Notes under the pieces: model-generated
Seen by the model: the letters and a program-made list of their open reading frames with translations, nothing else
Told to the model about the DNA's origin: nothing
Databases searched by the model: none
Shown here: positions 1 through 64,000 of the stretch, one piece after another
How positions within the stretch are numbered: position 1 is the first letter of the stretch
Layout of the letters: every line of letters begins with the position of its first letter
Program-made: the position numbers and the translations under genes
IMG/VR virus record: IMGVR_UViG_3300027842_000121
Reading direction: 5' to 3' (one strand)
Source of the DNA: an uncultured virus (IMG/VR IMGVR_UViG_3300027842_000121)
Lineage: Duplodnaviria; Heunggongvirae; Uroviricota; Caudoviricetes
Length of the DNA: 64,000 bases

Positions 1-45
1 ACCGCGGCCGGCAACGGGTCGGCCGCTCAACGGGCAGAGGGTCCG

Positions 46-291
46 ATGAGCACGCAACGCAAGCTTCCCGAGACAGGACAAACGGTCGCTTATACCCGCA
101 ACTTCCTACTGAGCGGCGGAAGCCGGTTGGCATCATGCCGCGGCATATTGGGCGAGCGACATTCCGAGGCAAACAAGGACTGGCCGCTCTACGAAGTGAA
201 ATGGTTCAAGGGATGCTATGCAGGGCAATCGACATTCGTGAACCTGCATAACCTGTGCACAACGCGCAGCGTTGCCTTTGTAGAGATTTAA
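46..291 (+). CDS. hypothetical early phage protein
   Basis: 81-aa ORF, GAGG upstream, first of a run of short co-oriented ORFs. Confidence 0.5.
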   Translation: MSTQRKLPETGQTVAYTRNFLLSGGSRLASCRGILGERHSEANKDWPLYEVKWFKGCYAGQSTFVNLHNLCTTRSVAFVEI

Positions 292-307
292 GCGGGAAGA
301 TGGTTGG

Positions 308-511
308 ATGGAACCCAATTCAATACGTGCACAGGAAATTAACGATCTTAGCAAAAAGCTGGATCAGTTTAGATTAGCTCAACAGAAGCTTAAGTTATGC
401 CTCAAACTGTGGAGCGGAGCGGCCATATACTTGTTTGTAACACACCCACCAACCGAAGCTGACGCTCTTGCTCAATTACTTAAGTCCATTGACGAAATTA
501 TTAGGCTATAG
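308..511 (+). CDS. hypothetical protein (AT-rich)
   Basis: 67-aa ORF, lower GC than flanks. Confidence 0.4.
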   Translation: MEPNSIRAQEINDLSKKLDQFRLAQQKLKLCLKLWSGAAIYLFVTHPPTEADALAQLLKSIDEIIRL

Positions 512-563
512 TTGAAAACACACGCGTTCGGCATGGGGCTGGCCGCAACGGGCTGGAGGCCTG

Positions 564-776
564 ATGATGACCAACGACACCAACAACCCACCGCTATCCG
601 TGAAACTGCGCAACGGCCTGCGCGTTTTAGCGAAAACCTGGAAAGGCGCACCCTCTGCCTATACCTTCGCCAACCTCAAACAGGCATACGCCAAGGCCGC
701 TCTTTACCCAGGCGCTTGGGTGACCGCAGGGCGGCCGTTCTACGTCGTGCTGCCTAACGATAACTCGGCAACATGA
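564..776 (+). CDS. hypothetical protein
   Basis: GGAGG just upstream; ATGA overlap with next ORF. Confidence 0.55.
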   Translation: MMTNDTNNPPLSVKLRNGLRVLAKTWKGAPSAYTFANLKQAYAKAALYPGAWVTAGRPFYVVLPNDNSAT

Positions 777-1003
777 CTGACACTGAACTCCTCCGTGCCG
801 TAGGAGCCGCTCTGTGCGGCTCCTGTTGGCACCAGGCGCTTGCGGGCATGCTAGGCGTGTCGGAGCGCAACATGCGCCGCTGGGCCGCTGGAACGGCGCC
901 TGTGCCTGCGGGAGTGTGGTTGGAATTAGACGCGGTGCTGATCGGCCGCAACCAAGACCTTCGCCGCGAGCTGGCGGCGCGGGCAAAGCGGGAAGGGGAC
1001 TGA
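773..1003 (+). CDS. small helix-turn-helix DNA-binding protein
   Basis: WHQALAGMLGVSERNMRRWAAG...VP is a Cro/XRE-like HTH pattern. Confidence 0.7.
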   Translation: MTDTELLRAVGAALCGSCWHQALAGMLGVSERNMRRWAAGTAPVPAGVWLELDAVLIGRNQDLRRELAARAKREGD

Positions 1004-1368
1004 TGATGGCAACGCTGTATCGGGTGATAGGCATCTGGCACCGTCCTGACGGTGGCATCTCCATATTGGACACGCCAGAGGCGCTCGGCGATGTTGCTGG
1101 GCGTCTGCTGGTCGAGTCCGTGGCTGAATCCGCAGCCGAAGATCTTACCTCAGAGGACGAAAACGATCTTGCCTCAGGTCAGGTAGAATACACGATAGAG
1201 CCGGTCGAGGTTTGCCACGATTTCATTCCAGGAACCAAAGTAAATGGCGGATACTCGAGCGGTGTTGTGGTTGCTGTACTCGACCGAACGAAACCCTCGG
1301 TCTATGTCAGGTGGGCTGACGGGTCAAAAGCAGAAGAGTACCCTGATGATTTAAGGGTGGCGCCATGA
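1003..1368 (+). CDS. hypothetical protein with SH3/KOW-like C-terminus
   Basis: Start reassigned to ATG at 1003 (TGATG coupling); C-terminal PGTKV..GVVVAV..VYVRWADG. Confidence 0.5.
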   Translation: MMATLYRVIGIWHRPDGGISILDTPEALGDVAGRLLVESVAESAAEDLTSEDENDLASGQVEYTIEPVEVCHDFIPGTKVNGGYSSGVVVAVLDRTKPSVYVRWADGSKAEEYPDDLRVAP

Positions 1369-1746
1369 CGAATGGGGACAAGAGATGAGTAAATATTATG
1401 ATCCCGCCTATGGCCTGACCGAGTGCGATCCATCCGACCATCATGACCGCGAGCTATCGCGGCCTCGATTACTCGGCTGAGGGCATCGGGTCGACGACGA
1501 ATGGCCGGACGGCGGCGACCCGGAACCTGACGCATTTAATTCTGCGTGGGAGCAAATCGCCGAGCAGCTGCCTCCAGGGAGCCCCGGCGACGTGGTAAAC
1601 CTGACGTTAGACGATATTGCACACGCCGGGTCACTCTGCTGGGAGCGGTTCGATGGCGAATACCGCTGGATGTACTCGCCCGAGTGACGTGGGGATAGCG
1701 TACTGCGTAAGCCTGCGGCGCGGGCGAAACAGGAAGGGGATGAGGG

Positions 1747-1959
1747 ATGAGCACGATATACACGGTCACGGATTGGCTTGGTCATGCGCTGTACTCGTTT
1801 GCTACCGAGCGCGAAGCCGCCGAATATGTCAGACGATATGACCCGCACCAGGGCACCTTGGCTGGGATGCACGTCCGCAGCCAACAGCGGAAGCCTTATC
1901 ATCGAGTGGTAGAGCTGCCGCCGCAACCAATCGGCAATCGGATTGCCGTACCTATCTGA
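1747..1959 (+). CDS. hypothetical protein
   Basis: GAGG upstream, co-oriented with early ORFs. Confidence 0.45.
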   Translation: MSTIYTVTDWLGHALYSFATEREAAEYVRRYDPHQGTLAGMHVRSQQRKPYHRVVELPPQPIGNRIAVPI

Positions 1960-1978
1960 TCGTTGAAAGGGCAATGAG

Positions 1979-2296
1979 ATGGGCGAATGTGAATTCCAAT
2001 CTGCCCTATATCGCAACGTGCGAGAAATGTGTCTGGCAATCGCAGAGGAGTGGCTTTCCTACTCAGGACTAAATGACAGGGACGAAATACAAAAAGCCCT
2101 AACATCATCTTCCGACGCATATTTGGCTGATCAGTGCATTAATATGTGGAGGCTAGACAAGAGCGATGATGATATATCAACTTTTGATGACGCCACGACG
2201 TGGATGCAGCGGCGCGGCGCAACTCGTGACGATTTAATCGAATCTTTTGCGGATATTAGAGCTAATTTTGACGAGCATTTCCCTGTCGACGATTAA
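1979..2296 (+). CDS. hypothetical protein
   Basis: 105-aa ORF ending just before a terminator hairpin. Confidence 0.55.
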   Translation: MGECEFQSALYRNVREMCLAIAEEWLSYSGLNDRDEIQKALTSSSDAYLADQCINMWRLDKSDDDISTFDDATTWMQRRGATRDDLIESFADIRANFDEHFPVDD

Positions 2297-2355
2297 CGTT
2301 TTCCGCGCTCCTCCCGTCCCGCCCGCACGCGATAAAAAAAGACCCTGCAAGACAG

Positions 2356-2387
2356 AAGGCTCACCCATCATCAGGGTGAGCCTTTTT
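2356..2387 (+). terminator. intrinsic terminator at the convergence of early and replication blocks
   Basis: AAGGCTCACCC-atcatca-GGGTGAGCCTT followed by TTT. Confidence 0.65.
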
Positions 2388-2708
2388 CCGTTTCGGCTTG
2401 AACGCCCTTCCGCGTCTCGGAAATTTCTCGCGAGGCTGTTCCCTGGTCTCATGCGGCCTGAGCAGCCTCCAACGATACCGTTCCGGCGTGAGGATGATCG
2501 CGCATAGCCGTTCCTCCTCCAGCTCTCGAACCAAAGTAATCGCAGCATTATCGTCGTGCACGTAGCGCGCCGGATTTGCCAGACTGTCTATGTGAAATCC
2601 GGCAAGCTCATCACACTCCGAAACCACGACTACAACCCACTCCCTCGACCGCATCGAAAGCGCCTTTCCCAAAATGTCGGAGTTGTCGGAGTTGTCGGTG
2701 TTTTCCAC
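2361..2708 (-). CDS. hypothetical protein
   Basis: 115-aa ORF; its N-terminal TDNSDNSD is just the translated inverted-repeat arm, so the true start may be later. Confidence 0.35.
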   Translation of the reverse strand: MENTDNSDNSDILGKALSMRSREWVVVVVSECDELAGFHIDSLANPARYVHDDNAAITLVRELEEERLCAIILTPERYRWRLLRPHETREQPREKFPRRGRAFKPKRKKAHPDDG

Positions 2709-2801
2709 TAGCTGCTGAGTATGTAATTACAATAACCTTAACATCAATCAATTTGCTGACGGCTAGGACAACTCCGACATCTCCGACAACTCCGACATTT
2801 T
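2671..2801. repeat. 35-bp inverted repeat built of 9-bp iterons around an AT-rich core; putative replication origin
   Basis: 2671-2705 versus reverse complement of 2767-2801 match at 32/35; unit TCCGACAAC; AT-rich 61-bp spacer. Confidence 0.75.
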
Positions 2802-4399
2802 CACTGCCACCTAACGCCGTATTTTACGCGTCTGCGGTCAGCCACATCGCCAACCATCTTAAGTCCTGCTGCAATCGTATTGACGTGTTTCTTAAGTAAC
2901 AGTCCAAGTCTGCGAGCATCGATCTGACCCATGCTCCCCCTTTTTGCGCAAAACGAAAGGAGAAGATCGTACATTTTGGGATGTTTTAACTTATCATTAT
3001 AGTCCTTCTCGCTCACCATGTCAACGATATCGGCTGCGGTCCAGACCTCTGATGTTCCTAATGCCTCTGCCCAAGCTGTGAATAGTTCATATCTATCTTG
3101 TCTCACCGGGTCAACGGCTCTCGCCGTTGCCATGCTGTCGACCGGATCGGCATATCCGAGCCACACAAGCGGCTGACGGACGAAATGACACCACCCTTCG
3201 TAGCTGCCGAGGGGCGCCAAATCGCCTTTTGGGGCTCCCGCGAGCACGTATGCGCGTGCGATCGTCAGGCATGCGGCCACATACAAACCGCGATTTTCCC
3301 TTACCTCTTTTAACGGATTGCGCGAGAAAACCCGGTTCTCGGGATTCTCGGTGTTTGCGTCCATCGAACAAATCAGCGTGCGCCTTACAAGATCATCCAC
3401 AACACTCGCATTATTTCCATTGGCGAATACTGTGACTGCATTTGATATGATCGGCAGGTCTGACGTGCCTAATATTCGAGGCTTCAATAATGGTCTTTCG
3501 GTTATTTGGCACAGGAAGTCTCCTGACAGCGCCTCGCTGCAGTTGTCGAGGCAGACGATGGGTGATCCTGCGATGATCGAGCCGGCGAGCCGTTTTTCGG
3601 TTTCTGCCGGATCGTCGGGTGCGACGGCAATTGCCGGCGCTCGCTCACCTGTTGCGATGACCGATGCCACGTCTGCCAGGTAGGATTTGCCGGTCCCGGC
3701 AAGCGGCGCCGTCACCAGGTGCATCGGCGCCACTTCCATCGCGGTGCGCAGCACGGCCGTCATGATCATCGAGAGGCCGACCGAGCGGGAGGCTTCGTCG
3801 GAGAACGGGAATTCGCTCAAGAGGTCGAGCAGCAACGCCCCTGCCGCATCCGCCTCGTCAAAGCTCGGGTCATCGTGGAAACGGGTCGGCAGCTGCACGC
3901 CGGAGCGCAGCACCATGCCGGTTTCCTCGTCATAGCCAGGCTCGGTCAAAAGGGTTCCCGACGCGCGTATCGTCGGACAGGCGGCGATGCCGCGCAGGGT
4001 CGGGAATTCCCAGGCTCCGACCATGTCGAGGATCATGGCGACAACGCTCTGCGGCGGGGCGCAGGGTGCTGTCGCATGCCCGCCCTTGCCGCTGCCGATT
4101 TTCTGCCAGTGCGCGACCTCCCCGAGCAGGCGTTCGAGGATCGGGCGGGTAACCTCGACGATGCCCGGTGTCGTGATCGCAGCACCGTTCATTGCGCGCG
4201 AGCGGATGCCGGCGACGCGCACGAGCGTATGGCTGCGCTGGTAGATTTCCGCTTTGGCCTCGAGGAGTGCGGCCATGGCGGCGTCGACCGCGGCGTTGCG
4301 CGGGCCCGGCTGCACCGTGATCACGGGCTTGCCGTCCTTGGCCGCCCATCCCGGCAGCTCGACGATCTCGCCCTTCACCGGTAGACCCTCGCAATCCAA
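2801..4399 (-). CDS. primase-associated P-loop NTPase/helicase-like replication protein
   Basis: Walker A APLAGTGKS, Walker B-like IVCLDN, ANGNN and DDLVRR motifs; in operon with Prim-Pol. Confidence 0.75.
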   Translation of the reverse strand: MDCEGLPVKGEIVELPGWAAKDGKPVITVQPGPRNAAVDAAMAALLEAKAEIYQRSHTLVRVAGIRSRAMNGAAITTPGIVEVTRPILERLLGEVAHWQKIGSGKGGHATAPCAPPQSVVAMILDMVGAWEFPTLRGIAACPTIRASGTLLTEPGYDEETGMVLRSGVQLPTRFHDDPSFDEADAAGALLLDLLSEFPFSDEASRSVGLSMIMTAVLRTAMEVAPMHLVTAPLAGTGKSYLADVASVIATGERAPAIAVAPDDPAETEKRLAGSIIAGSPIVCLDNCSEALSGDFLCQITERPLLKPRILGTSDLPIISNAVTVFANGNNASVVDDLVRRTLICSMDANTENPENRVFSRNPLKEVRENRGLYVAACLTIARAYVLAGAPKGDLAPLGSYEGWCHFVRQPLVWLGYADPVDSMATARAVDPVRQDRYELFTAWAEALGTSEVWTAADIVDMVSEKDYNDKLKHPKMYDLLLSFCAKRGSMGQIDARRLGLLLKKHVNTIAAGLKMVGDVADRRRVKYGVRWQ

Positions 4400-4986
4400 G
4401 TAGATATTTCAATTGGAATCTTGGATATTTTTGCGGTCCACTCCTTGCGTTCGGCTGATTTTGATGACGCGGACCTGCCGTTGCCGCCATTCTGGTAAAA
4501 CCAGGCCCTTCCTGCCCCGGTGCCCTTCCTGACGCCGTGACCATCCGGCATTAATGCCGGGACAGACCCCCAAAAAAAGTATGGTCCGTAATTCCATCGG
4601 GCTCGACCGACCCACTTCTGCGCGCCGCGCACATTCTCGACCACCAGCGGAATGTGCCGGCCGGCCGCCTCGCACGCTTCGCGCTGAATGCGGAAGCACG
4701 CCTCGAATAGCGTGTTGTTGGGGGGCGGCAGCTCTTTTGCCCGCTTCCATGGCATTGCGCGGTAGCTGTAGGCCTGGCAGGGCGGCGAGGCGACGATCAG
4801 CCGGGCGTCGCGGAACTGCGCGCCGTGAAGCGTCAGAACGTCTTGCAGCACGAGCTGCGCCGGGTAGCGCTCGCCGCCGTATTCGTGCCTCTCGATGTCG
4901 AATCCTACGACATCCCAGCCTTCTGCGAGCAGCCCTGCCGTCCAGCCGCCGACCCCACAGAAAAGGTCGATGGCAAGCGGCCTCAC
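4375..4986 (-). CDS. short C5 DNA cytosine methyltransferase
   Basis: Motif I DLFCGVGG, motif IV SPPCQAYS, motif VI VVENV. Confidence 0.85.
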   Translation of the reverse strand: MRPLAIDLFCGVGGWTAGLLAEGWDVVGFDIERHEYGGERYPAQLVLQDVLTLHGAQFRDARLIVASPPCQAYSYRAMPWKRAKELPPPNNTLFEACFRIQREACEAAGRHIPLVVENVRGAQKWVGRARWNYGPYFFWGSVPALMPDGHGVRKGTGAGRAWFYQNGGNGRSASSKSAERKEWTAKISKIPIEISTWIARVYR

Positions 4987-5060
4987 CGCCCATCCCCCTT
5001 GCCAAAAATGCGCGGGGAGGCTATGTGAGAGGTGCTCATAGCGTGCCTTTCCGTATGTGA

Positions 5061-5158
5061 GGCCGTCAGGGTGTGCCAGACCCTGACGGCCAATTCGTTC
5101 TGGCTGGGCGTTTATGGCCGCCGATCGTGGCTCCCGGAAAAACGCGGTGTCAACCGCG
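5061..5158 (-). promoter_or_regulatory. possible internal promoter plus 12-bp hairpin
   Basis: TTGACA on minus strand at 5148-5153 inside CGCGGT-gtca-ACCGCG; perfect stem GGCCGTCAGGGT/ACCCTGACGGCC at 5061-5091. Confidence 0.4.
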
Positions 5159-5313
5159 ATCAGGACGCGGAGGCGTCGATGTGCGCGAACAGTCCGGCGT
5201 CGTCCTCGATGCGCCTGCGCGCCATGGTCAGCCGGGACGGCGGCTTGGGTTGAACGTCTGGTGCTCCGCCAAGAGTACCTTCTCCCTTTCCGGTTGAGCC
5301 GCCGTCCCGATCC

Positions 5314-6069
5314 TCACCTCGCCCTGTCCTCTCTCCCCCTCTCTACACCCGATCTTACCGTTGCAATCGCCTCTTGCGGTTCGAGCCCAGCCCCGATCGC
5401 CGCTGCGATCAGCACGTCGGCCGGCAATAACGACTCACCGGCGCGGCATGCCGCCCAGAACAAGCCGTGATTGCGCTCACCCGGCCGCAGCGAGGCAATC
5501 CATGCCGCAAGCGCCTCGGGGTTGCCGCCCTCGGCCCCTCCCATGCGCTCCGCGAACTCCGCCCGCCGCTTCTCCCGCTCGGCATCGAGCCGCGCCAACC
5601 GCCGCCGCAGATAGTCCGGCCACGGGGCTCGGGGAGCGTCACTGACGACCGTGTAGCCAGGAGAAGGCGGGATGATGCACGATCCGCCCTCTCCGCGAAT
5701 ATCGACGCCCCAGGCGATCCTGGAGGCACTGCAGCGCACCGGCGGCGATGGACACCTATAGATCAGGTGGAACCCGCCGCGCGGCGTCTCGTGCACCTCG
5801 GTCTCCGGCAGCCTAGCCAACGATAGCTGCGCGCGCATCCAACCCATGCCCTGCGGATCGATATCGAGCACCGCGGTATTGGTGCGCGACCCGGTAGGGA
5901 TCGCGATGAGTGCCGCTTGCGGATGCGAGAACAGCAGCCGGAGCTGCTGTTCATCGGTTGTTGCATCCTTGTGCCCGTGCCGGCACGCCGGCCGCTTGTC
6001 GCGGCGTACCGGGAACGTCGGCACGCCTTGTGCGGCAAGGGCGAGAGCAGCGGTGAGCATTACAACCAA
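5314..6069 (-). CDS. bifunctional DNA primase/polymerase (Prim-Pol) with PriCT-like C-terminus
   Basis: TFPV..KRP, IAIPTG, VLDID, TPRGGFHL, GVDIRG, IIPPS; C-terminal GERNHGLF. Confidence 0.9.
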   Translation of the reverse strand: MVVMLTAALALAAQGVPTFPVRRDKRPACRHGHKDATTDEQQLRLLFSHPQAALIAIPTGSRTNTAVLDIDPQGMGWMRAQLSLARLPETEVHETPRGGFHLIYRCPSPPVRCSASRIAWGVDIRGEGGSCIIPPSPGYTVVSDAPRAPWPDYLRRRLARLDAEREKRRAEFAERMGGAEGGNPEALAAWIASLRPGERNHGLFWAACRAGESLLPADVLIAAAIGAGLEPQEAIATVRSGVERGREDRAR

Positions 6070-6071
6070 TA

Positions 6072-6761
6072 CTAGAACGGCACGTCGTCATTGAGGTCGA
6101 GGTCCGTCGTAATGAGCGGTGCCGAACCCCTGACTGGAAACTCGCTTACGTTAGCCTTTGCCGCCGTCGATACCTCTTGCTTAGCCGGAAACCCGGCCGC
6201 CTCCCGGTATTCCGGTGCCTGCTGAATTTTTTCCTTCATCCAATCCCGCAGCCCGTCGAACACATCCCAATCAGGATCATCGAGAGAGAATTCCACTGGC
6301 TTGTTGACGAGCTTTGGCGCCGTAACCCCGCGCGGCAGTTTGGCGACGGTCGAAATGTTCGCGTAGGTATTGAGGTACTGCCCGACCTGCTTCTCGGTAT
6401 GCACGATCCCGATCATGCACCCGGCGCCGATCAGCTTGGCGATATCGAAATCCTCGATTTCGCTGTCCGAAAACTTCTTGCCGCGCCACGCTTCGAGGTC
6501 GCGGCGCAGCGTCGATTTCGGGTGCGACGAATAGGTGTACTGCTTGCCGATCGTGAACGGCCGGCCGTCGCTCGTCTTCTCGTCCGGCAGCTCCCACCCG
6601 ATGTAAACGATCCTCTTGTGCTCGGTGGCACCAGGGAACGTCGGCGGCTGGGTGCCGAAGTCGATCGCGGCAAAGCACACCGCCACATGATTCCCCTCGG
6701 GTGCCGGATCGTAATTTCCGCCGCCCGAAACCGCTGGCATTTTGAGAGCCATCGCCCTCAT
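6072..6761 (-). CDS. single-stranded DNA-binding-like replication protein
   Basis: Acidic tail ending DDVPF; IDFGTQ and STLRRDLEAWRG motifs; lies between exonuclease and primase. Confidence 0.7.
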   Translation of the reverse strand: MRAMALKMPAVSGGGNYDPAPEGNHVAVCFAAIDFGTQPPTFPGATEHKRIVYIGWELPDEKTSDGRPFTIGKQYTYSSHPKSTLRRDLEAWRGKKFSDSEIEDFDIAKLIGAGCMIGIVHTEKQVGQYLNTYANISTVAKLPRGVTAPKLVNKPVEFSLDDPDWDVFDGLRDWMKEKIQQAPEYREAAGFPAKQEVSTAAKANVSEFPVRGSAPLITTDLDLNDDVPF

Positions 6762-7003
6762 GCCTCCTTCTTGGGAAAATCGACAACCTTGAACGGCTTA
6801 CGCGGCTTCTGCGCCGGGTCGCGCCAAGCCGTGATCGGCTTGCTGACCCTCACCTCGCCCAGCGAGTGGAATAACGGGTCGTCTGGGTGTCTGCTGCCGC
6901 CGCCCGACTCGAGCCATTCGACGATGAAATCCCGGATTTCCGGAAACGTCACCCCTGCCGGTGGAACAAATTCCAGCAGCACCGCCATTTTCTTGCGCGC
7001 CAT
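6758..7003 (-). CDS. hypothetical protein
   Basis: Start reassigned to ATG at 7003 (MARKKMAV), coupled to the upstream stop. Confidence 0.55.
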   Translation of the reverse strand: MARKKMAVLLEFVPPAGVTFPEIRDFIVEWLESGGGSRHPDDPLFHSLGEVRVSKPITAWRDPAQKPRKPFKVVDFPKKEA

Positions 7004-7434
7004 CACTCTTCCTTTCCGTTCAACGCGATCTCTCCCGCGACCCCGGCATAGCCTGCCATATCCACGTATGAATCGAGCAATGTGCGTCCGCTCCCCGCCT
7101 TGGTGCGCGCGATCTTGAGCTCTACCATCATCAGAGCCACGTCGAGGGCAGTGATCGGCGAGGTGAGCCGGTCGCCGAGATAGGCGTTCCAGTGATCGGC
7201 GATGTTCTGGTGGTTGCGTTCCTTTGGCCCGTGCTGCGCCGCACGATCGCCGGCGACGATATCGGCTGCCTGTCGGCAGATCTCTTCTGCCTTGGCTGTT
7301 GGCGGCGCGGGCTCTCCGGCGGTCGGCATCTGCGCTGCAGCCATCCTCGCATTCTGGTCGCGACAGCGAGCGCACAGACCGTTCTGTACCGTGATCGGCT
7401 CTCCGCACCATCTGCAGCAATATGTTCTGGCCAT
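7003..7434 (-). CDS. DUF6378-like phage protein with N-terminal Cys motif
   Basis: AADIVAGDR..HG..IADHWNAYL..DVALMMVELKIAR..DSYVDMAGYA; two CxxC pairs at the N-terminus. Confidence 0.75.
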   Translation of the reverse strand: MARTYCCRWCGEPITVQNGLCARCRDQNARMAAAQMPTAGEPAPPTAKAEEICRQAADIVAGDRAAQHGPKERNHQNIADHWNAYLGDRLTSPITALDVALMMVELKIARTKAGSGRTLLDSYVDMAGYAGVAGEIALNGKEE

Positions 7435-7794
7435 CTACCGCAACCCCTTCGGCACCACGCCCGGTCGCATCCACACAACCGGTTTTCCCGCTTCATTAAA
7501 AAGGTAGCGTTCCTCTGACAGCCCTTGCGAGCGCTCGTACCCCGGCAGCATCAACACGATTAGCCCCTTTGCCGGATCGAGCATCGGCCGCTCGGACGGC
7601 ATCCATATGCTGTGGTCGCGTGGGTCCATGCCGCACATCAGCGCCACCATATGAGAGTGGATGATCGGGGAGAAGCACGGCACCACCGCCCTGATCAGCA
7701 ACCCTCGCGCCTCCACCACCTGCGCGAAGGCGACATGAATGCCGTCCGGGTGCGCGCTGTAGGGTGAGCCGAGATACCAGTAGCCGTCGCTCAT
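7435..7794 (-). CDS. DUF1937 / nucleoside 2-deoxyribosyltransferase-fold protein
   Basis: YLGSPYS, FSPIIHSH, LPGYERSQGLSEE; start reassigned to ATG at 7794. Confidence 0.75.
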   Translation of the reverse strand: MSDGYWYLGSPYSAHPDGIHVAFAQVVEARGLLIRAVVPCFSPIIHSHMVALMCGMDPRDHSIWMPSERPMLDPAKGLIVLMLPGYERSQGLSEERYLFNEAGKPVVWMRPGVVPKGLR

Positions 7795-8438
7795 TTCGCC
7801 CTCGCCCTGAGTTCGCGGTCGATGTCGTAGAGCCGTCGCAACAACAGAAACGCCTCCCATGCGCTACTTAAATCGCGCCAGAAATGCGCGTGGAAATCGC
7901 CATAGGTTTTGTCAAACCGCAACAAATGAAATCCGCCGGTAATCGGGTCCATCGGGAAATTTTCATCCCATAGCGCGCCGTACGCCGCAACTTGAACAAG
8001 ATATTCTCCGTAAATGGCGTTGCTGGACTTCCAATCCCCCATTGCGCGCTCGTTGTTGACCAAGATCGCGTCGAATGTACCGCCGAACCGGTGCTTTTCC
8101 GAGATGAGCGGCATCTCGGTCTCGGTCACTTCCAGGCGCGTCTGGCGTGCCCATTCTTCGAATGCCCGGAAAGCCGTCTGTGCTTTCTCGACAACCTCGG
8201 GCTCGCCGGCAAACTCGAATGGTTGCTTTCGTGTCCACGCCTCGACCGCGGCATGCGCCATCGTGCCGGCGTCAGCCGCTTGGTCCCGAACCTCATGATA
8301 GTCCTTGCCTTCCTTGCCCAGCTTCCACGCCCAATGGATGAGCCCGCCGGACTCTTTGAACCGGCCGATTACCGTCGTAACGCTCGGCACCCGCTCGCCC
8401 GACTGCAGGAAATAGCCCTTGGCTTGGGTTGGCATCAT
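7791..8438 (-). CDS. PD-(D/E)XK exonuclease
   Basis: PSVTTVI, GTMAH, FGGTFD, GDWKSS, QVAAY; GGAGG before ATG at 8438/8435. Confidence 0.85.
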   Translation of the reverse strand: MMPTQAKGYFLQSGERVPSVTTVIGRFKESGGLIHWAWKLGKEGKDYHEVRDQAADAGTMAHAAVEAWTRKQPFEFAGEPEVVEKAQTAFRAFEEWARQTRLEVTETEMPLISEKHRFGGTFDAILVNNERAMGDWKSSNAIYGEYLVQVAAYGALWDENFPMDPITGGFHLLRFDKTYGDFHAHFWRDLSSAWEAFLLLRRLYDIDRELRARAK

Positions 8439-8552
8439 TCCTCCTACGTGGGTGCCCGGCCGGCGTGAAGCCCCGGCTGCAAAGCGCTGATGCAGCTTCC
8501 GGCATTCGCCAAGGCCACCGGGCACCCAGCCGCACCATACCCCAGCCCCGGC

Positions 8553-8580
8553 CGTGTTGCAACACGAAAATGTGTTGACA
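8553..8580. promoter_or_regulatory. divergent promoter region with 14-bp palindrome and -35 hexamer
   Basis: CGTGTTGCAACACG at 8553-8566 and TTGACA at 8575-8580, in the gap between leftward and rightward blocks. Confidence 0.55.
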
Positions 8581-8630
8581 TGAGGTGCGGGCGGCGGGTA
8601 GGGTGGCGACAGATGGGAGCGGAGGGCGCG

Positions 8631-9263
8631 ATGACGACGGTAACGATTGAGCAGATGGTGGAGCGGTGGAGCGACCCGAATGCGCGTCCGCCATTCAAGG
8701 GCGCGCTGATCGACGACGACGGCTGCTGCTGCGCGCAGGGCGACGTGCTCCGGCAGTGTGGCTGGAGCGACGAGCGGCTGCGCTCTGCCGAGCAGCGCGA
8801 GGCGGACAGATCCGTGGCGCAAGCCCTGGGCATCAGCCTAACGCAAGCGATTCTGCTGGGTGTTATCAATGATCAGCAAGATGGCTGTCCGCAGGATGTG
8901 TTGGCACATCCCGAGCGCGTGCTGGGCAACCAGGCGCCGCGTATTCTGGCTCTCTGGCGTCGCTTTGACGCGATGACGCCGCAGCAGTGGGATGCTGCTA
9001 TGGCTGCCGCCGGGGCTGCCGCCGCGGCCGCCGCCGCGGCTGCCGCTTGGGCTGCCGCTCGGGCTGCCGCCGGGGCTGCCGCTCGGGCTGCCGCCGGGAC
9101 TGCCGCCGCGGCTGCCGCTCGGACTGCCGCTCGGGCTGCCGCCGGGGCTGCCGCTTGGGCTGCCGCTAATGCCACAAACGAGGTCCAGGGCGCCGAACGC
9201 CTGCAATCATTCTTCTTCCTCCCGTTATTCGGGATCAATCACCCCAGCGAGTTCGACGGCTAA
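8631..9263 (+). CDS. Ala-rich repeat phage protein
   Basis: GGAGG at 8621, ATG at 8631; AAAW/AAAR/AAAG repeats. Confidence 0.7.
   Translation: MTTVTIEQMVERWSDPNARPPFKGALIDDDGCCCAQGDVLRQCGWSDERLRSAEQREADRSVAQALGISLTQAILLGVINDQQDGCPQDVLAHPERVLGNQAPRILALWRRFDAMTPQQWDAAMAAAGAAAAAAAAAAAWAAARAAAGAAARAAAGTAAAAAARTAARAAAGAAAWAAANATNEVQGAERLQSFFFLPLFGINHPSEFDG
9003..9167 (+). repeat. 12-nt coding tandem repeat GCTGCCGCY-NNN
   Basis: Units such as GCTGCCGCTCGG, GCTGCCGCCGGG, GCTGCCGCTTGG. Confidence 0.85.
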
Positions 9264-9278
9264 CGGGCGGAGGATGCG

Positions 9279-9548
9279 GTGATGAGCGAGCGTCAATCCT
9301 GGGTTGTTTGGGGTCGCAAGATTGGGACCGGAACCGGTTGGGATCAAGCCGACACCTTTGTAATGCAGCTATACGACTTCGAGGGTGGCGAAGGATATAC
9401 GGGGCCATGTGGGCCATGCGTTATCTTCGACTTCGAGCGCGGACGGATTGAGACGGTTGGCGGTGACGGAGAATTAACGGACTCGGTCGACCTGATAGGT
9501 GCAGTTTCAGGCGCTCCGCGTGAATCCGACTCACACAAGGAGGGGTAA
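9279..9548 (+). CDS. hypothetical protein
   Basis: GGAGG upstream; fits the operon. Confidence 0.55.
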   Translation: MMSERQSWVVWGRKIGTGTGWDQADTFVMQLYDFEGGEGYTGPCGPCVIFDFERGRIETVGGDGELTDSVDLIGAVSGAPRESDSHKEG

Positions 9549-9560
9549 GGCGTTAGCATC

Positions 9561-9830
9561 ATGCACGACCGAACCGCCTACGCCGCCGAGACCGAGCTGA
9601 TGAACGGCTGCATGCAGGTTCTGACCGGCAAGAGCCTTGGGGAGATTGCGGCGGCGGTGGGCGTCGATCGCTCGACCCTGACCGCTTGGCGCACCGGCGA
9701 CAGCCGCGCCCTGCCCGAGCGCTGGCAGCGCATCGCTGAATTGCTGATGCTGGTGCAGGGCGAGGCTGACGTGCTGCTGGATCGGATCGCCGAAATGTTT
9801 CCGCGTCTGGATATAGATGACCCCCGCTGA
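9561..9830 (+). CDS. helix-turn-helix transcriptional regulator
   Basis: SLGEIAAAVGVDRSTLTAWRTG. Confidence 0.8.
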   Translation: MHDRTAYAAETELMNGCMQVLTGKSLGEIAAAVGVDRSTLTAWRTGDSRALPERWQRIAELLMLVQGEADVLLDRIAEMFPRLDIDDPR

Positions 9831-10020
9831 CCTGCACTTTTTGCTGGACCGGCTGGGCTGGTCGAAGACCACGCTTGCCGCCCGTCTCGGCGTCAGCCGC
9901 AGCCAGCTTTACAACTGGCTCGACGGCCGGGACCGCCAGCGCGGGCTGCCGATCGAGCAGCTGCCGGCGGGTGCGGTCGAGAGGATCGAACGACTGACCA
10001 AAGAGGAGTTCGGGGAATGA
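9817..10020 (+). CDS. XRE/Cro-like helix-turn-helix protein
   Basis: LGWSKTTLAARLGVSRSQLYNWLDG. Confidence 0.8.
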   Translation: MTPADLHFLLDRLGWSKTTLAARLGVSRSQLYNWLDGRDRQRGLPIEQLPAGAVERIERLTKEEFGE

Positions 10021-10190
10021 CCATCAAAGAGCTTCGCGTTTGGCTATCCGAAGAAATCGAGCAGGCGGCAGAGAATGCCGCTCGAAGCGCAAGGGTGGCC
10101 CTGAACTCATATGGTTCCGGCTACGACACAGGTTGGCGAGATGCCCTTGAACGTGTGGTGCTTAGAATTGACGACGAGCTGGACACTTAG
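10017..10190 (+). CDS. hypothetical 57-aa protein (below the ORF-track cutoff)
   Basis: ATGA overlap with the previous gene; reads MTIKELRVWL...IDDELDT-stop. Confidence 0.55.
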   Translation: MTIKELRVWLSEEIEQAAENAARSARVALNSYGSGYDTGWRDALERVVLRIDDELDT

Positions 10191-10348
10191 CTTCAGGAGC
10201 TCCGCGGTGGGCTCCGGGAGGGCGCGGCGCCTTCGGGAGCTGCGTTAGTGGCGTTTCCTCCAAACTTGGGCCTGGTCGCGGCGTAGCGACCCTCGGCCGG
10301 GCTCATTTTGGGGATGCGAAAACCTTGGGATGATGGGGATAACGGAAA

Positions 10349-11041
10349 ATGTCTGATACAGGTGTAATCGAAAGGGCAGTAAGGACCAAGGGCGGCCGCA
10401 AACCGCCCCCGGAAATCGCGGCCGAACCGCCCCAGCGCGAGGTTGTAATTGCCCCGCCGAAGTTCGAGCGGGCGGTGATCACGATCCAAGGCGATGCGCC
10501 CTATTGCCAGCACAAGTTTTCTGCCAAAGCGCGGCAGATGATCATCGAGACCCAGATGGCGGGCTCGGTCAGCCGCAAGGGCAAGAAGCGTGAGCCGCGG
10601 GATTTCGACGCGGATTACCGTGGCGCGATGCACGTCTCGCGCGAGGGCTGGGTGGGTATTCCCTGCGCGTCGTTTCGCAATGCGATGATCAGCGCCTGCC
10701 GGCTCGCAGGCTTTGTGATGACGCGGGCAAAGCTGAGCCTGTTTGTCGAGCCTGACGGGTTTGACGCAGATGACGGCACGCCGCTGACCAGGATCATCGG
10801 GGAACCTGTGCAGAACATCAGCTATGTGCGAAATGAAACCGGCGTTGTCGATATTCGCTGCCGGCCATTGTGGGAACAGTGGTCTGCCGAGGTCTCGTTG
10901 AAATGGGACGCGGACCAATTCAGCGCAGCCGATGTTGTCAATCTGTTGTCGCGAGCCGGCGTGCAGGTGGGGATTGGCGAGGGGCGCCCCGACTCGCCGC
11001 GAGCCAACGGCGTTGGCTGGGGGACATTTGTGCTGTTGTAA
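10349..11041 (+). CDS. stand-alone RAMP/Cas7-like protein
   Basis: First strand ITIQGDAP, IPCASFRNAM (compare RAMP IPgSslKGal), terminal Gly-rich loop GVQVGIGEGRP...GWGTF; array starts 3 nt after the stop. Confidence 0.7.
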   Translation: MSDTGVIERAVRTKGGRKPPPEIAAEPPQREVVIAPPKFERAVITIQGDAPYCQHKFSAKARQMIIETQMAGSVSRKGKKREPRDFDADYRGAMHVSREGWVGIPCASFRNAMISACRLAGFVMTRAKLSLFVEPDGFDADDGTPLTRIIGEPVQNISYVRNETGVVDIRCRPLWEQWSAEVSLKWDADQFSAADVVNLLSRAGVQVGIGEGRPDSPRANGVGWGTFVLL

Positions 11042-11043
11042 AG

Positions 11044-11431
11044 GGCTGGATGGACGAGACGGGGCAGGGCCAGAAGGGGCATGACAGGCTTGACGGGGCT
11101 AGATGCGGCCGGACGTGTCTCGACACGATGAGGCAAGGCAGGCCCGGCCTGGCCTGACTAGACGAGACAGGGTAAGGCATGGCAGGCAGGGCCTGTCGTG
11201 GCGAGATGTGACGGGGCCATGCAGGGCAGGCGCGTCGGGCCTTGGCTTGGCGCGACGAGACGGGGATAGGCAGGCCCGACGAGGCGTGGCGGGGCGTCAT
11301 GAGGCTGGACAGGACGGGGCAGGCATGACCAGACGAGGCCTGGCCGGACATGACAGGACACGACGAGACGTGCCCTGGCAGGACCGACATGACAAGGACG
11401 CGACGAGACGCGGTTCGACGGGACCAGACCA
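11044..11431 (+). repeat. pentamer array 1: G(G/A)C-NN units punctuated by GGCA; probable guide-RNA precursor
   Basis: 4-nt punctuation at 11083, 11137, 11181, 11225, 11269, 11318, 11377 gives spacings 54, 44, 44, 44, 49, 59, all 4+5n. Confidence 0.9.
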
Positions 11432-11449
11432 GAAATCAGGAGGAAGGGA

Positions 11450-11899
11450 ATGACGATCGCAAGCGAGTTGCTGGATCTTGAGGATGAGGACGGATTGATT
11501 GATCCGACCACTGTAGTCGATTGGGCGCGAGATAATCCCGCAAGTGCCTTGCACGGCGCAATTGAATGGGATGACGCCATAGCGGCGCACGCGCATAGGT
11601 TGTGGCAAGTGAGGAGGCTGGTTGCGATCCATATCGTGACCGATGACGGTCAGCGGCAGCGCATCTCGCTCCTGCGCGACCGCAAGAGCGGCGGCGGCTA
11701 TCGCGACGTATCCTCGGTGATGCGCAATGACGAGCTGCGCGCCGAGGCGTTGGCGGAAGCGCTTGCCGAATTGGAGCGCTGGCAGGCTCGCTATCAGCAT
11801 CTGCGCGAGTTGGCCGATGTGTTCGAGAGCACGGCTCGGGTGCGCGCTCACGTGCCGCGCCGTGCTCGCGCGCGCGAGTCTGTACAGCCGGCGGCGTAA
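11450..11899 (+). CDS. accessory protein of unknown function between the two arrays
   Basis: AGGAGG at 11438-11443; 149 aa with VVDWARD..SALH..EWDD. Confidence 0.8.
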   Translation: MTIASELLDLEDEDGLIDPTTVVDWARDNPASALHGAIEWDDAIAAHAHRLWQVRRLVAIHIVTDDGQRQRISLLRDRKSGGGYRDVSSVMRNDELRAEALAEALAELERWQARYQHLRELADVFESTARVRAHVPRRARARESVQPAA

Positions 11900-11902
11900 A
11901 AT

Positions 11903-12009
11903 GACAGGCACGATGTGCCCGGACGAGTCTTGGCGAGGCCGGGCGCGGCGAGGCAGGTGGGACATGGCATGCCCAGATCAGACACGACCAGACACGGCAG
12001 GCCCGGATT
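11903..12009 (+). repeat. pentamer array 2, same grammar
   Basis: Punctuation at 11903 (GACA), 11952 and 11996 (GGCA); spacings 49 and 44. Confidence 0.85.
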
Positions 12010-12157
12010 TCCAGGGGATAGGGGCGCTGTGCGGCCGAGGAAGGTGGCAACCGCCATCCGCCCTTCCTCGGCAGATCGCGTGCGGTGCACGGCGGCAGGC
12101 TCGCGGCGTCCCCAAACGCGGGCTTGCCGCCACCCTATAAATAATGAGGAGATTGAC

Positions 12158-12514
12158 GTGATTTACTGGCCCGACGAACTGCCAGACTCGACCTTCACCG
12201 TCGACCCGCTTCCGATCTCTACAAACATGCTTTACCGCAGCGGCCCGCGCTTCAAAACGCAGGACTACAAGATCTGGATCGAGCGGGCGGGCTGGGAGAT
12301 CAGGGCGCAGCGGCCAGAGAAGTTACAGAGGGCGGCGCTCGCGGCGAGGATGGATCTGCCGTTCTCTCGCAAACGCGATATCGACAACATCAAGCCGATC
12401 CTTGACCTGACCAAATCGCTCGGGATCATACCTGACGACCGCTGGGTTGACCTGTTGCTGCTGCGCCGGGTGCCGGTGAGCGAGGCGCTGCGCGTCTCGA
12501 TCTGGAGACTGTGA
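12158..12514 (+). CDS. RusA-like Holliday junction resolvase
   Basis: PISTNMLY, RDIDNIKPILD, GIIPDDRWV; GAGGAG before GTG at 12158. Confidence 0.8.
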   Translation: MIYWPDELPDSTFTVDPLPISTNMLYRSGPRFKTQDYKIWIERAGWEIRAQRPEKLQRAALAARMDLPFSRKRDIDNIKPILDLTKSLGIIPDDRWVDLLLLRRVPVSEALRVSIWRL

Positions 12515-12744
12515 CGATGAGCCTTTGCACGACATGCTGGGGCAAGGGCGGCCGGTGGGTCAACGCCGTCCCGCCACCTTATGACTTCTCCTATCAATGG
12601 CAGCCATGCCCCAATTGCCACGCCGGCCGCCAGCACTGCTGCGATGGCGAGCAGGCGCAACTGGAGGAAGACTCATGTTCACCGACGACGACCTCGAACG
12701 CATCTACCTGCAGCTCACCCGAAGCGCGCGAAAAGACCTGCTAG
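12511..12744 (+). CDS. small Cys-rich (zinc-finger-like) protein
   Basis: CTTCWGKG ... CPNCHAG ... HCCDG. Confidence 0.5.
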   Translation: MTMSLCTTCWGKGGRWVNAVPPPYDFSYQWQPCPNCHAGRQHCCDGEQAQLEEDSCSPTTTSNASTCSSPEAREKTC

Positions 12745-12848
12745 GATCGGCCGTTATTATTGCCGTGGCACTGGGGATGATATGGCTGGCGTCGCTGGAT
12801 CTGGCGGCGAGCATCGCGACACTGATCCCGAACGGGTAGAGGAAAGAA

Positions 12849-13850
12849 ATGATTGTCACTCGACGCTCACTCTTTCACGTGGTCGCCGCCGGCGCCCTGG
12901 CTTCAAAAATCCCAAGGGCAAAAGCGGCGACAGTAGCTACCCCCTGGGCCGTTGCCTTTGACGGCAAAACCTACATACAAAACCAAGGCACGCTTCCCGG
13001 CCTTCCGTCCTCCAGTCGTTACCTGTTCCTGGCATTCAACTACAAAAGCACAGCACAATACAACTACTATTCAATTATTAGCTGTCCAGGATCAGTCAGC
13101 TCTGGCAGTTGGCAAAACCAATTCTTCTGCATACTACAGCAGTACGGATCGAACGAGCAGATCAGTTTCGGTCTCGGCCCCAACCTCAATGGCGACGGCC
13201 TCGGGATCATCGGCCAGGTCAAGCCAACGTTGACGCCAAAGCGGTGGCACACCGTCCTGATGGCTTACGACACCCAGGGTGCCGTCAACTTCTCGACCGG
13301 CGCCCAAACCGTCGCCAAGGCGTATGTCGATGGCATTTTGTGCCCGGTCCAGATAACCGGCTGCGGCGGCAAGGGCGGGTCGTGCGACGCCCTCGCTCCG
13401 GCGCTGGGCGGTCTGCCAATCTATGTCGGCGGCACTCCGCTCGGCCATCTCGGCAGCACAAACGGCGTGCCGGTCGGTGTGAATTTTGTCGGCGAGCTGG
13501 CCGATGTCTATTTCCTTCAGGGGATCAATCTCTACAACAATCCCGGCATCGACATCGACAGCCCAGCGTTCCGCGCCGCATTTTACAATTCCGGCGACGA
13601 AACCACAGCGCGACAGGCGGCAAACGGCGGCTCACCGGCCCTCGCCATGCCGCTGAGCGCACCCTACTTCAGCCCGCAGATCTTTTTGACCGGGCCGCCC
13701 AAGGCATTCATCCAGAACTTTGCCGCTGCCGGCGGCACCTGGGGGTGGCCCGACAATTACAATCCACCCTCCTCGTCCGGCGCATTCACAGTCGTCGGAA
13801 ACCTTGCCGTCGCGAGTGACGATCCGTTCACTCCCGGCTCGTTCGAATAA
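12849..13850 (+). CDS. Tat-signal exported LamG/ConA-like protein
   Basis: TRRSLF twin-arginine leader; AVAFDG, WHTVLMAYD, AYVDG, FVGELADVYF. Confidence 0.65.
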   Translation: MIVTRRSLFHVVAAGALASKIPRAKAATVATPWAVAFDGKTYIQNQGTLPGLPSSSRYLFLAFNYKSTAQYNYYSIISCPGSVSSGSWQNQFFCILQQYGSNEQISFGLGPNLNGDGLGIIGQVKPTLTPKRWHTVLMAYDTQGAVNFSTGAQTVAKAYVDGILCPVQITGCGGKGGSCDALAPALGGLPIYVGGTPLGHLGSTNGVPVGVNFVGELADVYFLQGINLYNNPGIDIDSPAFRAAFYNSGDETTARQAANGGSPALAMPLSAPYFSPQIFLTGPPKAFIQNFAAAGGTWGWPDNYNPPSSSGAFTVVGNLAVASDDPFTPGSFE

Positions 13851-13860
13851 GGGGATGACC

Positions 13861-14262
13861 ATGAAGAAGCTCGCTGCCTCCCTGGCGCTCACGCTCGCCG
13901 CAACGACAGCCCAAGCATCCTGGTATGGTGGTTCAGCATACGGAGTCTTATCTTCTGGACCCACGCCGGCGACGCCAACGGCATCCCCGCCAGGAGTGGC
14001 GTGTTTTGCCGTGCAGATATGCACGGATCTTCCATACACGCCAGGTGCGTGCAATACACGGTCAACCTATGCCTATCCAATGCCGGGACAAGGCGTCATC
14101 GATAATCTCTATAATTTGATCACCACCAAGGTCAATACTGCTGAAATAAGTGCACAACCATTGCATTTCACCGTAGGCGCTGGTTTCTATTGCGGCGGCG
14201 ATAATAATACCAGTGTGGCAGTCTGGACGATCAAGGGTATCCAATCCGGGAATCCGCAATGA
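13861..14262 (+). CDS. small secreted protein
   Basis: MKKLAASLALTLAATTAQA signal peptide; 4 Cys. Confidence 0.65.
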   Translation: MKKLAASLALTLAATTAQASWYGGSAYGVLSSGPTPATPTASPPGVACFAVQICTDLPYTPGACNTRSTYAYPMPGQGVIDNLYNLITTKVNTAEISAQPLHFTVGAGFYCGGDNNTSVAVWTIKGIQSGNPQ

Positions 14263-15242
14263 AGACGGCTGCGGCACTTGCACTGCTGGCAACGACGGCC
14301 CTGACGGCCGCCGCTCACGCGCAGGGTGCCGTGCACTTCGACGGCAACAGTTATCTGTTCAAAAACGGCGGATTGAACGGCCCGCCCACCTCTTACGGAG
14401 GCTCGTTCTCGGCGTTCCTCGACACCCCGTCCGAGCAATCGTTTACGATCATCAATATGGCACCCGGAAGCACGACAAACGCGCCGGGAGTGCAGATCTC
14501 ATTCCAGCAGCTCTATGGCACGCCGGGGCTGCACCTCGATCTGGTGTTGAGCTCTGCCGGTGGAACGGGCCTCGTGCAGCGGGAGGAGATGGTCTCGGAG
14601 GAGGTGATCCCGTTCGCCGGCCTCTACCCAGACTATCCGGTCCACATCTCGCTGGCGTGGAATACCGCCGTGGCTCCGCCGCAGGCGGAGTGGTCGCTGA
14701 ACGGCGTGCAGGGACATTGGGACACCCAATTCACGCGGTATATGTTGTCCAAGCTGACCATCACGCCGACGCCATTTGCGATAAATTACGACGATGCCTC
14801 GACGGGCTCGCCGGCTCGGTGGTTTGTCGGGGCAGGACCGGCTCAGACGATGGCTCGCCCGCTGATCTACATCGGCCCGCTGGGCGGCCCTGCGGCATTC
14901 CTCGGTGCTACGGCCTACAAATACGCCGGCGACATGGCGGAGCTGTTCCTGCACGTCGGCGACGGCGACCTTGCTGATTTGACCAATTCCGAGCGGCTTG
15001 GTATCGGCGAGGAGAATTTCGCGATGCGTGACGTGACCGGGATCGCTCTGCCGATCCCGATGGGGCCAGGGTGCGCCCAGATATTTGGCGCACACGGCAA
15101 GCTGCCGGTCATTTGCATGCGTGGCGACGCCGCACACTTTCCGCTCAACTCCGCCCTCAGCACGCCGTTTCTCGTGGAAGGCACCCTTACCACAGCACCT
15201 CCATCGTCCGACCCGTTCAACCTGTGGCGGCTGATCCCATGA
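14259..15242 (+). CDS. Sec-signal exported LamG/ConA-like protein, probable paralog of 12849-13850
   Basis: Signal ending AHA; AVHFDG, HISLAWN, YAGDMAELFL, terminal SDPF. Confidence 0.65.
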   Translation: MKTAAALALLATTALTAAAHAQGAVHFDGNSYLFKNGGLNGPPTSYGGSFSAFLDTPSEQSFTIINMAPGSTTNAPGVQISFQQLYGTPGLHLDLVLSSAGGTGLVQREEMVSEEVIPFAGLYPDYPVHISLAWNTAVAPPQAEWSLNGVQGHWDTQFTRYMLSKLTITPTPFAINYDDASTGSPARWFVGAGPAQTMARPLIYIGPLGGPAAFLGATAYKYAGDMAELFLHVGDGDLADLTNSERLGIGEENFAMRDVTGIALPIPMGPGCAQIFGAHGKLPVICMRGDAAHFPLNSALSTPFLVEGTLTTAPPSSDPFNLWRLIP

Positions 15243-15970
15243 ACATAACACTTCGCCCCGAAGGGGGCATCGTCATCGAGCTGGTAAGCAAGCGCGAGAT
15301 GGCGGACATCTATTCCGCACTCGACGCCGCCCGCTCTACCGATGCCAACAGTCAGTCCGCGCGTGAGCTGCGCTGGGCCTTGATCGACGTGATGGCGAAT
15401 ATAACTTCGCAGCAGACTGCCCCTAGTCTCGATTGGGTTAACCCGCCGGACTACGCAAAGCGCCTGGTCATGAAGAACTATGATTCTCGTACCTACAGCA
15501 TTAACGATTTCATCGAATGGGACCGGCAAAAACGACTTGAACTCAATCCGATTTTTCAGCGTCGCTCTATTTGGAGCGACAAGGCTAAAAGCTATCTGAT
15601 CGATACTATTCTGCGTGGAAAACCAATTCCTAAAATCTTCATCAGGCAGAAAATTAATGTGAGCACGAGGGTGTCAATTCGTGAGGTCGTGGACGGTCAG
15701 CAACGACTAAGAACCATATTGTCTTTCATCAAAGACGGGTTTGTTGTTAGCAAATTGCACAACCGAGAATTCGGCGGTTGCCATTATAGTGAGTTGCCGG
15801 ATGAGGTCCAGGTCCAGATACTAGCCTACGAGCTATCAGTTGACCTTCTTATAAATCTGCCGGACGCTGAAATATTGGACATTTTCGGAAGACTTAATTC
15901 TTATGCCATAGTCCTAAACGAAGAGGAAACGACGCACAATCGCCCCCACGAAAATATTGTTGTTGGTTAA
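15239..15970 (+). CDS. DUF262 (GmrSD N-terminal) domain, C-terminally truncated; possible internal start at 15470
   Basis: PIFQRRSIW, LIDTILRGKPIP, VVDGQQRL, IFGRLN..LNEEE, then an abrupt end. Confidence 0.8.
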   Translation: MNITLRPEGGIVIELVSKREMADIYSALDAARSTDANSQSARELRWALIDVMANITSQQTAPSLDWVNPPDYAKRLVMKNYDSRTYSINDFIEWDRQKRLELNPIFQRRSIWSDKAKSYLIDTILRGKPIPKIFIRQKINVSTRVSIREVVDGQQRLRTILSFIKDGFVVSKLHNREFGGCHYSELPDEVQVQILAYELSVDLLINLPDAEILDIFGRLNSYAIVLNEEETTHNRPHENIVVG

Positions 15971-16321
15971 CGAGAACACAAAAGATACAAGCAAACCGAT
16001 ATAATCGGCGCGCAGATGTATCGGAATTTGATTGTATATTTCTAGAGAATCCCAGCGTCGCCTCCGCACTCTGCCCATCATGAGCGCGATTACAAAATTC
16101 CACAAAAACGTTCGGCTTGTTATCCAGCCAAGCAACATCTTGATTATATCAATAACTTGTCCCGGAGTTTCAGGATCTATCGTCAATTTCTCCGCGAATC
16201 CGTAGAAGGCCTCCCGGCAAGCCTCCTGACTCCGAAGTTGCCGAAGCCTAATCTTGGCCAGCAGGCCAACGCCTGCAATGAAGCAAGCTGCCCATATCAG
16301 CCAGTATGTTAGGCACAGCAT
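15914..16321 (-). CDS. membrane protein, AT-rich
   Basis: 135 aa with hydrophobic segments; 3' end overlaps the DUF262 ORF. Confidence 0.5.
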   Translation of the reverse strand: MLCLTYWLIWAACFIAGVGLLAKIRLRQLRSQEACREAFYGFAEKLTIDPETPGQVIDIIKMLLGWITSRTFLWNFVIALMMGRVRRRRWDSLEIYNQIPIHLRADYIGLLVSFVFSLTNNNIFVGAIVRRFLFV

Positions 16322-16327
16322 CAGCGA

Positions 16328-16570
16328 TCACCGATCGTCATAGGGCAGCTCGGGTTGCCGCGGCCACCGATTCCTCATTTGAGTATCTAGCTTTCGCATC
16401 GCAAGTTCGTGCGCAAGATCCGTCACATGAGCGTAAACCTCTTCTCGCCCCGCCGCGATCATCTCCGGCGTGATCTCGATTTCAGTGAAGGACTCACGAC
16501 TCGTTGCCAAGTCGCAATCCGCCTCAGTAGCTCGCCGGCCTGTCGCTGTTCTGCTACTCGAATCGGTCAT
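16328..16570 (-). CDS. hypothetical protein
   Basis: EIEITPEMIAAG motif, 80 aa. Confidence 0.45.
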   Translation of the reverse strand: MTDSSSRTATGRRATEADCDLATSRESFTEIEITPEMIAAGREEVYAHVTDLAHELAMRKLDTQMRNRWPRQPELPYDDR

Positions 16571-16597
16571 GGTACGTTAAGTGCATAATTGCCAAAC

Positions 16598-16629
16598 GAA
16601 AGGGCCGGTGGGGATGGACCGGCCCTTTC
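16598..16629. terminator. hairpin at the end of the late operon
   Basis: GAAAGGGCCGGT / ACCGGCCCTTTC 12-bp stem. Confidence 0.5.
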
Positions 16630-16742
16630 ACGTCAGGGGAATGACGATCGGCGCGGCAAGGGCGCCGAGAATCTGTGTACCGCTATCGATGGTTGATGTC
16701 AAGCGGCTGTCCGCCAACTGACCGCCAGATGGCGGACAGAGA

Positions 16743-17084
16743 TCATCGACGGTTTACCTCAATCCCCGGCAACGACGGCGACGCCACCAATGCGGGCCCT
16801 ATCGGCTGAGCCAAGCCGCCCGGCAGCCCACCTGGCAGTCCTGGGATGGCGCTCACCGGGACCGTGAGGTTGATCGGGATGTTCGGTGTGCCGGTGACGG
16901 GCGAGCCGGAGAAGACGGCGCAGCTGTTTTGTCCCGAACCCTGCCCTTGCGCGCACGAGATGACGATGTATGGGGAGCATCCTGACCCGCATAGGGCAGC
17001 GCCTCCGGCGACCACCAGCAGCCCCACTCGGGCGGTGTGCAGCCCTCCCACCAGCGACAGCGCTCGACATAGCCGCAAGGACAT
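16743..17084 (-). CDS. lipoprotein-like, Pro/Gly-rich protein (possible spanin component)
   Basis: Hydrophobic stretch followed by LCGSGC; last gene of the lysis block. Confidence 0.4.
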   Translation of the reverse strand: MSLRLCRALSLVGGLHTARVGLLVVAGGAALCGSGCSPYIVISCAQGQGSGQNSCAVFSGSPVTGTPNIPINLTVPVSAIPGLPGGLPGGLAQPIGPALVASPSLPGIEVNRR

Positions 17085-17085
17085 A

Positions 17086-17364
17086 TCAGGATGTCAGCTC
17101 CTTGATTGTCCACATGACCGCCTCTTCCAGTGCGGTTATACCGAGGCTTCGATATCTCCCCGGCTGCACCGTCTCGAAAAGCACCAGAAGCTCTTCTGCT
17201 TTTCCTTTGATGGAATCGTGCAGCGCCTGTTCATCCGCGCTCAGCGTTCGGTAGATGGGACGAAATCGAGAAGACTGTATATTTTTTGGAGACCCACCGA
17301 TTTTAGCCGCCACAGTCTCTGGTTGGCTCATCGATTCCTCATGATGGTTGGGGTAGATATTCAT
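17086..17364 (-). CDS. Acb2/Tad1-like hairpin protein (candidate nucleotide-signal sponge)
   Basis: YRTLSADE...K...PGRYRSLGITALEEAVMW. Confidence 0.65.
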   Translation of the reverse strand: MNIYPNHHEESMSQPETVAAKIGGSPKNIQSSRFRPIYRTLSADEQALHDSIKGKAEELLVLFETVQPGRYRSLGITALEEAVMWTIKELTS

Positions 17365-17597
17365 GGGTTCCGCTGCTGCTTTGCCATGTCCACAATCGCC
17401 TCGTCCTTGCCCTTCGAGCCCGAGGATGAGCCGAGCCAGTAACCGACCGCGGTCGTGGCGTTGGCGATTGCAGCGCCGACCGTCAGGTTGAGCAGCCCGG
17501 AATCTCGAAAGAAGAACGAGACGACAAGCGCTCCGGTGAACGTCGAGAGCGCGACCACCGAAACGATGATCGCGCCCAAGGTGCGGGTGTCGGGCAA
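17361..17597 (-). CDS. holin-like two-TM protein
   Basis: Two hydrophobic helices, YWLGSSSGS, charged tail. Confidence 0.6.
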   Translation of the reverse strand: MPDTRTLGAIIVSVVALSTFTGALVVSFFFRDSGLLNLTVGAAIANATTAVGYWLGSSSGSKGKDEAIVDMAKQQRNP

Positions 17598-18038
17598 TTA
17601 CGGCCCCGGTGCGGTCGGGGTAGCCTGCGGCTGCGAAACGACGCCGGTCAGATCGAAGCCCTCGGTCATCGCTGGGCCAGGAGGCGGCACGACGATATCG
17701 AACATCACATTCTGCGAGGCGCTGTCCTCGGCCAGACCGGCCGAGTCGGTGAGGGTGATGCTGATCCCGCCGCCGCTGTTGCCGGCGTCGGATTCGACGA
17801 CGAGCGGGGTCAGGCTGACCGCCGGATTGGAGGTGCCAGGCATGACGGTCACGGCAACACCGAGGCTCGCGGCGAACGAGCCGGACGCAACAGCGGAGAC
17901 GGTATCGCCCGCCGGGGCCGGCACGACATTGCCGCCCGCGTCCTTGTCGACCAGCGGCACGAAATAAACCTCATTGTTGTTGAGGGCCGCGTGGCCGTTC
18001 GGAAGCATTATCAACGCCATAATTCCAGATCCTTTCAT
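17598..18038 (-). CDS. hypothetical beta-rich protein
   Basis: 146 aa, coupled within the late operon. Confidence 0.6.
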   Translation of the reverse strand: MKGSGIMALIMLPNGHAALNNNEVYFVPLVDKDAGGNVVPAPAGDTVSAVASGSFAASLGVAVTVMPGTSNPAVSLTPLVVESDAGNSGGGISITLTDSAGLAEDSASQNVMFDIVVPPPGPAMTEGFDLTGVVSQPQATPTAPGP

Positions 18039-18430
18039 GGTCCGGGTTTGGTGGGAGTTTCCTGCGGCTCGGTCACGACGTTATCAAGGTCGAGGCCGAT
18101 CGTCACCGGGATGGCAAACACGGCCGAGTAGATAGCCGCGATCTGCTCGGCCGATTTGCTGACCTTGCTTCTGATGTCTGTCAGGACGGCAAGGGCCGCG
18201 GTCTGGTTTTCATCGACGGACTGCTGGAGCGCTATAAGTTCCGAGGCAATCTTGTTCTGCACCAGTAAAAGTGATGATTGCCCGACCAGCAACTGCTTCG
18301 TGTTGTTGAGGATGTTGTCGAGCTCAGGACCGAAGTTGAAAAGGTTGGTTGCCATGCTGTAGATTTTTTCCAGCCCAGGAGGATGCCTCAACCTCTTGCG
18401 GTCAGGGGCGAGGGTTTGTGTCCATCGCAA
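18035..18430 (-). CDS. hypothetical coiled-coil protein
   Basis: Heptad-like core; C-terminus (DLDNVVTEPQETPTKPGP) resembles that of the next gene (DLTGVVSQPQATPTAPGP). Confidence 0.55.
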   Translation of the reverse strand: MRWTQTLAPDRKRLRHPPGLEKIYSMATNLFNFGPELDNILNNTKQLLVGQSSLLLVQNKIASELIALQQSVDENQTAALAVLTDIRSKVSKSAEQIAAIYSAVFAIPVTIGLDLDNVVTEPQETPTKPGP

Positions 18431-18473
18431 ATCCCCGCCCCGCTTTAATAAACTCTTGACTTTCCCGCGTCAA

Positions 18474-18746
18474 CTAGCACCCCTCGTCGCCCGTCATCTT
18501 CGGCCCGAGCCCGGCGACCAGCCGCAGCAACCGCTCGTTCTCGCGGCGCAGTTCCCGGCGCTCTTCCTGGCAATCGCGGAACTGGTCCAGCAACCGGGCG
18601 TAGTCGTCCTGGAGCGTATCGCGGATGCTGTCATGCTCGCCGCGGCGGGAATTGATCACGACGTAAGCGACGGTTAACAGGCTGACCGCAAGGCTTGCGA
18701 GCGGTTGCCAGCTGGAAATGGCATCACCGAGAACGCTGCCCATCAT
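18474..18746 (-). CDS. single-TM coiled-coil protein (holin/spanin-like)
   Basis: N-terminal TM then ERRELRRENERL. Confidence 0.55.
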   Translation of the reverse strand: MMGSVLGDAISSWQPLASLAVSLLTVAYVVINSRRGEHDSIRDTLQDDYARLLDQFRDCQEERRELRRENERLLRLVAGLGPKMTGDEGC

Positions 18747-19314
18747 AGCGCGCCCGCAAAAGGATCGCGGCAGTAAAAAACGGAGCGATCAAAATGCGCC
18801 ACACCTGATCGGTCACGATATACCAGCTTCCGACCCCCGTAATATATCCCATGCCGATTGAATCGATGGCGCCCCTCCAGATCGAACTGATAGAAGACAG
18901 AGCAGTAATGATCAGGATGAGCTGTTGTGGTACGAGTAACAGGCTGATAAATCCCGGCCGTAGTTTTGTGCTCCTGATCGCAATCATCGAAGAGGCTACG
19001 GCACCCAACAGGATCGGGATCAGCGCCCACGGTGCGACGCTGATCGGGAGCGGAAGAGCGCGGATCAGTCCGGAAATCCCAACCGAATAGGCGCCACGCG
19101 ACATAACTAGCGCCACCGCATCGACCAAGTGCGCAACAATTGCCATCTCGATGATCAGCGACCCGACGATCTGCGGCCCAAACAGGTACTCCCAGGCCCT
19201 CAGCAGCCGCGTTTCCATGCCGGCAGTCCGATAATTCGCTCGGAAGATCGTGCATGATCCGCATAACGCACCGAACCGATGTGGAATGTCACGCATTTCA
19301 CACGGAGCGTCCAA
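18724..19314 (-). CDS. multi-pass membrane protein
   Basis: About 4 hydrophobic segments; true start probably later (METRLL). Confidence 0.55.
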   Translation of the reverse strand: MDAPCEMRDIPHRFGALCGSCTIFRANYRTAGMETRLLRAWEYLFGPQIVGSLIIEMAIVAHLVDAVALVMSRGAYSVGISGLIRALPLPISVAPWALIPILLGAVASSMIAIRSTKLRPGFISLLLVPQQLILIITALSSISSIWRGAIDSIGMGYITGVGSWYIVTDQVWRILIAPFFTAAILLRARYDGQRSR

Positions 19315-19349
19315 AAAGCGTCAATGGTTTGGCCGAAACACGATCAATC

Positions 19350-19958
19350 CTACGACCCCCACCACGTCGACAACGCGTCCATCGTGCCGGCGAACCGGTT
19401 GCGGTTGCAGAGCCCTCCAATCCCCGGAACCGCTGTCCGATCGGTGTATTGCCAAAGCGTCCAATCCGTCCAGCCCTTCGGCGGAACCGGCTTGTTGCCG
19501 TACTCCGGCAGCCACAGCGGGGCGCGGGAGAGCACCGAATTGGGCAGCCCTGTACCGTGACCATCGATGCCATATCGCCCCATGTAGACCAGCGGGAGCC
19601 GCCCGGTAGCCATCTGCAGCCGCGCCACCATCTCAGCCGCCTGCATGATGCTGACGGTACCGCCGGGGATCGAGTTTTGCTCCACGTCGATCGCCAGCAC
19701 CGGCTCGCCGTCGGCGACAGACAGGAAATGCGCAACCTGTGCCGCGGGGTCGGAAGCGTCGGCAAAATGGTATGCGCCGACGAGCAGCCCAGCGTCACTA
19801 GCCGCAATCGCCCGGTCGGCAAAGGTCGCATCGATCCAGTGAGAGCCCTGCGTCGCCTTCAGGATTACCGCAGCAATGCCGGCCGACTTGACCGCAGCGA
19901 AATCGATCGGGTTTGGATTCCAGTGCGATAGATCAACGATCGCGTCAATCATTCGCAA
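19350..19958 (-). CDS. GH25 muramidase endolysin
   Basis: VDLSHWN, ILKATQG, GAYHF, LAIDVE, LWQYT. Confidence 0.92.
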   Translation of the reverse strand: MRMIDAIVDLSHWNPNPIDFAAVKSAGIAAVILKATQGSHWIDATFADRAIAASDAGLLVGAYHFADASDPAAQVAHFLSVADGEPVLAIDVEQNSIPGGTVSIMQAAEMVARLQMATGRLPLVYMGRYGIDGHGTGLPNSVLSRAPLWLPEYGNKPVPPKGWTDWTLWQYTDRTAVPGIGGLCNRNRFAGTMDALSTWWGS

Positions 19959-19959
19959 T

Positions 19960-20268
19960 TCAATCGATAAGTCTGGATGACCGCCGCAGCGCGCGATTCA
20001 ATATACGCTGATGAGCGCGAGTCAGGAAAACCGTGTCGCGATGCAGAGCAGTTTGCGGCGTCGTCTCCTTGACCGCCTTCACTCTGTCGTAAAACTCCTG
20101 ATCCTCATACGAGACATGCCCGCGCGGCGGCTTCTCGCGACCGCGCTTGGGACATTCCTCGTCCTCGTTCCCATTCGTAACCCCTGGCACTAGTTTGACG
20201 AACAGTGTGTCGCAGTAAAGGCAGGACGAATGGTGCATCAAGAGCTCGCTTGACCAGTCGTGTTTCAT
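19960..20268 (-). CDS. hypothetical protein
   Basis: Coupled ORF in the late operon. Confidence 0.5.
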   Translation of the reverse strand: MKHDWSSELLMHHSSCLYCDTLFVKLVPGVTNGNEDEECPKRGREKPPRGHVSYEDQEFYDRVKAVKETTPQTALHRDTVFLTRAHQRILNRALRRSSRLID

Positions 20269-20465
20269 GGCTCAATGCCCCGCGGATGCTTCCAGACAAT
20301 CCTTACTTTCCAGCCCGCAATAGCACGTACTTCGTCCCGCGTTTTCGCCGACAAAATCGGTTCTCCGAGAACGAGCGGATCGCCGCCCGGAGAGACGCAG
20401 GGATATTCGTTGTCGTAGGCAAGCCAATCAGGATCTTCGCGCCAGACCCACCACAGCTCACTCAT
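20265..20465 (-). CDS. hypothetical protein
   Basis: AAGGAG upstream; ATGA overlap downstream. Confidence 0.5.
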   Translation of the reverse strand: MSELWWVWREDPDWLAYDNEYPCVSPGGDPLVLGEPILSAKTRDEVRAIAGWKVRIVWKHPRGIEP

Positions 20466-20477
20466 GTCGAGCTCCTT

Positions 20478-23400
20478 TCAATGCCCTGGTGGCGTCGGAT
20501 AGCTGAACGATGAGTCCCACGCGAAATTGGCTAGCTCGGGATTTCCTGTGTAGATCGATGGGGGCGCTGGCCACTCGCTTGCGACCGTGCTCCGCGCCGT
20601 GTTTGACCCCCATACTGCGATCGCAAAGCGTGCCAGATGTAACGCCTGATCCTCCTCGGTCTTCAGATTGATGTTCCCCGGCGTTCCAGGACCGCCGCCG
20701 TAACGCCAGTTGCCAATCATTCCGGTGCAGGCCGAGAGCGGCGGCGCGAACCCCCAGGTCACCGCACCATCTGCGGCATAGTTGAACGGCGCCGTCACCC
20801 CGCAGGTACCGCCATGCGGCAGGATTGTCCCGGTTGTCCCTTGCGGGTTCGCCGCGTCCGGGCACCACACATAGCCTCCGGTCGTCACCGAGTCATTAAT
20901 GCCATTTGCGGGACTGGTCGTCGGGGGGAATGAGCCGAGGTGATTGTCACCGGAATTGCTTCCACCTTCCCAGATCGGCTTCATCAACGTTCCCCCCGGC
21001 ATCGGTGAGTTGCCTGACTGACTCAGCGGAGAACTGCCATCCGACCCGATTGACGGCGGAAAGTCGAGCCGGAACGAATACGCCAGAACATCACCGCTAT
21101 TGACCGTTGTCGTCGGGCTCGAACAGCCTCCAGTCGCCCCGCATTTGATCGAGATCGTCCCCGCTCCACTCGTTCCGCTTATCGCAGAGACAAACATATG
21201 ATGCGGGATGGCCCCACTCTGTGTTGGCAACGCGCCCCCCACGCCGGGACAGGAGGGGAAACATCCTCCGGCACCAAGATCAGCGACGACAGCGCCGAGC
21301 TGGATTAGCGAGACATCTGACACCGAGATCGTGGTCGTACCTGCCGGATTCACCGTCACCGGTGCGGTTGCGGTAATTGAGTGGGTTTGGATGGGGCCAA
21401 ACGACGGGGCGAATGCCGACATATCCACAATCGGATCGCCAGAATACGTCGTTATCGTCGGCCCGGCGAAGTTCCAGATATACTCGTTGAAGTGCTGCGC
21501 ATTTGACGAGTCCGCTTCCCATCCGGCAACCTGCCGCTTGTCGCTGTCTGTATTATATCCAATGTAATCTAGCCAATTAACAGTGCATGACCTGTTTTGA
21601 TATGCCCTCCCGACAATGTAATTGTCAACGTATGTATGCGCCCAGTTATCAAGGTTGGAATTGTCCGCAGGAAACAACATTTCGGCGTCGAGCAATTCCC
21701 CGCCAAGATAGGCGTCCGTGAAATACTCCCCAGATATTGTTGCGTTCGCCGTGCCAGCAACAGCATTGGAATAGTATAGCGCGCCCCCGAGCCATCCTCC
21801 AGACGTAATGTCAAAAGGCTTTGTTCCGACAAAAGGTCCGCAGAAGAAGTAACACGTCGTCACTGTACCCGTGAAAGCGTATGTATCAGCCCCGAGTTTG
21901 GCGATGTGGTTCATCATGATTTGGTAATCGTATTGCGCATTAATATCTGTCGGCGGAAGGAATTTAGTTGCTTCGATCAACGGCCGAAACGACCAAGCCG
22001 GCAGCCGATTACCTCCTGCAATAATATATGCCGTTCCGTAGTAAAACGCCGATCCAAGCTCGGAATACCCCGAACCGTAATTGGTCAATGTATCTTGTGC
22101 TGCGGCGTCCATCGCCTGCAGTTGCCATTCCTCTCCTTCCTGTACATAGGACCACCGAGAATAATTCTGCCAATGCGAATAGTCTGCTCCGCTCGTCTCA
22201 AAAAAGAATCCCCAACCATTTCCGTTGTTTACCCAGCACGGCACTAATGCGCCAATCATATCTGCCGCAAGCACACCATTAGAGTTGAATTTGCTTGCGT
22301 TCGGGCGCGCCACCATGCCGGCCGGCGGCGTCCACGATGCGCTCGCGATCAGGTCAATCGCATAGCGCGTGTCAGGGTCATATGTTCCGGCGTTGCAGCT
22401 GAAATTTGTAGCCGATGCCACGCGATTATTTTGGGTCATCGAAAACCCATAGTCTGACGCTTGAGTCATTGCCAAATACTGAATGACATTGCTTGCAGGT
22501 ATAAAGAAAAAGTCGTGGTCGCCGCCTGATGAATACCCTTGATGGTTGCTCTGTCCTCCCAGTGTGTTGGAATTGAACGATCCCTCGTCGCCAGAGCAGC
22601 AGGGAATATTTGTCGACAACTGAGTACCTGTCTGGGTTAGGATGTAATTCCCGACCGTCACATTGTCGTCAATTGGTGGGATCAGGTGCGAGCCTTTGAA
22701 ATATACCTTGTCGGCAGCCTGATACGTCCCGACAACAGCATTGAGCTCCGCACTCGTCGCCGGCCCCGCCCCGACTGGTATCCAGTCCATCCGCGCATCG
22801 GGCTCAAGGGTCAGCCCGGCGCTCGAAAACTGCTGTACGATACGGGTGAGCGGGATGTAGCCTTGGCTGGCGCAGCGGATGCAGGTGCCCGAGGTCGGGG
22901 TCGCGCCGTTGTACCACTGCACGTCATAGGTGAAGGGCGAAAGTGTGCCGAGGTGGACATATTGATCCTGCGTCACCATCGCCATGGCGCGCAGCGCGTA
23001 GACCGTGCCGTCCGCGTTCTTCCAATCCTCGACCCAAGCGCGCATGACGGGCGCCGGCGGCGCCCACTGCCCGGTGGTGCCGTTGTCGTCGGTGAAGCGG
23101 CAGGCCACTTCCCAGCCGTCCGCAACCGGACCCTGGAGGTACTGCCTGACGATCCCGCAGTGGTTGCTGCTGTTGTAAGCTCCGTTGCCGAGTGCCGTAT
23201 TGATCGCCGCGGTGGCGTTGCTCGATCCCGGCCCCATCGGGCAGCCGGAGCCGGCCGTTGTCACGGTCGTCGTCGCCCCGACAATACCGGTCGCCGGCAG
23301 ATTGTTGATCGTAAAGGCTGGCGACCCGACGCAATTCCCCGAACCCCCGGCATTGACATAGCTATAGACGGTTGCGTGACAAATGTTAGATGTGCACGGG

Positions 23401-24008
23401 CCAGCTCCCGCATTAAACCCACCTCTAACTACAGCAGAAGTTACGGCGCCGGTTGACGGGTCAATGTAAGCACCTGCCTGAACATTTCCGCTAATGTCGA
23501 ATGAGGTTATCCCAGTCTGATTGACATCTGTCAGTTTGACTCGGAGATCTCCGTTCGATGTGACGCAGGAAATCGTACAGGCCGAGGTGTTGTTGTAGCT
23601 GCCAGCCTGGACGGTCCACACCACCTGTTCGAGGGCATGCGCCCCGATCTGCGGGATAAAAAGCGAGAACTGACAGCCGGACGAGCTGCCGTCTGCCCAT
23701 GGCCGTGCACAGCGATCGGCTTGGTAGCGGATCGGATTGCCGCCGACTGTCGGCACCGCAATCGATCCCGAGGGAACCGTACCGGGCGCGAACCCGGCAA
23801 AGGTGTGAACCGGGAAGCAGGTGTTGGCCGCAGCGCAGGTGTTCGATGTGCCGCCAGCCGGGGTCGAGCTCCCGGAGTTGTTGAAAAAATTCTTGGACAT
23901 CACGACGCCGGTCGGCGGCGGAGGTGCGGGCGCACCTCCACGAAAGCTGCCAAAGCTGCCAAACCCGGCAACGATGACAAGAACAGCGGCGATCGCTAAC
24001 CGCCACAT
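20478..24008 (-). CDS. large Cys-rich, signal-peptide-bearing glycan-interacting/tail-associated protein
   Basis: MWRLAIAAVLVIVAG leader, AGGAGG RBS, FAPGTVP...WADGS motif, 1176 aa. Confidence 0.6.
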   Translation of the reverse strand: MWRLAIAAVLVIVAGFGSFGSFRGGAPAPPPPTGVVMSKNFFNNSGSSTPAGGTSNTCAAANTCFPVHTFAGFAPGTVPSGSIAVPTVGGNPIRYQADRCARPWADGSSSGCQFSLFIPQIGAHALEQVVWTVQAGSYNNTSACTISCVTSNGDLRVKLTDVNQTGITSFDISGNVQAGAYIDPSTGAVTSAVVRGGFNAGAGPCTSNICHATVYSYVNAGGSGNCVGSPAFTINNLPATGIVGATTTVTTAGSGCPMGPGSSNATAAINTALGNGAYNSSNHCGIVRQYLQGPVADGWEVACRFTDDNGTTGQWAPPAPVMRAWVEDWKNADGTVYALRAMAMVTQDQYVHLGTLSPFTYDVQWYNGATPTSGTCIRCASQGYIPLTRIVQQFSSAGLTLEPDARMDWIPVGAGPATSAELNAVVGTYQAADKVYFKGSHLIPPIDDNVTVGNYILTQTGTQLSTNIPCCSGDEGSFNSNTLGGQSNHQGYSSGGDHDFFFIPASNVIQYLAMTQASDYGFSMTQNNRVASATNFSCNAGTYDPDTRYAIDLIASASWTPPAGMVARPNASKFNSNGVLAADMIGALVPCWVNNGNGWGFFFETSGADYSHWQNYSRWSYVQEGEEWQLQAMDAAAQDTLTNYGSGYSELGSAFYYGTAYIIAGGNRLPAWSFRPLIEATKFLPPTDINAQYDYQIMMNHIAKLGADTYAFTGTVTTCYFFCGPFVGTKPFDITSGGWLGGALYYSNAVAGTANATISGEYFTDAYLGGELLDAEMLFPADNSNLDNWAHTYVDNYIVGRAYQNRSCTVNWLDYIGYNTDSDKRQVAGWEADSSNAQHFNEYIWNFAGPTITTYSGDPIVDMSAFAPSFGPIQTHSITATAPVTVNPAGTTTISVSDVSLIQLGAVVADLGAGGCFPSCPGVGGALPTQSGAIPHHMFVSAISGTSGAGTISIKCGATGGCSSPTTTVNSGDVLAYSFRLDFPPSIGSDGSSPLSQSGNSPMPGGTLMKPIWEGGSNSGDNHLGSFPPTTSPANGINDSVTTGGYVWCPDAANPQGTTGTILPHGGTCGVTAPFNYAADGAVTWGFAPPLSACTGMIGNWRYGGGPGTPGNINLKTEEDQALHLARFAIAVWGSNTARSTVASEWPAPPSIYTGNPELANFAWDSSFSYPTPPGH

Positions 24009-24020
24009 TTCAACCTCCTG

Positions 24021-26291
24021 TCATTCGAGCCCTTGCAGCCGGACTGTCGTAAATCCTCCCCCGGAATTTGCCGTTGCCCGGCCGATCACCGTCCCGGTCG
24101 GGGTGCCGGATACCGCGGATATCGCCCCGCCCGAGGCGGTCTGCACCAGATTGCCGGCAAAGATCGTGTTCGCCCCGCTCGCCACCGGCACCTCGCCCGA
24201 AGTGACGATCAGCGGCCATGTGTTGACGAGAATGACGATCCCCATCACGTCATCGGTCGCAACCGCCCCGGTGCATAAGACCGGAGTTCCGGCCGCCGCT
24301 ATGTGCCGCAGCACAACTTGCCCGAGCCCGCAGATCGGAGTTCCGGGATAACCGCTGTCAAAGGTCGGCGCGACCGTGCCCTTCCAGAACCCCGGCTCCC
24401 GCAACTCCACATACCCTGGCGTGATGAATGCCGACGACCCGAAAAAGCCATGGCCGCCGAACGTACTGCCGGAGAGGCAATTGTTTATCAGGGACGAAAG
24501 GTCACCCTCGATGACAAGGCCGGGTTGCGGATTGACGGCGCCGATTGCCGCCGACAGGTGGGTAAAGCCAAAGATCGAGTCAGTGCCCGGAGACCATGCA
24601 AAGTTGGTCATCGGCCGAATGACGCCGCTCATCGAGGCGATGTCGAACATCGCCGTCCGCTGTTCAGCAGCAATCTTGAAGCCCGTTCCGCCCCACAGCG
24701 CCTCTGCCGGATATAGGCGGGTCCGGTGCATGTACCGCGCCTTGGTCGCGGTGATTTGCCCTGGCGCGACCGTCTGCGACACCGAGACGGTCCAGGTCGA
24801 GCCGCTCCCGGCAATGACATAGGTGTTGGCGGCAATAGCGGGTCCGCCACTGATCTGCTGCAGCAGATGTCCGACCTGCGGCGTGCCGACTGTAACGGTC
24901 AGTGTTGTCCCGGAAATGCTTCCGGTCAATGTGACAGGAGCCAGCCCATCCCCGACAATCGCGTTACCGATATTCTCGAACTGCGCGGTGTCAAAATCGC
25001 AATCGAGGGTAAGAAGTTGCGGGTCGAAGGTATCTGGCCCGTAGCCGAGAGCGGCAATCAGTGCCGAGGACCACGGCTCGCACCAGATAGAATAGGGCTG
25101 CGTGTCCATGTTGCCGCCGATAAATTTACAGCTTTGCAGAGAGGCGGTGGGACTGATACTAAAACCCCCTCGATTGTTGCTGGCAAAGTCGCAATGGTCA
25201 AATACAATATTTCCGAATTCTTGGGTTTGTGTCGGCATATCGACGCCGATGTAATTATTGTTGGACCGGACGTTCTCCCATTTTGTCTGCCCCCCGGTAA
25301 GGCTGATCCCAGCCCAGAATCCCACGCTTGTTCCAGCACCAAGCGTATATCCGATCTGGATGTTTTTGAGGTCGACCCGGTCGGTGGTGCAAAGGCCGAT
25401 CATCTCGGATGACGAGGCGCCCAGGGTCGAGCCAACCCCGGGGCCATACATGGTGAAGTCTCGAAGCTGGCCGTACCAGCCGGAGAATTGGTCATTTTGC
25501 ACGCCGCACTCGATCGCGGTGCGACGGCCCCAGGGATTTGCATTCGTGGCGAATGTCGCGGAGAAGGTAGAGGGGCTGGTGACCGCAGTCTGCGCGTTGC
25601 TCAACTGATAGGTGCCGGCACTGCCGGGCGTCCCGGTCAACTGGCATATCACGCGTTGCTTGCTGGCGCCCGCGTCAGGGCCGCTGGTCGCCCACACCGC
25701 AATTCCCGTACCGTTCACGAGCATGCCGGGAATGATCGGGTTCGCCCCCGCGACCGTGACCGTCATGACGCCAGGAGCCGAAATCGTAGCGGTGAAGTTC
25801 CCGGTCGCCGCCGGCCTGCCGAGATCGTCGGGCCAATAGAAAATTGTTCCCAGCCCCTCGCCCGCAAAAATCAGATTGGCGGAGGCCCCCGGATTGAATG
25901 TGTCGCCATAATCGCCGAACCGCAGCGTGCCCGAGCCGTCGAGCGCGCTGTTCGCATTCGTCATGCGAATTCCGCTGAGGGCGTACCCGACATATATTTT
26001 GGCGCCGACAGCTCCGGCCTGATAGATCGCGTCCTGGACGATGAGCCAGTTCAGCTCGTTGGTCAGGGCGGTGGCGAACGGGTAGACAGTTCGAAGCGCA
26101 CCGATATTGGCGTAAAGGCCGCTCGCCGGATGCGAGGCGCCATCGGTAAACAGGGTGCCGTCGTTGAGGTAGAGGGCGTGCTGGTTAAGGTATGGGTTGA
26201 ACGCCGCACGGACGACTCGCGGTACAGCGAAGGCGGCAACGGCGGACCCGGCGATCAGGCCGCGGCGGGAGATCGATTGGCGCGGCAGCAT
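24021..26291 (-). CDS. tailspike-like beta-helix protein with Tat signal
   Basis: SRRGLI leader; IVQDAI...IFAGEG and NIVFDHCDF pectin-lyase-like repeats. Confidence 0.6.
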   Translation of the reverse strand: MLPRQSISRRGLIAGSAVAAFAVPRVVRAAFNPYLNQHALYLNDGTLFTDGASHPASGLYANIGALRTVYPFATALTNELNWLIVQDAIYQAGAVGAKIYVGYALSGIRMTNANSALDGSGTLRFGDYGDTFNPGASANLIFAGEGLGTIFYWPDDLGRPAATGNFTATISAPGVMTVTVAGANPIIPGMLVNGTGIAVWATSGPDAGASKQRVICQLTGTPGSAGTYQLSNAQTAVTSPSTFSATFATNANPWGRRTAIECGVQNDQFSGWYGQLRDFTMYGPGVGSTLGASSSEMIGLCTTDRVDLKNIQIGYTLGAGTSVGFWAGISLTGGQTKWENVRSNNNYIGVDMPTQTQEFGNIVFDHCDFASNNRGGFSISPTASLQSCKFIGGNMDTQPYSIWCEPWSSALIAALGYGPDTFDPQLLTLDCDFDTAQFENIGNAIVGDGLAPVTLTGSISGTTLTVTVGTPQVGHLLQQISGGPAIAANTYVIAGSGSTWTVSVSQTVAPGQITATKARYMHRTRLYPAEALWGGTGFKIAAEQRTAMFDIASMSGVIRPMTNFAWSPGTDSIFGFTHLSAAIGAVNPQPGLVIEGDLSSLINNCLSGSTFGGHGFFGSSAFITPGYVELREPGFWKGTVAPTFDSGYPGTPICGLGQVVLRHIAAAGTPVLCTGAVATDDVMGIVILVNTWPLIVTSGEVPVASGANTIFAGNLVQTASGGAISAVSGTPTGTVIGRATANSGGGFTTVRLQGLE

Positions 26292-27706
26292 CAGAACACC
26301 CCCAACAATGCACAGACGCCGCTAAATGTTCCCGCACTAGGGATCACCTGTATGCCGTCGATCGCTCCAGTCCCGCCCTTCCATATCGATGATCCGCGCA
26401 GATCGACCGCCTTGCCCCCAAGACTTTCCGAAACACTCCATCGGGTCGGCTTATACGAAGCCGTATCAGACACATTATCTATCGACATTTTTAGTGTAGC
26501 CATTACTGTCGTGTCCGGTGTGGGAGCATCGAACAAAATAGAGCTTGAAGCGTTGGAATAAGTGAATGAGTCAGGGGCGGCTCCCGAATCGTCTACATAA
26601 AGCGCTGCACGATCATAACTTGCCGTCTGATACGAACCGCCGGAATGCAATCTAATATAGATGTCCGATCCGCCGGTGCCGACTATAAGTCCGGTACAGC
26701 GCAGTTCCATTTGATGGTATGCGGACGACCAGTTGGTTGTGATGAAGTCCAATTCAGACGACGCGGCAGCGGTCAGCACCGCAATCGGTGTTCCGGCAGT
26801 ACCACTGTAATTATTGGTTACTGTAACGGTCGTTGTCCCGTTGTATTGAGCGCATGCGTAATAATTTGTGGCATTATTATCGGGGTTGCTGATGATGTGA
26901 ATCCATCCGTTGCCGGGCGCGGTAATCGTCGTGCCGCCGCCGAGCGGACAGCCGAGAAAATCCGCCGTACCGCCTGCAGTTGCGACAATGAATGTGTCGC
27001 TGGGGTTGCCGTCGCCCACGATGTCGAAATAGACGCCCTGGTTGCCCGCTGTTCCGGTCGGGTTGACTGCGGTATAGGTGCAGCCATTGCAGTTCATCTT
27101 GACGACAAAGCCGCTATCGGCGGGTGTGCCTGCCGTGCCTGCCGTGACCGTCCGCATGCACTGCTGCTGATTGATCTGCCCTGCCCCCGTGATGTGCTGG
27201 ATCGAGGTGTTGCATGTCCCGATCGCGGTCGAGAGGCCGGGAGTAAGCTGAATATCTTGCTTCGACGTAAGGACGCCGCCGGAGATCTGCATGTTGGCGC
27301 CCATCGTGACTTCCGAGGGCGAGGCGCCGAAGTGGGTGCCCAGGAGACCGTCCGCGCCACCGTTCTGGATCTTCGGATACGTAACCGCTCCTGCCGCGAT
27401 ATCCGCGGTTCCGACCAGACTATACACGGTCGAGTTGAAGCCGAAGGCCGCTGCCCACGCCGCGGTGTTTGCCGGGCAGAGCTTCGAGTTCCCGTATGTC
27501 GAGCCGCCCAGGAACTCGTCCACAAACATGCAGCTGGTCGACGGGATCGGGATCGTCGTCGCGTTCATCTCGTTGTGCGGGATGACCGCAGTTATGGTCT
27601 GGGCCTGCGCCGAGCCAGTCAATGCGAGGACGAGCAGAAGCCACCTAATTGCGCCCAACCGCCCCTCCACCGTTGCGGCCGACGACGCTGAGCCCGCCGC
27701 CTTCAC
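26291..27706 (-). CDS. tail-fibre-like protein with signal peptide
   Basis: WLLLVLALTGSAQA; IAAGAVTYPKI repeat; C-terminal AIDGIQVIPSAGTFSG. Confidence 0.6.
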   Translation of the reverse strand: MKAAGSASSAATVEGRLGAIRWLLLVLALTGSAQAQTITAVIPHNEMNATTIPIPSTSCMFVDEFLGGSTYGNSKLCPANTAAWAAAFGFNSTVYSLVGTADIAAGAVTYPKIQNGGADGLLGTHFGASPSEVTMGANMQISGGVLTSKQDIQLTPGLSTAIGTCNTSIQHITGAGQINQQQCMRTVTAGTAGTPADSGFVVKMNCNGCTYTAVNPTGTAGNQGVYFDIVGDGNPSDTFIVATAGGTADFLGCPLGGGTTITAPGNGWIHIISNPDNNATNYYACAQYNGTTTVTVTNNYSGTAGTPIAVLTAAASSELDFITTNWSSAYHQMELRCTGLIVGTGGSDIYIRLHSGGSYQTASYDRAALYVDDSGAAPDSFTYSNASSSILFDAPTPDTTVMATLKMSIDNVSDTASYKPTRWSVSESLGGKAVDLRGSSIWKGGTGAIDGIQVIPSAGTFSGVCALLGVF

Positions 27707-27808
27707 GTCCTACCGCGTTCAGCGAAAATGCGTTGTTGACGCCCACACCGGCGCGGAAGCCCGCAAAACCACAGAGGACCAGGATCAGCAAAACGACTAC
27801 TATCGTCT

Positions 27809-30046
27809 TCATATAGGCTGCTGCCAAACGCGAGCGTAGCGAAACGTCGTCGTGCCGAGCGAGCTATTACTCATCAAAAGACACGGGTGCGACAGGACTG
27901 CGATAGCAACGCTGGGGGCGTCGTTTCCAGTCACTTCAGCCACACCGTTGCGGTAAAAGGTGATCGCATTGAGACCGCTTGGTCCGATCATCGAAGACAT
28001 GAACGCCATCCCAACAGCATCGCCCGATACTGGAGGCGTATGGCCAGAATTTTGACCGTCAAATGAATTTGCGTCGGCCGCGTTTGGCGATATTACCCAC
28101 GCAATCACATCTTCGGTACTGAATCCCATGTCAGGATTATCGATCTCGGGAAACCATGCGCTTGGCGTGAAGGTGGGAGAAGTGGAAAAATTTAAAAATT
28201 CTTGGGAAGTCGCCCAAAATACGAATTGCCCACTTCCTGTCCAAGACGGCTGGTCTTCGAGATACCATCCCTTACCGCCAGCAAGAGGGGCATTATAAGT
28301 TATATATGGTGGAACTGTCGGTGCTGTGAGTGGTGTTCCACAACTGCTCAAAATCGCAAGATTTCCCAGTGTGGGAGTACATGTGGGAGCAAGGGTGATG
28401 CCCCCAGCACCTTGGGTCACCCAGCTCGATGGTATCGGAGGAAAAGCGATGCTGTCACAGGTCCAGTCTCCACGCCATCCTCTCTGACCTGCACGCGGCC
28501 ACGCGTCGCTCAAATACCAATTGAAGCCAGGGTTTCCCGTATTCGACATATCGACGGTCGAAATCGAGGTGCCCTCGTCGTCGAACGCGAGACAGGTCGC
28601 CACCCCCTGAAGGTTTGATATGACATAAGATGGCAGCGGGCGCCCATTAGCCACGTCAAGGCATTTCGGGATCTGGCCCTGAAACGCCAGCACCATCTGG
28701 GCATGGCCGGCCGCGTTCGGGATGAGCCCGACCATGTTCGCGACGCTGACATAGCTGCGCACCGGGACAAACAGCACATCAAGGAGATCGTCTGCCAGCA
28801 GTGCCGCTACATCGGCGGCGTCCTTGTCGTAGGCTGCAGTCGCGGCCGAATTTGCGTCGCCCTGCTCCTTCAGCACGCCCGCGATCAATATCCGGCTCGC
28901 GTAGGTCTTTGGCGCGGTCGCCACCCCGCCAAAAGACAGCGCCTGCCCGGTATTGCTCCCGACCGTCAGAACAATCGTGTGGGCCGTATTGCTGAGGTTC
29001 TGAATGCGCTGCGCCCCAACCCCACGCACCGCACCGGCATCGCTATAGGGCGTCACAGTGACCGGGGATCCTCCATCGACGGTGTAGGTGAAGCTCCCGG
29101 TATTGCCGCCGGAAAAGTTCTTGTACAAGATCCAGACAACGCCGGTGCAGAGGTTGACGCCGACCGGGCTCGTGCCGCAAGAGTTTGAATTCCAGACATT
29201 TGGCACCGCCGCAGATGGCGTAACCGTGAAGGTGAGGGTGGCTCCAGCACTCGCCGAAGCGACAAACGTACCGGACGGGCCACCGCTGTCCGAGCCCCAT
29301 CCTGAGCCGCCCTGGGTCCCGGTCGAGCCGAGCTGCTTGCTGGGAGTGCCAAGCCACACGGCCATTGCGGTAAGGCAAGCCTTGAAGGGCGCTTCATAGG
29401 CACCCACACCCATCGTGCTGGCCTCGACGCCACCAAATTCTAGGATGGCAAGGGGATTAGACGATGTCGCAACGGTGGGCGTGCTGGCGTTGATTACCTG
29501 CGCCAGCGTAGCGTCGCAGGCTCTTGAGGAAGCGACGGCGCGATTGGTCAGGGCCTTGCCGTTTTCAGATCCAACGAGTCCAGGATAGATCGGATATGTC
29601 TGCCCGCTCTGAAGCGCCACGTCATCGCCATAGATCTGAGTTCCCACCGTCTGTGGGCTTGTCCCGATCTGGACCGTCATGCGCTGCACAAAGGTTGCGG
29701 CACCCGACTGCGCGCTCTGCACGCACGGGTAATAAGTGCCCAGCGCGTTTCCGCCGGTAGCTTCGTGCAAAGATGCCCCGGTTATCTGCAGAGTAGTCGC
29801 GTCGCACGCCATCCCAGCATAGTCGGTGCCGGTCACGAGCGTGTACGTCGAACTGCCGCAAGAGGCGCTGCATGTCGTGGATAGGTTTCCGATGGTGGCG
29901 TTTGGCGCCGGTGCTGCAGAATAGCTGTCCGATTGCACCGACAGCACAACCGACCCTCCCGTTGCGCCGCCACCGCCGCCAAGATGGATCGTTCCAAAAC
30001 CAGATATCGCCAAAAAGGCAACTATAAGTAAAATCTTCCCGTTCAT
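27809..30046 (-). CDS. secreted-type protein with SGNH-like and lectin-like domains
   Basis: Signal-like N-terminus; IYGDD / NRAVAS / EFGGVE / PNAAGHAQM resemble SGNH blocks. Confidence 0.55.
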   Translation of the reverse strand: MNGKILLIVAFLAISGFGTIHLGGGGGATGGSVVLSVQSDSYSAAPAPNATIGNLSTTCSASCGSSTYTLVTGTDYAGMACDATTLQITGASLHEATGGNALGTYYPCVQSAQSGAATFVQRMTVQIGTSPQTVGTQIYGDDVALQSGQTYPIYPGLVGSENGKALTNRAVASSRACDATLAQVINASTPTVATSSNPLAILEFGGVEASTMGVGAYEAPFKACLTAMAVWLGTPSKQLGSTGTQGGSGWGSDSGGPSGTFVASASAGATLTFTVTPSAAVPNVWNSNSCGTSPVGVNLCTGVVWILYKNFSGGNTGSFTYTVDGGSPVTVTPYSDAGAVRGVGAQRIQNLSNTAHTIVLTVGSNTGQALSFGGVATAPKTYASRILIAGVLKEQGDANSAATAAYDKDAADVAALLADDLLDVLFVPVRSYVSVANMVGLIPNAAGHAQMVLAFQGQIPKCLDVANGRPLPSYVISNLQGVATCLAFDDEGTSISTVDMSNTGNPGFNWYLSDAWPRAGQRGWRGDWTCDSIAFPPIPSSWVTQGAGGITLAPTCTPTLGNLAILSSCGTPLTAPTVPPYITYNAPLAGGKGWYLEDQPSWTGSGQFVFWATSQEFLNFSTSPTFTPSAWFPEIDNPDMGFSTEDVIAWVISPNAADANSFDGQNSGHTPPVSGDAVGMAFMSSMIGPSGLNAITFYRNGVAEVTGNDAPSVAIAVLSHPCLLMSNSSLGTTTFRYARVWQQPI

Positions 30047-30859
30047 CTAATTATGCGCAAATGCCGCAACCGAAATGACCGTGCTGGTCTGGGTTCCAGA
30101 AAAGGTGCATGTGGCAGTCACTGGATTAACCGAAAGTGTGGTCCCGTTATATTGCGCGCCTCTTTGGTTGCTGGTAGCTACGTCAAGGCTGGTATTGTTA
30201 AACGTAAGCGATGAGGATGCGTCTAGGCCCAGACATGCACTGACGACAAACTGATTGTCCTGTGTTGTATTTCCGTTAGTCGTCACCGACGCCGTGGTGA
30301 CGCTGGTCTGCTCAAGGACGTTTCCAATTCCGACATCGAGACCTGTGGTGGGAACACCGCTTAGGTCTTGAGCAAAGACGTTAGGATAGGAAACCGCAGG
30401 TGAGAAATTGACCGTGAAGACAACCGATCCGCTGGCCGCCATGTTGTCACAATGCCAGATCTCGGCCTGCAATGTCCTGTTGGGGGGCGGTACGTTTGTA
30501 AATGCCGTCCCGGTGGCGACAGAGCAGGAGCCACCAGGATAGGTAATAGTTGAAGCATGTCCCGTATTGGATCCCGGCGAGCAGAGAATGCCCCCACCAG
30601 AGCAATCGGTTATTTCGAGAATGACCAGATCGCCCGTGGCGTGCACGGTGAACGCTGAGGTGGTTGTAGTCGTAACCCCCTGGTCGGCACCGGAACCAAG
30701 GTAGATGATGGCGTGGTTTTGCAGGGTAAAATTGCCGCCTCCGCCGCCACCGACCTTGGCTACGGTCCCGATGCTGACGTTGGTGCCGATCTGTGCCAGA
30801 GCCCCCGCGGCGCATACAAGCCAGATGAGCGCCGCGGCGGCAAAACTGCGCATCATCAC
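30047..30859 (-). CDS. Thr/Ser/Gly-rich beta protein with signal peptide
   Basis: [27 protein letters not shown] motif. Confidence 0.55.
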
Positions 30860-32505
30860 GACCCCGTACCGAACAGATAGGCGGTCGCGACCGAGTTCAC
30901 GGTGCTCAACTTGAGGGTGATCCCACTACCCGCAAGATTACGGGTGCCGGTGTATGAGTCAGCAGAGACCAATGTCGCGGCGGAAACCGCCGTGCCGTTG
31001 ACCGATACCTTGTTTGCGGTATTTGCGATGATGTCGATATTACAGGTGACATTATTAGCGGGGACGATTGCTGCCGGGATCGTGACCGTCGTGGCGCCAG
31101 CATTGTTGTAGAACACCGAGCCGCCGCAATCGGTTGAAAGCAGGGTATCGGTGCTGCCGCTGACCGTGCGCGCCTTGCCGTTCACAAACCCCGTCCCGGT
31201 GAACGCCAGCGACGCTCCGCTGCCAATCGTCATTGCCGCTGTCGTGTTGGACCCGGTGGTAATTCCAGAAAAAGCAACGCTCCCGGCCGCAGCAACCGCG
31301 TGCCCGATGTTGGTCACATAGTTCACACCGTCGCTCTGCGGGCATGCCCAATCGCCCGGAGCCAAGGTCAGGCTCGAAGAGTTCGTTCCGTTGCCGTTGA
31401 AGGTCGAAGTCGTCGCATTGACCGTGGCGTTGCCGGAAGTTCCGGTGTTGGTGAGGCAGATCCCCCATCCCGCGCCAAACCCGGTCGTGCCGGCCTGCGC
31501 CAGCGTGTAGGTGTGCGCCCCAACCTCGACATTTGCCCCCGTATACCCGGTGACGAGCGCCAATCCGCCGGTGCATGCCCCGGTTACCGTGCCGGCGGTG
31601 CAATCGATCGTGGTCTGGGTTGTCCCGACCGTAAAAGTCCCGGTGCCGGGCGTGGGGTTGATGACAACCGTATTCGGGGTCGCCGATGTGACCGAGACGC
31701 TGCTGCCGGGAGTCGCTGCCCAAGTGCCATCGCCGCGCCAGAAAGTCGAGGAACTGGCCCCCGTGCCAGAATTAAGATTTCCTACCGGCAGGTTGCCGGT
31801 GACGCCCGTCGAAAGTGGCAACCCGGTGGCGTTTGTCAGCACCGCGGCGGACGGCGTGCCAAGCGCCGGCGTAACAAGGGTAGGCGAGGTCGCGAGGACC
31901 ACATTGCCGGAGCCGGTCGTCGCCAACTCGCCGAGAACGCCGGAAGTGTCGTAGAGGATGCGGCCGTTGGTGCCGCCGGTGATTCCGGTCGTGCCGATTG
32001 TCAGTCCGCCGCCACCGCTGCACGATCCGCTGGTGTTGGCGGTCACCAGCCCCTTGCCGTTGGTGGTGATGTTCGAGCAGGTGGTCGATCCGGGAGAGCC
32101 GTTGACGGTCGCGAGGGTTGCCGCCACCGAGCCCGTCCCAGAAGCCGTCACATCACCGGTCAGCGCTGTGATGCCGCCGCCCCCGCCGCCGCCGATGACC
32201 GAACATTGCCCGGCTGCACAAGAAAGGGTAGTGCCATCCCCACGCATTACCCCGTAGATGGTGTTGGTTGCGAACGGGATGCGCGCGTTAAGATATGTCG
32301 CCCATTGCGAGGCCTGGGCGCGGCCGTAGGGAACGCCGGGGTTACCGCAGTTGGCGGAAACCGATTGACACAGCGCCATCGTATCGGAATCGCTGATCCC
32401 GCCCGCGGCAGGCAGGACGTTGATCCCCTGAACCTGCTGAGCCGTGGCCCCGAATGCGACAAGAGGAAAGAGGACGGCGGCAAGAACGAGGGCGCGGAGG
32501 TTCAC
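30856..32505 (-). CDS. tail fibre-like protein with signal peptide
   Basis: [35 protein letters not shown] fibre repeats; leader ending ATA. Confidence 0.7.
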
Positions 32506-32629
32506 GATCTGTAGTCCTCGCGGGTGAGGTCACCGCGCGGCTATCACATGAATGCGAGCCTGCGTCATGGCACAGGTGCGATTTGCGTACCGCCGAGTGG
32601 CGCGTGCTTCGCCGCCGTACAAGCAATGG

Positions 32630-35600
32630 CTAAGGCTTCGGTGGCTCTCCAAGACTCTGGTTGATTTGCGTCATCGCTGCCTTCCCCGCCTGCCCCAGTT
32701 CGATCATCCGAAAATAAAGAGTATCGATCAGCTGCCGCTTGTCCGATGGGGAAGATGTCGGGTCGCGGTAAATGTCCTGGATAAGCTTGTTGTGTTCGGT
32801 CAGCGCCTTTTTGATTCCATCGAGGCGTACAAACATTTGCGGGCCACCCATCGCTGAAATACGGGCCGCCGCATCGGCATCCCCTTCTTTCGCCTTTGCC
32901 TGCCATGTCTGATAAAACACGTCGTTACGCGCGTAAGTGTCCTCGAAATCCTGGATCGACTGAGTGGTTGCCGATGGATAGCGAACGATAAAAGCGCGCA
33001 CCACCGGAATGTCGGCGAGCGCCGCCGTCGGCTTGGGCGGGTCCGGCAACACGCCGGACTTGCGTAGCGCCGCATCCGCCGTCGCCAGCGCGTACATGCC
33101 GAGATTGCCGCTCCACCCGCGAATGTAATTTTCCAGGAGGATAGGACTCGTCAGCGCCCGCGCAACGCCTCCCGCAACCGGGCTATCGGGCGAAATGCTG
33201 GCTCCACGCACACCGGGGAACGCACCAATGATCTTGCCAAGCGCCTTGGTCGTCTCTGTCGTGTAGGGCGTGTACTGATATTCCGGTAACCACTTTTCCA
33301 TCCGGTCGGGAACAAGTGTCCGATTGGTAAAAGTATCGCGATTGGTCCACTGGTTAAGGATTGGGGCTCCTGCCGTTGGAACGAATTGCGGCACGACGAC
33401 ACCGAATATCGACTGCGACCAATGCTGGAAAGCCTCGGGATTATGCGCGGCAAAGGCTTCCAACGCCCGCTCTGTACCGGAGCCGAAGACGACGCCCATG
33501 CCCCAGGGCTTTGGTATCCTGAAAATGGCGCCGTTGTTTATTTGCAGGCGATCGCCAACGACACGATAAGCTGATCCCGGAGCCGGCGGCCCAAATTGAT
33601 TGGCGGGCCCGGCATCGTCCCATTTGTTGGTCAGCACGATCCAGGCAAGATCGCGCTGCCATTGCGGGATCTCGTGATAGCGCGGATCGTCATGCTGCGC
33701 CCACCACAGAAGAGCCGAGGGCAAGACAATCCCGCCGCCAACCGCAATCGATGTACGCGCCGGATTGTTGTAAAACGCCCGCGCGACCCGATCGGTATCC
33801 TGCAGGGTGATGTTGGCAAAGGCCGTAATCATGTTGTAGGCGCGCGTCTTGGCCCCGATCCGCGCCGCGTCCACCGCCACATCGCGCGAGGCGAAAGCCG
33901 CTTCCTGGATCTCCGGCTTGCCGATCTCCAGGCCCGCCTCCTCCATCCCGCGCTCGGCCTTGATGTAAGCCCCGAGATGCGAAGCATTCTCCGCCAGCTC
34001 GGTCAGCACCTGCAAAGGGTGCAGCACATATTTACCGACTACCTTGAACGGCAACCCGACAACAGCGCCTCCCTTCGTCAACCATCCCGCATTCGGATCG
34101 GCAACCGTGTTCATCATCCGGGTGACGAGCCCGGTCTGCTGCGTCAAACGGGCAATGTCTTCCTGCAGATATCGCCGATCGACCGTCACCATCGAGATGT
34201 TGGCCCCGCCTCCCTGCACCCACCGCCAGTATGGCTCATCCTTCGAGATCAGCCCCATGAACCCGCGCGCCATATCGGCCGGCGAGAAGAGGCCGGGAGA
34301 CGTGACGGCGGCATAGAGATAGTCGCGGATCGTGTGCCGCATCGCGAAATCGGGCGTCAGTACGGCGCCGGCGCGCAAGGTCCGCGCAAAAGGCCGCATC
34401 AACTGCTCAAAGGCTCCGGCTGTCTGCGCATCGAGCCCCTTCCATGCCCGCGCCAATTCGGGATCGACCTGATAAGTATGCCGGGTGCCGTCGCGAAAGA
34501 TCGAGATCGTGCCGCGGTTTTCCGGTTGCGAGGCCGCAGAATGCAGGAAATCCAGCAGCCCTTCCGACCGATCGATGCCGTTACGCGAGAGAAAATCCCG
34601 CAGCGCAGCATCGAGTGCCGGATCTGGCGGCAACTCCAGCGCCTTGATCGGCTGCCGTTCGCCAAATCCGATATCGCCTGCCGCCGTCAGCATATCGATC
34701 AATTTGGTACCGGCGGCGTTGCGCTCGGCCATTGTGATCATCGAGGCGGTATTGCGGATGATCGATTCGATTGGGTCGACAATCTCACGTTCCGATCCGG
34801 CTATCCGCTTGATCGGATTACTCGCTTGTAGGGTCTGGCCGGCACCGTGGAACCCGTCGCCGTCGCCCATGACCCGCTGGAACGGCACATAGAGACGGTT
34901 CGCCTCGGTCATTACGTCATAGCCGTCGCGCGACAGCACGCCAGAATCGCGCAGGTATGCCGCCACCCGGTTCTGATATTCGACGAGACCGGTCAACACC
35001 GGCTCGTATTTATTCAGTCCCTCGCGCACGACGCGCCGCATTGCCGCTGAGTCGAGCCCGGTCGTGATATCGCGCGCCTCCAATTCAAGGCCGCGCGCGG
35101 CGGCGCCAAAGGCACGGAAGCCGTCAAGATCGTCCTTCACCGGATCGAGGACATCCTGCAGGCTGGCGCCGTTGATCTTGTAGGTGTTGAAGTCGTAAGT
35201 GCCGCGCACCAGAAAGTGATCGATCTTGCCAGCCAGACCGGCAAGGAGCCGCGTCAGCCGGTAGGGATTGCGGAACGTCGGCGTCCCGGGCGGCGTCACC
35301 TCGCTGATCGGATAGAGCTTCTCGAAAATGTTGGTGTACATCCGTGAGAGCGTCATCGGCCGCCGCGGCCCAGGCTCTCCGATGCTGAGCTTCGAGAGAA
35401 TGCTGTCCTGCGCCTCCTCGAATGACCCCGGTGCCGGCGGAGGTTTTTTCCCCCACGAGATCGCCCCCGTCTCGGGTCCGAACTCCAACTCGTTCTGCGG
35501 CGTTTCCGGGCGCTGAAAAATGCCGCCCGGCTCCAATTGCGGCACCGCAGCGCGGATCATGCCGCCACCCTCGGCCTCTCGCGCCCGCATCGCCTGGACT

Positions 35601-37309
35601 GCCGAGCGTTCCATGCCCGGCATCACCATCTGCTCGCCCTGCTCGGTCAGCTCGGTAGCGGGCTCCCCGGCTCCTGCGGCAACTGGCCGAGGCGCTCCTG
35701 CGCCTGTTGCAGGCTCAGTGCCGACTCCCCCTGATCCAGCGCCTGCTTCCACATGCTCCTGATCTCGTCCGGCAATTCCGGGTTCTTCAACGCCGCCCTC
35801 GCCTTCGCCACCGATCTGAGCAAGGTAGTGTTGCCACCGCGCTTCCCCCTCGAACTGGTCTGCACGCTCCAGATCCTCCTCTGTTGCCGGTACTCCGCGA
35901 TAGAATTCGTCCGGCTCCCATGCATCGCCGCGCGCTTCGAACCACGCTCGCGTGCGCGCCTCGGCCTCGGCAAACGCCTGTTCATGCGCCTGCCCCATTG
36001 ACGCAATTTCGCGATCCCGCTCATCTTCCGACATGCGGTCGGCGATCGTGTCCCAGAACTGATCGCGAGACATTCCCGCCGGGTCGATCCCATGTTCCTG
36101 CGCCAGCCGATCCACCTCGGCGTTGCGCGCCATAGCGCCCTGAAAAGCCGCCACTCCCTGCGCATCAACCCCGGAATAACGAGGCCGCAAGTTGTGATCC
36201 TCAGCGACGGCATCGAGAAAGTCGTTGACCGAAGGGCGCTCGTCAGTCGGGAAATATCCGTCCTCCCATGCCTTCAAGGCAGCGTCATCGAGATTCATTC
36301 CGCTGCGATTGTTGATCAGCCCAGGCCTACCGCGCGGGCCGCCGATAGTCGTCCTGATGTCGCCGCCCGGATCTTTGACGCCGCCGTTGCGCACAATCCA
36401 CGAATTCAGCCGCTGCGGCTCGGGCGGAACGCGCTCGGCAACCTGATTTGGGCCGGTATAGCGGTCGGGCAGATCGGTGCCGCGCGAGACAATCGATTGC
36501 GCGACACCGGGATCGCTTGCCGCATCATGCGCCACCTCGGAAGGATGGACGCCATTCTGTGAATAAAGCTCCAGAAGCTTGCGTTGCACGCTCGGCGCCG
36601 CATCCTCGCCGGCAATCGCCTTTGCGGTGCTGCCGAAATCTTCAGCCTCAGGCAGCGTGCCGATCGGTACGTCTATCGCATGCCCGGCGGCGTCGACCTC
36701 GGAACGCGCCAGGATCGACGCAATCGTCGGTCGCGCCAGATCGAGCAAGCCGCCGGCCAGGGCGCCGGGAGGACCAAGCCCGGTCAATGTCGCAGCCAAC
36801 CCCGGATCGGTCGCAACCTGCAATCCGGTCTCTATCGCCTCTCCGGTCTTTGGGCCAATCTTGCGGGCGGCGCCGACAATGCCGCCCAAAGCGGCGCCCA
36901 GAAGCCGACGCAAGGCGTCAGCCGCAATCGCTACCGGCTTGTTGATTGCGTCGGTCAGAAGCCGGATCGGCCCTGGCATCCCTTGATCGGGATCGCTGAT
37001 CATCCCGACACTGCGCATCCAGGACAGCTCATCCGAACCCAAGGGCTCGGAACCAAATCCCGCCTTCGCCCCCTCGCCAAACCCTTTGGCAAGATTGTCC
37101 AACACCGGCAGGTGTGTCGCAGAGTTCAGCCGCGCAAGAAAATTCGGGGGCGGAGTGGCCGGCGGCTGAACATTGCCGTCAAGATAGCGACTGATCTCGT
37201 CATCGTTAAAGCCGGCAGTATTCATCCGCTGGCGAAATCCGGTCGACCAGTTGCCGATCTCCTCGTCGGAAAACCCCGCGGCCTTGAACCGCGAAATCAG
37301 GTCAGGCAT
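32630..37309 (-). CDS. large internal virion/ejection protein with LPD38-like C-terminal domain
   Basis: 1559 aa; YHEIPQWQRD..W..RIPKP..G, ILLENYIRGWSG; T7 gp16-equivalent position. Confidence 0.75.
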   Translation of the reverse strand: MPDLISRFKAAGFSDEEIGNWSTGFRQRMNTAGFNDDEISRYLDGNVQPPATPPPNFLARLNSATHLPVLDNLAKGFGEGAKAGFGSEPLGSDELSWMRSVGMISDPDQGMPGPIRLLTDAINKPVAIAADALRRLLGAALGGIVGAARKIGPKTGEAIETGLQVATDPGLAATLTGLGPPGALAGGLLDLARPTIASILARSEVDAAGHAIDVPIGTLPEAEDFGSTAKAIAGEDAAPSVQRKLLELYSQNGVHPSEVAHDAASDPGVAQSIVSRGTDLPDRYTGPNQVAERVPPEPQRLNSWIVRNGGVKDPGGDIRTTIGGPRGRPGLINNRSGMNLDDAALKAWEDGYFPTDERPSVNDFLDAVAEDHNLRPRYSGVDAQGVAAFQGAMARNAEVDRLAQEHGIDPAGMSRDQFWDTIADRMSEDERDREIASMGQAHEQAFAEAEARTRAWFEARGDAWEPDEFYRGVPATEEDLERADQFEGEARWQHYLAQIGGEGEGGVEEPGIAGRDQEHVEAGAGSGGVGTEPATGAGAPRPVAAGAGEPATELTEQGEQMVMPGMERSAVQAMRAREAEGGGMIRAAVPQLEPGGIFQRPETPQNELEFGPETGAISWGKKPPPAPGSFEEAQDSILSKLSIGEPGPRRPMTLSRMYTNIFEKLYPISEVTPPGTPTFRNPYRLTRLLAGLAGKIDHFLVRGTYDFNTYKINGASLQDVLDPVKDDLDGFRAFGAAARGLELEARDITTGLDSAAMRRVVREGLNKYEPVLTGLVEYQNRVAAYLRDSGVLSRDGYDVMTEANRLYVPFQRVMGDGDGFHGAGQTLQASNPIKRIAGSEREIVDPIESIIRNTASMITMAERNAAGTKLIDMLTAAGDIGFGERQPIKALELPPDPALDAALRDFLSRNGIDRSEGLLDFLHSAASQPENRGTISIFRDGTRHTYQVDPELARAWKGLDAQTAGAFEQLMRPFARTLRAGAVLTPDFAMRHTIRDYLYAAVTSPGLFSPADMARGFMGLISKDEPYWRWVQGGGANISMVTVDRRYLQEDIARLTQQTGLVTRMMNTVADPNAGWLTKGGAVVGLPFKVVGKYVLHPLQVLTELAENASHLGAYIKAERGMEEAGLEIGKPEIQEAAFASRDVAVDAARIGAKTRAYNMITAFANITLQDTDRVARAFYNNPARTSIAVGGGIVLPSALLWWAQHDDPRYHEIPQWQRDLAWIVLTNKWDDAGPANQFGPPAPGSAYRVVGDRLQINNGAIFRIPKPWGMGVVFGSGTERALEAFAAHNPEAFQHWSQSIFGVVVPQFVPTAGAPILNQWTNRDTFTNRTLVPDRMEKWLPEYQYTPYTTETTKALGKIIGAFPGVRGASISPDSPVAGGVARALTSPILLENYIRGWSGNLGMYALATADAALRKSGVLPDPPKPTAALADIPVVRAFIVRYPSATTQSIQDFEDTYARNDVFYQTWQAKAKEGDADAAARISAMGGPQMFVRLDGIKKALTEHNKLIQDIYRDPTSSPSDKRQLIDTLYFRMIELGQAGKAAMTQINQSLGEPPKP

Positions 37310-39471
37310 CAGCGCGCCGGAGCCGGCGCCAGCAGTGCCGGCGGTAATGCTCCGACACGCCGCACATAATCATCAATCGTCTCGCCCGGCTGCCGCGGCG
37401 CTATTGCGGGCGTGGGCGCCGGTGCCGCCGTCGCCGGAGCCGGCACATTGCCGCCACCAAGCCTGTTGGCGATGTTGCGCGTCGACTGCTGTAACGGCAC
37501 CTGATATTGCTTGATTACCTCGGGCGATCCAAGATAATCAGGCTTCGATGGGTTAAAAAGATCAAACGGATTCTTTCCCTCTTTCTTTTCATCTTTCTTG
37601 TACTGGTTTATCTTCTGATTGATATCCCACTGGAATCTATAAAACTGCGGGTCGCCGCTTGGATCCAACTGTCCGAGAAGCGGATTTGATTTTGTGATCG
37701 ACGATTTGAGGCCAGCGAGGAAATCCTTCTGCACCTCCGCCAGTTTTTCGCCGTCCGGCGAGCGCACATTAGTTATCTGGTCGCGCAGGAATCCGAAGTC
37801 GGCCTTTGAAAGCTGCCCTTTCGAAAAGGCATCATAGATCGGGTTCATATCGCTGATGCGCTGCGGATCACCAACCGGCCTGCGAATATCATCGAGGAGC
37901 CGCACCGTCGTTTCCTGCGACACCTTGGCAAGCGGGTCAGGCTTATCGACGCGGTCGAGATAGGAGATCATCCGCAGCTTGGCTTCCGGCGTCAGCCCCT
38001 TGTTTTGGCTGATATCCCGTGCCGTAATCGTCGGATTGGGGCTCTCCGCATCCGCAATGATCTTGTCCTCCTCCGCCTCGCTCGCGAGCTTTTGCTGGCG
38101 CTGCTGCAACTCATAAGAGCGCTGCCGATCGGTCCACTCGGCGCTGTACTGCTCACGCGCATAGGACAGAGCATCCTTCAGTTCCTGCGGATCATGGATC
38201 GTCGCCGCCAGGCGCCGCTCGGTCTCGGCAAGTCCCGGCGGTTGCGATTGAGTCACGTCGGTCAGAGGAGCAACAATGTTCGTGCCGCCCGCAAGACCTT
38301 GACGTTCGCCGATGCCCGAACGTGCCGCACCATGAAACGGCGACCAGCCACCCTCGGCCGCCCGCTTCAGAGCATAATCGATTGTCGCCGCCTCGTTCTT
38401 CGGGTCGCTCGGATCAAGCCCGGTATCGCGCTGGAAGTCTGCTCCCATCGCTCCCGGCGCCACATGCAACTGAAACGCACCAAAAGATGTCGGCTTACCG
38501 TTGACAAGATCGCCCCCGAAGGTTCCGAGTCCCTCGGACTGAGCGACCCGCACGGCCACATCGGGATCGATGCCATATTTCTGCGCCGTCCGCCGGATCA
38601 GCGGCACAACCCCACGCGGATCGGACGGAGGACCGGCAGCCGCACCGCCTGCCGGACCTGTTCCCCACACATCATTGACCGCCCGCGCACCGATTACGCG
38701 CTCGCGCAAATGCGCCTTCAGAACCGGATATCCGGCCCCCAACTCTTCACGATGTTGCTCGGCAAGCGCGTCCGCAGCCGATGGATCATGCACACCCATC
38801 GCGGTAATCTGCGAGGTCAACGCCTTCACGCGAGCATCGTCGGCCGCCGCTCTCAAAATATCAGGCGAAGCATCGGTGCCATAAAGCGTTTGCGCTCGCC
38901 GCACCGCAGCCCGCACTGCCTTGTCGGTCAGATCGGCGACAGCCGCTGGATTGTTGTAATTCGCAGCAATCCCTTGCATCGCGACCGTCTCGCCTGCGGC
39001 CTGCGTCTCGATGCTGTAGCGCTGGAATTCCTGATCGTAATGGTTATCGAGGGCGGCAAGATTGAAGGAATGCAACCGCCGCGTCTGCGCGTCGAACTCG
39101 ATCCGCGCCCGATCATTGGGCAGTTGCGCGCGGGTCTGGTCGTAAAGATCCTGCAGATTTTCCTTTGCCGGATCGATCGCATCGAGCGCGTCCTGCCCGT
39201 GCTTCATCCGCACGCCGTTGACGATTTTCTGGCTCTGATCGAGCATCCCATAGGACGCCTGATCGGCCGCCACCTGATTGTAAAGCAGCTGCCGCTGGAT
39301 CGCGGCACCCGCCAATTCGTTCCCGGCCTGTTCGAGCTGCGCTCCGCCGCGCTGCTCGGCCGCCCCGACAAGGCCGCCGAACATCGCCGGCGTCGCCTCG
39401 ATGCGCTGCAATACCTCGGGCGGCTGCTGGGGTGCGGTCGTCGGATAGGGGCGATACGGGATAACGGCCAT
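37309..39471 (-). CDS. internal virion protein with lytic transglycosylase-like domain
   Basis: AQKYGIDPDVAVRVAQSE...SFGAFQL...DP..N. Confidence 0.75.
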   Translation of the reverse strand: MAVIPYRPYPTTAPQQPPEVLQRIEATPAMFGGLVGAAEQRGGAQLEQAGNELAGAAIQRQLLYNQVAADQASYGMLDQSQKIVNGVRMKHGQDALDAIDPAKENLQDLYDQTRAQLPNDRARIEFDAQTRRLHSFNLAALDNHYDQEFQRYSIETQAAGETVAMQGIAANYNNPAAVADLTDKAVRAAVRRAQTLYGTDASPDILRAAADDARVKALTSQITAMGVHDPSAADALAEQHREELGAGYPVLKAHLRERVIGARAVNDVWGTGPAGGAAAGPPSDPRGVVPLIRRTAQKYGIDPDVAVRVAQSEGLGTFGGDLVNGKPTSFGAFQLHVAPGAMGADFQRDTGLDPSDPKNEAATIDYALKRAAEGGWSPFHGAARSGIGERQGLAGGTNIVAPLTDVTQSQPPGLAETERRLAATIHDPQELKDALSYAREQYSAEWTDRQRSYELQQRQQKLASEAEEDKIIADAESPNPTITARDISQNKGLTPEAKLRMISYLDRVDKPDPLAKVSQETTVRLLDDIRRPVGDPQRISDMNPIYDAFSKGQLSKADFGFLRDQITNVRSPDGEKLAEVQKDFLAGLKSSITKSNPLLGQLDPSGDPQFYRFQWDINQKINQYKKDEKKEGKNPFDLFNPSKPDYLGSPEVIKQYQVPLQQSTRNIANRLGGGNVPAPATAAPAPTPAIAPRQPGETIDDYVRRVGALPPALLAPAPAR

Positions 39472-40085
39472 CAGGTGCCCAGATTGGCGGGATTGCCATA
39501 AAGTTGGTTAGGGCCGGCCGAGCCGCCGAAGATCCCGGAATTCTGAAACTGGATGAACTTCGACCCCAAGTTTGAGGCACCAGAGACCAGCGAAGTTGCT
39601 ACTCCGATCGTCCCTGCCTGCCGCGCCTGCTGCGCCTCAAGCGAGAGAAGGCCCGCCTGCGCCGCTTGGCTTGTCGCCTGCGTCTGGTATCCATAAGCCT
39701 GCAAAGCCGCGTTGTGCTCGATCGTCGTCTGTTCGAGCTGCCCGATCTCACGCGCACTCGACCGCACCTCGGGCGCACTCCCGGTCGTGACATCGAGACC
39801 ACTTGCCGATTGTGCCGCAAGAATGCCGCCAAGCTGCGCCCGGTTGCGCAATCCCTGCTCGGTCGCCTGCTCCTGCCCGGTCTGCACCGCAGCTTCGGCC
39901 TGCTGCTGAGCGATGATCTGATTGTTGCGCGCGACCTGCGCCTGATAATTGGCGGTCTGCGCCTGAGCCTGCGCCTGAGTTTGTGCGCCCGCGGCACCCA
40001 TGATGCCGCCGATCGCGGTAGTAGCAAGGCTGATGCCCGCCGCGATCAAAGGAAGGGCGGGCATTAGATTGCCTCCAATTTGCAA
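39471..40085 (-). CDS. internal virion protein (T7 gp14-like)
   Basis: Hydrophobic N-terminus, Gln/Ala-rich, SASGLDV..GS. Confidence 0.75.
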   Translation of the reverse strand: MQIGGNLMPALPLIAAGISLATTAIGGIMGAAGAQTQAQAQAQTANYQAQVARNNQIIAQQQAEAAVQTGQEQATEQGLRNRAQLGGILAAQSASGLDVTTGSAPEVRSSAREIGQLEQTTIEHNAALQAYGYQTQATSQAAQAGLLSLEAQQARQAGTIGVATSLVSGASNLGSKFIQFQNSGIFGGSAGPNQLYGNPANLGT

Positions 40086-40522
40086 AGATAGAACGACCCA
40101 AGATCGCCAACCTCGATCCGATCCGGGCCAATCTTGAACCCGAGCGCCCTTACAAATTTCAGCAATCGAGGATCATCGATGGGCGCCATATCAACGATTT
40201 CGGGATAGATCGAAGCAATCTCCCGCAACTCGGATCGTGCCAGCCTGACCAGACTCACCGGCACCTTCTCGGCATGCCGCGTGATTACCAGCCAAGCCGC
40301 AGCCGTTCCGCCGATCAGGCTCTCCGCCTTCACTCCCCAAAGTGCCGCCGGCTGGCCGTCGACGCTCGCAAAGCGGCGGCGCGACGACTTGCGCCAACAC
40401 CGCATCAGCGAGGCCATCGGCGAAAGCCCGGCGATATCCATGCAACGTTTGCGGTCGCTCTCGCGCATCGCGCCCGCGACCGCGCGAAGATCGGCAAGCG
40501 TCGCCTCGCGGATCCCGATCAT
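40064..40522 (-). CDS. GNAT-fold virion-associated protein (T7 gp13-like)
   Basis: MRESDR, ALWGV, AWLV, KFVRALGF; position after tail tube B. Confidence 0.7.
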   Translation of the reverse strand: MIGIREATLADLRAVAGAMRESDRKRCMDIAGLSPMASLMRCWRKSSRRRFASVDGQPAALWGVKAESLIGGTAAAWLVITRHAEKVPVSLVRLARSELREIASIYPEIVDMAPIDDPRLLKFVRALGFKIGPDRIEVGDLGSFYLCKLEAI

Positions 40523-43464
40523 CCCGGATCGTCTCCGATATCGACTTCGCTGATCTCAGCCAGCACCGTACACGGCAGCGGATAATCCTGCTGAAAGGCG
40601 CGCTGCCCCGGCTTCACCCACTCGGCAATTATCGGCGCACGCAGATCGCCGGTAAAGAGCGGCAACGAAGTGCCGGCCATCGGATCATTCGCCGGGTCCT
40701 TGACCAGCTGCATCTCCGACCATCGCGCCGCGATCAACGGCGGTGTCGTCGAGGCGTCGAGCTGGTTCGAACCGACCTTCACTCCCCTCGCCTCGGTCAC
40801 GCGCGTCGTCACCGCAAAGACATTCTTGCGGCGCCCTTGTCCGGTAACCCCGCCCGGCACTTCGAGGTACATCGTCTGAAGCTGACACTGGAACGGCAAA
40901 CCCACCGTCACCAATGTCGCCGGGTGCGGCAATGTCACCATGCCGTCAATCACCTGCTGATTGGGCAGAGCCACGCCGTCGGCAAGGATCGCAACCGTCA
41001 TCCCTTCAAGATAATCCAATCCACCAATCACCGTTACCGGTGCTGCAATCGTCCACGCACCGGAAGGCTGCGGGATCGGCGTATTGGTCGGATCGTTGGG
41101 CATGACCTGCAAGATAGGGGCGCTGATATCGACGGTAAAATGCCGAGAGTCGGAAACGCTCGTCACCGTCATCTTCCCGCCGCCGCTGCGGATCACCTTG
41201 CCGATATCGCCCGAGCCGAACACCGGCTGCGAAGCAAAAACCGGCACCGCCATTCCCGACGCATTCTGCACTTCGAGGGTCGCGTTCGGCGTCTCGGGCG
41301 GCAGTTGCGCGCCGCAATCGACGCACCACGCATCCTCGACCCCGACCCAACTGCGATCGTCCATCCGCTCGATAAACCACTGCCGCCCCTTGCCGGGAAT
41401 CGTCCTGCCGACGACAAAATAAACCGCATCGACCGGCGGCTCGGTGACGGAGCACACCGAGGCAAAGAGCCCGTTGGTGTCGTGCCGCGCCCACGCTTGA
41501 ACCTCCTGCTCCTTCAAATAAGTGAGCGATAACAACGTGCCATTTTCGAGCACTACCCAGACAATCTTGAACGGTTCCTCGGCCCAAGCCCACTCGCGGA
41601 TTACTCCGTCCACCGCCTCGCCGGAAACCAGCGAGATACCGTTTTCCTGCGTCTTGAAAAGATGATTGGCAAAGATGGTAATGTCTGTTCCTGTATAGAT
41701 ATTGACAAAGAAATTATATTGCAAATCGCGAACAATAGACCCTTTGGCCTGCACATAGAGGATATCGTAGTTGATCTTCTGCGCTGGAATATGGTCGTGA
41801 CATCCATTAAAGGCCTGTGCCTGGGCCTGAGTGTTTGAAGGCGTGATCGGCTGCGGATTGATGGCGCCACTACTGCCGATCCCCGCGACCTGCCATGCTG
41901 CCGATCCCGTCAGAACGACAAGACCCCCCGGCATCGGCACAAGCTGCTGAATCCCGTTGACCTGTTCGCTCCACGGTGTCGCGGTAATCGCATCGCTGTC
42001 GATCGTGGGGTTCGATACGTCCATGTTTTCAAAGGCGCCGGGCTGGCTCGCATAGAGCGTATCGGGATTGTTGAGCGTGTTCCCGTAGACGCGGCGCTCC
42101 TGATAGTAAGCGACAACACTTGGGTTGTTCCCGGAAGTCGGCCCGATCACAAGGTTGGCTGCGGCTCCCGAGCCGCCGCCGCCGGTAAAAGCGATTGTAT
42201 CCCCCGGCTGAAACCCATGGCCGTGATCCTCGATCAAGATGCCGCCGACGGTATTGCCAACAAGGAAGACGGAGCCTGAAAACCCGGTTCCAGCAGCCGT
42301 CGTGATCGCGTAGCCCGGCGTACTCGTATAGCTCCCGCCGCCGGCGGTCATCTGCACTTCGAGCACCTGACCGGAATCAAACGGGTTCTGATGCAACGGC
42401 GGCGTCTTGGTAAAGTCCGGGGTGCTGTTCGTGTCGGTAAACTGCAGACCGAACACCGTTGCGATCAGCCCCCAGGGCGTGCCGATTGCAACCGCCCCAT
42501 TATAGGCCGGCGGCGAACGATAGATATTGTAGCTGCCGGCCCCATCGACCGGCAGCCACGTCAGGGTGATCGAGCCCTGCGTTGCCGCCAGATCGACCGA
42601 ATTGACCACGCTTGCGATGTTGGAACGCTGGCTTTCCTCTCCCGTCTCGATCCCGACCGCAGTCACGACATATTGGTAAGCCGTGGGGTTGGTCGTCGCC
42701 ACGACATTCGCTACCGCCGTCAGACCGGTCGGCGATGACCCGACCGAGGTGCCGATCACTGCCGGCGTCAGCGTCCAGTTGTCGGACGCGAACCGCCGCA
42801 ATTCTTGGATCGGGTAATTCGGATGCGTCAGGGTCATCACGTCTGCCGACTGCGCAAACTTCAGCATCGGCACATCGTTGATGCCGTAAGGCGTCGCGAT
42901 CTCGTAAACCCGCGTCGCCGTGCCGCCTCCCGCATAAGGGGAATACCCGGTCGCGTTGACCGCCAAATCGTAAAGGTCGTAAAGATCGAATGTGTTGGGA
43001 GCAGCATTCCCCACCAGGAACATCCGATTGTTCACCTGCGTCATGCCGGAGACGCCGGTTACAAACACCTGATCGCCGTTCGAGAAAATGTTGAGCGGAT
43101 AGGACAGGTGAGGAGGTGCCGTCTGCGTCAGACCGGTGATCGACACCCGGGAAGAGGACTGCAGGACATAGGCGCCGCGATACAGAAACCGCAGATAATG
43201 ATCGCCGAATTCCAGTACATACGCCTGATTGATGTTGAACTGGAACCTGATAATCCGCGGCGGCGGCCCGAGGCCGTTCTGCTTCAGCCGGCCACCCGAA
43301 GCGAGTGCTGTTCCCGGCCGAGAAACGGCGCCCCCGCGATAGGAGACAAAAAAATTACGGCAGGTGCTGGCCCCCACCTTGTACTTTGCGTGATCGAAAC
43401 GCCCAAAAAAATCAGGCGACAATTCCCCCGCAGCAAAGCTCGGCTGTGGAATCGGAACCGTCAT
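40519..43464 (-). CDS. tail tubular protein B (nozzle)
   Basis: QPSFAAGELSP, RPGT, AQSADV, PSVVAYYQER, AWARH. Confidence 0.9.
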   Translation of the reverse strand: MTVPIPQPSFAAGELSPDFFGRFDHAKYKVGASTCRNFFVSYRGGAVSRPGTALASGGRLKQNGLGPPPRIIRFQFNINQAYVLEFGDHYLRFLYRGAYVLQSSSRVSITGLTQTAPPHLSYPLNIFSNGDQVFVTGVSGMTQVNNRMFLVGNAAPNTFDLYDLYDLAVNATGYSPYAGGGTATRVYEIATPYGINDVPMLKFAQSADVMTLTHPNYPIQELRRFASDNWTLTPAVIGTSVGSSPTGLTAVANVVATTNPTAYQYVVTAVGIETGEESQRSNIASVVNSVDLAATQGSITLTWLPVDGAGSYNIYRSPPAYNGAVAIGTPWGLIATVFGLQFTDTNSTPDFTKTPPLHQNPFDSGQVLEVQMTAGGGSYTSTPGYAITTAAGTGFSGSVFLVGNTVGGILIEDHGHGFQPGDTIAFTGGGGSGAAANLVIGPTSGNNPSVVAYYQERRVYGNTLNNPDTLYASQPGAFENMDVSNPTIDSDAITATPWSEQVNGIQQLVPMPGGLVVLTGSAAWQVAGIGSSGAINPQPITPSNTQAQAQAFNGCHDHIPAQKINYDILYVQAKGSIVRDLQYNFFVNIYTGTDITIFANHLFKTQENGISLVSGEAVDGVIREWAWAEEPFKIVWVVLENGTLLSLTYLKEQEVQAWARHDTNGLFASVCSVTEPPVDAVYFVVGRTIPGKGRQWFIERMDDRSWVGVEDAWCVDCGAQLPPETPNATLEVQNASGMAVPVFASQPVFGSGDIGKVIRSGGGKMTVTSVSDSRHFTVDISAPILQVMPNDPTNTPIPQPSGAWTIAAPVTVIGGLDYLEGMTVAILADGVALPNQQVIDGMVTLPHPATLVTVGLPFQCQLQTMYLEVPGGVTGQGRRKNVFAVTTRVTEARGVKVGSNQLDASTTPPLIAARWSEMQLVKDPANDPMAGTSLPLFTGDLRAPIIAEWVKPGQRAFQQDYPLPCTVLAEISEVDIGDDPG

Positions 43465-43907
43465 GCCGAAAGATCGTCAGGATGGTGGGCGCGAACCGCC
43501 CGGATGATTTCGTGCAATTCCTCCTCTTCATGATCGGTGAGTGCCGCAATGTGACGCACAAGCGCCGCAACCGTTTCGTGCAATTGGCGATTGCGCTTCT
43601 CGACCCGGTTAGCCGCCGCGGCAATCAAGAAGCCGATAAAAAGCTCAGCTAATGTAGTGATAGTGTTTAATGGAAAGTTGAATTCATTGCTTGTAAACCA
43701 CGACGGCATAAAACTCTTGTTTTGCATGTCCGGGTTGAAGGCAAACAAGGCAAACCACGCGATCGTCGCCAACATCCATAGACAGATATTGATAGGCGTA
43801 CCCATACCTGTACTGACGGCATCGGCAAATCTGACAAAGATGCCGTTTTCCTTGGAGGCCCCGCGCGTTGGCCTGAAAACTTCCCGCAAGAAAGTGAAGC
43901 TGATCAA
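43461..43907 (-). CDS. DUF1003/Fet4-like small membrane protein
   Basis: RFADAVSTGMGT, two TM segments; 4-nt overlaps with both tail tube genes. Confidence 0.55.
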   Translation of the reverse strand: MISFTFLREVFRPTRGASKENGIFVRFADAVSTGMGTPINICLWMLATIAWFALFAFNPDMQNKSFMPSWFTSNEFNFPLNTITTLAELFIGFLIAAAANRVEKRNRQLHETVAALVRHIAALTDHEEEELHEIIRAVRAHHPDDLSA

Positions 43908-44791
43908 ATCAGATAACCGCCGGGGAAAACCAGACCATCATACCCAAGATAGCCCCATCCCGGCCCTCCGTCATAAAAGCCGTGTCCCATGGCGCCCCGG
44001 ATCGAGATCCAGTCCGGTTGATGATCCTGATTGTGGATTCCCTCATCCCCGTCGGTCAGCCTCGCCGAGTTGATGATGTCCGAGGCGATCTTGATATTGT
44101 CCTGCAAAAGCGCCCGGTTGCGGTTGAGTGGATTGACCAGGAACGCTCCCAGAACGTGCGAGAAGGCGTCGAGAAAAAGCTGATCCCAGAAGGTCGGATC
44201 GGTGATCCGTATCGTATAGACAAGCTGCGCCTGGCTGAGATTGGTCAGGATCACGCGCAGCGGCCCGGACTGCATGCCCGTGCCAAGAACGCCGCCGCCC
44301 GTACCCGAGCCGAAACCACCACCGCTAGAGCCTGTACCAAAGACGCCCGCAAAGTTTACCGATGGATCATAGGCCACAACAAATTTGATCCCGACCGGCC
44401 CGACCGGAATGTAAGCCGGCGGCCCGTTGAGATTGGTCATGACCGGCGGGTTGACCGGAGCGCCCGGAATCAGCGGAACAAGGTATCGAGCGCGCACACA
44501 ATCCGGCGGATAGAGATACTCGTAAGACCATGCCGCAAACGGCGTCTGGAGTTGTCCGTTCGCGTTCTCCGGCGTATTCGGCGCCGCCTTGAGCAGGGTC
44601 AGCGGCACTTGCATACGGGCAAAATTCCAAGGGGCTGCCCGCAACGTCGCGTCGCGCTTTTCTGCATAGAGAAGATTGAGCGCCTGACTCGCCGGCGAAA
44701 GATCCGGCGGCCCGATCGCAGTTATCTGATCCTGGCCGCCAATGTGCAAAAGGGCGAGATTGCAGACATCAATCTCGGTCGAGATTTGCAT
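43904..44791 (-). CDS. tail tubular protein A (adaptor)
   Basis: IDVCNLALLHIG, PWNFAR, YEYLYPPDC, WDQLFLDA. Confidence 0.88.
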   Translation of the reverse strand: MQISTEIDVCNLALLHIGGQDQITAIGPPDLSPASQALNLLYAEKRDATLRAAPWNFARMQVPLTLLKAAPNTPENANGQLQTPFAAWSYEYLYPPDCVRARYLVPLIPGAPVNPPVMTNLNGPPAYIPVGPVGIKFVVAYDPSVNFAGVFGTGSSGGGFGSGTGGGVLGTGMQSGPLRVILTNLSQAQLVYTIRITDPTFWDQLFLDAFSHVLGAFLVNPLNRNRALLQDNIKIASDIINSARLTDGDEGIHNQDHQPDWISIRGAMGHGFYDGGPGWGYLGYDGLVFPGGYLI

Positions 44792-45033
44792 CGACTACCT
44801 CGCCGAGCCACATCACACCATGAGGTGCCGACCACGAAACCGGCGTTGGCCGCACTCGAGGGTCGCGTCTGTCGAAGGGCGAGCGACCGTAATGACGCAG
44901 CGGCCGCCCCTCGCCGTTCAGCCGCTCGATGTGCGTCGCCTGCGGATCGTCGGCACCCATCTCTCAATCCTGACTTGGCGGCATTGCGACCTCGCGCAGA
45001 CGCCTCAGGTTGCGGTGTGATTCCATCAGGGCG

Positions 45034-45387
45034 TCAGGGTTTCCGCCCAGGCTCCTCAACTCGTCCTGTTCCTCCTGCACCAGAAATTCGATTTCCTGGG
45101 CCACCTGATGCAGGTGGGAGATCATGCTCATCCGGTTTTCCAGCTCGTGCCGGCGCCGGCGTTGAGCTTGGGTCAAGCCGTCCAGATGCAGGTCGAACAT
45201 TGTCATCCTTCATCGGCTGCAATATCGCGGGTTTGGAAGCCTCGGCTTTGACCGGCAGCCCCTTGTCGTCCAACTCCTCGGCATGTTTGGTCGCCGGATG
45301 ATCTTCGTCGAGCAGATGGACCGAACCCGGCTTCGCCACCGTGCCTCCGATCTCATGCGCTTCGGTCAGTCGATAATGCTTCTTCAT
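45034..45387 (-). CDS. hypothetical protein
   Basis: ATGA coupling with the upstream gene; overlaps alternative ORF 44964-45206. Confidence 0.45.
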   Translation of the reverse strand: MKKHYRLTEAHEIGGTVAKPGSVHLLDEDHPATKHAEELDDKGLPVKAEASKPAILQPMKDDNVRPASGRLDPSSTPAPARAGKPDEHDLPPASGGPGNRISGAGGTGRVEEPGRKP

Positions 45388-45740
45388 CCTGTCCTCTCGC
45401 GCATCTCCTCGCCGTAAGATTCATCTTCCATCTCGGTCGCCTCGTTCTCGACGGCAAGATTGGTGATAACCAGCTCGATCCGGCAAGTGCGACCATTCTC
45501 GCCGGCATTGATCGAAACGCTGGTCACCCTCGCAAACGCGCGCAGGTCGATCATGTCGCCGACTTCGCAATCGTCGTCGAGTTCCAGCTTTTCAAGGATC
45601 TCCTGATCGAAACACAGGCACAGCCCGGAGGGATAGTCGCCGACGCAATCGATCGGATCAAAGCCCTCTGGCGGGGCAATGATTTCCTCTTTTTCCTCGC
45701 GAGTGCGCCGCATATCGACCATCGAAGACCACGCCATCAA
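45384..45740 (-). CDS. capsid-associated (staple-like) protein
   Basis: MVDMRR, YPSGLCLC, LEKLEL, VGDMI, ARVTSVS, IELVIT. Confidence 0.6.
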   Translation of the reverse strand: MMAWSSMVDMRRTREEKEEIIAPPEGFDPIDCVGDYPSGLCLCFDQEILEKLELDDDCEVGDMIDLRAFARVTSVSINAGENGRTCRIELVITNLAVENEATEMEDESYGEEMRERTG

Positions 45741-46324
45741 GCCGCCTCCCGCTCCGTACGGCCGCCTTCGCGCACATCCTCGCTCTCGCCGCGGCTCATC
45801 TCGCCCTCACCGGGCGTCTCGTGGCCCTCGTGCCTGGCGTGCATCTGCATGCGCTCGTGCTCGTGCCTGACTCGCATCTGATGATGATCGGTGTGGTGGC
45901 GATCGTGCATCTGGTGCGTCTCGTGCTCCTGGCGCCGATGCAGATGCACCAAATCCCCTTCAGCGGCCGCCTGATGCTCGCGTTCGTGGCGGTCTTCCAT
46001 CTGCCGGTGCTCTTTGCGATGCCCCATATGCTGCTCGCGCCGCTCGTTCTCATGCCGGGCCGACATTTCCATACGCTCGCGCGCCTTCTCGTCACCGCCC
46101 TCATGCTCTTCGGCGCGTTCCTCGCTGGGATTGTCGTTCTTTTCGGTACGTTCCTCGCGTGCCTCGCTCCCGGGATTGCCGCGCTCGCGCGCCTCACGGC
46201 GGGGCGACTCGCCCTCGCTGCGGTCGCGCCGCGAAGTCGGCCCGCTGTCGCTGCGCTCGGGCTCGGAAGATCCGGGATTATCGCCGTATCGGGTACGGGC
46301 ACGGTCGCGGGAACTCTCGGCCAT
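45737..46324 (-). CDS. His/Glu/Arg-rich low-complexity protein
   Basis: Repeated M..RH..E units. Confidence 0.6.
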   Translation of the reverse strand: MAESSRDRARTRYGDNPGSSEPERSDSGPTSRRDRSEGESPRREARERGNPGSEAREERTEKNDNPSEERAEEHEGGDEKARERMEMSARHENERREQHMGHRKEHRQMEDRHEREHQAAAEGDLVHLHRRQEHETHQMHDRHHTDHHQMRVRHEHERMQMHARHEGHETPGEGEMSRGESEDVREGGRTEREAA

Positions 46325-46600
46325 CTATCGACCTTTCGGCTTACGAGGATTGGAATAGCGCTTCTCGGCGCGCGAGCCGCCGTGATGCATGCCTTGCAAG
46401 GTCAACGCCAGCCGCGCGCGCTTGCCGGTCGTACCGCTATCGTGCTGATGCTCGCGGGCAAATTCCATCGGGCTCTCGCCGGCACGCTTCGCCTGCGCGG
46501 TGAGACTTCCGGGATTCTTGATCGCCCCCTTGATCCATTTCTTCTTGCCCGCCATCCCATTACTCCTCGTCGCCATATCGATCAGGGACAGGGTCGCCAT
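46325..46600 (-). CDS. small basic phage protein
   Basis: KWIKGAIKNPGSL...RARLALTL. Confidence 0.6.
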   Translation of the reverse strand: MATLSLIDMATRSNGMAGKKKWIKGAIKNPGSLTAQAKRAGESPMEFAREHQHDSGTTGKRARLALTLQGMHHGGSRAEKRYSNPRKPKGR

Positions 46601-46793
46601 ATCGCACCAGCCTCTTCAGTCGCGCAGCATGTTCGCGTTCGTCGGCGCGATTGTGCTCGAACGCCTCCTTGGCCGCAGGTGACTTTGCCGCCGCAGCCCG
46701 CTTGCCGTAGTCGCGTACCGCCTTGCGCTCCTCAGCGAGCGACTTCCTGATCATCGCCTGCGTGCCGCCGTAGCGGCGGTCAGCCGCTGCCAT
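46560..46793 (-). CDS. half-ferritin-like helical protein
   Basis: EERKAVRDY...DEREH (E...ExxH). Confidence 0.5.
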   Translation of the reverse strand: MAAADRRYGGTQAMIRKSLAEERKAVRDYGKRAAAAKSPAAKEAFEHNRADEREHAARLKRLVRYGDPVPDRYGDEE

Positions 46794-46968
46794 AGCGTTT
46801 CTCCGCCCGGCTCATCGCCCGAAACCTGTTGCACCAATCCTCCGGCTCGATCCTGCCGGCGACAACCTCGCAATCGTGCGGCCGCTCGAAATGGCGGCAA
46901 ATGCCACAATGGTTGGGTCCAGAGGCGGGATGCTCATAATCGACCGAGGCCTTAGTCGCCTTCGCCAT
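46780..46968 (-). CDS. HiPIP-like iron-sulfur protein
   Basis: Y...CGICRHF...CEVVAGRI...WC gives the four HiPIP Cys. Confidence 0.7.
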   Translation of the reverse strand: MAKATKASVDYEHPASGPNHCGICRHFERPHDCEVVAGRIEPEDWCNRFRAMSRAEKRYGSG

Positions 46969-47140
46969 ACCGCCGCGCCGATCGAGATTTGTTGGCATGC
47001 TTGTTCGCCGTGGCGATAGCTTCGCCCTCGGGAACCCGGGCGTTGATCATCGCCGTCGCCTGCTTTGCCGCCTTCCCGGCCTCGGCAGTCGAGAGCTTCT
47101 TATCATGGCGTTCTTTGTACTGGCGGGCCGTCCACGGCAT
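46952..47140 (-). CDS. small ChaB/YdaT-like protein
   Basis: MPWT...KAAKQATA...EGEAIATA. Confidence 0.5.
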   Translation of the reverse strand: MPWTARQYKERHDKKLSTAEAGKAAKQATAMINARVPEGEAIATANKHANKSRSARRYGEGD

Positions 47141-48309
47141 CAGGCTTCTCCAGATCCGCCAATTCCCGCTTCAACAATGCCACATAGCGGCGCAGATGCG
47201 GGTCGAACGGGTAAACCGAAACCGCCCGATCGGCTATCTTCTCGATCTCTCCTTGTGAAAACGGCCGGCCAAAAATCCCATCGATCCGCCACTCGGCGAG
47301 GCTCGAGCTTGCCGCGAAGACGCAGCCCATTACGAGCCAGCCGGCTCGCCAGCACCGCAAACACAAACCCCGATGCAGGGAGTTCGAGCGGAAACGAGAA
47401 GACGGCGCAGACGAGTGCTGCGGCAAGCGCACCATTTGTTGCCCCATCCGAGGCTGGCGTCACGCGTACCCATCGCCGCCATAGCATCGCGCAAATGCCG
47501 GCCGCCAGCAGCAACGGAACGGCGCCGATTTCGACCGCCGCCTGCAAAAGATCGCTGTGCGCGTATTCCCAACGCGGATAGGTCGCGCCAAACCACCCCA
47601 AGCCATGCCCGAAAGGTGCGATCGAGAGTGCGGCAGCCTGCCAGATTTCGATGCGGTCGAGGGCGGTAGTGAACTTTTCCGGGCCGAACAGCAGGATGCT
47701 CGCCGTCGCAAAGATCCCGGCCAGCACCGCACCTAAAAACTTTGTCATCGGCGGTGCGCGCCACACCACCAGAAGACCGACCAGAACGGCGAAAAGGGCG
47801 ACGCGCGACTGGCACAACAACAGGGGGACAGACAGGACCGGAGCCAAGAACCAGTCACGGCGCGCCGCCGCCCATAGAAACACCGGGGCGGCGGTTTCGG
47901 CCAGCACGTCGCGATTGAAAAACAATCCGGCCGGCACCGAGAATTGCGGAATTGCCCCCCAGCCCAGCATCTGCGGCACTACCAGAGCCGCCGAAACGGC
48001 AAGACCGGCGGCAATCCAGGTCATAACCACATCAATCGAGGCAAGCTGCGCTGCCGCAAGAACAGCGAGCGCCAGGATGACGAGGTGAAAGAGCTGGTTG
48101 GCGCCCCCGAGCGGGTCGGAAGACCAAACGAGAGTTAGGCCGGCATATCCGAGAAGAGCGATCGAAGAGCAGAAAAGCGGGATGCCGACCGCGCGCGGAT
48201 CAAGCCGCGACACAAGCGGGATGCCGAGCGCGAGCAAAGCCCAGCGCGGCATCTCCGCATTGATCGTCGGCCAGAAGGCGAGCATTACGAGACATCCGAG
48301 AGCAGGCAA
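47140..48309 (-). CDS. O-antigen ligase / O-oligosaccharyltransferase (Wzy_C)-like membrane protein
   Basis: Many TM segments; GLFFNRD, QSRVA, RIEIW, GHGLGWF, AHSDLLQAAVEIG. Confidence 0.82.
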   Translation of the reverse strand: MPALGCLVMLAFWPTINAEMPRWALLALGIPLVSRLDPRAVGIPLFCSSIALLGYAGLTLVWSSDPLGGANQLFHLVILALAVLAAAQLASIDVVMTWIAAGLAVSAALVVPQMLGWGAIPQFSVPAGLFFNRDVLAETAAPVFLWAAARRDWFLAPVLSVPLLLCQSRVALFAVLVGLLVVWRAPPMTKFLGAVLAGIFATASILLFGPEKFTTALDRIEIWQAAALSIAPFGHGLGWFGATYPRWEYAHSDLLQAAVEIGAVPLLLAAGICAMLWRRWVRVTPASDGATNGALAAALVCAVFSFPLELPASGFVFAVLASRLARNGLRLRGKLEPRRVADRWDFWPAVFTRRDREDSRSGGFGLPVRPASAPLCGIVEAGIGGSGEA

Positions 48310-48310
48310 C

Positions 48311-48724
48311 TCAGTGCGAGCGCCACACGCCGCCGGGCGAAACCTTGGTACAAAGATACTCGGTCACCGCCTGCGCCGCTTGCGAAACACCCGTAGACCC
48401 CGCCGTCGTGTCGATCGTGTCGGTGCCTTGTGCATAGACCTGCACCGCGTTCGCGGCCGACGTGTCGACAACGGTAATACGGCGCGGCGCCCTCGTGCAA
48501 AGCGGCAGCGATACCGCATCCGCCGCATTCGCCGGGCTCACCGGGTTGATCGTTCCCTGCAGGATCGTAGCCGCGGCTTGGGTATGTGTCGTCGATGGCG
48601 TTGCCGGGATCTGCGTATCCAGCTGATCCGGTACCGGGCCGCCCGAAAGTGGGGGCACCTGAGCAAAGGCAGCGCCCGACAGCAGCAGGACCGAGATGGT
48701 GCCGGCAATTACTGATTTACGCAC
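48311..48724 (-). CDS. small signal-peptide-bearing beta protein (possible capsid decoration)
   Basis: Start reassigned to GTG at 48724: RKSVIAGTISVLLLSGAAFA; AVSLP, VQVY..TDTID. Confidence 0.55.
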   Translation of the reverse strand: MRKSVIAGTISVLLLSGAAFAQVPPLSGGPVPDQLDTQIPATPSTTHTQAAATILQGTINPVSPANAADAVSLPLCTRAPRRITVVDTSAANAVQVYAQGTDTIDTTAGSTGVSQAAQAVTEYLCTKVSPGGVWRSH

Positions 48725-48936
48725 AAGGCACCTCCGGTCGTCATCGTCAACGGCGCCTGGCCGCCCGCTGAATAGCTCCACCCCGTACCGGAACCAACCG
48801 TAGGCGGCGTGCCGCAGCTCGTCACCACCCAAGCAGTCGTAAAGGGCGTCGTCGTTTTCTGCGACCAGCCCTCGCGCGCCAGGATCGCCAAGGCCAGCAT
48901 GGCGGCCGCAATTACGACGGCGCGCGGCATCGTCAT
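48709..48936 (-). CDS. small signal-peptide-bearing protein
   Basis: Hydrophobic leader; two Cys. Confidence 0.55.
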   Translation of the reverse strand: MTMPRAVVIAAAMLALAILAREGWSQKTTTPFTTAWVVTSCGTPPTVGSGTGWSYSAGGQAPLTMTTGGALCVNQ

Positions 48937-49778
48937 CAGAACTGCCCCGGCGTCTCGGGCTGTACCGTGCCCATGATCCGGTTCGGCCCGACATACCGGC
49001 CAGCCGGGCGCTCGACCACTTCAACCGACGCGTTGCGCAATGTGCGCGGCGTCCCCATGATCGGCGCCTCGACTGGCCGCCCCTGAATCTCGGCGTGTCG
49101 CGGGCGGTTCAGATAAGCCTCGTAGCTCTGCGTCGCGAGGTCAGGCGTGCCGCCGCCAATCGACTCGAGAAAGAGATCCATCGCCGCTTGAGCAGTCCGA
49201 TTCAAGGGGCGCATCCCCTCGTTCGGCACACCGCGATAGGTGATCACTTCGCCGGTCGGGATCAGCACGTCGTCGATGAAAAAGCCGCCAGGTGCGGGCG
49301 TGATAATCTCGTATTGCGGCCGCTCGCCATTCTGCTCGTACTGATCGAGCAGTTCAAAAAGGTCGTTGCGCGCCTTGTTGCGCTTGGCTGCCAGCGCCGG
49401 AGGGATCGGCTTTGGACCAAACTGCGTCGGAGCCGGCATCGCATTGCTGATCCCGGCGGCAAGTGCCGAGCCCAGGATGCGCGCAAATTCGGTGTTAGCG
49501 GAAAGCCCGCCGAGCGCCGCATCATAATCGACGCCGGGATCGGCCGGCTTGGAATAGCCGTAAGGGTTTGGCGGCAGACCGCCGTCCTGTTGTGGCGCCG
49601 CCTCGGCTTCCTGGCGCGCCGCCACCCTCTCCTTCAGACGCGCCCGCTGCTCACCAAACTTCGCGCGCCGCTCCGCCTGCCGCGCCTCGCGGCCGGCGCG
49701 CAACTTCTCCAGATGCTCCGGCGAAAGTTTCTTGCGCCTCAGCATCGGGCGCGCGGGAACCTCATGCTCTTCACTCAT
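48936..49778 (-). CDS. hypothetical head-module protein
   Basis: 280 aa; GVPNEGMRPLN motif; follows the cement gene. Confidence 0.6.
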   Translation of the reverse strand: MSEEHEVPARPMLRRKKLSPEHLEKLRAGREARQAERRAKFGEQRARLKERVAARQEAEAAPQQDGGLPPNPYGYSKPADPGVDYDAALGGLSANTEFARILGSALAAGISNAMPAPTQFGPKPIPPALAAKRNKARNDLFELLDQYEQNGERPQYEIITPAPGGFFIDDVLIPTGEVITYRGVPNEGMRPLNRTAQAAMDLFLESIGGGTPDLATQSYEAYLNRPRHAEIQGRPVEAPIMGTPRTLRNASVEVVERPAGRYVGPNRIMGTVQPETPGQF

Positions 49779-49784
49779 GATGTC

Positions 49785-50342
49785 TCACGCGACGATGTAA
49801 TTCGCGGCATAAGCGGCTGCCGCCCAGTCGTCGCGAGCCAAGACGATCGCCGCCGCCACCGCACCTGCCGAGAAGGTGCTGGTGCCGACGACATAATTGA
49901 GCCGGATAAAGCGCGGCATTGCCGCAAGAATGGCGCGATGCGGCCACGCAAACCCGATTTTGCCGTATTCCGGCGCTGTCGTCGTCAAGGTCAATTGCGC
50001 CACCGTCAGCGCGTCGGTCTCGATATAGGTCGTATAGCCGGCCGCCGTGTTGCTGCCGCTATCGATCGAGCCCTGGAACTGCACCTGCATCGTGGCCCCA
50101 CCCGCCGACACGAAGGATGAGGTGATCCACACGCCGACGCGGGGGATGTTGACGCCGTCGCCAATACCGAGATCCTCGCCAAAGACGCTGGCGTTCCCGA
50201 TTCGGTTCAGCGGCGCACTGCCAACGCCGGCCCCCGTCAAATCGATGACGTTGGTCGATGCGGCAGTCGAGGTGATCGCCTGCCCGGTTGCCGGCGATGC
50301 GCCGGGATTCCCCGAGAAAACGAGGTTTTGGTCCATAATCAT
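49785..50342 (-). CDS. capsid cement protein (Bbp16-like)
   Basis: MIMDQNLVFS..QAIT..STNVIDL; RFIRLNY; follows the major capsid gene. Confidence 0.85.
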   Translation of the reverse strand: MIMDQNLVFSGNPGASPATGQAITSTAASTNVIDLTGAGVGSAPLNRIGNASVFGEDLGIGDGVNIPRVGVWITSSFVSAGGATMQVQFQGSIDSGSNTAAGYTTYIETDALTVAQLTLTTTAPEYGKIGFAWPHRAILAAMPRFIRLNYVVGTSTFSAGAVAAAIVLARDDWAAAAYAANYIVA

Positions 50343-50355
50343 CGGAGATCGCCTC

Positions 50356-51405
50356 TCAGGTCACGCGGGTCTCGGTATTGAGCAAAACATCGCAAACGCG
50401 GATCGGAATGCCGCGGAAGCTGGTCACCGGCTCGCCCGCGTAGTCGCGCGGCCCGAGCAGCACGTTGCGATCACGGATGGCCTGAATGTCCATGTATTCG
50501 CGCCCGGTACGGTTGACGTAAATCGCCGGACGGATACCGGGTGCGGGCTCATCCGGGGCATCGGTCTTGACGATGCCGGATTGGTTGCGCGCCATTTTCG
50601 GCAGGCGGACCACCGCCTTCGAGAGCAGCGCAAAGAGGTCGGGCGCATTCGAGCCGCCAAGGCCGGCAGAGGTCGTGTCGAGGTTGGCAATCCGCACGAC
50701 ATAACGCCAGTCGCGCACGCATAGCCCGGCCTCGTGCCGGAACCATGACGTGTAGGCTTCGAAGCGGTTGCCGCTCGAATCGTAGCCGGGAACGATATCG
50801 CCCTTGTCCTCAAAGACTATGCCGGCCTTGGACCCCTTCGGAAACAACCCGAAACAGGTTTCCTCGCCCCAGCCGATAAGCCAAAGCGAGGTATTGGAAC
50901 TGCCGGTCCCGCCGCCGTCGAGGACGTTCTGCGCGTTCTGGGCGTTCGAGGATGTGACCGTATTGAAAAGCGGGGCAAAACCGGTAAATTGCGACGGACT
51001 GACGGTCGAATTCCCGTAGAAAATCGTCGTCGCCATCTGCTGCGAGAGGCCTTCCAAAAAGGCGTTGTCCTCGCTGTAGCGGAATTTCGCGACGTTGCCC
51101 GACATCTCGGCAAGCTTGCGATCAATCTGGCTGTAAGCTTCGAGCATGCCGGTGCCGACGGTAACCTGCGCAGTCGTCGATTTGCCGTAGGGGACGCCCT
51201 GATAGAGCAATCGCCAGGTGCCGGAAGGGAGCGAGGTGCGCAGGGTCGTCTTGTGACCCGTCGGCAGGATGCCCTCGATCCAGATCATGTCGTCGTAAAT
51301 TTCGTTCGCCTGAGAGAGCATCTCGGCGATGTCGTCGATCTGGCCCTGCGGGTCCATGCGCCGCGCCCAGTCGGCAAGCGTCAGGTACTGTGCGTTAGTG
51401 GGCAT
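50356..51405 (-). CDS. major capsid protein (Bbp17-like)
   Basis: LTLADWA, IAEMLSQ.NEI, IFYGN, RDWRYVVRIAN, FRGIPIR.CD. Confidence 0.92.
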   Translation of the reverse strand: MPTNAQYLTLADWARRMDPQGQIDDIAEMLSQANEIYDDMIWIEGILPTGHKTTLRTSLPSGTWRLLYQGVPYGKSTTAQVTVGTGMLEAYSQIDRKLAEMSGNVAKFRYSEDNAFLEGLSQQMATTIFYGNSTVSPSQFTGFAPLFNTVTSSNAQNAQNVLDGGGTGSSNTSLWLIGWGEETCFGLFPKGSKAGIVFEDKGDIVPGYDSSGNRFEAYTSWFRHEAGLCVRDWRYVVRIANLDTTSAGLGGSNAPDLFALLSKAVVRLPKMARNQSGIVKTDAPDEPAPGIRPAIYVNRTGREYMDIQAIRDRNVLLGPRDYAGEPVTSFRGIPIRVCDVLLNTETRVT

Positions 51406-52228
51406 TGCCGTTCATTCCTTGGGTGTTGATGTAGCGGCGCTCGATACGCGAGCCGGACTGAGCGCCCGAAATCTGAGGCTGTACACCGTTGACGGGCGGC
51501 TGGACGGGGCGCGGCCTGCCTTCCGACAACGCCGCACCGATATTCGACAGAAAGCGAATGAAGGCAGGATGATCGCCCATCCCGGTATAGTTCAGGGCAT
51601 CAAGCAGTTCCTGGCGCTGCTGTTGCGCGCGGGCAGGCGGCACGCCTGGAATACTGGCAAAACGATCGCGTACCGCAGCGCACAACCGCAAGGTCGTGTC
51701 GCGCCGGTTGCCGCCGATGTCGGGATCACTCTCGAAATTCTCGCGCCAGTTCTCGCGAGTGCGATCGAACGCCTGCTGCTGATGCTGCGTCATGCGCTCG
51801 CGCAGCTCGGTCAGGTTGGCGATGTAAAGATCGAGCAGCGCCTGGCCGCGCTCCTGCGGCGTCATCTCGGGATTGCCGAGAATGCCGGTAAAGGATTCCA
51901 TCCCGGCGGCGTCAATTTCGACACCATTGGGTAGAGTAAACGGCTCAAATGCGATCGGAGCAGGAGCTGGGGCCTCTCCCGCGTCGCCGCTTTCAGGCGC
52001 TGCCTCACTGACCAGCGATGGCTTTGGCCCCTCGACTGCGGGCGCCTCGGTAGCCGCCGCTTCTACCGGGGCCTCGGCCGCAACAGGCGCCGCCGGTTCG
52101 GCTGGCGTCGGCTCAACCACCGCTACAGGAGGTGGAGCTGCAGGAGCCGGCGCCGTCACCTCCGCCGGAGCCGACGCAGGCGGAGGAGCCTCGGCGGCAA
52201 CCGTTACCGGGGCCGTTTCTTCAGCCAT
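51395..52228 (-). CDS. scaffolding protein
   Basis: Pro/Ala/Glu-rich N-terminus, TGMGDHPAFIR..IG..LSE; directly upstream of the major capsid gene. Confidence 0.8.
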   Translation of the reverse strand: MAEETAPVTVAAEAPPPASAPAEVTAPAPAAPPPVAVVEPTPAEPAAPVAAEAPVEAAATEAPAVEGPKPSLVSEAAPESGDAGEAPAPAPIAFEPFTLPNGVEIDAAGMESFTGILGNPEMTPQERGQALLDLYIANLTELRERMTQHQQQAFDRTRENWRENFESDPDIGGNRRDTTLRLCAAVRDRFASIPGVPPARAQQQRQELLDALNYTGMGDHPAFIRFLSNIGAALSEGRPRPVQPPVNGVQPQISGAQSGSRIERRYINTQGMNGNAH

Positions 52229-52517
52229 TCAATTCTCTCAGGATAAGCGCCAGCCCCTCGGGCGACGCTTGCGCCAAGGTGCCCATAAGGCGGATGCCGA
52301 TATCGCGCTGGCCGTCGTAAAAGTCTGATTCCCGGTCGATCCCGAAGCGTTTGACAAAGACGCCGCAATCGGCAAGGAAGCCGGCAAACCACATGCGCCC
52401 CCCTTCGGAGCGCATCGCGCCGATCAGAAAATCGTCTTTTTGCGATTGGCGCAGCGCCGCATCGCGCTGGGCGCGTTCTACATCGGCAGGATCTGAAGCA
52501 TCATATCGCTCAACCAC
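52221..52517 (-). CDS. Bbp19-like head-module protein
   Basis: MRSEGGRMW, FYDGQRDIG. Confidence 0.75.
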   Translation of the reverse strand: MVERYDASDPADVERAQRDAALRQSQKDDFLIGAMRSEGGRMWFAGFLADCGVFVKRFGIDRESDFYDGQRDIGIRLMGTLAQASPEGLALILRELNG

Positions 52518-52623
52518 GCGCTCGCGATGCGACGCTCACAGAAGAAAGGCAATGCTTTACATATCTCTAGTCAGCGCGCTATATCCGCCGCATGCTTGTC
52601 GCTACGCCGTGGGGTCATCTCTG

Positions 52624-52836
52624 ATGTCAGAACGACAGTACACTAATGTCAGGGGCGAATACGCCTACACACCGGGGCCGCGCGCGCGGCTCATCCTGTC
52701 CGTCACACCAAAGCAAGCCATTTTTGTAAAGACCGCCGCCCAGAAACGCGACGTTACGATCTCGGAATATATGCGCTCGGCAATCGACGCGCTGGAGCGG
52801 ATGGAGATGAGAAAAACCAAGAATACAATGGATTAA
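52624..52836 (+). CDS. ribbon-helix-helix-like small regulator
   Basis: RLILSVT...AAQKRDVTISEYMRSAI; start reassigned to ATG at 52624. Confidence 0.55.
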   Translation: MSERQYTNVRGEYAYTPGPRARLILSVTPKQAIFVKTAAQKRDVTISEYMRSAIDALERMEMRKTKNTMD

Positions 52837-52838
52837 AC

Positions 52839-53025
52839 CTATGGACACCCAGACTTTAACCAGCAGCTGATCGCAGCAACCACCGGCCCTGGGATCGGCA
52901 GTTGCCCCCTGACATAACGATAAACAGTCGTGCGCTCGATCCCCAAATGAAAAGCGAGACTGGATACCCAGCCTCGCTCGCCAAACAATAGAATGGCCGC
53001 ACTCTTGAATTCGTCAGCGGCGCGC
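52839..53025 (-). pseudogene. HTH coding remnant lacking an evident start
   Basis: ADEFKSAAILLFGERGWVSSLAFHLGIERTTVYRY; joined out of frame to a TROVE fragment. Confidence 0.5.
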
Positions 53026-53430
53026 CGGAATCTCCGCGATTGCTTCGACCAGCGCCTGATCAATTGCCGGCTCGAACTGGGGTGCCGCCCGTGCCGCAGC
53101 AATGTAGCGGAACGGCAATACCCGGCGCGCGCCCTTGCGGGAAACAATCGCTTCAGAGACCAACCCTGGATCAACACCGGCCTGCACCATGTTGCGCAGG
53201 TTGCGCAGGAGAGCCAGATAGCCAAGCTGCCTCTCGCGGATCAGCCGCTCGAAAGTCTCCTTCTTGTCGGCGCCACCCGAGAGCGCGACTTCCCATGTAT
53301 CGGGCGTCGCCAACGCGCGATCCTTGACGCGCCGCCACAATACCGATTGCGCCTCGTCCCGCGGTTTCGGCCGCACCATGCGCAGCACGTCACGCAGCTT
53401 GACCGCTTTTTCACGGTCGTACTTCGCCAG
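53014..53430 (-). pseudogene. internal fragment of a TROVE (Ro60-like) gene
   Basis: LAKYDR..VKLRDVLRM.RPKP, PDTWE..LS, YLALLRNLRN, RVLPFRY; no N-terminus and no vWA domain. Confidence 0.75.
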
Positions 53431-53487
53431 ATTGAGCGATGAACTCCGATAATCTCCCCGTGCGGATCGCCTCCGCCAGAGTAAGCA

Positions 53488-54261
53488 TCACGCCGCCTCT
53501 AAAAGCTGAATGAAGGTCCGATCTGGCGCGGTCATCGGCACAAGCTTAGTGGCGGAACTGGAAACTAGACTATAGAAATCTCCCAAATCCTCACGAGACT
53601 TGATGACACCAAATCTATCGGGAGGCGACTCCACCATTGCAAAATCGCTAAACTTTGCGTAGGCGCCAACTGCGCTGATGTAGACACCTGAAATCGGCTC
53701 GAAGAATGCAGGCCGATGCACTTTGTCAAGCACCGCAACGGAAACACGCCATTTGTGGCGCGCCCCCGAAAACTCGGGGTCTTTCTGGACGTCTCGCGTC
53801 TTATACAGAGCCGATAACCGCTGATATAGGTCGTCCCTTGCGTCCCGATCGGACCGTTCGGCCAAGCGCAACGCGGCAGCATGGGTTGCTCTGGCTGAGC
53901 AATTGGCTACGGTCACCATCGCGCCTCGGACGCGCTCTATCGGCACTTCGGCGATAAATATGTCGCGGCCATCAAACCGGATGGCCGCGAGTTCAGCAAT
54001 CCGCTGGGCCTCCGCTCGGTAATAGCGAAGCGCTCCGAACAGCTCCGCTTCTTGATACCCGCCCCCGCGGTCGGAGACGAAACAGCGCGCCCTTCGCGCC
54101 ACCACTTCTAGCACGACGCTCGCGCCGCTCGGGTAAATCACTGGCAGCCTGACAATCGATCCGGCCTGAAAATGATCAACCTGCGTCATTCGACGCACGG
54201 CGTCATCTAGGCTGCGCCGCAGCGCTTCGCTGGGTGGTGCCTGGCTTAGGAGGCTAAGCAT
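53488..54261 (-). CDS. DUF1828-like protein
   Basis: LPVIYPSG.SV..FVSDRGG..E, FSGARHKW; 257 aa. Confidence 0.5.
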   Translation of the reverse strand: MLSLLSQAPPSEALRRSLDDAVRRMTQVDHFQAGSIVRLPVIYPSGASVVLEVVARRARCFVSDRGGGYQEAELFGALRYYRAEAQRIAELAAIRFDGRDIFIAEVPIERVRGAMVTVANCSARATHAAALRLAERSDRDARDDLYQRLSALYKTRDVQKDPEFSGARHKWRVSVAVLDKVHRPAFFEPISGVYISAVGAYAKFSDFAMVESPPDRFGVIKSREDLGDFYSLVSSSATKLVPMTAPDRTFIQLLEAA

Positions 54262-54411
54262 TAGCTGTCCAAAACAAATCAGGCGTTACGGCCGGCAGGC
54301 GAATACGATTTATGTCGTTGATTCTAAACCTCCGACCACACAACGCAAGGAAATCGGAAAGCGTCGCTGGCTCGGGCTCCAACGGACACGCCGCAGGCAA
54401 ATTTCCTCAAT

Positions 54412-54618
54412 TTAGTGACTGACAATCCGAAACTGCGGACGAGACAGACCGCCCGGCTGCTGCGCCAGAACCAGGATTTTTTTCTGCTGGTCGGCATAGA
54501 CCGCCGCCACCCGCAGCCATTTAGGGTCGCCGCGCCAGTGAGCCATCTGGCGGCAACAGCCCTCGGCCTCTTTCAAGCACTCCTGCAACTTCTGCATGAT
54601 CTCGAATTCGGTCAGCAT
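54412..54618 (-). CDS. hypothetical protein
   Basis: AGGAG RBS, 68 aa. Confidence 0.55.
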   Translation of the reverse strand: MLTEFEIMQKLQECLKEAEGCCRQMAHWRGDPKWLRVAAVYADQQKKILVLAQQPGGLSRPQFRIVSH

Positions 54619-54621
54619 CTC

Positions 54622-54909
54622 CTACCTGACCCTCTTCTTGATACCCTGAATCTCGTCCTCATGCGCATGCTGCGCCGAGCGCAGCTCGGTAATCGCCTTC
54701 TCGTGCGCCGCCTGCTGCACCCTCATATCGTCTAGCTCTGCCTGTAGCCGGGCATTCATAGTCTGCAATTCCATGACCGCCCCCGAGAGCGGTGGCACCT
54801 GAGACATCTGCGGGCCGCTGGCGCCCGAGCTCTGCGCCCACGCTCCGAAAGGCAATAAAGTCGCCAAGCCAAAAGTCGCCAAAGTGCACAAAGTCGCTGC
54901 GCCTTTCAT
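54622..54909 (-). CDS. small secreted coiled-coil protein
   Basis: GGAGG, ATG at 54909, leader ending AWA; QVPPLSG also occurs in 48311-48724. Confidence 0.55.
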   Translation of the reverse strand: MKGAATLCTLATFGLATLLPFGAWAQSSGASGPQMSQVPPLSGAVMELQTMNARLQAELDDMRVQQAAHEKAITELRSAQHAHEDEIQGIKKRVR

Positions 54910-54964
54910 CCTATCCCTCCAAAAGCCAACAAAATCAATATGGCAAAAGTGAATTTCGTGCCCC

Positions 54965-57508
54965 TCACTTCGCCGCAGAAACCTTATAGGCAACCGAGTT
55001 TGGTGCGGCTCCGGAAAGTGCGCAAGCCTGCACCGTCGCAATTCCAGCACCCGGCGACGACATGAACGCTGCGGGCGCCATGACGCCCGTTCCGGGGTTG
55101 GCAAGCGGCACGGCCGTCGCATTGGTCAGATTGCTCGCACCGGGGATCGTCACCGTCGTCGTGGCGCACGATCCGGCAGTCGGAGCTATCGCCGGGGAGA
55201 CGGCCGAAAGCGGCCAGGTGACGGTAATCCCCGGATCGTTGCCGACCAGCAGCGGCGTCGTGTACCCGCCGACACTATTGGTGCCGATCGTCATCGTCGG
55301 CGCATCGGCACCCGATCCAAACGAATCATAGCCAATTGCCGCCAGAGTGCCGATCGGTGCGGCGGCGTTCACGTAATTGCCCGAGATAAGCCCGCCGCCA
55401 ACCCCGGTCGTCGATACGTTGTGGGAAAGCCCGTAATTCGCCGAGCCCGCCGGCTGCATGCAGCGGTCGCCGATCTCCACCAGATTGATGATGTTCAGCG
55501 TGGAAACGCAGGCGCTCGCGGTGGTGCCAGCCCCGGAAATCTGATTGGAAACCAAGGTCAATCCGTTGACCGACGGGCTCGCCTCGATGCCGTTGAACTG
55601 TCCGGGCTTGAGATTGTAGCCGTCGATAACGCAGCCCTGCACCGTGACGTTGCTGCCCCCGCCGCCGATATTGACCCCGTAGCCCTGGGCGTTCTTGATG
55701 TCGCAGGCCGAGATGACCCCGGTCGTTATCGGCGAAAGAACGCTGATCGCGCCATCGGCCCCGGTTCCGGCCCCCCTCACCGTGGCGTTTCCGATCGTCA
55801 AATCTGCTACCGCGTCCTGAATGATTATCCCCGCATAGGCGCCAGCCGTGCCGTATCCGTCGCAATTGAAGCCCAGAATCTTCAGCGACGCCATACCACC
55901 GGTAACACCGCCGCCAAGGCTCATACAGTTGTTGGCAACATCGACAACATTGTTGCCGGACATCACCGTATCTACAAAATCGCCTCCCGTAATACCATTA
56001 CCGCTGGTGAATTGTCCGTTCAAATTGTTATTGCTGATGGTGGCATTTCTTATAAGCGGACTGAATCTCATCGCATCGTAGAGCGAGCCCCACAAAGTAA
56101 TATTGTTTCCGCTCGCAGAAAACTGGCCCGGAACCACAGCTGTTGTCGAAGTAAAGAGGATACCGTTCTGCCCGCAGTTCTTCAGGCGATTGCCGTCAAG
56201 AACGAGACTGGTATAGCCTCCCGTACCACCAACAACCGGACCCTGTACAACAATACAATGCTGACCGGTTCCGGTCGCATCTGAGTTGACAACCTTGAAA
56301 TACCCAGACAGAGGAGACGGCCACGTTACCTCGTCCGCATAACAGATTTGCGCATACCAGCAATGACTGTTGATGATCTCAATATCAAAGATCGCGGCCC
56401 CGATACAATGGTTGACACCTCCGCCGGACACCTGGAACACACAAGTTATATTGTTAAAAACGATATCCTGGCCCTGATAATGCGTGCCCCAACCGCCGCG
56501 ATTGATCCCGGTCGGATTGTAAGACGCGCCATCGACAAACTTGATGTGCCGAGTAGTGCCTGGATTGATATCGGAATCTTCGAGCGTCCCGCACGGGCCG
56601 CTCTGCCAGCATTGATTGCCGGTCACCAACCCGAATTCCGAGGCGTCCTGAACGGTCACACAGTAGCCGTCGGCCAGCGCCGCCTCGGTCACGCCGACAC
56701 AGGAAATGTGGCTCGTCTCGAAATGGATGTCGTCGTTGATGATCAGGTTGCCTTCGCCGTTGAACCCGGAGAAGACAGTGTTGGCAAAGGTGCAGCGGTA
56801 ACAGCCCTGCACCTCCAGAGCCATGTTCACATTATCGACCGCCGGCCCGACAAACTGGCCGCCGCGGATGGTCAAATCCGACAGTAGTGCGGTCGGCGTT
56901 GCAATGGCGCTGTCGCTGACCAGATAGCCGTCCTCGAGCGGCTCGAACAGGGTAAGGGTATTACCTGAAATCGAGCGGATCAGGTGGATCTCGCCGGCAT
57001 GGTGATCGAGCCCGGAGCCGGGCGGCGAGGTGGTAAAGTTGGACGACACCTTGACTGCACAGGCCGGGTTCGGAATGCCGGTGTTGCTGGCGCAAAACCC
57101 CGCCGTACTCGCGACCTGGAGGCTCATCTGGTTGAAGGTGCCGTCCGCGGTCAGCGCCGAAGACGCGCCAAGGGTATCCGACATCGTCATCAACGGCACG
57201 GCCGCATCAGGCCCGCGCGCGTCGACGAATTGCGCGTTTGAAGCCATATCCAGCGAGACGGCGCATTTCGGGTCCGCGGGGGCCGTCACAAACTTGTAGA
57301 CCCCAGCCGGCACGGTGGCCGTCTTGCCGCACAGCGCCGGCATGAAACGGGTAAAGATCGGACCGTTGTCGACCGTCCCGGTGCCGTCGGCGCCGTAATC
57401 GAGGACATTGGGATTGACGGGCGCCACACTCGTCGCCGCCACAAACATCAGGGCGCAGGCAGCCAACGTCACACCGGCGCAGCGTACCAGCCGCCGGCCA
57501 AAACTCAT
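54965..57508 (-). CDS. pectin-lyase-fold tailspike/depolymerase-like protein with signal-like leader
   Basis: NVLDYGADGTG..DN, VPAGVY, repeated xxISxN beta-helix rungs. Confidence 0.75.
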   Translation of the reverse strand: MSFGRRLVRCAGVTLAACALMFVAATSVAPVNPNVLDYGADGTGTVDNGPIFTRFMPALCGKTATVPAGVYKFVTAPADPKCAVSLDMASNAQFVDARGPDAAVPLMTMSDTLGASSALTADGTFNQMSLQVASTAGFCASNTGIPNPACAVKVSSNFTTSPPGSGLDHHAGEIHLIRSISGNTLTLFEPLEDGYLVSDSAIATPTALLSDLTIRGGQFVGPAVDNVNMALEVQGCYRCTFANTVFSGFNGEGNLIINDDIHFETSHISCVGVTEAALADGYCVTVQDASEFGLVTGNQCWQSGPCGTLEDSDINPGTTRHIKFVDGASYNPTGINRGGWGTHYQGQDIVFNNITCVFQVSGGGVNHCIGAAIFDIEIINSHCWYAQICYADEVTWPSPLSGYFKVVNSDATGTGQHCIVVQGPVVGGTGGYTSLVLDGNRLKNCGQNGILFTSTTAVVPGQFSASGNNITLWGSLYDAMRFSPLIRNATISNNNLNGQFTSGNGITGGDFVDTVMSGNNVVDVANNCMSLGGGVTGGMASLKILGFNCDGYGTAGAYAGIIIQDAVADLTIGNATVRGAGTGADGAISVLSPITTGVISACDIKNAQGYGVNIGGGGSNVTVQGCVIDGYNLKPGQFNGIEASPSVNGLTLVSNQISGAGTTASACVSTLNIINLVEIGDRCMQPAGSANYGLSHNVSTTGVGGGLISGNYVNAAAPIGTLAAIGYDSFGSGADAPTMTIGTNSVGGYTTPLLVGNDPGITVTWPLSAVSPAIAPTAGSCATTTVTIPGASNLTNATAVPLANPGTGVMAPAAFMSSPGAGIATVQACALSGAAPNSVAYKVSAAK

Positions 57509-58113
57509 GGGAGAATCCAACGTCCCAGCCCCAGATAGCCGTTCGGAATGATCACCCCGCCGCCATCGTCCGGGCGTGCGTCGGTGGTACTCCAGACATA
57601 AGTGACAGGCGGCTTGTCCCCCGGCTCATAGTACCCCAGCACCATCACCGGCATCGGCCCCGGAGGAGCCGGCAATGCCCGCAAAGTCGCAATATTCGGC
57701 ACCCAGCCGAGATTGACCAGCCCGAGCAGCCCGAAGCCCTGCAGTTTGTAGCGGTGGCCAAGGAGGTCGACGACGCAGGTCAGGCCATTATCGGGCGATG
57801 TCGTATCGGTCGGATCCCACTCCCAGAACCCGGCCCCCACCCCGATCGGCGTACCCCCGACCCCGGTGCCGAACACACCGCCGGTACCGGTGCCGAATAC
57901 CCCGCCTTCGCCGCTGCCGAACACGCCAGAAGGCGCTATCGAGGGATCGAATTGCGGGTCGTAGTAGGCCTCGACGTAGAACACCCGCGTTACGGTCTTG
58001 CTGTAATAATACTGGAAAAAGGTCTGGTTGGTGCGCAGCGCATCGAGCGAGGGCAGAATCGGGATGATCAGCTCGTCCTGCAGCGAGCCGTTGAGGTTGC
58101 GCAGGCCGCTCAT
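57505..58113 (-). CDS. tailspike head-binding-like module protein
   Basis: Two copies of (G/A)YY.P.D...W...D.G...GRW/RY. Confidence 0.55.
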   Translation of the reverse strand: MSGLRNLNGSLQDELIIPILPSLDALRTNQTFFQYYYSKTVTRVFYVEAYYDPQFDPSIAPSGVFGSGEGGVFGTGTGGVFGTGVGGTPIGVGAGFWEWDPTDTTSPDNGLTCVVDLLGHRYKLQGFGLLGLVNLGWVPNIATLRALPAPPGPMPVMVLGYYEPGDKPPVTYVWSTTDARPDDGGGVIIPNGYLGLGRWILP

Positions 58114-59975
58114 CGCGGCGCTCCGGGCGCCGGCCCGGGAGCTGCCGGGCCGGCGCCGCCGCCACCGGTGCCCAGCACCTGGTCGAGTGCGGTGTTGCCG
58201 CCGCCGACCGGCGTCTGGCTCAAGGTCTGGGCGCCCTGGATCGCCGCACCCGCGGCTGCCGTCAACGCCTGCTGCTGCTGCGCCTGCGCCCGGTTGGCGC
58301 GCAACTTCCGCACCTCTTCAGGTGAATTGAGAATGTCCACCGGCACGTTGAGCAGGCTCGCATAGTGCCGCCCGGTTCGGTCGGGGTTGATCAGATCACG
58401 CGCTTCCGGGTAGACCGCCCCGAGATTGCCGCCGATCGTCGCCACAAACCGCTCGATCGAACCCGTCGCAGCCGCCCGCTGCGCCATCGCCATCTCGGAA
58501 ATGTAATCGATCTGCAGCGGCAGCCGCGCCAAACTCTCCGGCATCGGCGGAAACATCCCGCGGCGCCGCATGATCTCGAAAATCCGCACTACCGCAGGCG
58601 AGCCGCCCTCGCTCTGAAACGCCTCGATGACCGGCCCCAGCACCTGAATCTTCTCGCCCTTGCGCTCGTAAATCTCCAACTCGTTGCGCGGCTGAATCCC
58701 TTCCATCTGACTGATCATCAGAAAGATGTCGGTGAAAAAGGCGCGATTGATCCGGTCCTGGCACTCCTTGATGTCGGCCAGCATCCCGGCCAGATCAGGC
58801 GCCACCTCGTAGATCGGCCGCATCCCTTTCCCGGCATCGACCTGGCTCACATAGGTAATATGCCCCGGCAGGATCGAAGACGGCTGGTTCTTCAACTCGG
58901 CATGCGCCAGGAGCGGCGGGCGCACCTGCTTCTCGATCGCCTCGGCCTTGCGCTTCTGCTCGGTCTGCAACTGCATGATGTCGGGCAGCGCGTCCATCCC
59001 CGGCGAACGCCCATAAGCGTCGTTCGAAACCGTCTGCCAGCGCGCCGCGATAAACGGCCTCTCATAAAACCCGCGCTTCGACAGGGGCCGCTCGTTCTGC
59101 TGCCCCCAAACCCAGTACACCTCGCGCCAGGTGTATTCCTCTCCCACCAGACGCACGCTCGATCCCGGATAGCGCCCGCGGATCGCAAAATTGGGCTCGA
59201 TCGCGTGCGCAATCACCCGCTCGGTTTCGAGTGCGGCACCCTTCGTCGCCCACAGCTGCTGAATGTCGGCCGGGCAATTCTCGACCCCGAACATGTCGAT
59301 AATCTGGGCCACCGTGAGAGTGAATTGCCGGTAAAGCGTATTATCTTCAAATTGCGACGAAGCGCCCAAATAATACTCGCCGGCGCACGGATTATACCCG
59401 CGCACTACATTTTCTTCGTCCTCGTAAAAGATGATGACGCCAGTGCCGAAGACAGTCATGTCCTCGAACATCTGACCCATGCACTTATAAAAATTCGACT
59501 CTGCCATCACCGCATACATGCGGTTTTCAACTTCCTCCAGCCACGCCGCAGCCTCGGCGTCGATCTCCAGGTTGCGGTCGATCCCGGCCTTCAGCTTGAA
59601 CCAGGGATGTGTGGCGCTGCACAACCCCGAGGTCATCCCCGAAGCGCAGGTGCGCATCGCCAAGGTGCCGGTCGAGTCCACGATCTCCTGGTTGATCGGA
59701 AACCCGCGCACCATCGTATTCGCGGTGATCAGCCAATGGTAACGCCGCGGCAGGATGAACCTTGCCAGAAGCGACCAATGCTCCCACCACGACAAACGCC
59801 AGTTGCGCAGCATCGCCAACCGCGCTTCGAGATGCGTCCAGAGATCTCCCCAATCGGGATCGTAGAAATGCTCAATGTCGGGAGGACTTGCCGGCTGTGC
59901 GGCAAGCAGCGTCGGCGACGACCGCTCGTAATGCGGCGCCTCCTCGACCAGCGCCAGCGCCGTCGAGCGCGCCAC
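58110..59975 (-). CDS. portal (head-tail connector, Bbp21-like)
   Basis: DSTGT.A, PWFKL, SNFY, FGTG, YGRSPGMDALPD, LGPV. Confidence 0.93.
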   Translation of the reverse strand: MARSTALALVEEAPHYERSSPTLLAAQPASPPDIEHFYDPDWGDLWTHLEARLAMLRNWRLSWWEHWSLLARFILPRRYHWLITANTMVRGFPINQEIVDSTGTLAMRTCASGMTSGLCSATHPWFKLKAGIDRNLEIDAEAAAWLEEVENRMYAVMAESNFYKCMGQMFEDMTVFGTGVIIFYEDEENVVRGYNPCAGEYYLGASSQFEDNTLYRQFTLTVAQIIDMFGVENCPADIQQLWATKGAALETERVIAHAIEPNFAIRGRYPGSSVRLVGEEYTWREVYWVWGQQNERPLSKRGFYERPFIAARWQTVSNDAYGRSPGMDALPDIMQLQTEQKRKAEAIEKQVRPPLLAHAELKNQPSSILPGHITYVSQVDAGKGMRPIYEVAPDLAGMLADIKECQDRINRAFFTDIFLMISQMEGIQPRNELEIYERKGEKIQVLGPVIEAFQSEGGSPAVVRIFEIMRRRGMFPPMPESLARLPLQIDYISEMAMAQRAAATGSIERFVATIGGNLGAVYPEARDLINPDRTGRHYASLLNVPVDILNSPEEVRKLRANRAQAQQQQALTAAAGAAIQGAQTLSQTPVGGGNTALDQVLGTGGGGAGPAAPGPAPGAPR

Positions 59976-60086
59976 TTATCGCCCCACGCCAATCATTACG
60001 ACCGACGTGTATGCCTATTTTACAAGAAGATTGAACGTCCTATCGCCGCCGAGAGAGCAGCACTACAGCAGCAGTCACCTATCGCG

Positions 60087-60548
60087 TCAGGCCTGCGCCG
60101 TCGCAACATCCTCTTTCGGGCTGCGCCCGGCACGCTCGTTCCAGCCCGCCATCCAGCCCTGCTGCCACTCCTCACGCTCCACAGTCGTTGGCACATAGGG
60201 GTTGCTCGACGCCGGATCGCCATTCATCGCCGCTCGATGCCCGGCATCATATTCCAGGCGGGCGGACGGCTTGCGCTTCTTCGGAAGCTTCATCCGCAGC
60301 ATCGCCGCCTCACCCAAGGGCGTGTCGGCCAGCATCCCAAGCTCTCGCCGGTAGCCGTCCATGGCCGCCTCTTCTGCAGCCACCGTGTCCACATCCCGCT
60401 TGCGCTCGCGGATCAGCCGGCGCAGCAGCTTCGGGTCGAAGCCGTAGGCCTTCGCCTCGATGTAAACTTCCTTGATGTCTTCGACGATCCCGGCCCGATC
60501 GCCCTCCAACAGCTCGATGCGATCGACGATCGCTTTCAGATCCATCAC
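60087..60548 (-). CDS. GapR (DUF2312)-like DNA-binding domain fused to an Rmf-like domain
   Basis: LKAIVDRIE.LE..DIKEVY.EAK..GFD; C-terminal YDAG..A..G..NPY..W..GW..G. Confidence 0.8.
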   Translation of the reverse strand: MMDLKAIVDRIELLEGDRAGIVEDIKEVYIEAKAYGFDPKLLRRLIRERKRDVDTVAAEEAAMDGYRRELGMLADTPLGEAAMLRMKLPKKRKPSARLEYDAGHRAAMNGDPASSNPYVPTTVEREEWQQGWMAGWNERAGRSPKEDVATAQA

Positions 60549-60820
60549 CGCCCCCTAAACTCTTCGGCATGAGCCGAACAATAGGGACGGCTGCCGATGA
60601 ATACGGTCGGCCGTTCCTGACAATCCCCACGCGCACAAATAAGCTGCATCGACGATGGTGTGTACCTGAAGCCACCTATAACACCTTTGGACGGCCTATC
60701 TTTACTTATCGCATCTACAGACAGTGGCGGACGCGCCATCTTCGCCAGATATTCGCCTATTTTACTCAACTTCTCGTCAATTCCGCGCAAAACCATCAGG
60801 ATTTCGTCGGTTTTGTCCAT
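60545..60820 (-). CDS. hypothetical protein with C-terminal Cys/His motif
   Basis: Start reassigned to ATG at 60820; CARGDC...YCSAH. Confidence 0.5.
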   Translation of the reverse strand: MDKTDEILMVLRGIDEKLSKIGEYLAKMARPPLSVDAISKDRPSKGVIGGFRYTPSSMQLICARGDCQERPTVFIGSRPYCSAHAEEFRGR

Positions 60821-60821
60821 T

Positions 60822-61298
60822 TCAGTGAAGTTCCTCCCAATACCGAGAGCTTCTCTGCATGTCAGAAGTTTGCTGGGCCGCTTCCGAAGCTTGGCGCAGC
60901 CCGGACAGATAGGCGTTGCCCTCTGCCTCTTCGGCCGCCAAATCGCGCGCCTCCTGCCGATCCAGCGCCGACTGACAGCCCGGATCAGCCGCGTAATCGC
61001 AAGCCTGCGTCGGCGCCGCAAGCAAAACGGCAAAACACAGAACCGCCGCTCCCAGTAGCGTCTTCGCCGCCGTCGCCGGCGCCCCCGTTCCCTGCGGCGA
61101 CGATTCGACCGTCCCGGCAAAGCCCGAGGCCGCAGCCCCCGCAACCGCCGCCCGCTGGGCCGCGGCCGAGGCAGAACCGGCCAGCTGCACGCTCGGCGTC
61201 GAGATCGAAGGCGGCGGCGGGGGCGGAGGCGGCGGAGGCGGCGGCGCCGCTACGGCCGGCGCCGCACCGCCGCCAAACAGATGCCCAAGAAAGCTCAT
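60822..61298 (-). CDS. small Pro-rich pre-portal protein with C-terminal extension
   Basis: MSFLG..poly-Pro..GFAGTV.SS..KTLLG, then a hydrophobic extension. Confidence 0.55.
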   Translation of the reverse strand: MSFLGHLFGGGAAPAVAAPPPPPPPPPPPPSISTPSVQLAGSASAAAQRAAVAGAAASGFAGTVESSPQGTGAPATAAKTLLGAAVLCFAVLLAAPTQACDYAADPGCQSALDRQEARDLAAEEAEGNAYLSGLRQASEAAQQTSDMQRSSRYWEELH

Positions 61299-61391
61299 CA
61301 CTCGATCTCCGGCCAAACAACATCGATCCAATTATGCGTCATCGGACAATCCTCAAATCCCCCAGCAGAAACCCCAGCACAAAGGCAGCGA

Positions 61392-61676
61392 TCAAGGCGC
61401 ACGCCACTGCGATCCAGGAGAGTAATCCAAGGGGGACTTGGCGCAATGCTTGTCGATCACTCGCGGAAGCTGCGACAAGATCGTCGCTTCTACCATCGCG
61501 CGCTGCGCCCGGAGTTCGGTCTGCCCGACCAGCACCGCAATCATCTCGCACAATATATCCACAATCATCAGCGGCGGCAGCCCGGCCCCCAGAAGCCGGT
61601 TCACCTGCATCTCGATGATCCCCGCCCCGTCGCGTACCGAAAGATTGGTGCCGTTCGCCCGCAGCAGGCCGCTCAT
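61392..61676 (-). CDS. hypothetical protein
   Basis: GGAGG upstream, 94 aa. Confidence 0.5.
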   Translation of the reverse strand: MSGLLRANGTNLSVRDGAGIIEMQVNRLLGAGLPPLMIVDILCEMIAVLVGQTELRAQRAMVEATILSQLPRVIDKHCAKSPLDYSPGSQWRAP

Positions 61677-61706
61677 GCCCCCTCCACCCGATCAGCCCCA
61701 AAAGAT

Positions 61707-61925
61707 TCAGTTCCGGCTTCCTTGTCCACGGCGCCATGAACGGATACGGCCTATCTGCCTCTTCCACCACGCCCAGCTCCACCGCCGCATCGACACCTTA
61801 TATACAGGCGCCACACCCTGCACAGCCACACCACGCGCCGCCAGATCCCGCGCCCACCCGTGCGCCTCTTTCCACGAGGCCGGCGTGCGCTTCCACTCGG
61901 TCAGCACGATAGGCGGCTCGCTCAT
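61707..61925 (-). CDS. hypothetical protein
   Basis: GGAG upstream; fits the operon. Confidence 0.4.
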   Translation of the reverse strand: MSEPPIVLTEWKRTPASWKEAHGWARDLAARGVAVQGVAPVYKVSMRRWSWAWWKRQIGRIRSWRRGQGSRN

Positions 61926-62644
61926 ATCGCGCTCCGGTAAAATTCATAGTATAAGATAGCCATCCCGCCCCTCGGCGTCAGGGGATCGAGGTCGCGCCTC
62001 GGTTGTCGTGTAACGTTCCGGCAAGGAGTTGGGGGTAGCACCCCCTGCCTATCATCCACCAGCCAGCAACCCGTCAATCATCACAATCCAGTCATTACGC
62101 GCATACTCGCGCCACTGCCCACCATCAACACCGACAGGAACCTCCAAAGAGTCCAGCATCTCCTCGGTCGGCACCCGAAGCGTCCCTATCGCGACACGCG
62201 CCTGCCCGATCCAAAATTCCGCCTCAGCCTGAGGCTCGCGCACCGTGGCATTAGCCCATAGCGCGCGAGCCACCCGCTCAATCACTGCGTTCGCCATCCT
62301 TCCGCTCCCAAGGCTCTTTCCACGCCTCGATCGCCGCCTCGGTCGCGGTGATGCGGGCAATCAACCCGTCCCGCATCAAGCTTGCCCTCGGCAACAACGC
62401 CAGTTGAGCCCGCATGATCGCGATCTGGTTTTCGAGCAGCAGGCGGTTCACGCCGCACTCCTCGGCCCGCCACGCTCCGGCGGAGGGTTGTGCAGCTTCT
62501 CCTTGATCTTCAGCACCACCAGCCGCGCCAGGGCCTCGGTCCTCATGTACAGCCCGGCACGCCGCCTGCCCTCCAGGTCGCGCGTCTCTTCTACCTCCGC
62601 GAGACTGCGGTGATCGCGGCTCGGCCAGGGGAGATGGTCGGTCA

Positions 62645-64000
62645 TCACCTCCACCCCCCAGACCTCGGCACCGGAGCCCGGTACAACTCCGCATACGGCT
62701 CATACTCGATCTGATGCCGCGGCCGCTCCGGGAACCCGTAATCAGCCGAACGCGCCGCAACCGGCGCGGCAAACGTCAAACACAACCCATCAGCCTCGTC
62801 CGGGCTGAACCCCAACCGCGCCTTCAACTCATCCTTAGGCTCAATCATCATCTGATCCCCCTTGAACGTGTACTCGATCGCCGGCAACGTCCGCCGCAAC
62901 TCCGCCGAGGGCGGCAACGCTCCCCCCTCCTTCACCCACTCCGCCATCTTGAAATGCATCTCCGCCCGCCGGTTCGCATACCGCGGATCAAGCGCCTTCC
63001 CGGCAAAATGTACCCCCACCGGAGACCGCCCCAACTGCCGCATCGCATCGATCCACCCAGCCCCATACCCCCCCGTCTCATCCACAAAACACCCGTCAGC
63101 CTTCCACTCCTCCCACTGCCGCGCCACCAGCGCCGCCCCCTGCATCGAATCCAGGCTCCGATACACCTTGGGCTCGAACGCCACCAACCCCTGCCGTGGG
63201 AAAATAACCGACTTGTCGTCACCAAACCGCGCAACATCAACCCCCAATATCCTCGGCGCGTGCCCGTACTGCCCCACATTATAATGCCGCGACATCGCCG
63301 CCTCGACATCCTCCGGCCCCAACAGCGCATTGATGCTCGACGGCGGAAACTGCCCAAAAACATTGACCAACACCCACGGGTCATGCCTCCCGTAAGTCTC
63401 GATCATCTGCCGCGCCCACTCGACCGAAATCCGCGACGCCCGCTTCGGATCGTCCGGGTCCCCCGTAATGTAAAAAACCAGCCAGTTCTTGTCCCGCGTC
63501 GCCCGGTACAACGGCCCCGACAAATGCGTCGGGTTCCCCGCCTGCACAATATGCCCCTCGATGCAGCTCGCCAGCGTCGCCTCCGCCGCAACCATCACCG
63601 CATCCGGTATCCCCCCACTCTCATCCAAAAAAAATGCAATGTAATCCGCATGCAGACCAGCCAAAGTCTCCGCCTGCGCCTGCGGATCGGCATCCTTCGG
63701 CCAGGTCCGCGCCGACATGAACCATGTCTCCGGCGCCTGCTTGCAAAATATCCGGCTCCCCGTCCACTCGAAATACGCCTGCAAAAACTCGCTGCGCTGC
63801 TGCCACTTCGACATCTCAGCCCAGAGATTGTCCCGCAGATTCGCCCCCGTAATGCTCGTCGCCCCAACCTTCGACTGCGGACGCGTCGCCAGCATGTTCC
63901 ACGCCAGCCACGCCTCCAACGCCGTCTTCCCAGGCCCCTTCGCCGCACAAAGCGCTATCCGCGGCGCACCAGGAAACGCCACCAACACCTCGTCCTGCCA
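62645..64000 (-). CDS. terminase large subunit (5' end beyond the window)
   Basis: AKGPGKT Walker A, FFLDE Walker B, GNP, LGVDVARFGDD, SPDEAD. Confidence 0.95.
   Translation of the reverse strand, partial: WQDEVLVAFPGAPRIALCAAKGPGKTALEAWLAWNMLATRPQSKVGATSITGANLRDNLWAEMSKWQQRSEFLQAYFEWTGSRIFCKQAPETWFMSARTWPKDADPQAQAETLAGLHADYIAFFLDESGGIPDAVMVAAEATLASCIEGHIVQAGNPTHLSGPLYRATRDKNWLVFYITGDPDDPKRASRISVEWARQMIETYGRHDPWVLVNVFGQFPPSSINALLGPEDVEAAMSRHYNVGQYGHAPRILGVDVARFGDDKSVIFPRQGLVAFEPKVYRSLDSMQGAALVARQWEEWKADGCFVDETGGYGAGWIDAMRQLGRSPVGVHFAGKALDPRYANRRAEMHFKMAEWVKEGGALPPSAELRRTLPAIEYTFKGDQMMIEPKDELKARLGFSPDEADGLCLTFAAPVAARSADYGFPERPRHQIEYEPYAELYRAPVPRSGGWR

Follow-up and report, generated by a model that had tools for sequence, protein, structure and literature searches.

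What kind of element is a long run of five-base units, in which a nearly constant triplet is followed each time by two free bases, when it lies on a phage genome, flanked by a Cas7-like gene (10349-11041) on one side and a small accessory gene (11450-11899) on the other? The window, i.e., the whole 64-kb stretch of DNA analysed here, is a podovirus-like phage genome from a soil metagenome (the listed DNA run is possibly the source sample), and its genes include those for terminase, portal, major head, tail tubular, and internal virion proteins, endolysin, and primase/polymerase. The run in question, array 1, belongs to a rightward early operon with the order HTH regulators, 230-aa gene, array 1, 149-aa gene, array 2, and RusA.

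Re-parsing of the coordinates placed the 4-nt units of array 1 at 11083 (GACA) and at 11137, 11181, 11225, 11269, 11318, and 11377 (all GGCA). Their spacings of 54, 44, 44, 44, 49, and 59 nt give 10, 8, 8, 8, 9, and 11 pentamers, exactly the six blocks with 4-nt closers that an earlier note had read from the letters of this DNA. On the plus strand, these candidate vrRNA blocks, each of which is closed by a GGCA junction, occupy 11087-11140, 11141-11184, 11185-11228, 11229-11272, 11273-11321, and 11322-11380, respectively. All block lengths are 4+5n nt, so that each junction lacks one base of a full pentamer. Segmentation further showed that the array extends past the six counted blocks. Its start (11044-11086, plus strand) holds a partial first block at 11053-11086, with six pentamers from 11053 and the first junction, GACA, at 11083; its irregular last block (11381-11436, plus strand) contains one 6-nt unit at 11391, lacks the closing GGCA, and reaches into the ribosome-binding site of the next gene.

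The triplet counts of the earlier note over these 54 pentamers were reproduced exactly (GGC 23, GAC 19, GAT 3, GTC 3, and GCC 2, with GGT, GGA, TGC, and CAT once each), including a G at the first position in 52 and a pyrimidine at the third in 53. From these counts a G-N-Y rule had been proposed, which holds at the level of the protein family, where relatives carry G or, in one case, T at position 2; within the window itself, however, the triplet is better written G-R-C, since position 2 is a purine in 49 of 54. All 16 dinucleotides are present among the NN pairs, with an entropy of 3.77 of 4 bits. Both checks that had been suggested for the rhythm, autocorrelation and position-specific entropy, bear it out: lag-5 identity is 0.53, whereas 1000 shuffles gave 0.30 +/- 0.023 and at most 0.37, and the median across the window is 0.26; and the entropy along the pentamer is 0.27, 1.44, and 0.58 bits for the triplet vs 1.88 and 1.95 bits for NN. 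In-phase G-R-C reaches 11 of 12 units in array 1, while it does not exceed 5 in the remaining plus strand (two arrays excluded) and the entire minus strand. The spectral power at period 5 is 4.9 in array 1 and 0.2-1.6 in the flanking genes; at period 3 it is 0.7, against 4.2-5.2 in the flanking genes, and this want of codon periodicity is consistent with the non-coding RNA function that had been suggested for the region.

The further claim that no block copies another stands only in part. The NN pairs are indeed diverse, but Tandem Repeats Finder detected a 35-nt period with 2.6 copies and a 76% match at 11320-11407, and the 8-mer GACGAGAC occurs five times in array 1 (five sites, 11053-11410), which suggests that new blocks come partly from local duplication. 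As a separate observation, a purine follows 21 of 24 GAC units, as compared to 15 of 29 GGC units (p 0.008).

The pentamer signal in the window is confined to two places, array 1 and a stretch at about 11900-12000. The latter, array 2 (11903-11999, plus strand), was segmented into blocks of nine and eight pentamers by junctions at 11903 (GACA), 11952, and 11996 (both GGCA); its spectral power is 4.1 at period 5 vs 0.27 at period 3, and it decays beyond 12000. Rfam release 15 (copy current on 30 Sep 2026) gave zero family matches to any part of either array, and a promoter/terminator search gave none that was convincing. The interval from array 2 to the RusA gene holds two hairpins, one at 12034-12072 with an 11-bp perfect stem and a 17-nt loop, and the other at 12091-12131, whose 15-nt arms show 87% complementarity. 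A role as terminator, as processing site, or as an element resembling a tail is conceivable for them.

The gene upstream of array 1 (10349-11041, plus strand; phrog_4652) encodes a 230-aa protein for which Pfam returned zero matches. Using phmmer, it matched PDB 36pp_D, named 'SUSP1 Vipr protein', with an E value of 0.0025, and a 75-sequence family profile reached SUSP1 Vipr at E 1e-6; the similarity lies in the C-terminal 47 residues alone, and the N-terminal alignment is not significant. This profile match to the Type II VIPR systems (Escherichia phage SUSP1, Pseudomonas fulva prophage) spans the thumb and the G-loop, in which the thumb Arg and the Arg-Pro are conserved: R172 of the window protein is aligned to R138 of SUSP1, and G210-E211-G212-R213-P214 to G176-D177-W178-R179-P180. 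According to the published description of SUSP1, W178 stacks on G2, whereas this position is an invariant Gly (G212) in the family of the window protein. The AlphaFold2 model has a mean pLDDT of 93.4, and its best Foldseek matches are Csm3/Cas7-type RAMP chains (E 3e-5, probability 1.0, TM 0.4-0.5). By similarity and predicted fold, the gene is thus assigned as a putative vipr, encoding a Cas7-like RAMP-fold member of the Vipr family (profile E 1e-6, Foldseek E 3e-5) and, presumably, the vrRNA-binding filament subunit. At E <= 0.001, the family counts 2357 cluster representatives. The window ORFs scanned against Pfam or PHROGs included no other cas gene, vipr being the sole RAMP seen among them.

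The gene downstream of array 1 (11450-11899, plus strand; phrog_15946) is a vap-like accessory gene, whose 149-aa product carries an N-terminal domain with weak evidence of a winged-helix-like fold. It has 63 relatives, mostly unnamed or annotated as 'hypothetical protein', and its homolog adjoins vipr in 13 of 28 related loci searched by tblastn. The AlphaFold2 model has a pLDDT of 91.5. Neither a Pfam family, nor a PDB sequence match, nor a Foldseek match at E <= 0.001 was found for it; in VIA-align, the top matches are all winged-helix domains over residues 1-95, with Z scores of 4.3-5.7, below the level that proves a shared fold. The vap genes of VIPR are described as DNA-binding in some types, with which this weak likeness is compatible while being too weak for proof. 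Placed after vipr, the gene would, as a candidate vap, complete a two-gene layout. A search for further loci through the 149-aa protein yielded one weak locus, which is array-free.

VIPR, a CRISPR-related RNA-guided DNA silencer, was first described in 2026 (bioRxiv 10.64898/2026.04.26.720920). According to the text of that preprint, a system consists of the Vipr RAMP, a vap gene, and vrRNAs of 9-16 GGY/NN repeats, which follow a 1-nt skip rule in reading double-stranded DNA and act as silencers of rival phages and satellites (10.64898/2026.04.26.720920). Vipr is portrayed as a minimal RAMP whose RRM core is accompanied by a glycine-rich loop and a thumb, and the systems are said to occur mainly in phages and proviruses. 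As described, the triplet is a protein-bound scaffold and NN are the guide bases (10.64898/2026.04.26.720920, 10.64898/2026.04.26.720927). The structural work on SUSP1 (10.64898/2026.04.26.720927; PDB 36pp) places a single protomer on every repeat, where G1, G2, and Y3 are contacted. The constant triplet with free NN that the earlier note had pointed out fits this description. An initial guess of a TRAP-like RNA platform or a replication origin was dropped, as the neighbouring gene matches SUSP1 Vipr.

Among the architectures outlined in the preprint, the staggered arrays come closest to the window. According to the legend of fig. S18, staggered vrRNAs overlap by 1 nt, which, compared by description, equals the 4+5n grammar of the window. 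A Vipr RAMP gene and one accessory gene on a phage, same-strand pentamer arrays with a constant triplet and free NN, and guides with no spacer or tail between them are likewise features of both as far as that account goes, the blocks of the window and of related loci abutting without tail or spacer at 4+5n nt each; the difference is the triplet, G-R-C in the window vs the published GGY. Type II VIPR is also comparable in its vipr-vap order (vipr and a vap-like gene in the window), its arrays on both sides of the genes, and its reported 9-16 repeats per guide. However, SUSP1 vrRNAs are described as being about 100 nt long, each with a structured 3' tail of about 40 nt, whereas the window blocks abut and are tail-free, and no such conserved tail of about 40 nt was found between blocks in the window or the related loci. 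Class 1 CRISPR Cas7 backbones (Csm3/Cmr4 on crRNA) have the RAMP fold in common with the window protein, Csm3 chains being its top Foldseek matches; as in VIPR by the published account, one protomer sits on each fixed step of RNA and the thumb flips bases at regular intervals, but the step is 5 nt for VIPR vs 6 for Cas7 backbones, with three bases sequestered per step vs one. A CRISPR array is absent, for Tandem Repeats Finder and the repeat parse found no repeat-spacer pattern of at least 20 nt, only 5-nt units. Taken with the gene order and the protein match, arrays 1 and 2 are, with high confidence, the vrRNA arrays, i.e., the guide-RNA arrays, of a VIPR system on a phage; the rhythm of five bases is genuine and of a known VIPR kind, with an unusual G/A mix in the constant triplet.

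For comparison, we gathered 2 vipr loci from genomes, 26 from IMG/VR viral contigs, and 62 from metagenome contigs, which came to 72 distinct ones after deduplication, and arrays were sought with strand-specific patterns, since the reverse complement of GGC also satisfies G-N-Y. An in-phase G-[AGT]-Y array was found on the vipr strand in 50 of these 72 and on the opposite strand in none; the 22 array-free loci are mostly short or cut contigs. Their arrays are situated 5' of vipr (13), immediately behind it (12), or behind the following gene (49), and they have in common the grammar of pentamer blocks closed by a 4-mer. Over 103 junctions of relatives, the 4-mer is G (57%) or C (35%) followed by G (96%), C (95%), and A (93%), and the three bases 3' of it are G (99%), G (94%), and C (91%), while NN carries 0.02-0.17 bit per position in 453 interior pentamers. 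Of the 244 units that follow an NGCA junction in the full set of loci, 212 are GGC and 11 are GGT, and the commonest lengths of 109 blocks are 10 (28 blocks), 9 (23), and 8 (18) units. GGCA-GGC, which had been proposed to mark processing or loading sites, is accordingly the most conserved feature over the 103 junctions, and by its likeness to the published staggered arrays such a role may well fit.

Carriage by phages is seen in the virion genes of the window, in the 26 IMG/VR viral contigs, and in 31 cultured-phage records with a Vipr homolog (25 of Mycobacterium, 5 of Gordonia, and 1 cyanophage). Gordonia phage UmaThurman (NC_031249.1; L092:3086-3400) and Mycobacterium phage Donkeykong (NC_051648.1; L093:2000-2340) both possess a Vipr family member and a staggered GGY-NN array with GGCA junctions; the array is annotated as protein-coding gp40 in the former and lies inside the annotated gp48 (hypothetical protein) in the latter. 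Cyanophage Cy-LDV1 (BK059895.1; L094:2516-4121) has vipr (g34), an array, a vap-like gene (g33), and a second array, i.e., the same order as the window, with these features annotated as hypothetical or unannotated. The vipr gene of this cyanophage is also the one weak match found at the DNA level among phage records. The main text of the VIPR preprint (10.64898/2026.04.26.720920) makes no mention of Mycobacterium, Gordonia, or cyanophage hosts.

Close relatives further revealed turnover of the blocks, in a comparison of the kind that the earlier note had proposed. Two loci with identical Vipr segments (L024 and L025), whose flanks align at 89% and 83%, have no block in common: none of the 12 blocks of L024 has a counterpart among the 8 of L025, the best per-block identity being 0.57-0.76, of which 0.6 is the baseline supplied by the constant triplet alone. 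In L025 and L026, by comparison, 8 of 8 blocks are identical, and in L018 and L019 (97% Vipr identity) 3 of 10 blocks are common at an identity of at least 0.92. Because guides turn over between near-identical loci, and NN is nearly free of information in the interior pentamers, the NN positions are not as constrained as the triplet across homologs, a constraint that the earlier note had named as fatal to its reading. One block was found to behave differently: block 3 of L019 and block 4 of L024 are 0.97 identical while the other blocks differ, and it is also present in L015 and L025. It has degenerate units and a small internal inverted repeat, and it may be a conserved guide or a structured element within the arrays.

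A search for self-targets in the 64-kb window with skips of 0-2 nt gave best matches equal to those of order-shuffled guides, and with a 3-nt skip it recovered the array itself alone. For cross-targets, the 109 guides were compared with 232 kb of related loci, where a skip of 1 performed the same as skips of 0 and 2.

By analogy with SUSP1 as described in the preprints, the arrays would be co-transcribed with the vipr-vap operon, and one Vipr protomer would sit on each pentamer, with two adjacent protomers gripping the constant triplet (G, G/A, C) and flipping it out. This would leave the two free bases of each unit aligned to read double-stranded DNA, two on and one skipped, and the target-bound filament would silence a gene of the competitor. 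We infer that the 4-nt unit, [G/C]GCA with GGY after it, displaces the register by a single base and would thereby end one filament and start the next, because a unit that is one base short breaks the protomer register and so would set the guide ends; the two arrays would thus give about ten separate guides of 8-11 units. In an alternative wording, the last base of one guide would be the first G of the next, which gives the 1-nt overlap of the staggered arrays as published. The junction with its head unit may serve as a nucleation or end-defining signal, while the interior units would need only G-N-Y. For staggered arrays in general, processing rests on the figure legend, because the sRNA-seq reported in the preprint confirmed only the ribozyme-interspersed and single-vrRNA architectures (10.64898/2026.04.26.720920).

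The alternative that survives best, though we consider it improbable, is that the window carries a decaying or weakened VIPR array, in which the GAC units are lesions poorly bound by Vipr and the system is on its way out. According to the preprint text, GGY>GAY was among the scaffold substitutions tested in SUSP1, and perturbation of GGY abolished silencing (10.64898/2026.04.26.720920), so the 35% share of GAC (19/54) could mean poor binding rather than relaxed specificity. The irregularity of array 1 in its last block and of array 2 at its end, together with the search that gave no target in the 64-kb window or the 232 kb of related loci, point the same way. However, G-to-A decay should strike positions 1 and 2 of the triplet equally, and over both window arrays A occurs in 0 of 71 units at position 1 vs 30 of 71 at position 2 (Fisher p 4e-11), which argues that the A at position 2 is not decay. 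The pyrimidine at position 3 is retained in all but one of the 54 pentamers, the 4+5n register is perfect over six blocks, and the vipr and vap frames are intact with high-confidence models. In addition, 21 non-canonical period-5 clusters, including GAC/NN, have been reported beside Vipr-like folds (10.64898/2026.10.21.760802), and a fixed GAC/NN in such a setting, as described there, looks like a working variant.

Far less probable is a protein-titrating or attenuator RNA, on which a ring or filament protein would bind spaced triplets and regulate the downstream gene with no DNA targeting. TRAP, which binds (G/U)AG triplets, provides the model, and the layout of array 1 resembles it in having triplets with 2-nt spacers, in blocks of 8-11, directly 5' of a ribosome-binding site. 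The neighbouring protein, however, is a Vipr-related RAMP and not a TRAP-like ring, a pure binding platform needs no hypervariable spacers with block turnover, and the arrays of relatives also lie upstream of vipr or after vap, not bound to one regulated gene. Scarcely credible is a reading without any RNA-guide role, either as a satellite made by slippage or as a low-complexity peptide that is translated. A 116-codon open frame (11103-11453) does cover most of array 1, the GenBank records of UmaThurman and Donkeykong list equivalent arrays as hypothetical proteins, and the 35-nt internal duplication is present. However, open frames are expected where only 41 T occur in 406 nt, the period-3 power is far below that of real genes, blocks of 44, 49, 54, and 59 nt shift the reading frame, and slippage would also have copied the NN bases, which are close to maximal in entropy.

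The VIPR assignment leaves the choice of base at triplet position 2 as the point in which the window departs from its relatives. In the interior units of the window this base is A in 48% and G in 40%, while the 46 other loci that offer 20 or more interior units have G in 48-100% and A in at most 29%. A second outlier is a metagenome contig (L070:3691-4345, vipr homolog at 2501-3115), whose array of about 116 units has interior triplets of the form G-T-Y, with T in 88% and G in 7% at position 2. Both outliers keep the GGCA junction with a GGY head unit (6/6 in the window and 11/11 in L070), and all 8 units that come first after a junction in the two window arrays are GGY. Previous work reported the alternative repeats NNNGG, YNNNG, and NNNNG, which keep G2 and relax G1 or Y3 (text of 10.64898/2026.04.26.720920); that text does not mention a G-N-Y triplet whose position 2 is free within a single family. 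The non-canonical clusters (GAC/NN, CAC/NN, WGT/NN, TGH/NN; 10.64898/2026.10.21.760802) resemble the window in having non-GGY triplets beside Vipr-like folds, but as described each has one dominant motif, whereas the window mixes GGC and GAC within single guides under a GGY head, and its protein family includes sister lineages with G or T. What seems to be new is therefore a triplet position 2 that depends on lineage (G/A here, T in L070, and G elsewhere) while the junction and the first GGY stay fixed.

Among 61 distinct Vipr proteins, the substitutions S219A and V147T are unique to the window, and A116V and C117M to L070; each pair comes from a single lineage, so they provide a lead and not a test. 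A possible, though rather doubtful, reading is that one Vipr family works in two modes, in which the invariant [G/C]GCA|GGY nucleates or delimits filaments, the interior G-N-Y carries a lineage 'dialect' at position 2, and private Vipr substitutions bar its use by rivals. If this were true, dialect and substitutions together would make the guides unusable by the Vipr of a rival, and vice versa, and the dialect would offer an escape from guide hijacking by solo vrRNAs. Such hijacking of Vipr by satellites has been described for SUSP1 (10.64898/2026.10.15.759431). A bolder variant holds that the G/A choice of the window carries information, e.g., on the skipped target base.

VIPR is a months-old class of RNA-guided DNA silencers and a proposed ancestor of CRISPR backbones, and the window adds a clean staggered array in a soil podovirus-like phage, an architecture outside the set that the preprint reports as confirmed by sRNA-seq. 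Comparison of the loci gives the staggered architecture a concrete junction, [G/C]GCA|GGY, and shows that G2, treated as fixed in the SUSP1 work as described, is G/A in the window and T in another relative. Cultured phages that infect Mycobacterium smegmatis, Gordonia terrae, and a cyanobacterium have the same Vipr family and grammar, which makes RNA ends and scaffold rules directly testable. VIPR itself and staggered arrays (10.64898/2026.04.26.720920), as well as GAC/NN repeats (10.64898/2026.10.21.760802), are already in the published descriptions, and the new content, the twist at triplet position 2, is modest.

Finally, two other features of the window were noted. Tandem Repeats Finder identified a GC-rich tandem repeat at 9002-9167 (12 nt x 13.8 copies or 36 nt x 4.6), which is near the divergent early region and inside overlapping open frames of both strands. 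A few kb 3' of the VIPR locus, a phage gene at 15071-15970 encodes a protein with a GmrSD_N (DUF262-type) nuclease N-terminal domain (E 7e-18), which may be a second inter-phage weapon.

Follow-up and report, generated by a model that had tools for sequence, protein, structure and literature searches.

VIPR is a CRISPR-like gene silencer that was described in three 2026 bioRxiv preprints (10.64898/2026.04.26.720920; 10.64898/2026.04.26.720927; 10.64898/2026.10.15.759431). It consists of Vipr, a RAMP protein of ~20 kDa, together with an accessory gene, vap, and its guide RNAs (vrRNAs) are composed of 9 to 16 pentamers, each made up of a conserved triplet (GGY "or a related consensus") and a hypervariable dinucleotide, NN (10.64898/2026.04.26.720920). 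The NN pairs form base pairs with DNA under a "1-nt skip rule," whereby each third base of the target, usually the wobble position of a codon, is skipped; seven VIPR types are named in the same preprint, some of which have "staggered arrays" with a 1-nt overlap between vrRNAs (legend to fig. S18) (10.64898/2026.04.26.720920). In the SUSP1 and P. fulva systems, there is one protomer per pentamer, which sequesters the triplet and presents the NN; a gapped R-loop leads to a triplex involving the non-target strand, and either strand is silenced transcriptionally without the need for a PAM (10.64898/2026.04.26.720920; 10.64898/2026.04.26.720927). Satellites, prophages, and other VIPR systems make up the overwhelming majority of the natural targets that have been published (10.64898/2026.04.26.720920; 10.64898/2026.10.15.759431).

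One of these targets is itself a recombinase. The vrRNA4 of SUSP1 silences the serine-type excision recombinase of the F5 satellite at its active site, which blocks the excision of F5, and escape would need amino acid changes in the catalytic core; its footprint comprises 6 units at residues 79 to 84, upstream of the serine, of the 506-aa recombinase (10.64898/2026.10.15.759431). The words "recombinase," "integrase," and "GAC" are absent from the main text of 10.64898/2026.04.26.720920, and recombinase targeting appears in 10.64898/2026.10.15.759431. The VIPR system and a wobble-blind guide against the catalytic core of a recombinase are both already in print in the three preprints.

The window analyzed in this study, i.e., the whole stretch of 64,000 nucleotides, comes from a soil metagenome and is that of a podovirus-like phage or prophage with genes for a portal, a GP7 capsid, a GH25 lysin, a T7 gp14-like protein, and a Prim-Pol; an alphaproteobacterial host is hinted at by a GapR-like protein. 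A Vipr-type RAMP protein, vrRNAs of tandem pentamers, arrays in the expected position with an accessory gene, in-frame targets, and the absence of a self-target were all found. Taken as a whole, the block at 11087 to 11136 is best explained, with high probability in our judgment, as the guide portion of a single vrRNA, encoded by the VIPR system of a phage, that would read serine recombinase genes. The novelty is modest and lies in an array, from a large soil clade, that is staggered and GAC-rich, and in a guide that reads the nucleophile motif of a whole recombinase subfamily.

The locus has in common with the type II VIPR of SUSP1 a small RAMP effector, an accessory gene, pentamer vrRNAs, NN pairs that fit reading with a 1-nt skip on the wobble base, and the lack of a self-target, and, as with vrRNA4, one guide would be aimed at the active-site region of the serine-type recombinase of another element. 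On the other hand, the two Vipr proteins show only distant sequence similarity. The vrRNAs of SUSP1 have an invariable structured 3' tail (pseudoknot), whereas those of the window have none, overlap by 1 nt in a staggered arrangement, and end with GGCAG; for this reason, we do not assign the locus to type II (the SUSP1/P. fulva clade). Whereas vrRNA4 covers 6 units upstream of the serine, the guide in the window has 10 units on codons 2 to 12 and covers the serine itself. The target of vrRNA4 is one satellite family, whereas the motif read here is common to many small resolvases and invertases. The window shows the same staggered layout as that in the fig. S18 legend (10.64898/2026.04.26.720920), and so do 76 of 80 related loci.

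Organization of the vipr locus and its arrays

The intergenic DNA at 11042 to 11440 is purine-rich and strongly 5-nt periodic (lag-5 base identity of 0.52 versus 0.26 in the upstream gene), and a second, shorter periodic region is located at 11900 to 12010. Five consecutive GACNN units, with up to 2 mismatches allowed, were matched 15 times in the 64-kb window, in all cases on the + strand within 11146 to 12003, with 0.26 matches expected from shuffles. The arrays were segmented manually and with a dynamic-programming script, which yielded nine clean units of 9 to 12 pentamers each and an irregular final run, i.e., about 10 vrRNAs in a staggered array, each pentamer being a G-R-Y triplet followed by two variable bases. 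Every clean unit ends with G[GA]CAG, the final G of which doubles as the first base of the next unit (1-nt overlap). As summarized in Table 1, the arrays (11043 to 11431 and 11907 to 12000) are found on the + strand only, in the flanking DNA between vipr and the neighboring genes, and stop right at the ribosome-binding sites of the genes that follow.

Table 1. Features of the VIPR locus, in positions of the window
Feature	Position	Strand	Basis
vipr gene, 230-aa Cas7-like RAMP protein, putative guide-binding effector	10349..11041	+	phrog_4652, homology, AF2, Foldseek, profile
vrRNA 1, ~7-9 pentamers, 5' edge uncertain, ends GACAG	11043..11087	+	segmentation
vrRNA 2 (this study), 10 guide pentamers and terminal GGCAG	11087..11141	+	segmentation, target searches
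vrRNA 3, 9 pentamers, ends GGCAG	11141..11185	+	segmentation
vrRNA 4, 9 pentamers, ends GGCAG	11185..11229	+	segmentation
vrRNA 5, 9 pentamers, ends GGCAG	11229..11273	+	segmentation
vrRNA 6, 10 pentamers, ends GGCAG	11273..11322	+	segmentation
vrRNA 7, 12 pentamers, ends GGCAG	11322..11381	+	segmentation
Irregular last run of GAC pentamers, ambiguous register, up to the ribosome-binding site of the next gene	11381..11431	+	periodicity, segmentation
Candidate vap (accessory) gene, 149 aa	11450..11899	+	phrog_15946, position beside vipr
vrRNA 9, 10 pentamers, ends GGCAG	11907..11956	+	segmentation
vrRNA 10, 9 pentamers, ends GGCAG	11956..12000	+	segmentation
RusA gene, downstream neighbor of the arrays, replication/recombination module	12149-12514		

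The block at 11087 to 11136 reads GGCTT GACGG GGCTA GATGC GGCCG GACGT GTCTC GACAC GATGA GGCAA in the window sequence, and the last two bases of its pentamers are TT GG TA GC CG GT TC AC GA AA. Both these pairs and their decoding to (F/L)GYARVST(D/E)(K/N) had been given letter for letter in the initial annotation; the end coordinate of the block, however, has to be moved, since the unit runs to 11141 and includes a constant last pentamer, GGCAG. Across the arrays of the window, the triplets are GGC (40), GAC (27), GAT (5), and others (16) (n = 88). Adenine occupies position 2 of the triplet in about one-third of the units, which departs from GGY and differs from SUSP1. The 11 triplets of the vrRNA at 11087 to 11141 comprise 4 GGC, 4 GAC, 2 GAT, and 1 GTC, and in all 11, position 1 is G and position 3 is a pyrimidine.

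Scans of the locus for promoters and terminators gave results no better than those for shuffles. We infer that the arrays are cotranscribed with vipr and vap, because no terminator was found and the arrays end at the next ribosome-binding site. In an Rfam search, nothing significant was found; the sole match at an E value of ≤1 was to the snoRNA sR14 (E = 0.032; 19.3 bits versus a gathering score of 38), and this subthreshold match (10681 to 10738) lies inside the vipr gene and outside the arrays. No CRISPR repeats were present in the TRF output, and a scan of 52 ORFs in the window revealed no cas families; identity as a CRISPR-Cas system was rejected on the grounds that the window has neither a repeat-spacer array nor cas genes in these scans. 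The nearest virus record (G001) contains neither a resolvase nor the locus described here.

The Vipr homolog, the candidate Vap, and related loci

The 230-aa protein has 3917 homologs at an E value of ≤1e-5, and, judging from these sequences, the VIPR logic of E. coli and Pseudomonas phages would extend to a distant clade of soil, probably alphaproteobacterial, phages. Its AF2 model, which was built on 40 homologs, has a pLDDT of 86.9 and gave 40 Foldseek matches in the PDB at E ≤ 0.001, the top rows being Csm3/Cas7 chains of type III-A, VII, and I-A complexes (probability = 1.00, E values from 3e-5). The protein shares with Cas7/Csm3 of class 1 CRISPR systems the fold and, presumably, one protomer per guide repeat-length and a thumb that interrupts the duplex periodically; the class 1 guide, however, has 5 bases read and 1 flipped, whereas the VIPR guide is noncontiguous, with 2 read and 3 hidden. 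In a search with the family profile, the one solved protein below an E value of 0.001 was the "SUSP1 Vipr protein" (PDB accession number 36pp_D; E = 3.5e-5 over 47 residues). In SUSP1 Vipr, R138, D177, and R179 read the triplet and W178 stacks on its second G, according to the structural description (10.64898/2026.04.26.720927). In the profile alignment, the first three residues correspond to R172, E211, and R213 of the window protein, all of which are invariant in the family, and W178 corresponds to G212, a glycine that is also invariant in the family. When blastn was run against phages, only the vipr homolog of Cy-LDV1 was matched.

A comparison set was assembled from 80 viral loci with Vipr homologs of 51 to 65% identity, which were processed with the same segmentation script. 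In 56 of the 80 loci, the gene immediately following vipr is a homolog of the 149-aa gene, and the RusA gene and the upstream HTH genes are found in none of the 80; the 149-aa gene is therefore regarded as the candidate vap. A search for related loci with the 149-aa protein alone returned one weak locus. The AF2 model of this protein has a pLDDT of 92.2. Its residues 1 to 95 resemble winged-helix domains weakly (VIA Z = 4.3 to 5.7, which is below a trustworthy level), and a Foldseek search of the PDB with the model found nothing below an E value of 0.8.

Staggered pentamer arrays were observed in 76 of the 80 related loci, with 659 unique segments and a modal segment length of 10 units. Among the 573 segments that precede a 1-nt-overlap shift, 391 end with GGCAG and 455 end with CAG; of those that follow a shift, 523/590 start with GGC, and 297/507 segments bounded on both sides have 9 to 12 units. 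The triplets of the relatives are GGC in 4250 of 6112 cases (70%) and GAC in 253 (4%). The G-loop of the window Vipr (GIGEGRP) is identical to that of the GGC-rich relatives. A relative with 44% identity (L019) has pure GAC arrays, and its G-loop is GIGAGRP, with A in place of the E of the window and the GGC clade. The motif G-Y-[AVIC]-R-[VIC]-S-[TS] is spelled by 0 of the 659 guides of the 76 loci, and this target is therefore not recurrent in the clade.

Genes matched by the vrRNA at 11087 to 11141

Read as codon positions 1 and 2, the NN pairs of this vrRNA spell (F/L)-G-Y-A-R-V-S-T-(D/E)-(K/N), and they equal the coding strand at the very beginning of resolvase/invertase-type serine recombinase genes, where the first β-strand and the nucleophilic serine are encoded. 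Under the published skip rule, the search pattern is TTxGGxTAxGCxCGxGTxTCxACxGAxAA (20 read bases). It has 18 exact matches in three public collections, 17 of which are in frame near the start of serine recombinase genes (FGYARVST[DE][KN]); in the initial annotation, a lack of near-perfect gapped matches in recombinase genes had been named as a ground for refutation. In viral_contigs, both exact matches fall in the reading frame of a large serine recombinase with the N terminus MLVFGYARVSTDNQ, and all 11 in metagenome_contigs are in frame at codons 2 to 5. Of the 5 exact matches in genome_contigs, 4 are in frame in serine recombinases, one each in a Rhodospirillaceae MAG and Bosea thiooxidans and two in large recombinases of the Clostridia type; the remaining match belongs to a Nitrospirales MAG, where TAG stands at the "Y" codon, and is in line with the ~1 chance match expected for 20 fixed bases in 596 Gb. 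Several exact matches are large recombinases of the gut Firmicutes type, and for this reason the exact matches reflect the conservation of the motif and do not prove an encounter.

Most of the exact and near targets were recognized by their N-terminal sequence, and PF00239 was scored for the two alphaproteobacterial exact targets, both of which are PF00239 proteins (E = 2.2e-43 and 4.7e-41). The Bosea gene is located beside groEL and htpG, among small unidentified ORFs, with no recognizable phage genes within 12 kb. The other gene lies between GemA and the holin, Mu Gp27, terminase, and Mu-portal genes, i.e., inside a Mu-like prophage. With up to 2 mismatches allowed, the pattern was found at 16 places in 13 of 401 alphaproteobacterial genomes (the class of the Bosea genome), versus 0 for the reversed pattern; one place is in an unpublished genome (G243), the exclusion of which leaves 15 places in 12 genomes. 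All 16 places are in frame at recombinase N termini, mostly IGYARVSTD[DE].

The 30 best PF00239 loci in 41 alphaproteobacterial genomes, a sample that includes the Bosea gene itself and one locus from an unpublished genome (G043; score of 12), contain 8 that match at least 16 of the 20 read bases and 2 that match at least 18, and, on the same sample, guides with a shuffled NN order (50 shuffles) reached ≥16/20 at 0.08 loci on average. The loci matched at this level are mainly of the small resolvase/invertase type. On the 27.8-kb contig of the Mu-like prophage, the best of 200 NN-order shuffles matched 16/20 bases, compared with 20/20 for the observed order. Equally good matches of shuffled NN strings, a refuting condition in the initial annotation, were thus not obtained, and the reversed pattern also did worse. 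Chance is a poor explanation of the motif: the 7-pair core GG TA GC CG GT TC AC has a probability of 7.9e-10 per start position, calculated from the NN frequencies of the array itself, and there are 79 guide NN positions. The two ends of the recombinase match coincide exactly with the register shifts on either side of the vrRNA, and in none of the targets does the next codon (CA, Q) agree with the constant 11th pentamer (AG).

The window itself was said in the initial annotation to hold no such recombinase, and this agrees with our searches: the guide pattern has no match in the 64-kb window at ≤3 mismatches, PF00239 is absent from the 52 ORFs scanned, and tblastn of two small recombinases against the window gave a best E value of 1.3, i.e., no similarity.

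Alternative readings and proposed mode of action

Could the locus be a genuine VIPR array in which the match to GYARVST is coincidental, the true target being another gene or none? We consider this very improbable. A reader could have recognized many motifs, the other guides of the array are without an identified target, and none of the 659 related guides spells this one, but the low probability of the core applies to only 79 guide positions, and all ten pairs, not just seven, match real genes. Moreover, 17 of the 18 exact matches are in frame in recombinase genes, the reversed and shuffled controls gave 0 and 0.08 where the guide gave 16 and 8, and the boundaries of the match are those of the vrRNA. 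Least credible of all is that the pentamer region is a replication origin, an array for a DNA-binding protein, or a TRAP-like leader RNA controlling the downstream gene. The arrays do end at the ribosome-binding sites of the next genes, within a replication/recombination module beside RusA, but the adjoining protein is a Vipr homolog, a real gene family can be read from the NN code, and the architecture recurs in 76 of 80 Vipr loci whatever their neighbors, the RusA and HTH genes being present in none; nor is there a significant Rfam match, the one to sR14 lying within vipr and not in the arrays. A TRAP-like RNA-binding array, an origin, and an omega-type DNA repeat array were dropped in view of the VIPR literature and the Vipr match.

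Two further readings accept the recombinase match, and each is unlikely, although less so than those above. In one, serine recombinases are the target, but the vrRNA at 11087 to 11141 is in decay or is loaded poorly because most of its triplets are not GGC. Only 4 of its 11 triplets are GGC, in a clade where GGC outnumbers GAC by 4250 to 253 among 6112, and the relative with pure GAC arrays (L019) has A at the G-loop position that is E in the window and the GGC clade; perturbation of GGY abolished silencing in SUSP1 (10.64898/2026.04.26.720920). However, all ten NN pairs are preserved down to their final base, an argument that selection on the guide continues, and G at position 1 and the pyrimidine at position 3 are kept in every unit. 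The equivalent of SUSP1 W178 is glycine throughout the clade, so position 2 may be read loosely, and internal degeneracy of vrRNAs is described as frequent in the published methods (10.64898/2026.04.26.720920). In the other reading, to which we give a similarly low probability, the guide works but silences a host invertase or resolvase (a phase-variation switch or a resident transposon) or regulates a partner element for the benefit of the phage. Small serine recombinases include host invertases, and the surroundings of the Bosea match, with groEL and htpG and no recognizable phage genes, would suit a host gene. Against it stand the location of the other alphaproteobacterial exact match inside a Mu-like prophage and the natural targets of published VIPR systems, most of which by far are satellites, prophages, or other VIPR systems (10.64898/2026.04.26.720920; 10.64898/2026.10.15.759431).

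We therefore return to the reading of the block as a VIPR guide against the serine recombinases of competing mobile elements, one exact match to which is in a Mu-like prophage; that the natural target is carried by such an element is our inference, as are the production and loading of the RNA at 11087 to 11141. By analogy with SUSP1 and P. fulva, the vipr-array-vap-array operon would be transcribed on the + strand, and the staggered array would be cut at the GGCAG|G junctions into RNAs of ~45 to 60 nt. Each G-R-Y triplet may then be bound by one Vipr protomer, with the two following bases presented, and the filament would pair ten dinucleotides with one DNA strand and skip each third base, so that codon positions 1 and 2 are read and the wobble base is ignored. 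This wobble-blind reading had already been proposed in the initial annotation; it is identical to the published 1-nt skip rule, and Vipr, staggered arrays, and an accessory gene are present in the window. A ten-protomer filament on codons 2 to 12 of a recombinase gene, whether of a resident or an incoming element, would block transcription at its start. Silent mutation would give the target element no escape, and an escape mutation would have to alter the catalytic motif.

It may further be that this is a "pan-family" guide, i.e., that one 54-nt RNA silences the resolvases and invertases of many unrelated elements at once, with A at triplet position 2 tolerated in the clade. We hold this to be a real possibility but lean slightly against it; it is suggested because the guide would read only codon positions 1 and 2 of a stretch that no serine recombinase can change, and it matched 8 of the 30 sampled recombinase loci at 80% or more of the read bases. 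If it were true, VIPR guides would be broad-spectrum weapons at the level of protein motifs rather than element-specific ones, and the decoding of NN pairs to peptides could name VIPR targets from metagenomes without an identified host. A second, independent system aimed at the catalytic core of serine recombinases suggests that the immobilization of rivals through recombinase silencing is recurrent. A guide placed over a nucleophile motif shared by a subfamily provides a test case for the breadth of a single noncontiguous guide, and the many GAC triplets provide one for how strictly the second base of the repeat is recognized by Vipr; the known VIPR mechanism is changed by neither point.

The remaining guides of the locus gave little signal. 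Against the window, nine guides had best self scores of 68 to 81%, equal to those of shuffled guides, with the level for self-targeting set at an NN match of ≥80%, and the nine guides other than that at 11087 to 11141 did not score above shuffled guides on the contig of the Mu-like prophage or on 63 recombinase-bearing loci. Exact matches were absent for vrRNA 7 in viral_contigs and metagenome_contigs and for vrRNA 6 in viral_contigs. The vrRNA 9 has 4 exact viral matches, all 4 in frame and all in one scaffold-like protein family (phrog_8865; E = 2e-5), which may be its target, although the indication from sequence is weak: as the matches fall in a single family, they count as one event, near the chance expectation. 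The phages that carry these matches have GC contents of 44 to 51%.

Vipr homologues and GACNN arrays in other viruses

Homologues of Vipr, the guide-binding Cas7-like RAMP protein of the VIPR system, are found in known phages, in which they are annotated as hypothetical proteins. The homologue of cyanophage Cy-LDV1 has 54% identity. Homologues with approximately 31% identity occur in the records of 30 phages of Mycobacterium and Gordonia (e.g., Donkeykong gp49 and Brocalys gp45). Well-studied actinobacteriophages may thus harbour unrecognised VIPR-like systems.

Strong 5-nt periodicity was observed in approximately 40 of the 134 viral contig loci examined. Long and very clean (GACNN)n arrays of 15 to 35 units are common among viral contigs, and several of them adjoin Vipr homologues. 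The accessible part of the text of the VIPR description (bioRxiv 10.64898/2026.04.26.720920) makes no mention of GAC. The Vipr homologue of locus L019 shares 44% identity with that of the window, and those of L065, L073, L074, and L104 share 21 to 26%. In the G-loop, the L019 protein has GIGAGRP, whereas the relatives of the window's Vipr whose arrays are mostly of GGC triplets have GIGEGRP; this difference of A against E is a possible determinant of the triplet read by Vipr. L028 has four GACNN arrays, each of approximately 25 units, and the same spacer of approximately 33 nt, which includes a Shine-Dalgarno-like AAGGAGG, lies between them. This architecture is unlike that of the staggered arrays and unlike that of the tailed ones.

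Features located in this part of the analysis
Feature	Location	Strand	Remark
Long clean (GACNN)n arrays	L019, L028, L063, L073, L074, L104, others		viral contigs
GACNN arrays (n = 4)	L028 560-1200
Small serine recombinase, exact match	L241 7463-8092 (G003:C131)		Mu-like prophage, Rhodospirillaceae MAG
vrRNA 9	window 11907-11956		matches in L244-L247
ORF with tandem repeat	window 8490-9263	+	repeats at 9002-9167
153-aa protein, GapR-like DNA-binding and ribosome modulation factor (RMF) domains	window 60087-60548	-

Matches to the guide RNAs

The nine NN pairs of the guide RNA vrRNA 9 are matched exactly and in frame by the peptide TVRELERAE in four viral contigs (44 to 51% GC), the wobble positions of its codons varying from contig to contig. 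The protein that carries the peptide is scaffold-like and 318 aa long (phrog_8865, E = 2e-5), and since all four matches fall in this one protein family, they are statistically a single event.

The small serine recombinase gene of L241, which contains all 20 bases read by vrRNA 2, the serine recombinase motif guide, lies in the middle region of its Mu-like prophage, immediately preceded by GemA. In Mu, Gin adjoins the tail-fibre genes, whereas this recombinase is not beside such genes.

Other genes of the window

The ORF with the tandem repeat (12/36 nt; 4.6 copies of 36 nt) belongs to no Pfam family, and HTH regulators lie just downstream of it. Its repeat gives rise to a tract rich in alanine (AAAGAAARAAAG...). 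The GapR-like (E = 2e-20) and RMF (E = 4e-7) domains of the 153-aa protein are an unusual pairing among phage genes.

Follow-up and report, generated by a model that had tools for sequence, protein, structure and literature searches.

VIPR systems were described in 2026, and the published experiments concern only type II systems of E. coli and Pseudomonas. As set out in the first preprint (10.64898/2026.04.26.720920), they are encoded by phages and consist of a RAMP-like protein (Vipr), an accessory vap gene and vrRNAs built of 9-16 GGY/NN pentamers, with 'a related consensus' allowed in place of the GGY triplet. The NN bases of the vrRNA pair with dsDNA and one target base, usually the one at the codon wobble position, is skipped per unit; either strand can be bound, no PAM is needed and the outcome is transcriptional repression. 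The natural targets named there are satellites, prophage regulators and other VIPR systems, and seven types are distinguished, some with 'staggered arrays' in which, by the legend of fig. S18, the vrRNAs overlap by 1 nt.

The best studied example in these sources is SUSP1, in which mutations of GGY abolish silencing and the second G is specifically recognised (10.64898/2026.04.26.720920; 10.64898/2026.04.26.720927). In the structure (10.64898/2026.04.26.720927) each repeat is bound by a single Vipr protomer, G1, G2 and Y3 sit in specific pockets, and the R-loop is gapped. A further preprint (10.64898/2026.10.15.759431) states that SUSP1 vrRNA4 is directed, in the excision recombinase of a satellite, to the strand immediately preceding the catalytic serine, that 'solo' vrRNAs of satellites redirect VIPR to host repeats and that a vrRNA footprint of 6 units occurs.

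The window analysed here, that is the whole stretch of 64,000 nucleotides from an uncultured virus (IMG/VR IMGVR_UViG_3300027842_000121), represents nearly the whole of a phage of ~65 kb, the longest contig with its vipr-like protein (P0001) being 65,351 bases long. The source is a GC-rich, podovirus-like environmental phage. Virion and lysis domains encoded in the window comprise a T7-like internal virion protein, a head-tail connector, a GP7 capsid protein and a GH25 lysin, while those of replication and recombination are Prim-Pol, a PD-(D/E)XK exonuclease and a RusA-like protein, next to a GapR-like protein. The GapR-like domain is presumably a hint of an alphaproteobacterial host; the DNA of the structural genes gave only short, weak matches in five genomes carrying related vipr genes, and the identity of the portal protein to those of phages of many hosts does not exceed 38%. 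The GapR-like DNA-binding domain lies in a 153-aa protein (60087-60548, - strand) together with a domain similar to ribosome modulation factor, an unusual combination.

The features around the arrays are the following:

10349..11041, + strand: vipr-like gene (P0001, 230 aa), with a RAMP-fold model
11043..11431, + strand: vrRNA array 1, ~390 nt, ~78 pentamers in about 8 blocks parted by 4-nt phase slips
11087..11136, + strand: block b1, 10 pentamers, sense decode FGYARVST
11137..11140, + strand: 4-nt GGCA phase slip, block boundary
11141..11180, + strand: block b2, 8 pentamers, candidate guide unit
11181..11184, + strand: 4-nt GGCA phase slip, block boundary
11450..11899, + strand: vap-like accessory gene (P0002, 149 aa), conserved neighbour of vipr homologues
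11903..12005, + strand: vrRNA array 2, two blocks of 9 pentamers

The order of genes on the + strand is HTH genes, vipr, array 1, vap-like gene, array 2 and RusA-like gene, the domain of the last beginning near 12158. Both arrays are intergenic, lying between P0001, P0002 and the RusA-like gene, and the region of array 1 is non-coding and poor in T. Scans of 9300-12700 for Rfam families, promoters and terminators gave nothing above chance, and no hammerhead was found there.

P0001 is without a Pfam match and falls in PHROG 4652, whose function is unknown. An AF2 model of this protein, computed from an alignment of 19 sequences (P0001 and 18 homologues taken from 26 loci, with L008, L012, L014, L021 and L023-L026 left out), reached a pLDDT of 80.1 and a pTM of 0.72, while the model from the single sequence had a pLDDT of 42. 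Compared with the PDB by Foldseek, the model gave 41 matches at E<=1e-3, the best of them being Csm3/Cas7 of type III and type VII complexes; in VIA-align wide, which is independent of Foldseek, rows 1-28 were all CRISPR RAMPs, with 9g9a_G as the best (Z 10.7, rmsd 3.4, 133 aligned). By its model, P0001 is a protein of the Cas7/Csm3-type RAMP fold, and it is predicted to coat the guide RNA with one protomer per pentamer. A glycine-rich loop, which along with an RRM core and a thumb belongs to the RAMP fold of Vipr proteins, lies near its C-terminus and is invariant in all 19 aligned sequences.

The closest well-known relatives by modelled structure (Z up to the value given above) are therefore the Cas7/Csm3 proteins of Class 1 CRISPR complexes, with which the phage protein would share, by analogy, one protomer per repeat unit and a thumb that breaks the guide-target duplex periodically. 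The period differs, being 5 nt on the guide versus 3 nt on the target here and 6 versus 6 in CRISPR, and within the window we found no CRISPR repeats, cas genes or adaptation module.

The clade of P0001 is large, with 3917 clusters at 90% identity (E<=1e-5). Phage records searched by tblastn placed members of it in cyanophages and in phages of Mycobacterium and Gordonia, homologues being present in about 25 records of Mycobacterium phages and 5 of Gordonia phages. SUSP1 was not among the matches, which indicates that the protein of the window is distant from the studied type II. In viral contigs, the search with P0001 found 26 loci at 33-69% identity, and beside the homologue in 24 of them (GC 0.45-0.67) at least one 100-nt window has a period-5 power above 3.0. 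The combination of homologue and 5-periodic array is also present in Cyanophage Cy-LDV1 (L323, 2160-2340 and 2920-3040), Gordonia phage ODay (L324, 2086-2260) and Mycobacterium phage Donkeykong. In Donkeykong (NC_051648.1; L322 1001-1360, about 36880-37240 of the record) the periodic tract immediately precedes gp49, the vipr homologue, reaches a period-5 power of 8.7 and coincides with the annotated CDS gp48, a 'hypothetical protein', which is probably a vrRNA array mis-annotated as a gene.

The accessory gene follows the same pattern. Of 66 related loci searched by tblastn, 30 contain a homologue of P0002, which in 28 of them is directly downstream of the vipr homologue, while the other neighbouring genes in the window are not conserved in these 66 loci. 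From this pattern of conservation, the unit is a vipr-like gene, an array, the accessory gene and an array. P0002 itself belongs to PHROG 15946 (unknown function), has no Pfam and no PDB sequence match, and in the Atlas retrieves only viral hypothetical clusters.

The 5-nt periodicity of the arrays is far beyond chance. In 100-nt windows the period-5 power is 3.4-6.8 across 11051-11351 and 11876-11926, whereas the mean for the window as a whole is 0.74 (sd 0.52), and outside the array tracts only four isolated windows exceed the mean by more than 4 sd. Related arrays, when printed in fives, consist mostly of GGC units and carry the same NGCA 4-mer punctuation; across the family the spacing of blocks is 5k+4, namely 54 nt (22 cases), 44 (16), 49 (15), 59 (8), 39 (4) and 64 (4). 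In 67 family blocks, a set from which L001 and the near-duplicate loci L008, L012, L021 and L024 were left out, the triplet is conserved and the variable dinucleotides hold 3.2-3.9 bits (about 3.7 of 4), while the last NN before the punctuation holds 2.5 bits, being AA in 25 blocks and AT in 20. The 5k+4 spacing seen in the window equals the published 1-nt overlap of vrRNAs, that is a 'staggered array' as the legend of fig. S18 has it (10.64898/2026.04.26.720920).

The window departs from the published systems in several respects. Its constant triplet has loosened to G-R-C: among the 81 units of the nine blocks that were parsed, GGC accounts for 29, GAC for 25 and other triplets for 27, whereas in the relatives GGC makes up 70%, GGT 10% and GAC 5% (11043-12005 of the window versus L002-L067). 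Since the second G is recognised in SUSP1 and about a third of the triplets here are GAC, the Vipr of the window would need a looser pocket, and by this comparison it may read the triplet differently from the SUSP1 protein. The blocks are, moreover, short (8-12 units) and tail-less, with a semi-conserved last unit and an NGCA slip where no separate 3' tail or pseudoknot was seen, and the Vipr clade is the distant one described above. As an observation on array 1, positions 11320-11407 hold a tandem duplication of 35 nt, that is seven pentamers, in 2.6 copies at 76% identity, which suggests duplication followed by divergence as the origin of new guide blocks.

The code itself could be evaluated on block b1. 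Its first 8 dinucleotides, searched in the register with one skipped base, gave 79 exact matches in 78 viral contigs; at 76 of these sites the reading is in frame and is followed by 100 or more open codons. The orientation is sense, the NN bases of the guide being those of the coding strand, and the sites encode FGYARVST..Q, mostly 2-5 codons after the start codon, in contigs with a GC content from 0.26 to 0.70. We ran Pfam on 30 of these matches and all 30 belonged to Resolvase (PF00239, the N-terminal domain), many of them with HTH_7 as well; FGYARVST is the catalytic-serine strand of serine recombinases. From this analysis it is evident that the VIPR decoding rule works at this locus for b1, with a codon-aligned target family, the serine recombinases of other mobile elements. 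Since the contigs span such a range of GC, the match is at the level of the protein motif, with the wobble bases left free, which suggests that the reach of b1 is family-wide rather than specific to a lineage. It should be added that b1 contains GAC, GAT and GTC units and is meaningful despite them, so that a relaxed triplet is no bar to a meaningful guide.

The resemblance to SUSP1 vrRNA4 is close in one point, because b1 also reads the catalytic-serine strand, at codon positions 1-2, where escape mutations would hit the active site. It differs in Vipr clade, phage type and host range, and in that the motif lies at the extreme N-terminus of small enzymes of the resolvase/invertase type, in contigs of very different GC; b1 thereby extends the published 'active-site codon' targeting to another Vipr clade. 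Block b2 shows nothing comparable to this recombinase site.

For a conserved triplet with short spacers an explanation that involves no guide RNA should also be considered, namely that the array is a periodic platform for an oligomeric protein, either through TRAP-like RNA binding or as iterons of an origin or centromere. The sites of TRAP, the trp RNA-binding attenuation protein, are triplets with spacers of 2-3 nt, and the strict 5-nt period, conserved triplet and 2-nt spacers of the window resemble them; the locus also lies among genes of replication and recombination (Prim-Pol, PD-(D/E)XK exonuclease, RusA-like). However the spacers are informative here, since the dinucleotides of b1 spell a conserved protein motif with 79 matching sites, 76 in frame, as a mere spacer would not, and the adjacent protein is, by its model, a RAMP and not of the TRAP or Rep fold. 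The flanking replication genes, furthermore, are not conserved with the array, whereas the vipr and vap-like genes are. We therefore rejected the TRAP-like or iteron platform on the modelled RAMP fold of P0001, the VIPR literature and the in-frame matches of b1, and consider its chance negligible.

Taken with the published descriptions, the window phage has the RAMP-fold protein, the tandem pentamer arrays, intergenic and flanking vipr, the hypervariable NN bases, the two-gene core with an adjacent vap-like accessory gene, natural targets in the one-skip, wobble-aligned code for b1, and no self-target in the window. On the last point, the window contains no site that matches any of its nine guides with two or fewer mismatched bases, and none of the guides, compared with the window, the related loci and the loci of the b1 targets, scored above shuffled controls except b1 itself. 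A guide resembling b1 or b2 was absent from the related arrays, where the best score was 9-10 of 16.

Block b2 is the neighbour of b1. The letters that the earlier note had listed are right: eight in-phase pentamers at 11141-11180 have as their NN bases CC CT CT TA GA AG AA AT, and the reverse complement, AT TT CT TC TA AG AG GG, is arithmetically correct as (I/M)-(F/L)-L-S-Y-(R/S)-(R/S)-G. The block is bounded on both sides by GGCA slips and is not free-standing but inside array 1. Its triplets are GGC four times, GAC three times and GGT once, so that seven of the eight are G-R-C. We read b2 as a guide block within a staggered array of VIPR vrRNAs in a podovirus-like phage, with a probability of roughly 0.85, and on the analogy with b1 and the published code it is very probably a guide RNA in which dinucleotides are read and one base is skipped per unit.

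The mechanism that we propose starts from what was directly established, which is the protein fold, the anatomy of the arrays, their joint conservation with the genes in relatives and the working code of b1, and borrows its steps from the preprints. The + strand operon, from the HTH genes to the RusA-like gene, would be transcribed, and the 4-nt phase slips would be where the array RNA is cut or delimited. Each pentamer would then be bound by one Vipr protomer, which hides the constant triplet and presents the two variable bases, and the resulting filament would pair with dsDNA in the register of two bases read and one skipped, by which transcription of the bound gene would be blocked.

As to what b2 addresses, the earlier note had proposed a TIR-domain protein of host defence (as in Thoeris, CBASS and others): b2, in antisense, would pair with the DNA for its start motif and repress it. 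The likeness is genuine as far as peptides go: eleven genes of TIR_2 from five genomes begin with [IV]F[IL]S[YH][SR].., for example RVFISHSSKD, DIFISYRRQD and RIFLSHSSAD, so that the start motif given in the earlier note is right at the peptide level. The conserved motif that the neighbouring b1 reads is N-terminal, 2-5 codons behind the start, and a target at the 5' end would fit this local pattern; that either strand can be targeted is stated in 10.64898/2026.04.26.720920. Among 3241 family units the core F-[IL]-S-[YH] was counted 3 times, each time antisense, where 0.97 would be expected, an excess that is suggestive at most before allowing for other recognisable motifs. The other two antisense F-I-S-[YH] cores in the family arrays are in L014 near 2844 and L034 near 3075, and the total of 3 is not significant. 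When family dinucleotides are drawn at random in window-sized sets, 3.6% of the draws contain F-[IL]-S-[YH] in one or the other orientation.

The decode itself leaves some latitude. The dinucleotide read as Y could equally be a stop codon (TAA/TAG), and in most of the database matches it is a stop. The first decoded residue, I/M, comes from the last NN, which is the semi-conserved position of the family blocks and for this reason may be a boundary signal rather than part of the guide, a point which argues against the TIR reading. With 8 dinucleotides, or possibly 7 if the last is a boundary, b2 is below the 9-16 repeats of vrRNAs of the SUSP1 type, although the published footprint of 6 units is smaller still.

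We searched for targets of b2 in three collections. In the viral contigs the pattern gave 11 exact matches (GC 0.37-0.56) and a re-ordered control gave 12; none of the 11 falls within a TIR gene or shares frame 0 with a long ORF, and wobble alignment, with both strands considered, is seen for only one. For scale, the corresponding yields were 79 for b1 and 2 for the b6 seed, all with 16-base patterns, and none for b5 with 18 bases. In metagenome contigs at least 118 loci were found, and of the 80 examined none is in a TIR gene, nor is any frame enriched among them. The longest open frame has at least 100 codons in 56 of these 80, distributed as +1 16, +2 13, -0 9, -1 8, -2 6 and +0 4, the frame of the TIR reading (+0) thus being the least used. 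Nine open frames of at least 60 codons in frame 0 at the examined loci belong to YidC (2), an outer-membrane barrel (1) or to no Pfam family (6), and none is a TIR. When the 11 viral and 80 metagenome loci are grouped, they form 65 singletons and 10 groups of 2-4 members, while b1 has a single family.

The third collection comprised 401 genomes belonging to the same class as G002, a genome of Bradyrhizobium in which a related vipr is present. Allowing one mismatch, b2 gave 18 matches and its backwards control 16, none with a TIR context; two of the 18 have an open frame of at least 80 codons in frame 0, neither with a Pfam family. The eleven real TIR_2 genes match b2 at only 7-10 of 16 bases at the start motif, partly because arginine is encoded by CGN and not AGR in GC-rich genomes. 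Read in sense and wobble-aligned, b2 just as readily matches a conserved motif of dephospho-CoA kinase in three contigs (GC 0.32-0.35); together with the YidC matches this illustrates how a degenerate decode of 8 residues hits motifs by chance in a very large collection.

These counts give no sign that matches of b2 are enriched in TIR genes over controls. Neither a TIR nor any other anti-defence target is mentioned in the accessible text of 10.64898/2026.04.26.720920 or 10.64898/2026.10.15.759431, and, by our reasoning, repression after entry would leave the defence protein that had already been made in place. We conclude that the likeness of b2 to TIR proteins exists at the peptide level only, and that repression of a TIR-domain defence gene by b2 is very unlikely. 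The result is a lack of support in the collections searched rather than a disproof. The earlier proposal of an RNA-guided anti-defence guide hence holds in its first half, as the reading by dinucleotides with one skipped base agrees with the published code and with b1, while its anti-defence half found no support; likewise the statement that either strand can be addressed agrees with the preprint, but b2 does not demonstrate it.

It could also be supposed that b2 is inactive or decaying, either a duplicated or drifted guide kept as filler of the array or a decoy without a cognate target. No target appeared in any of the searches run, b5 gave no exact match in viral contigs and the b6 seed only 2, and the tandem repeat at 11320-11407 implies that blocks arise by duplication and drift; b2 has, in addition, one GGT and three GAC units where the relatives mostly have GGC. 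The phase of the block, however, is perfect and both of its boundaries are kept, its proportion of G-R-C triplets is no worse than that of the meaningful b1 with its GAC, GAT and GTC, and searches for exact patterns miss targets with mismatches as well as hosts that have not been sampled. We regard decay as improbable, though a better candidate than a TIR target.

For b2 as a working guide block, the most likely target is a gene in some rival phage or other mobile element, one that the collections lack or that has diverged too far to be found by exact pattern. A variant in which the guides of the array are chosen for conserved protein motifs and not for one rival genome, and b2 in antisense addresses the TIR start motif in the host or in a resident prophage, has in our judgement very little chance of being correct; if true, b2 at a TIR gene would be the first VIPR guide turned against host immunity.

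The locus presents the VIPR code in a setting very different from the published ones, a GC-rich, podovirus-like environmental phage, and the clade of its Vipr, with its 3917 clusters, extends to cultured phages of Mycobacterium, Gordonia and cyanobacteria. To the published description it adds a relaxed constant triplet, staggered blocks without tails and a guide that converges on the catalytic-serine strand of serine recombinases. The case of b2 also calls for caution, as a decode of 8 dinucleotides resembles known motifs fairly easily, and only a located, wobble-aligned target separates a real guide assignment from coincidence.

Two further observations concern the same phage. Upstream of the vipr-like gene, at 9002-9167, a 12-nt tandem repeat of 13.8 copies (also scored with period 36) is overlapped by open frames on both strands, Ala-rich on the + strand (8490-9263) and Gly/Ser/Pro-rich on the - strand (8838-9206). 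At 4375-4986 (- strand) an ORF of 203 aa resembles just the N-terminal third of a C-5 cytosine DNA methylase (Pfam positions 4-113 of 324), and from this partial similarity it may be a short or split methylase.
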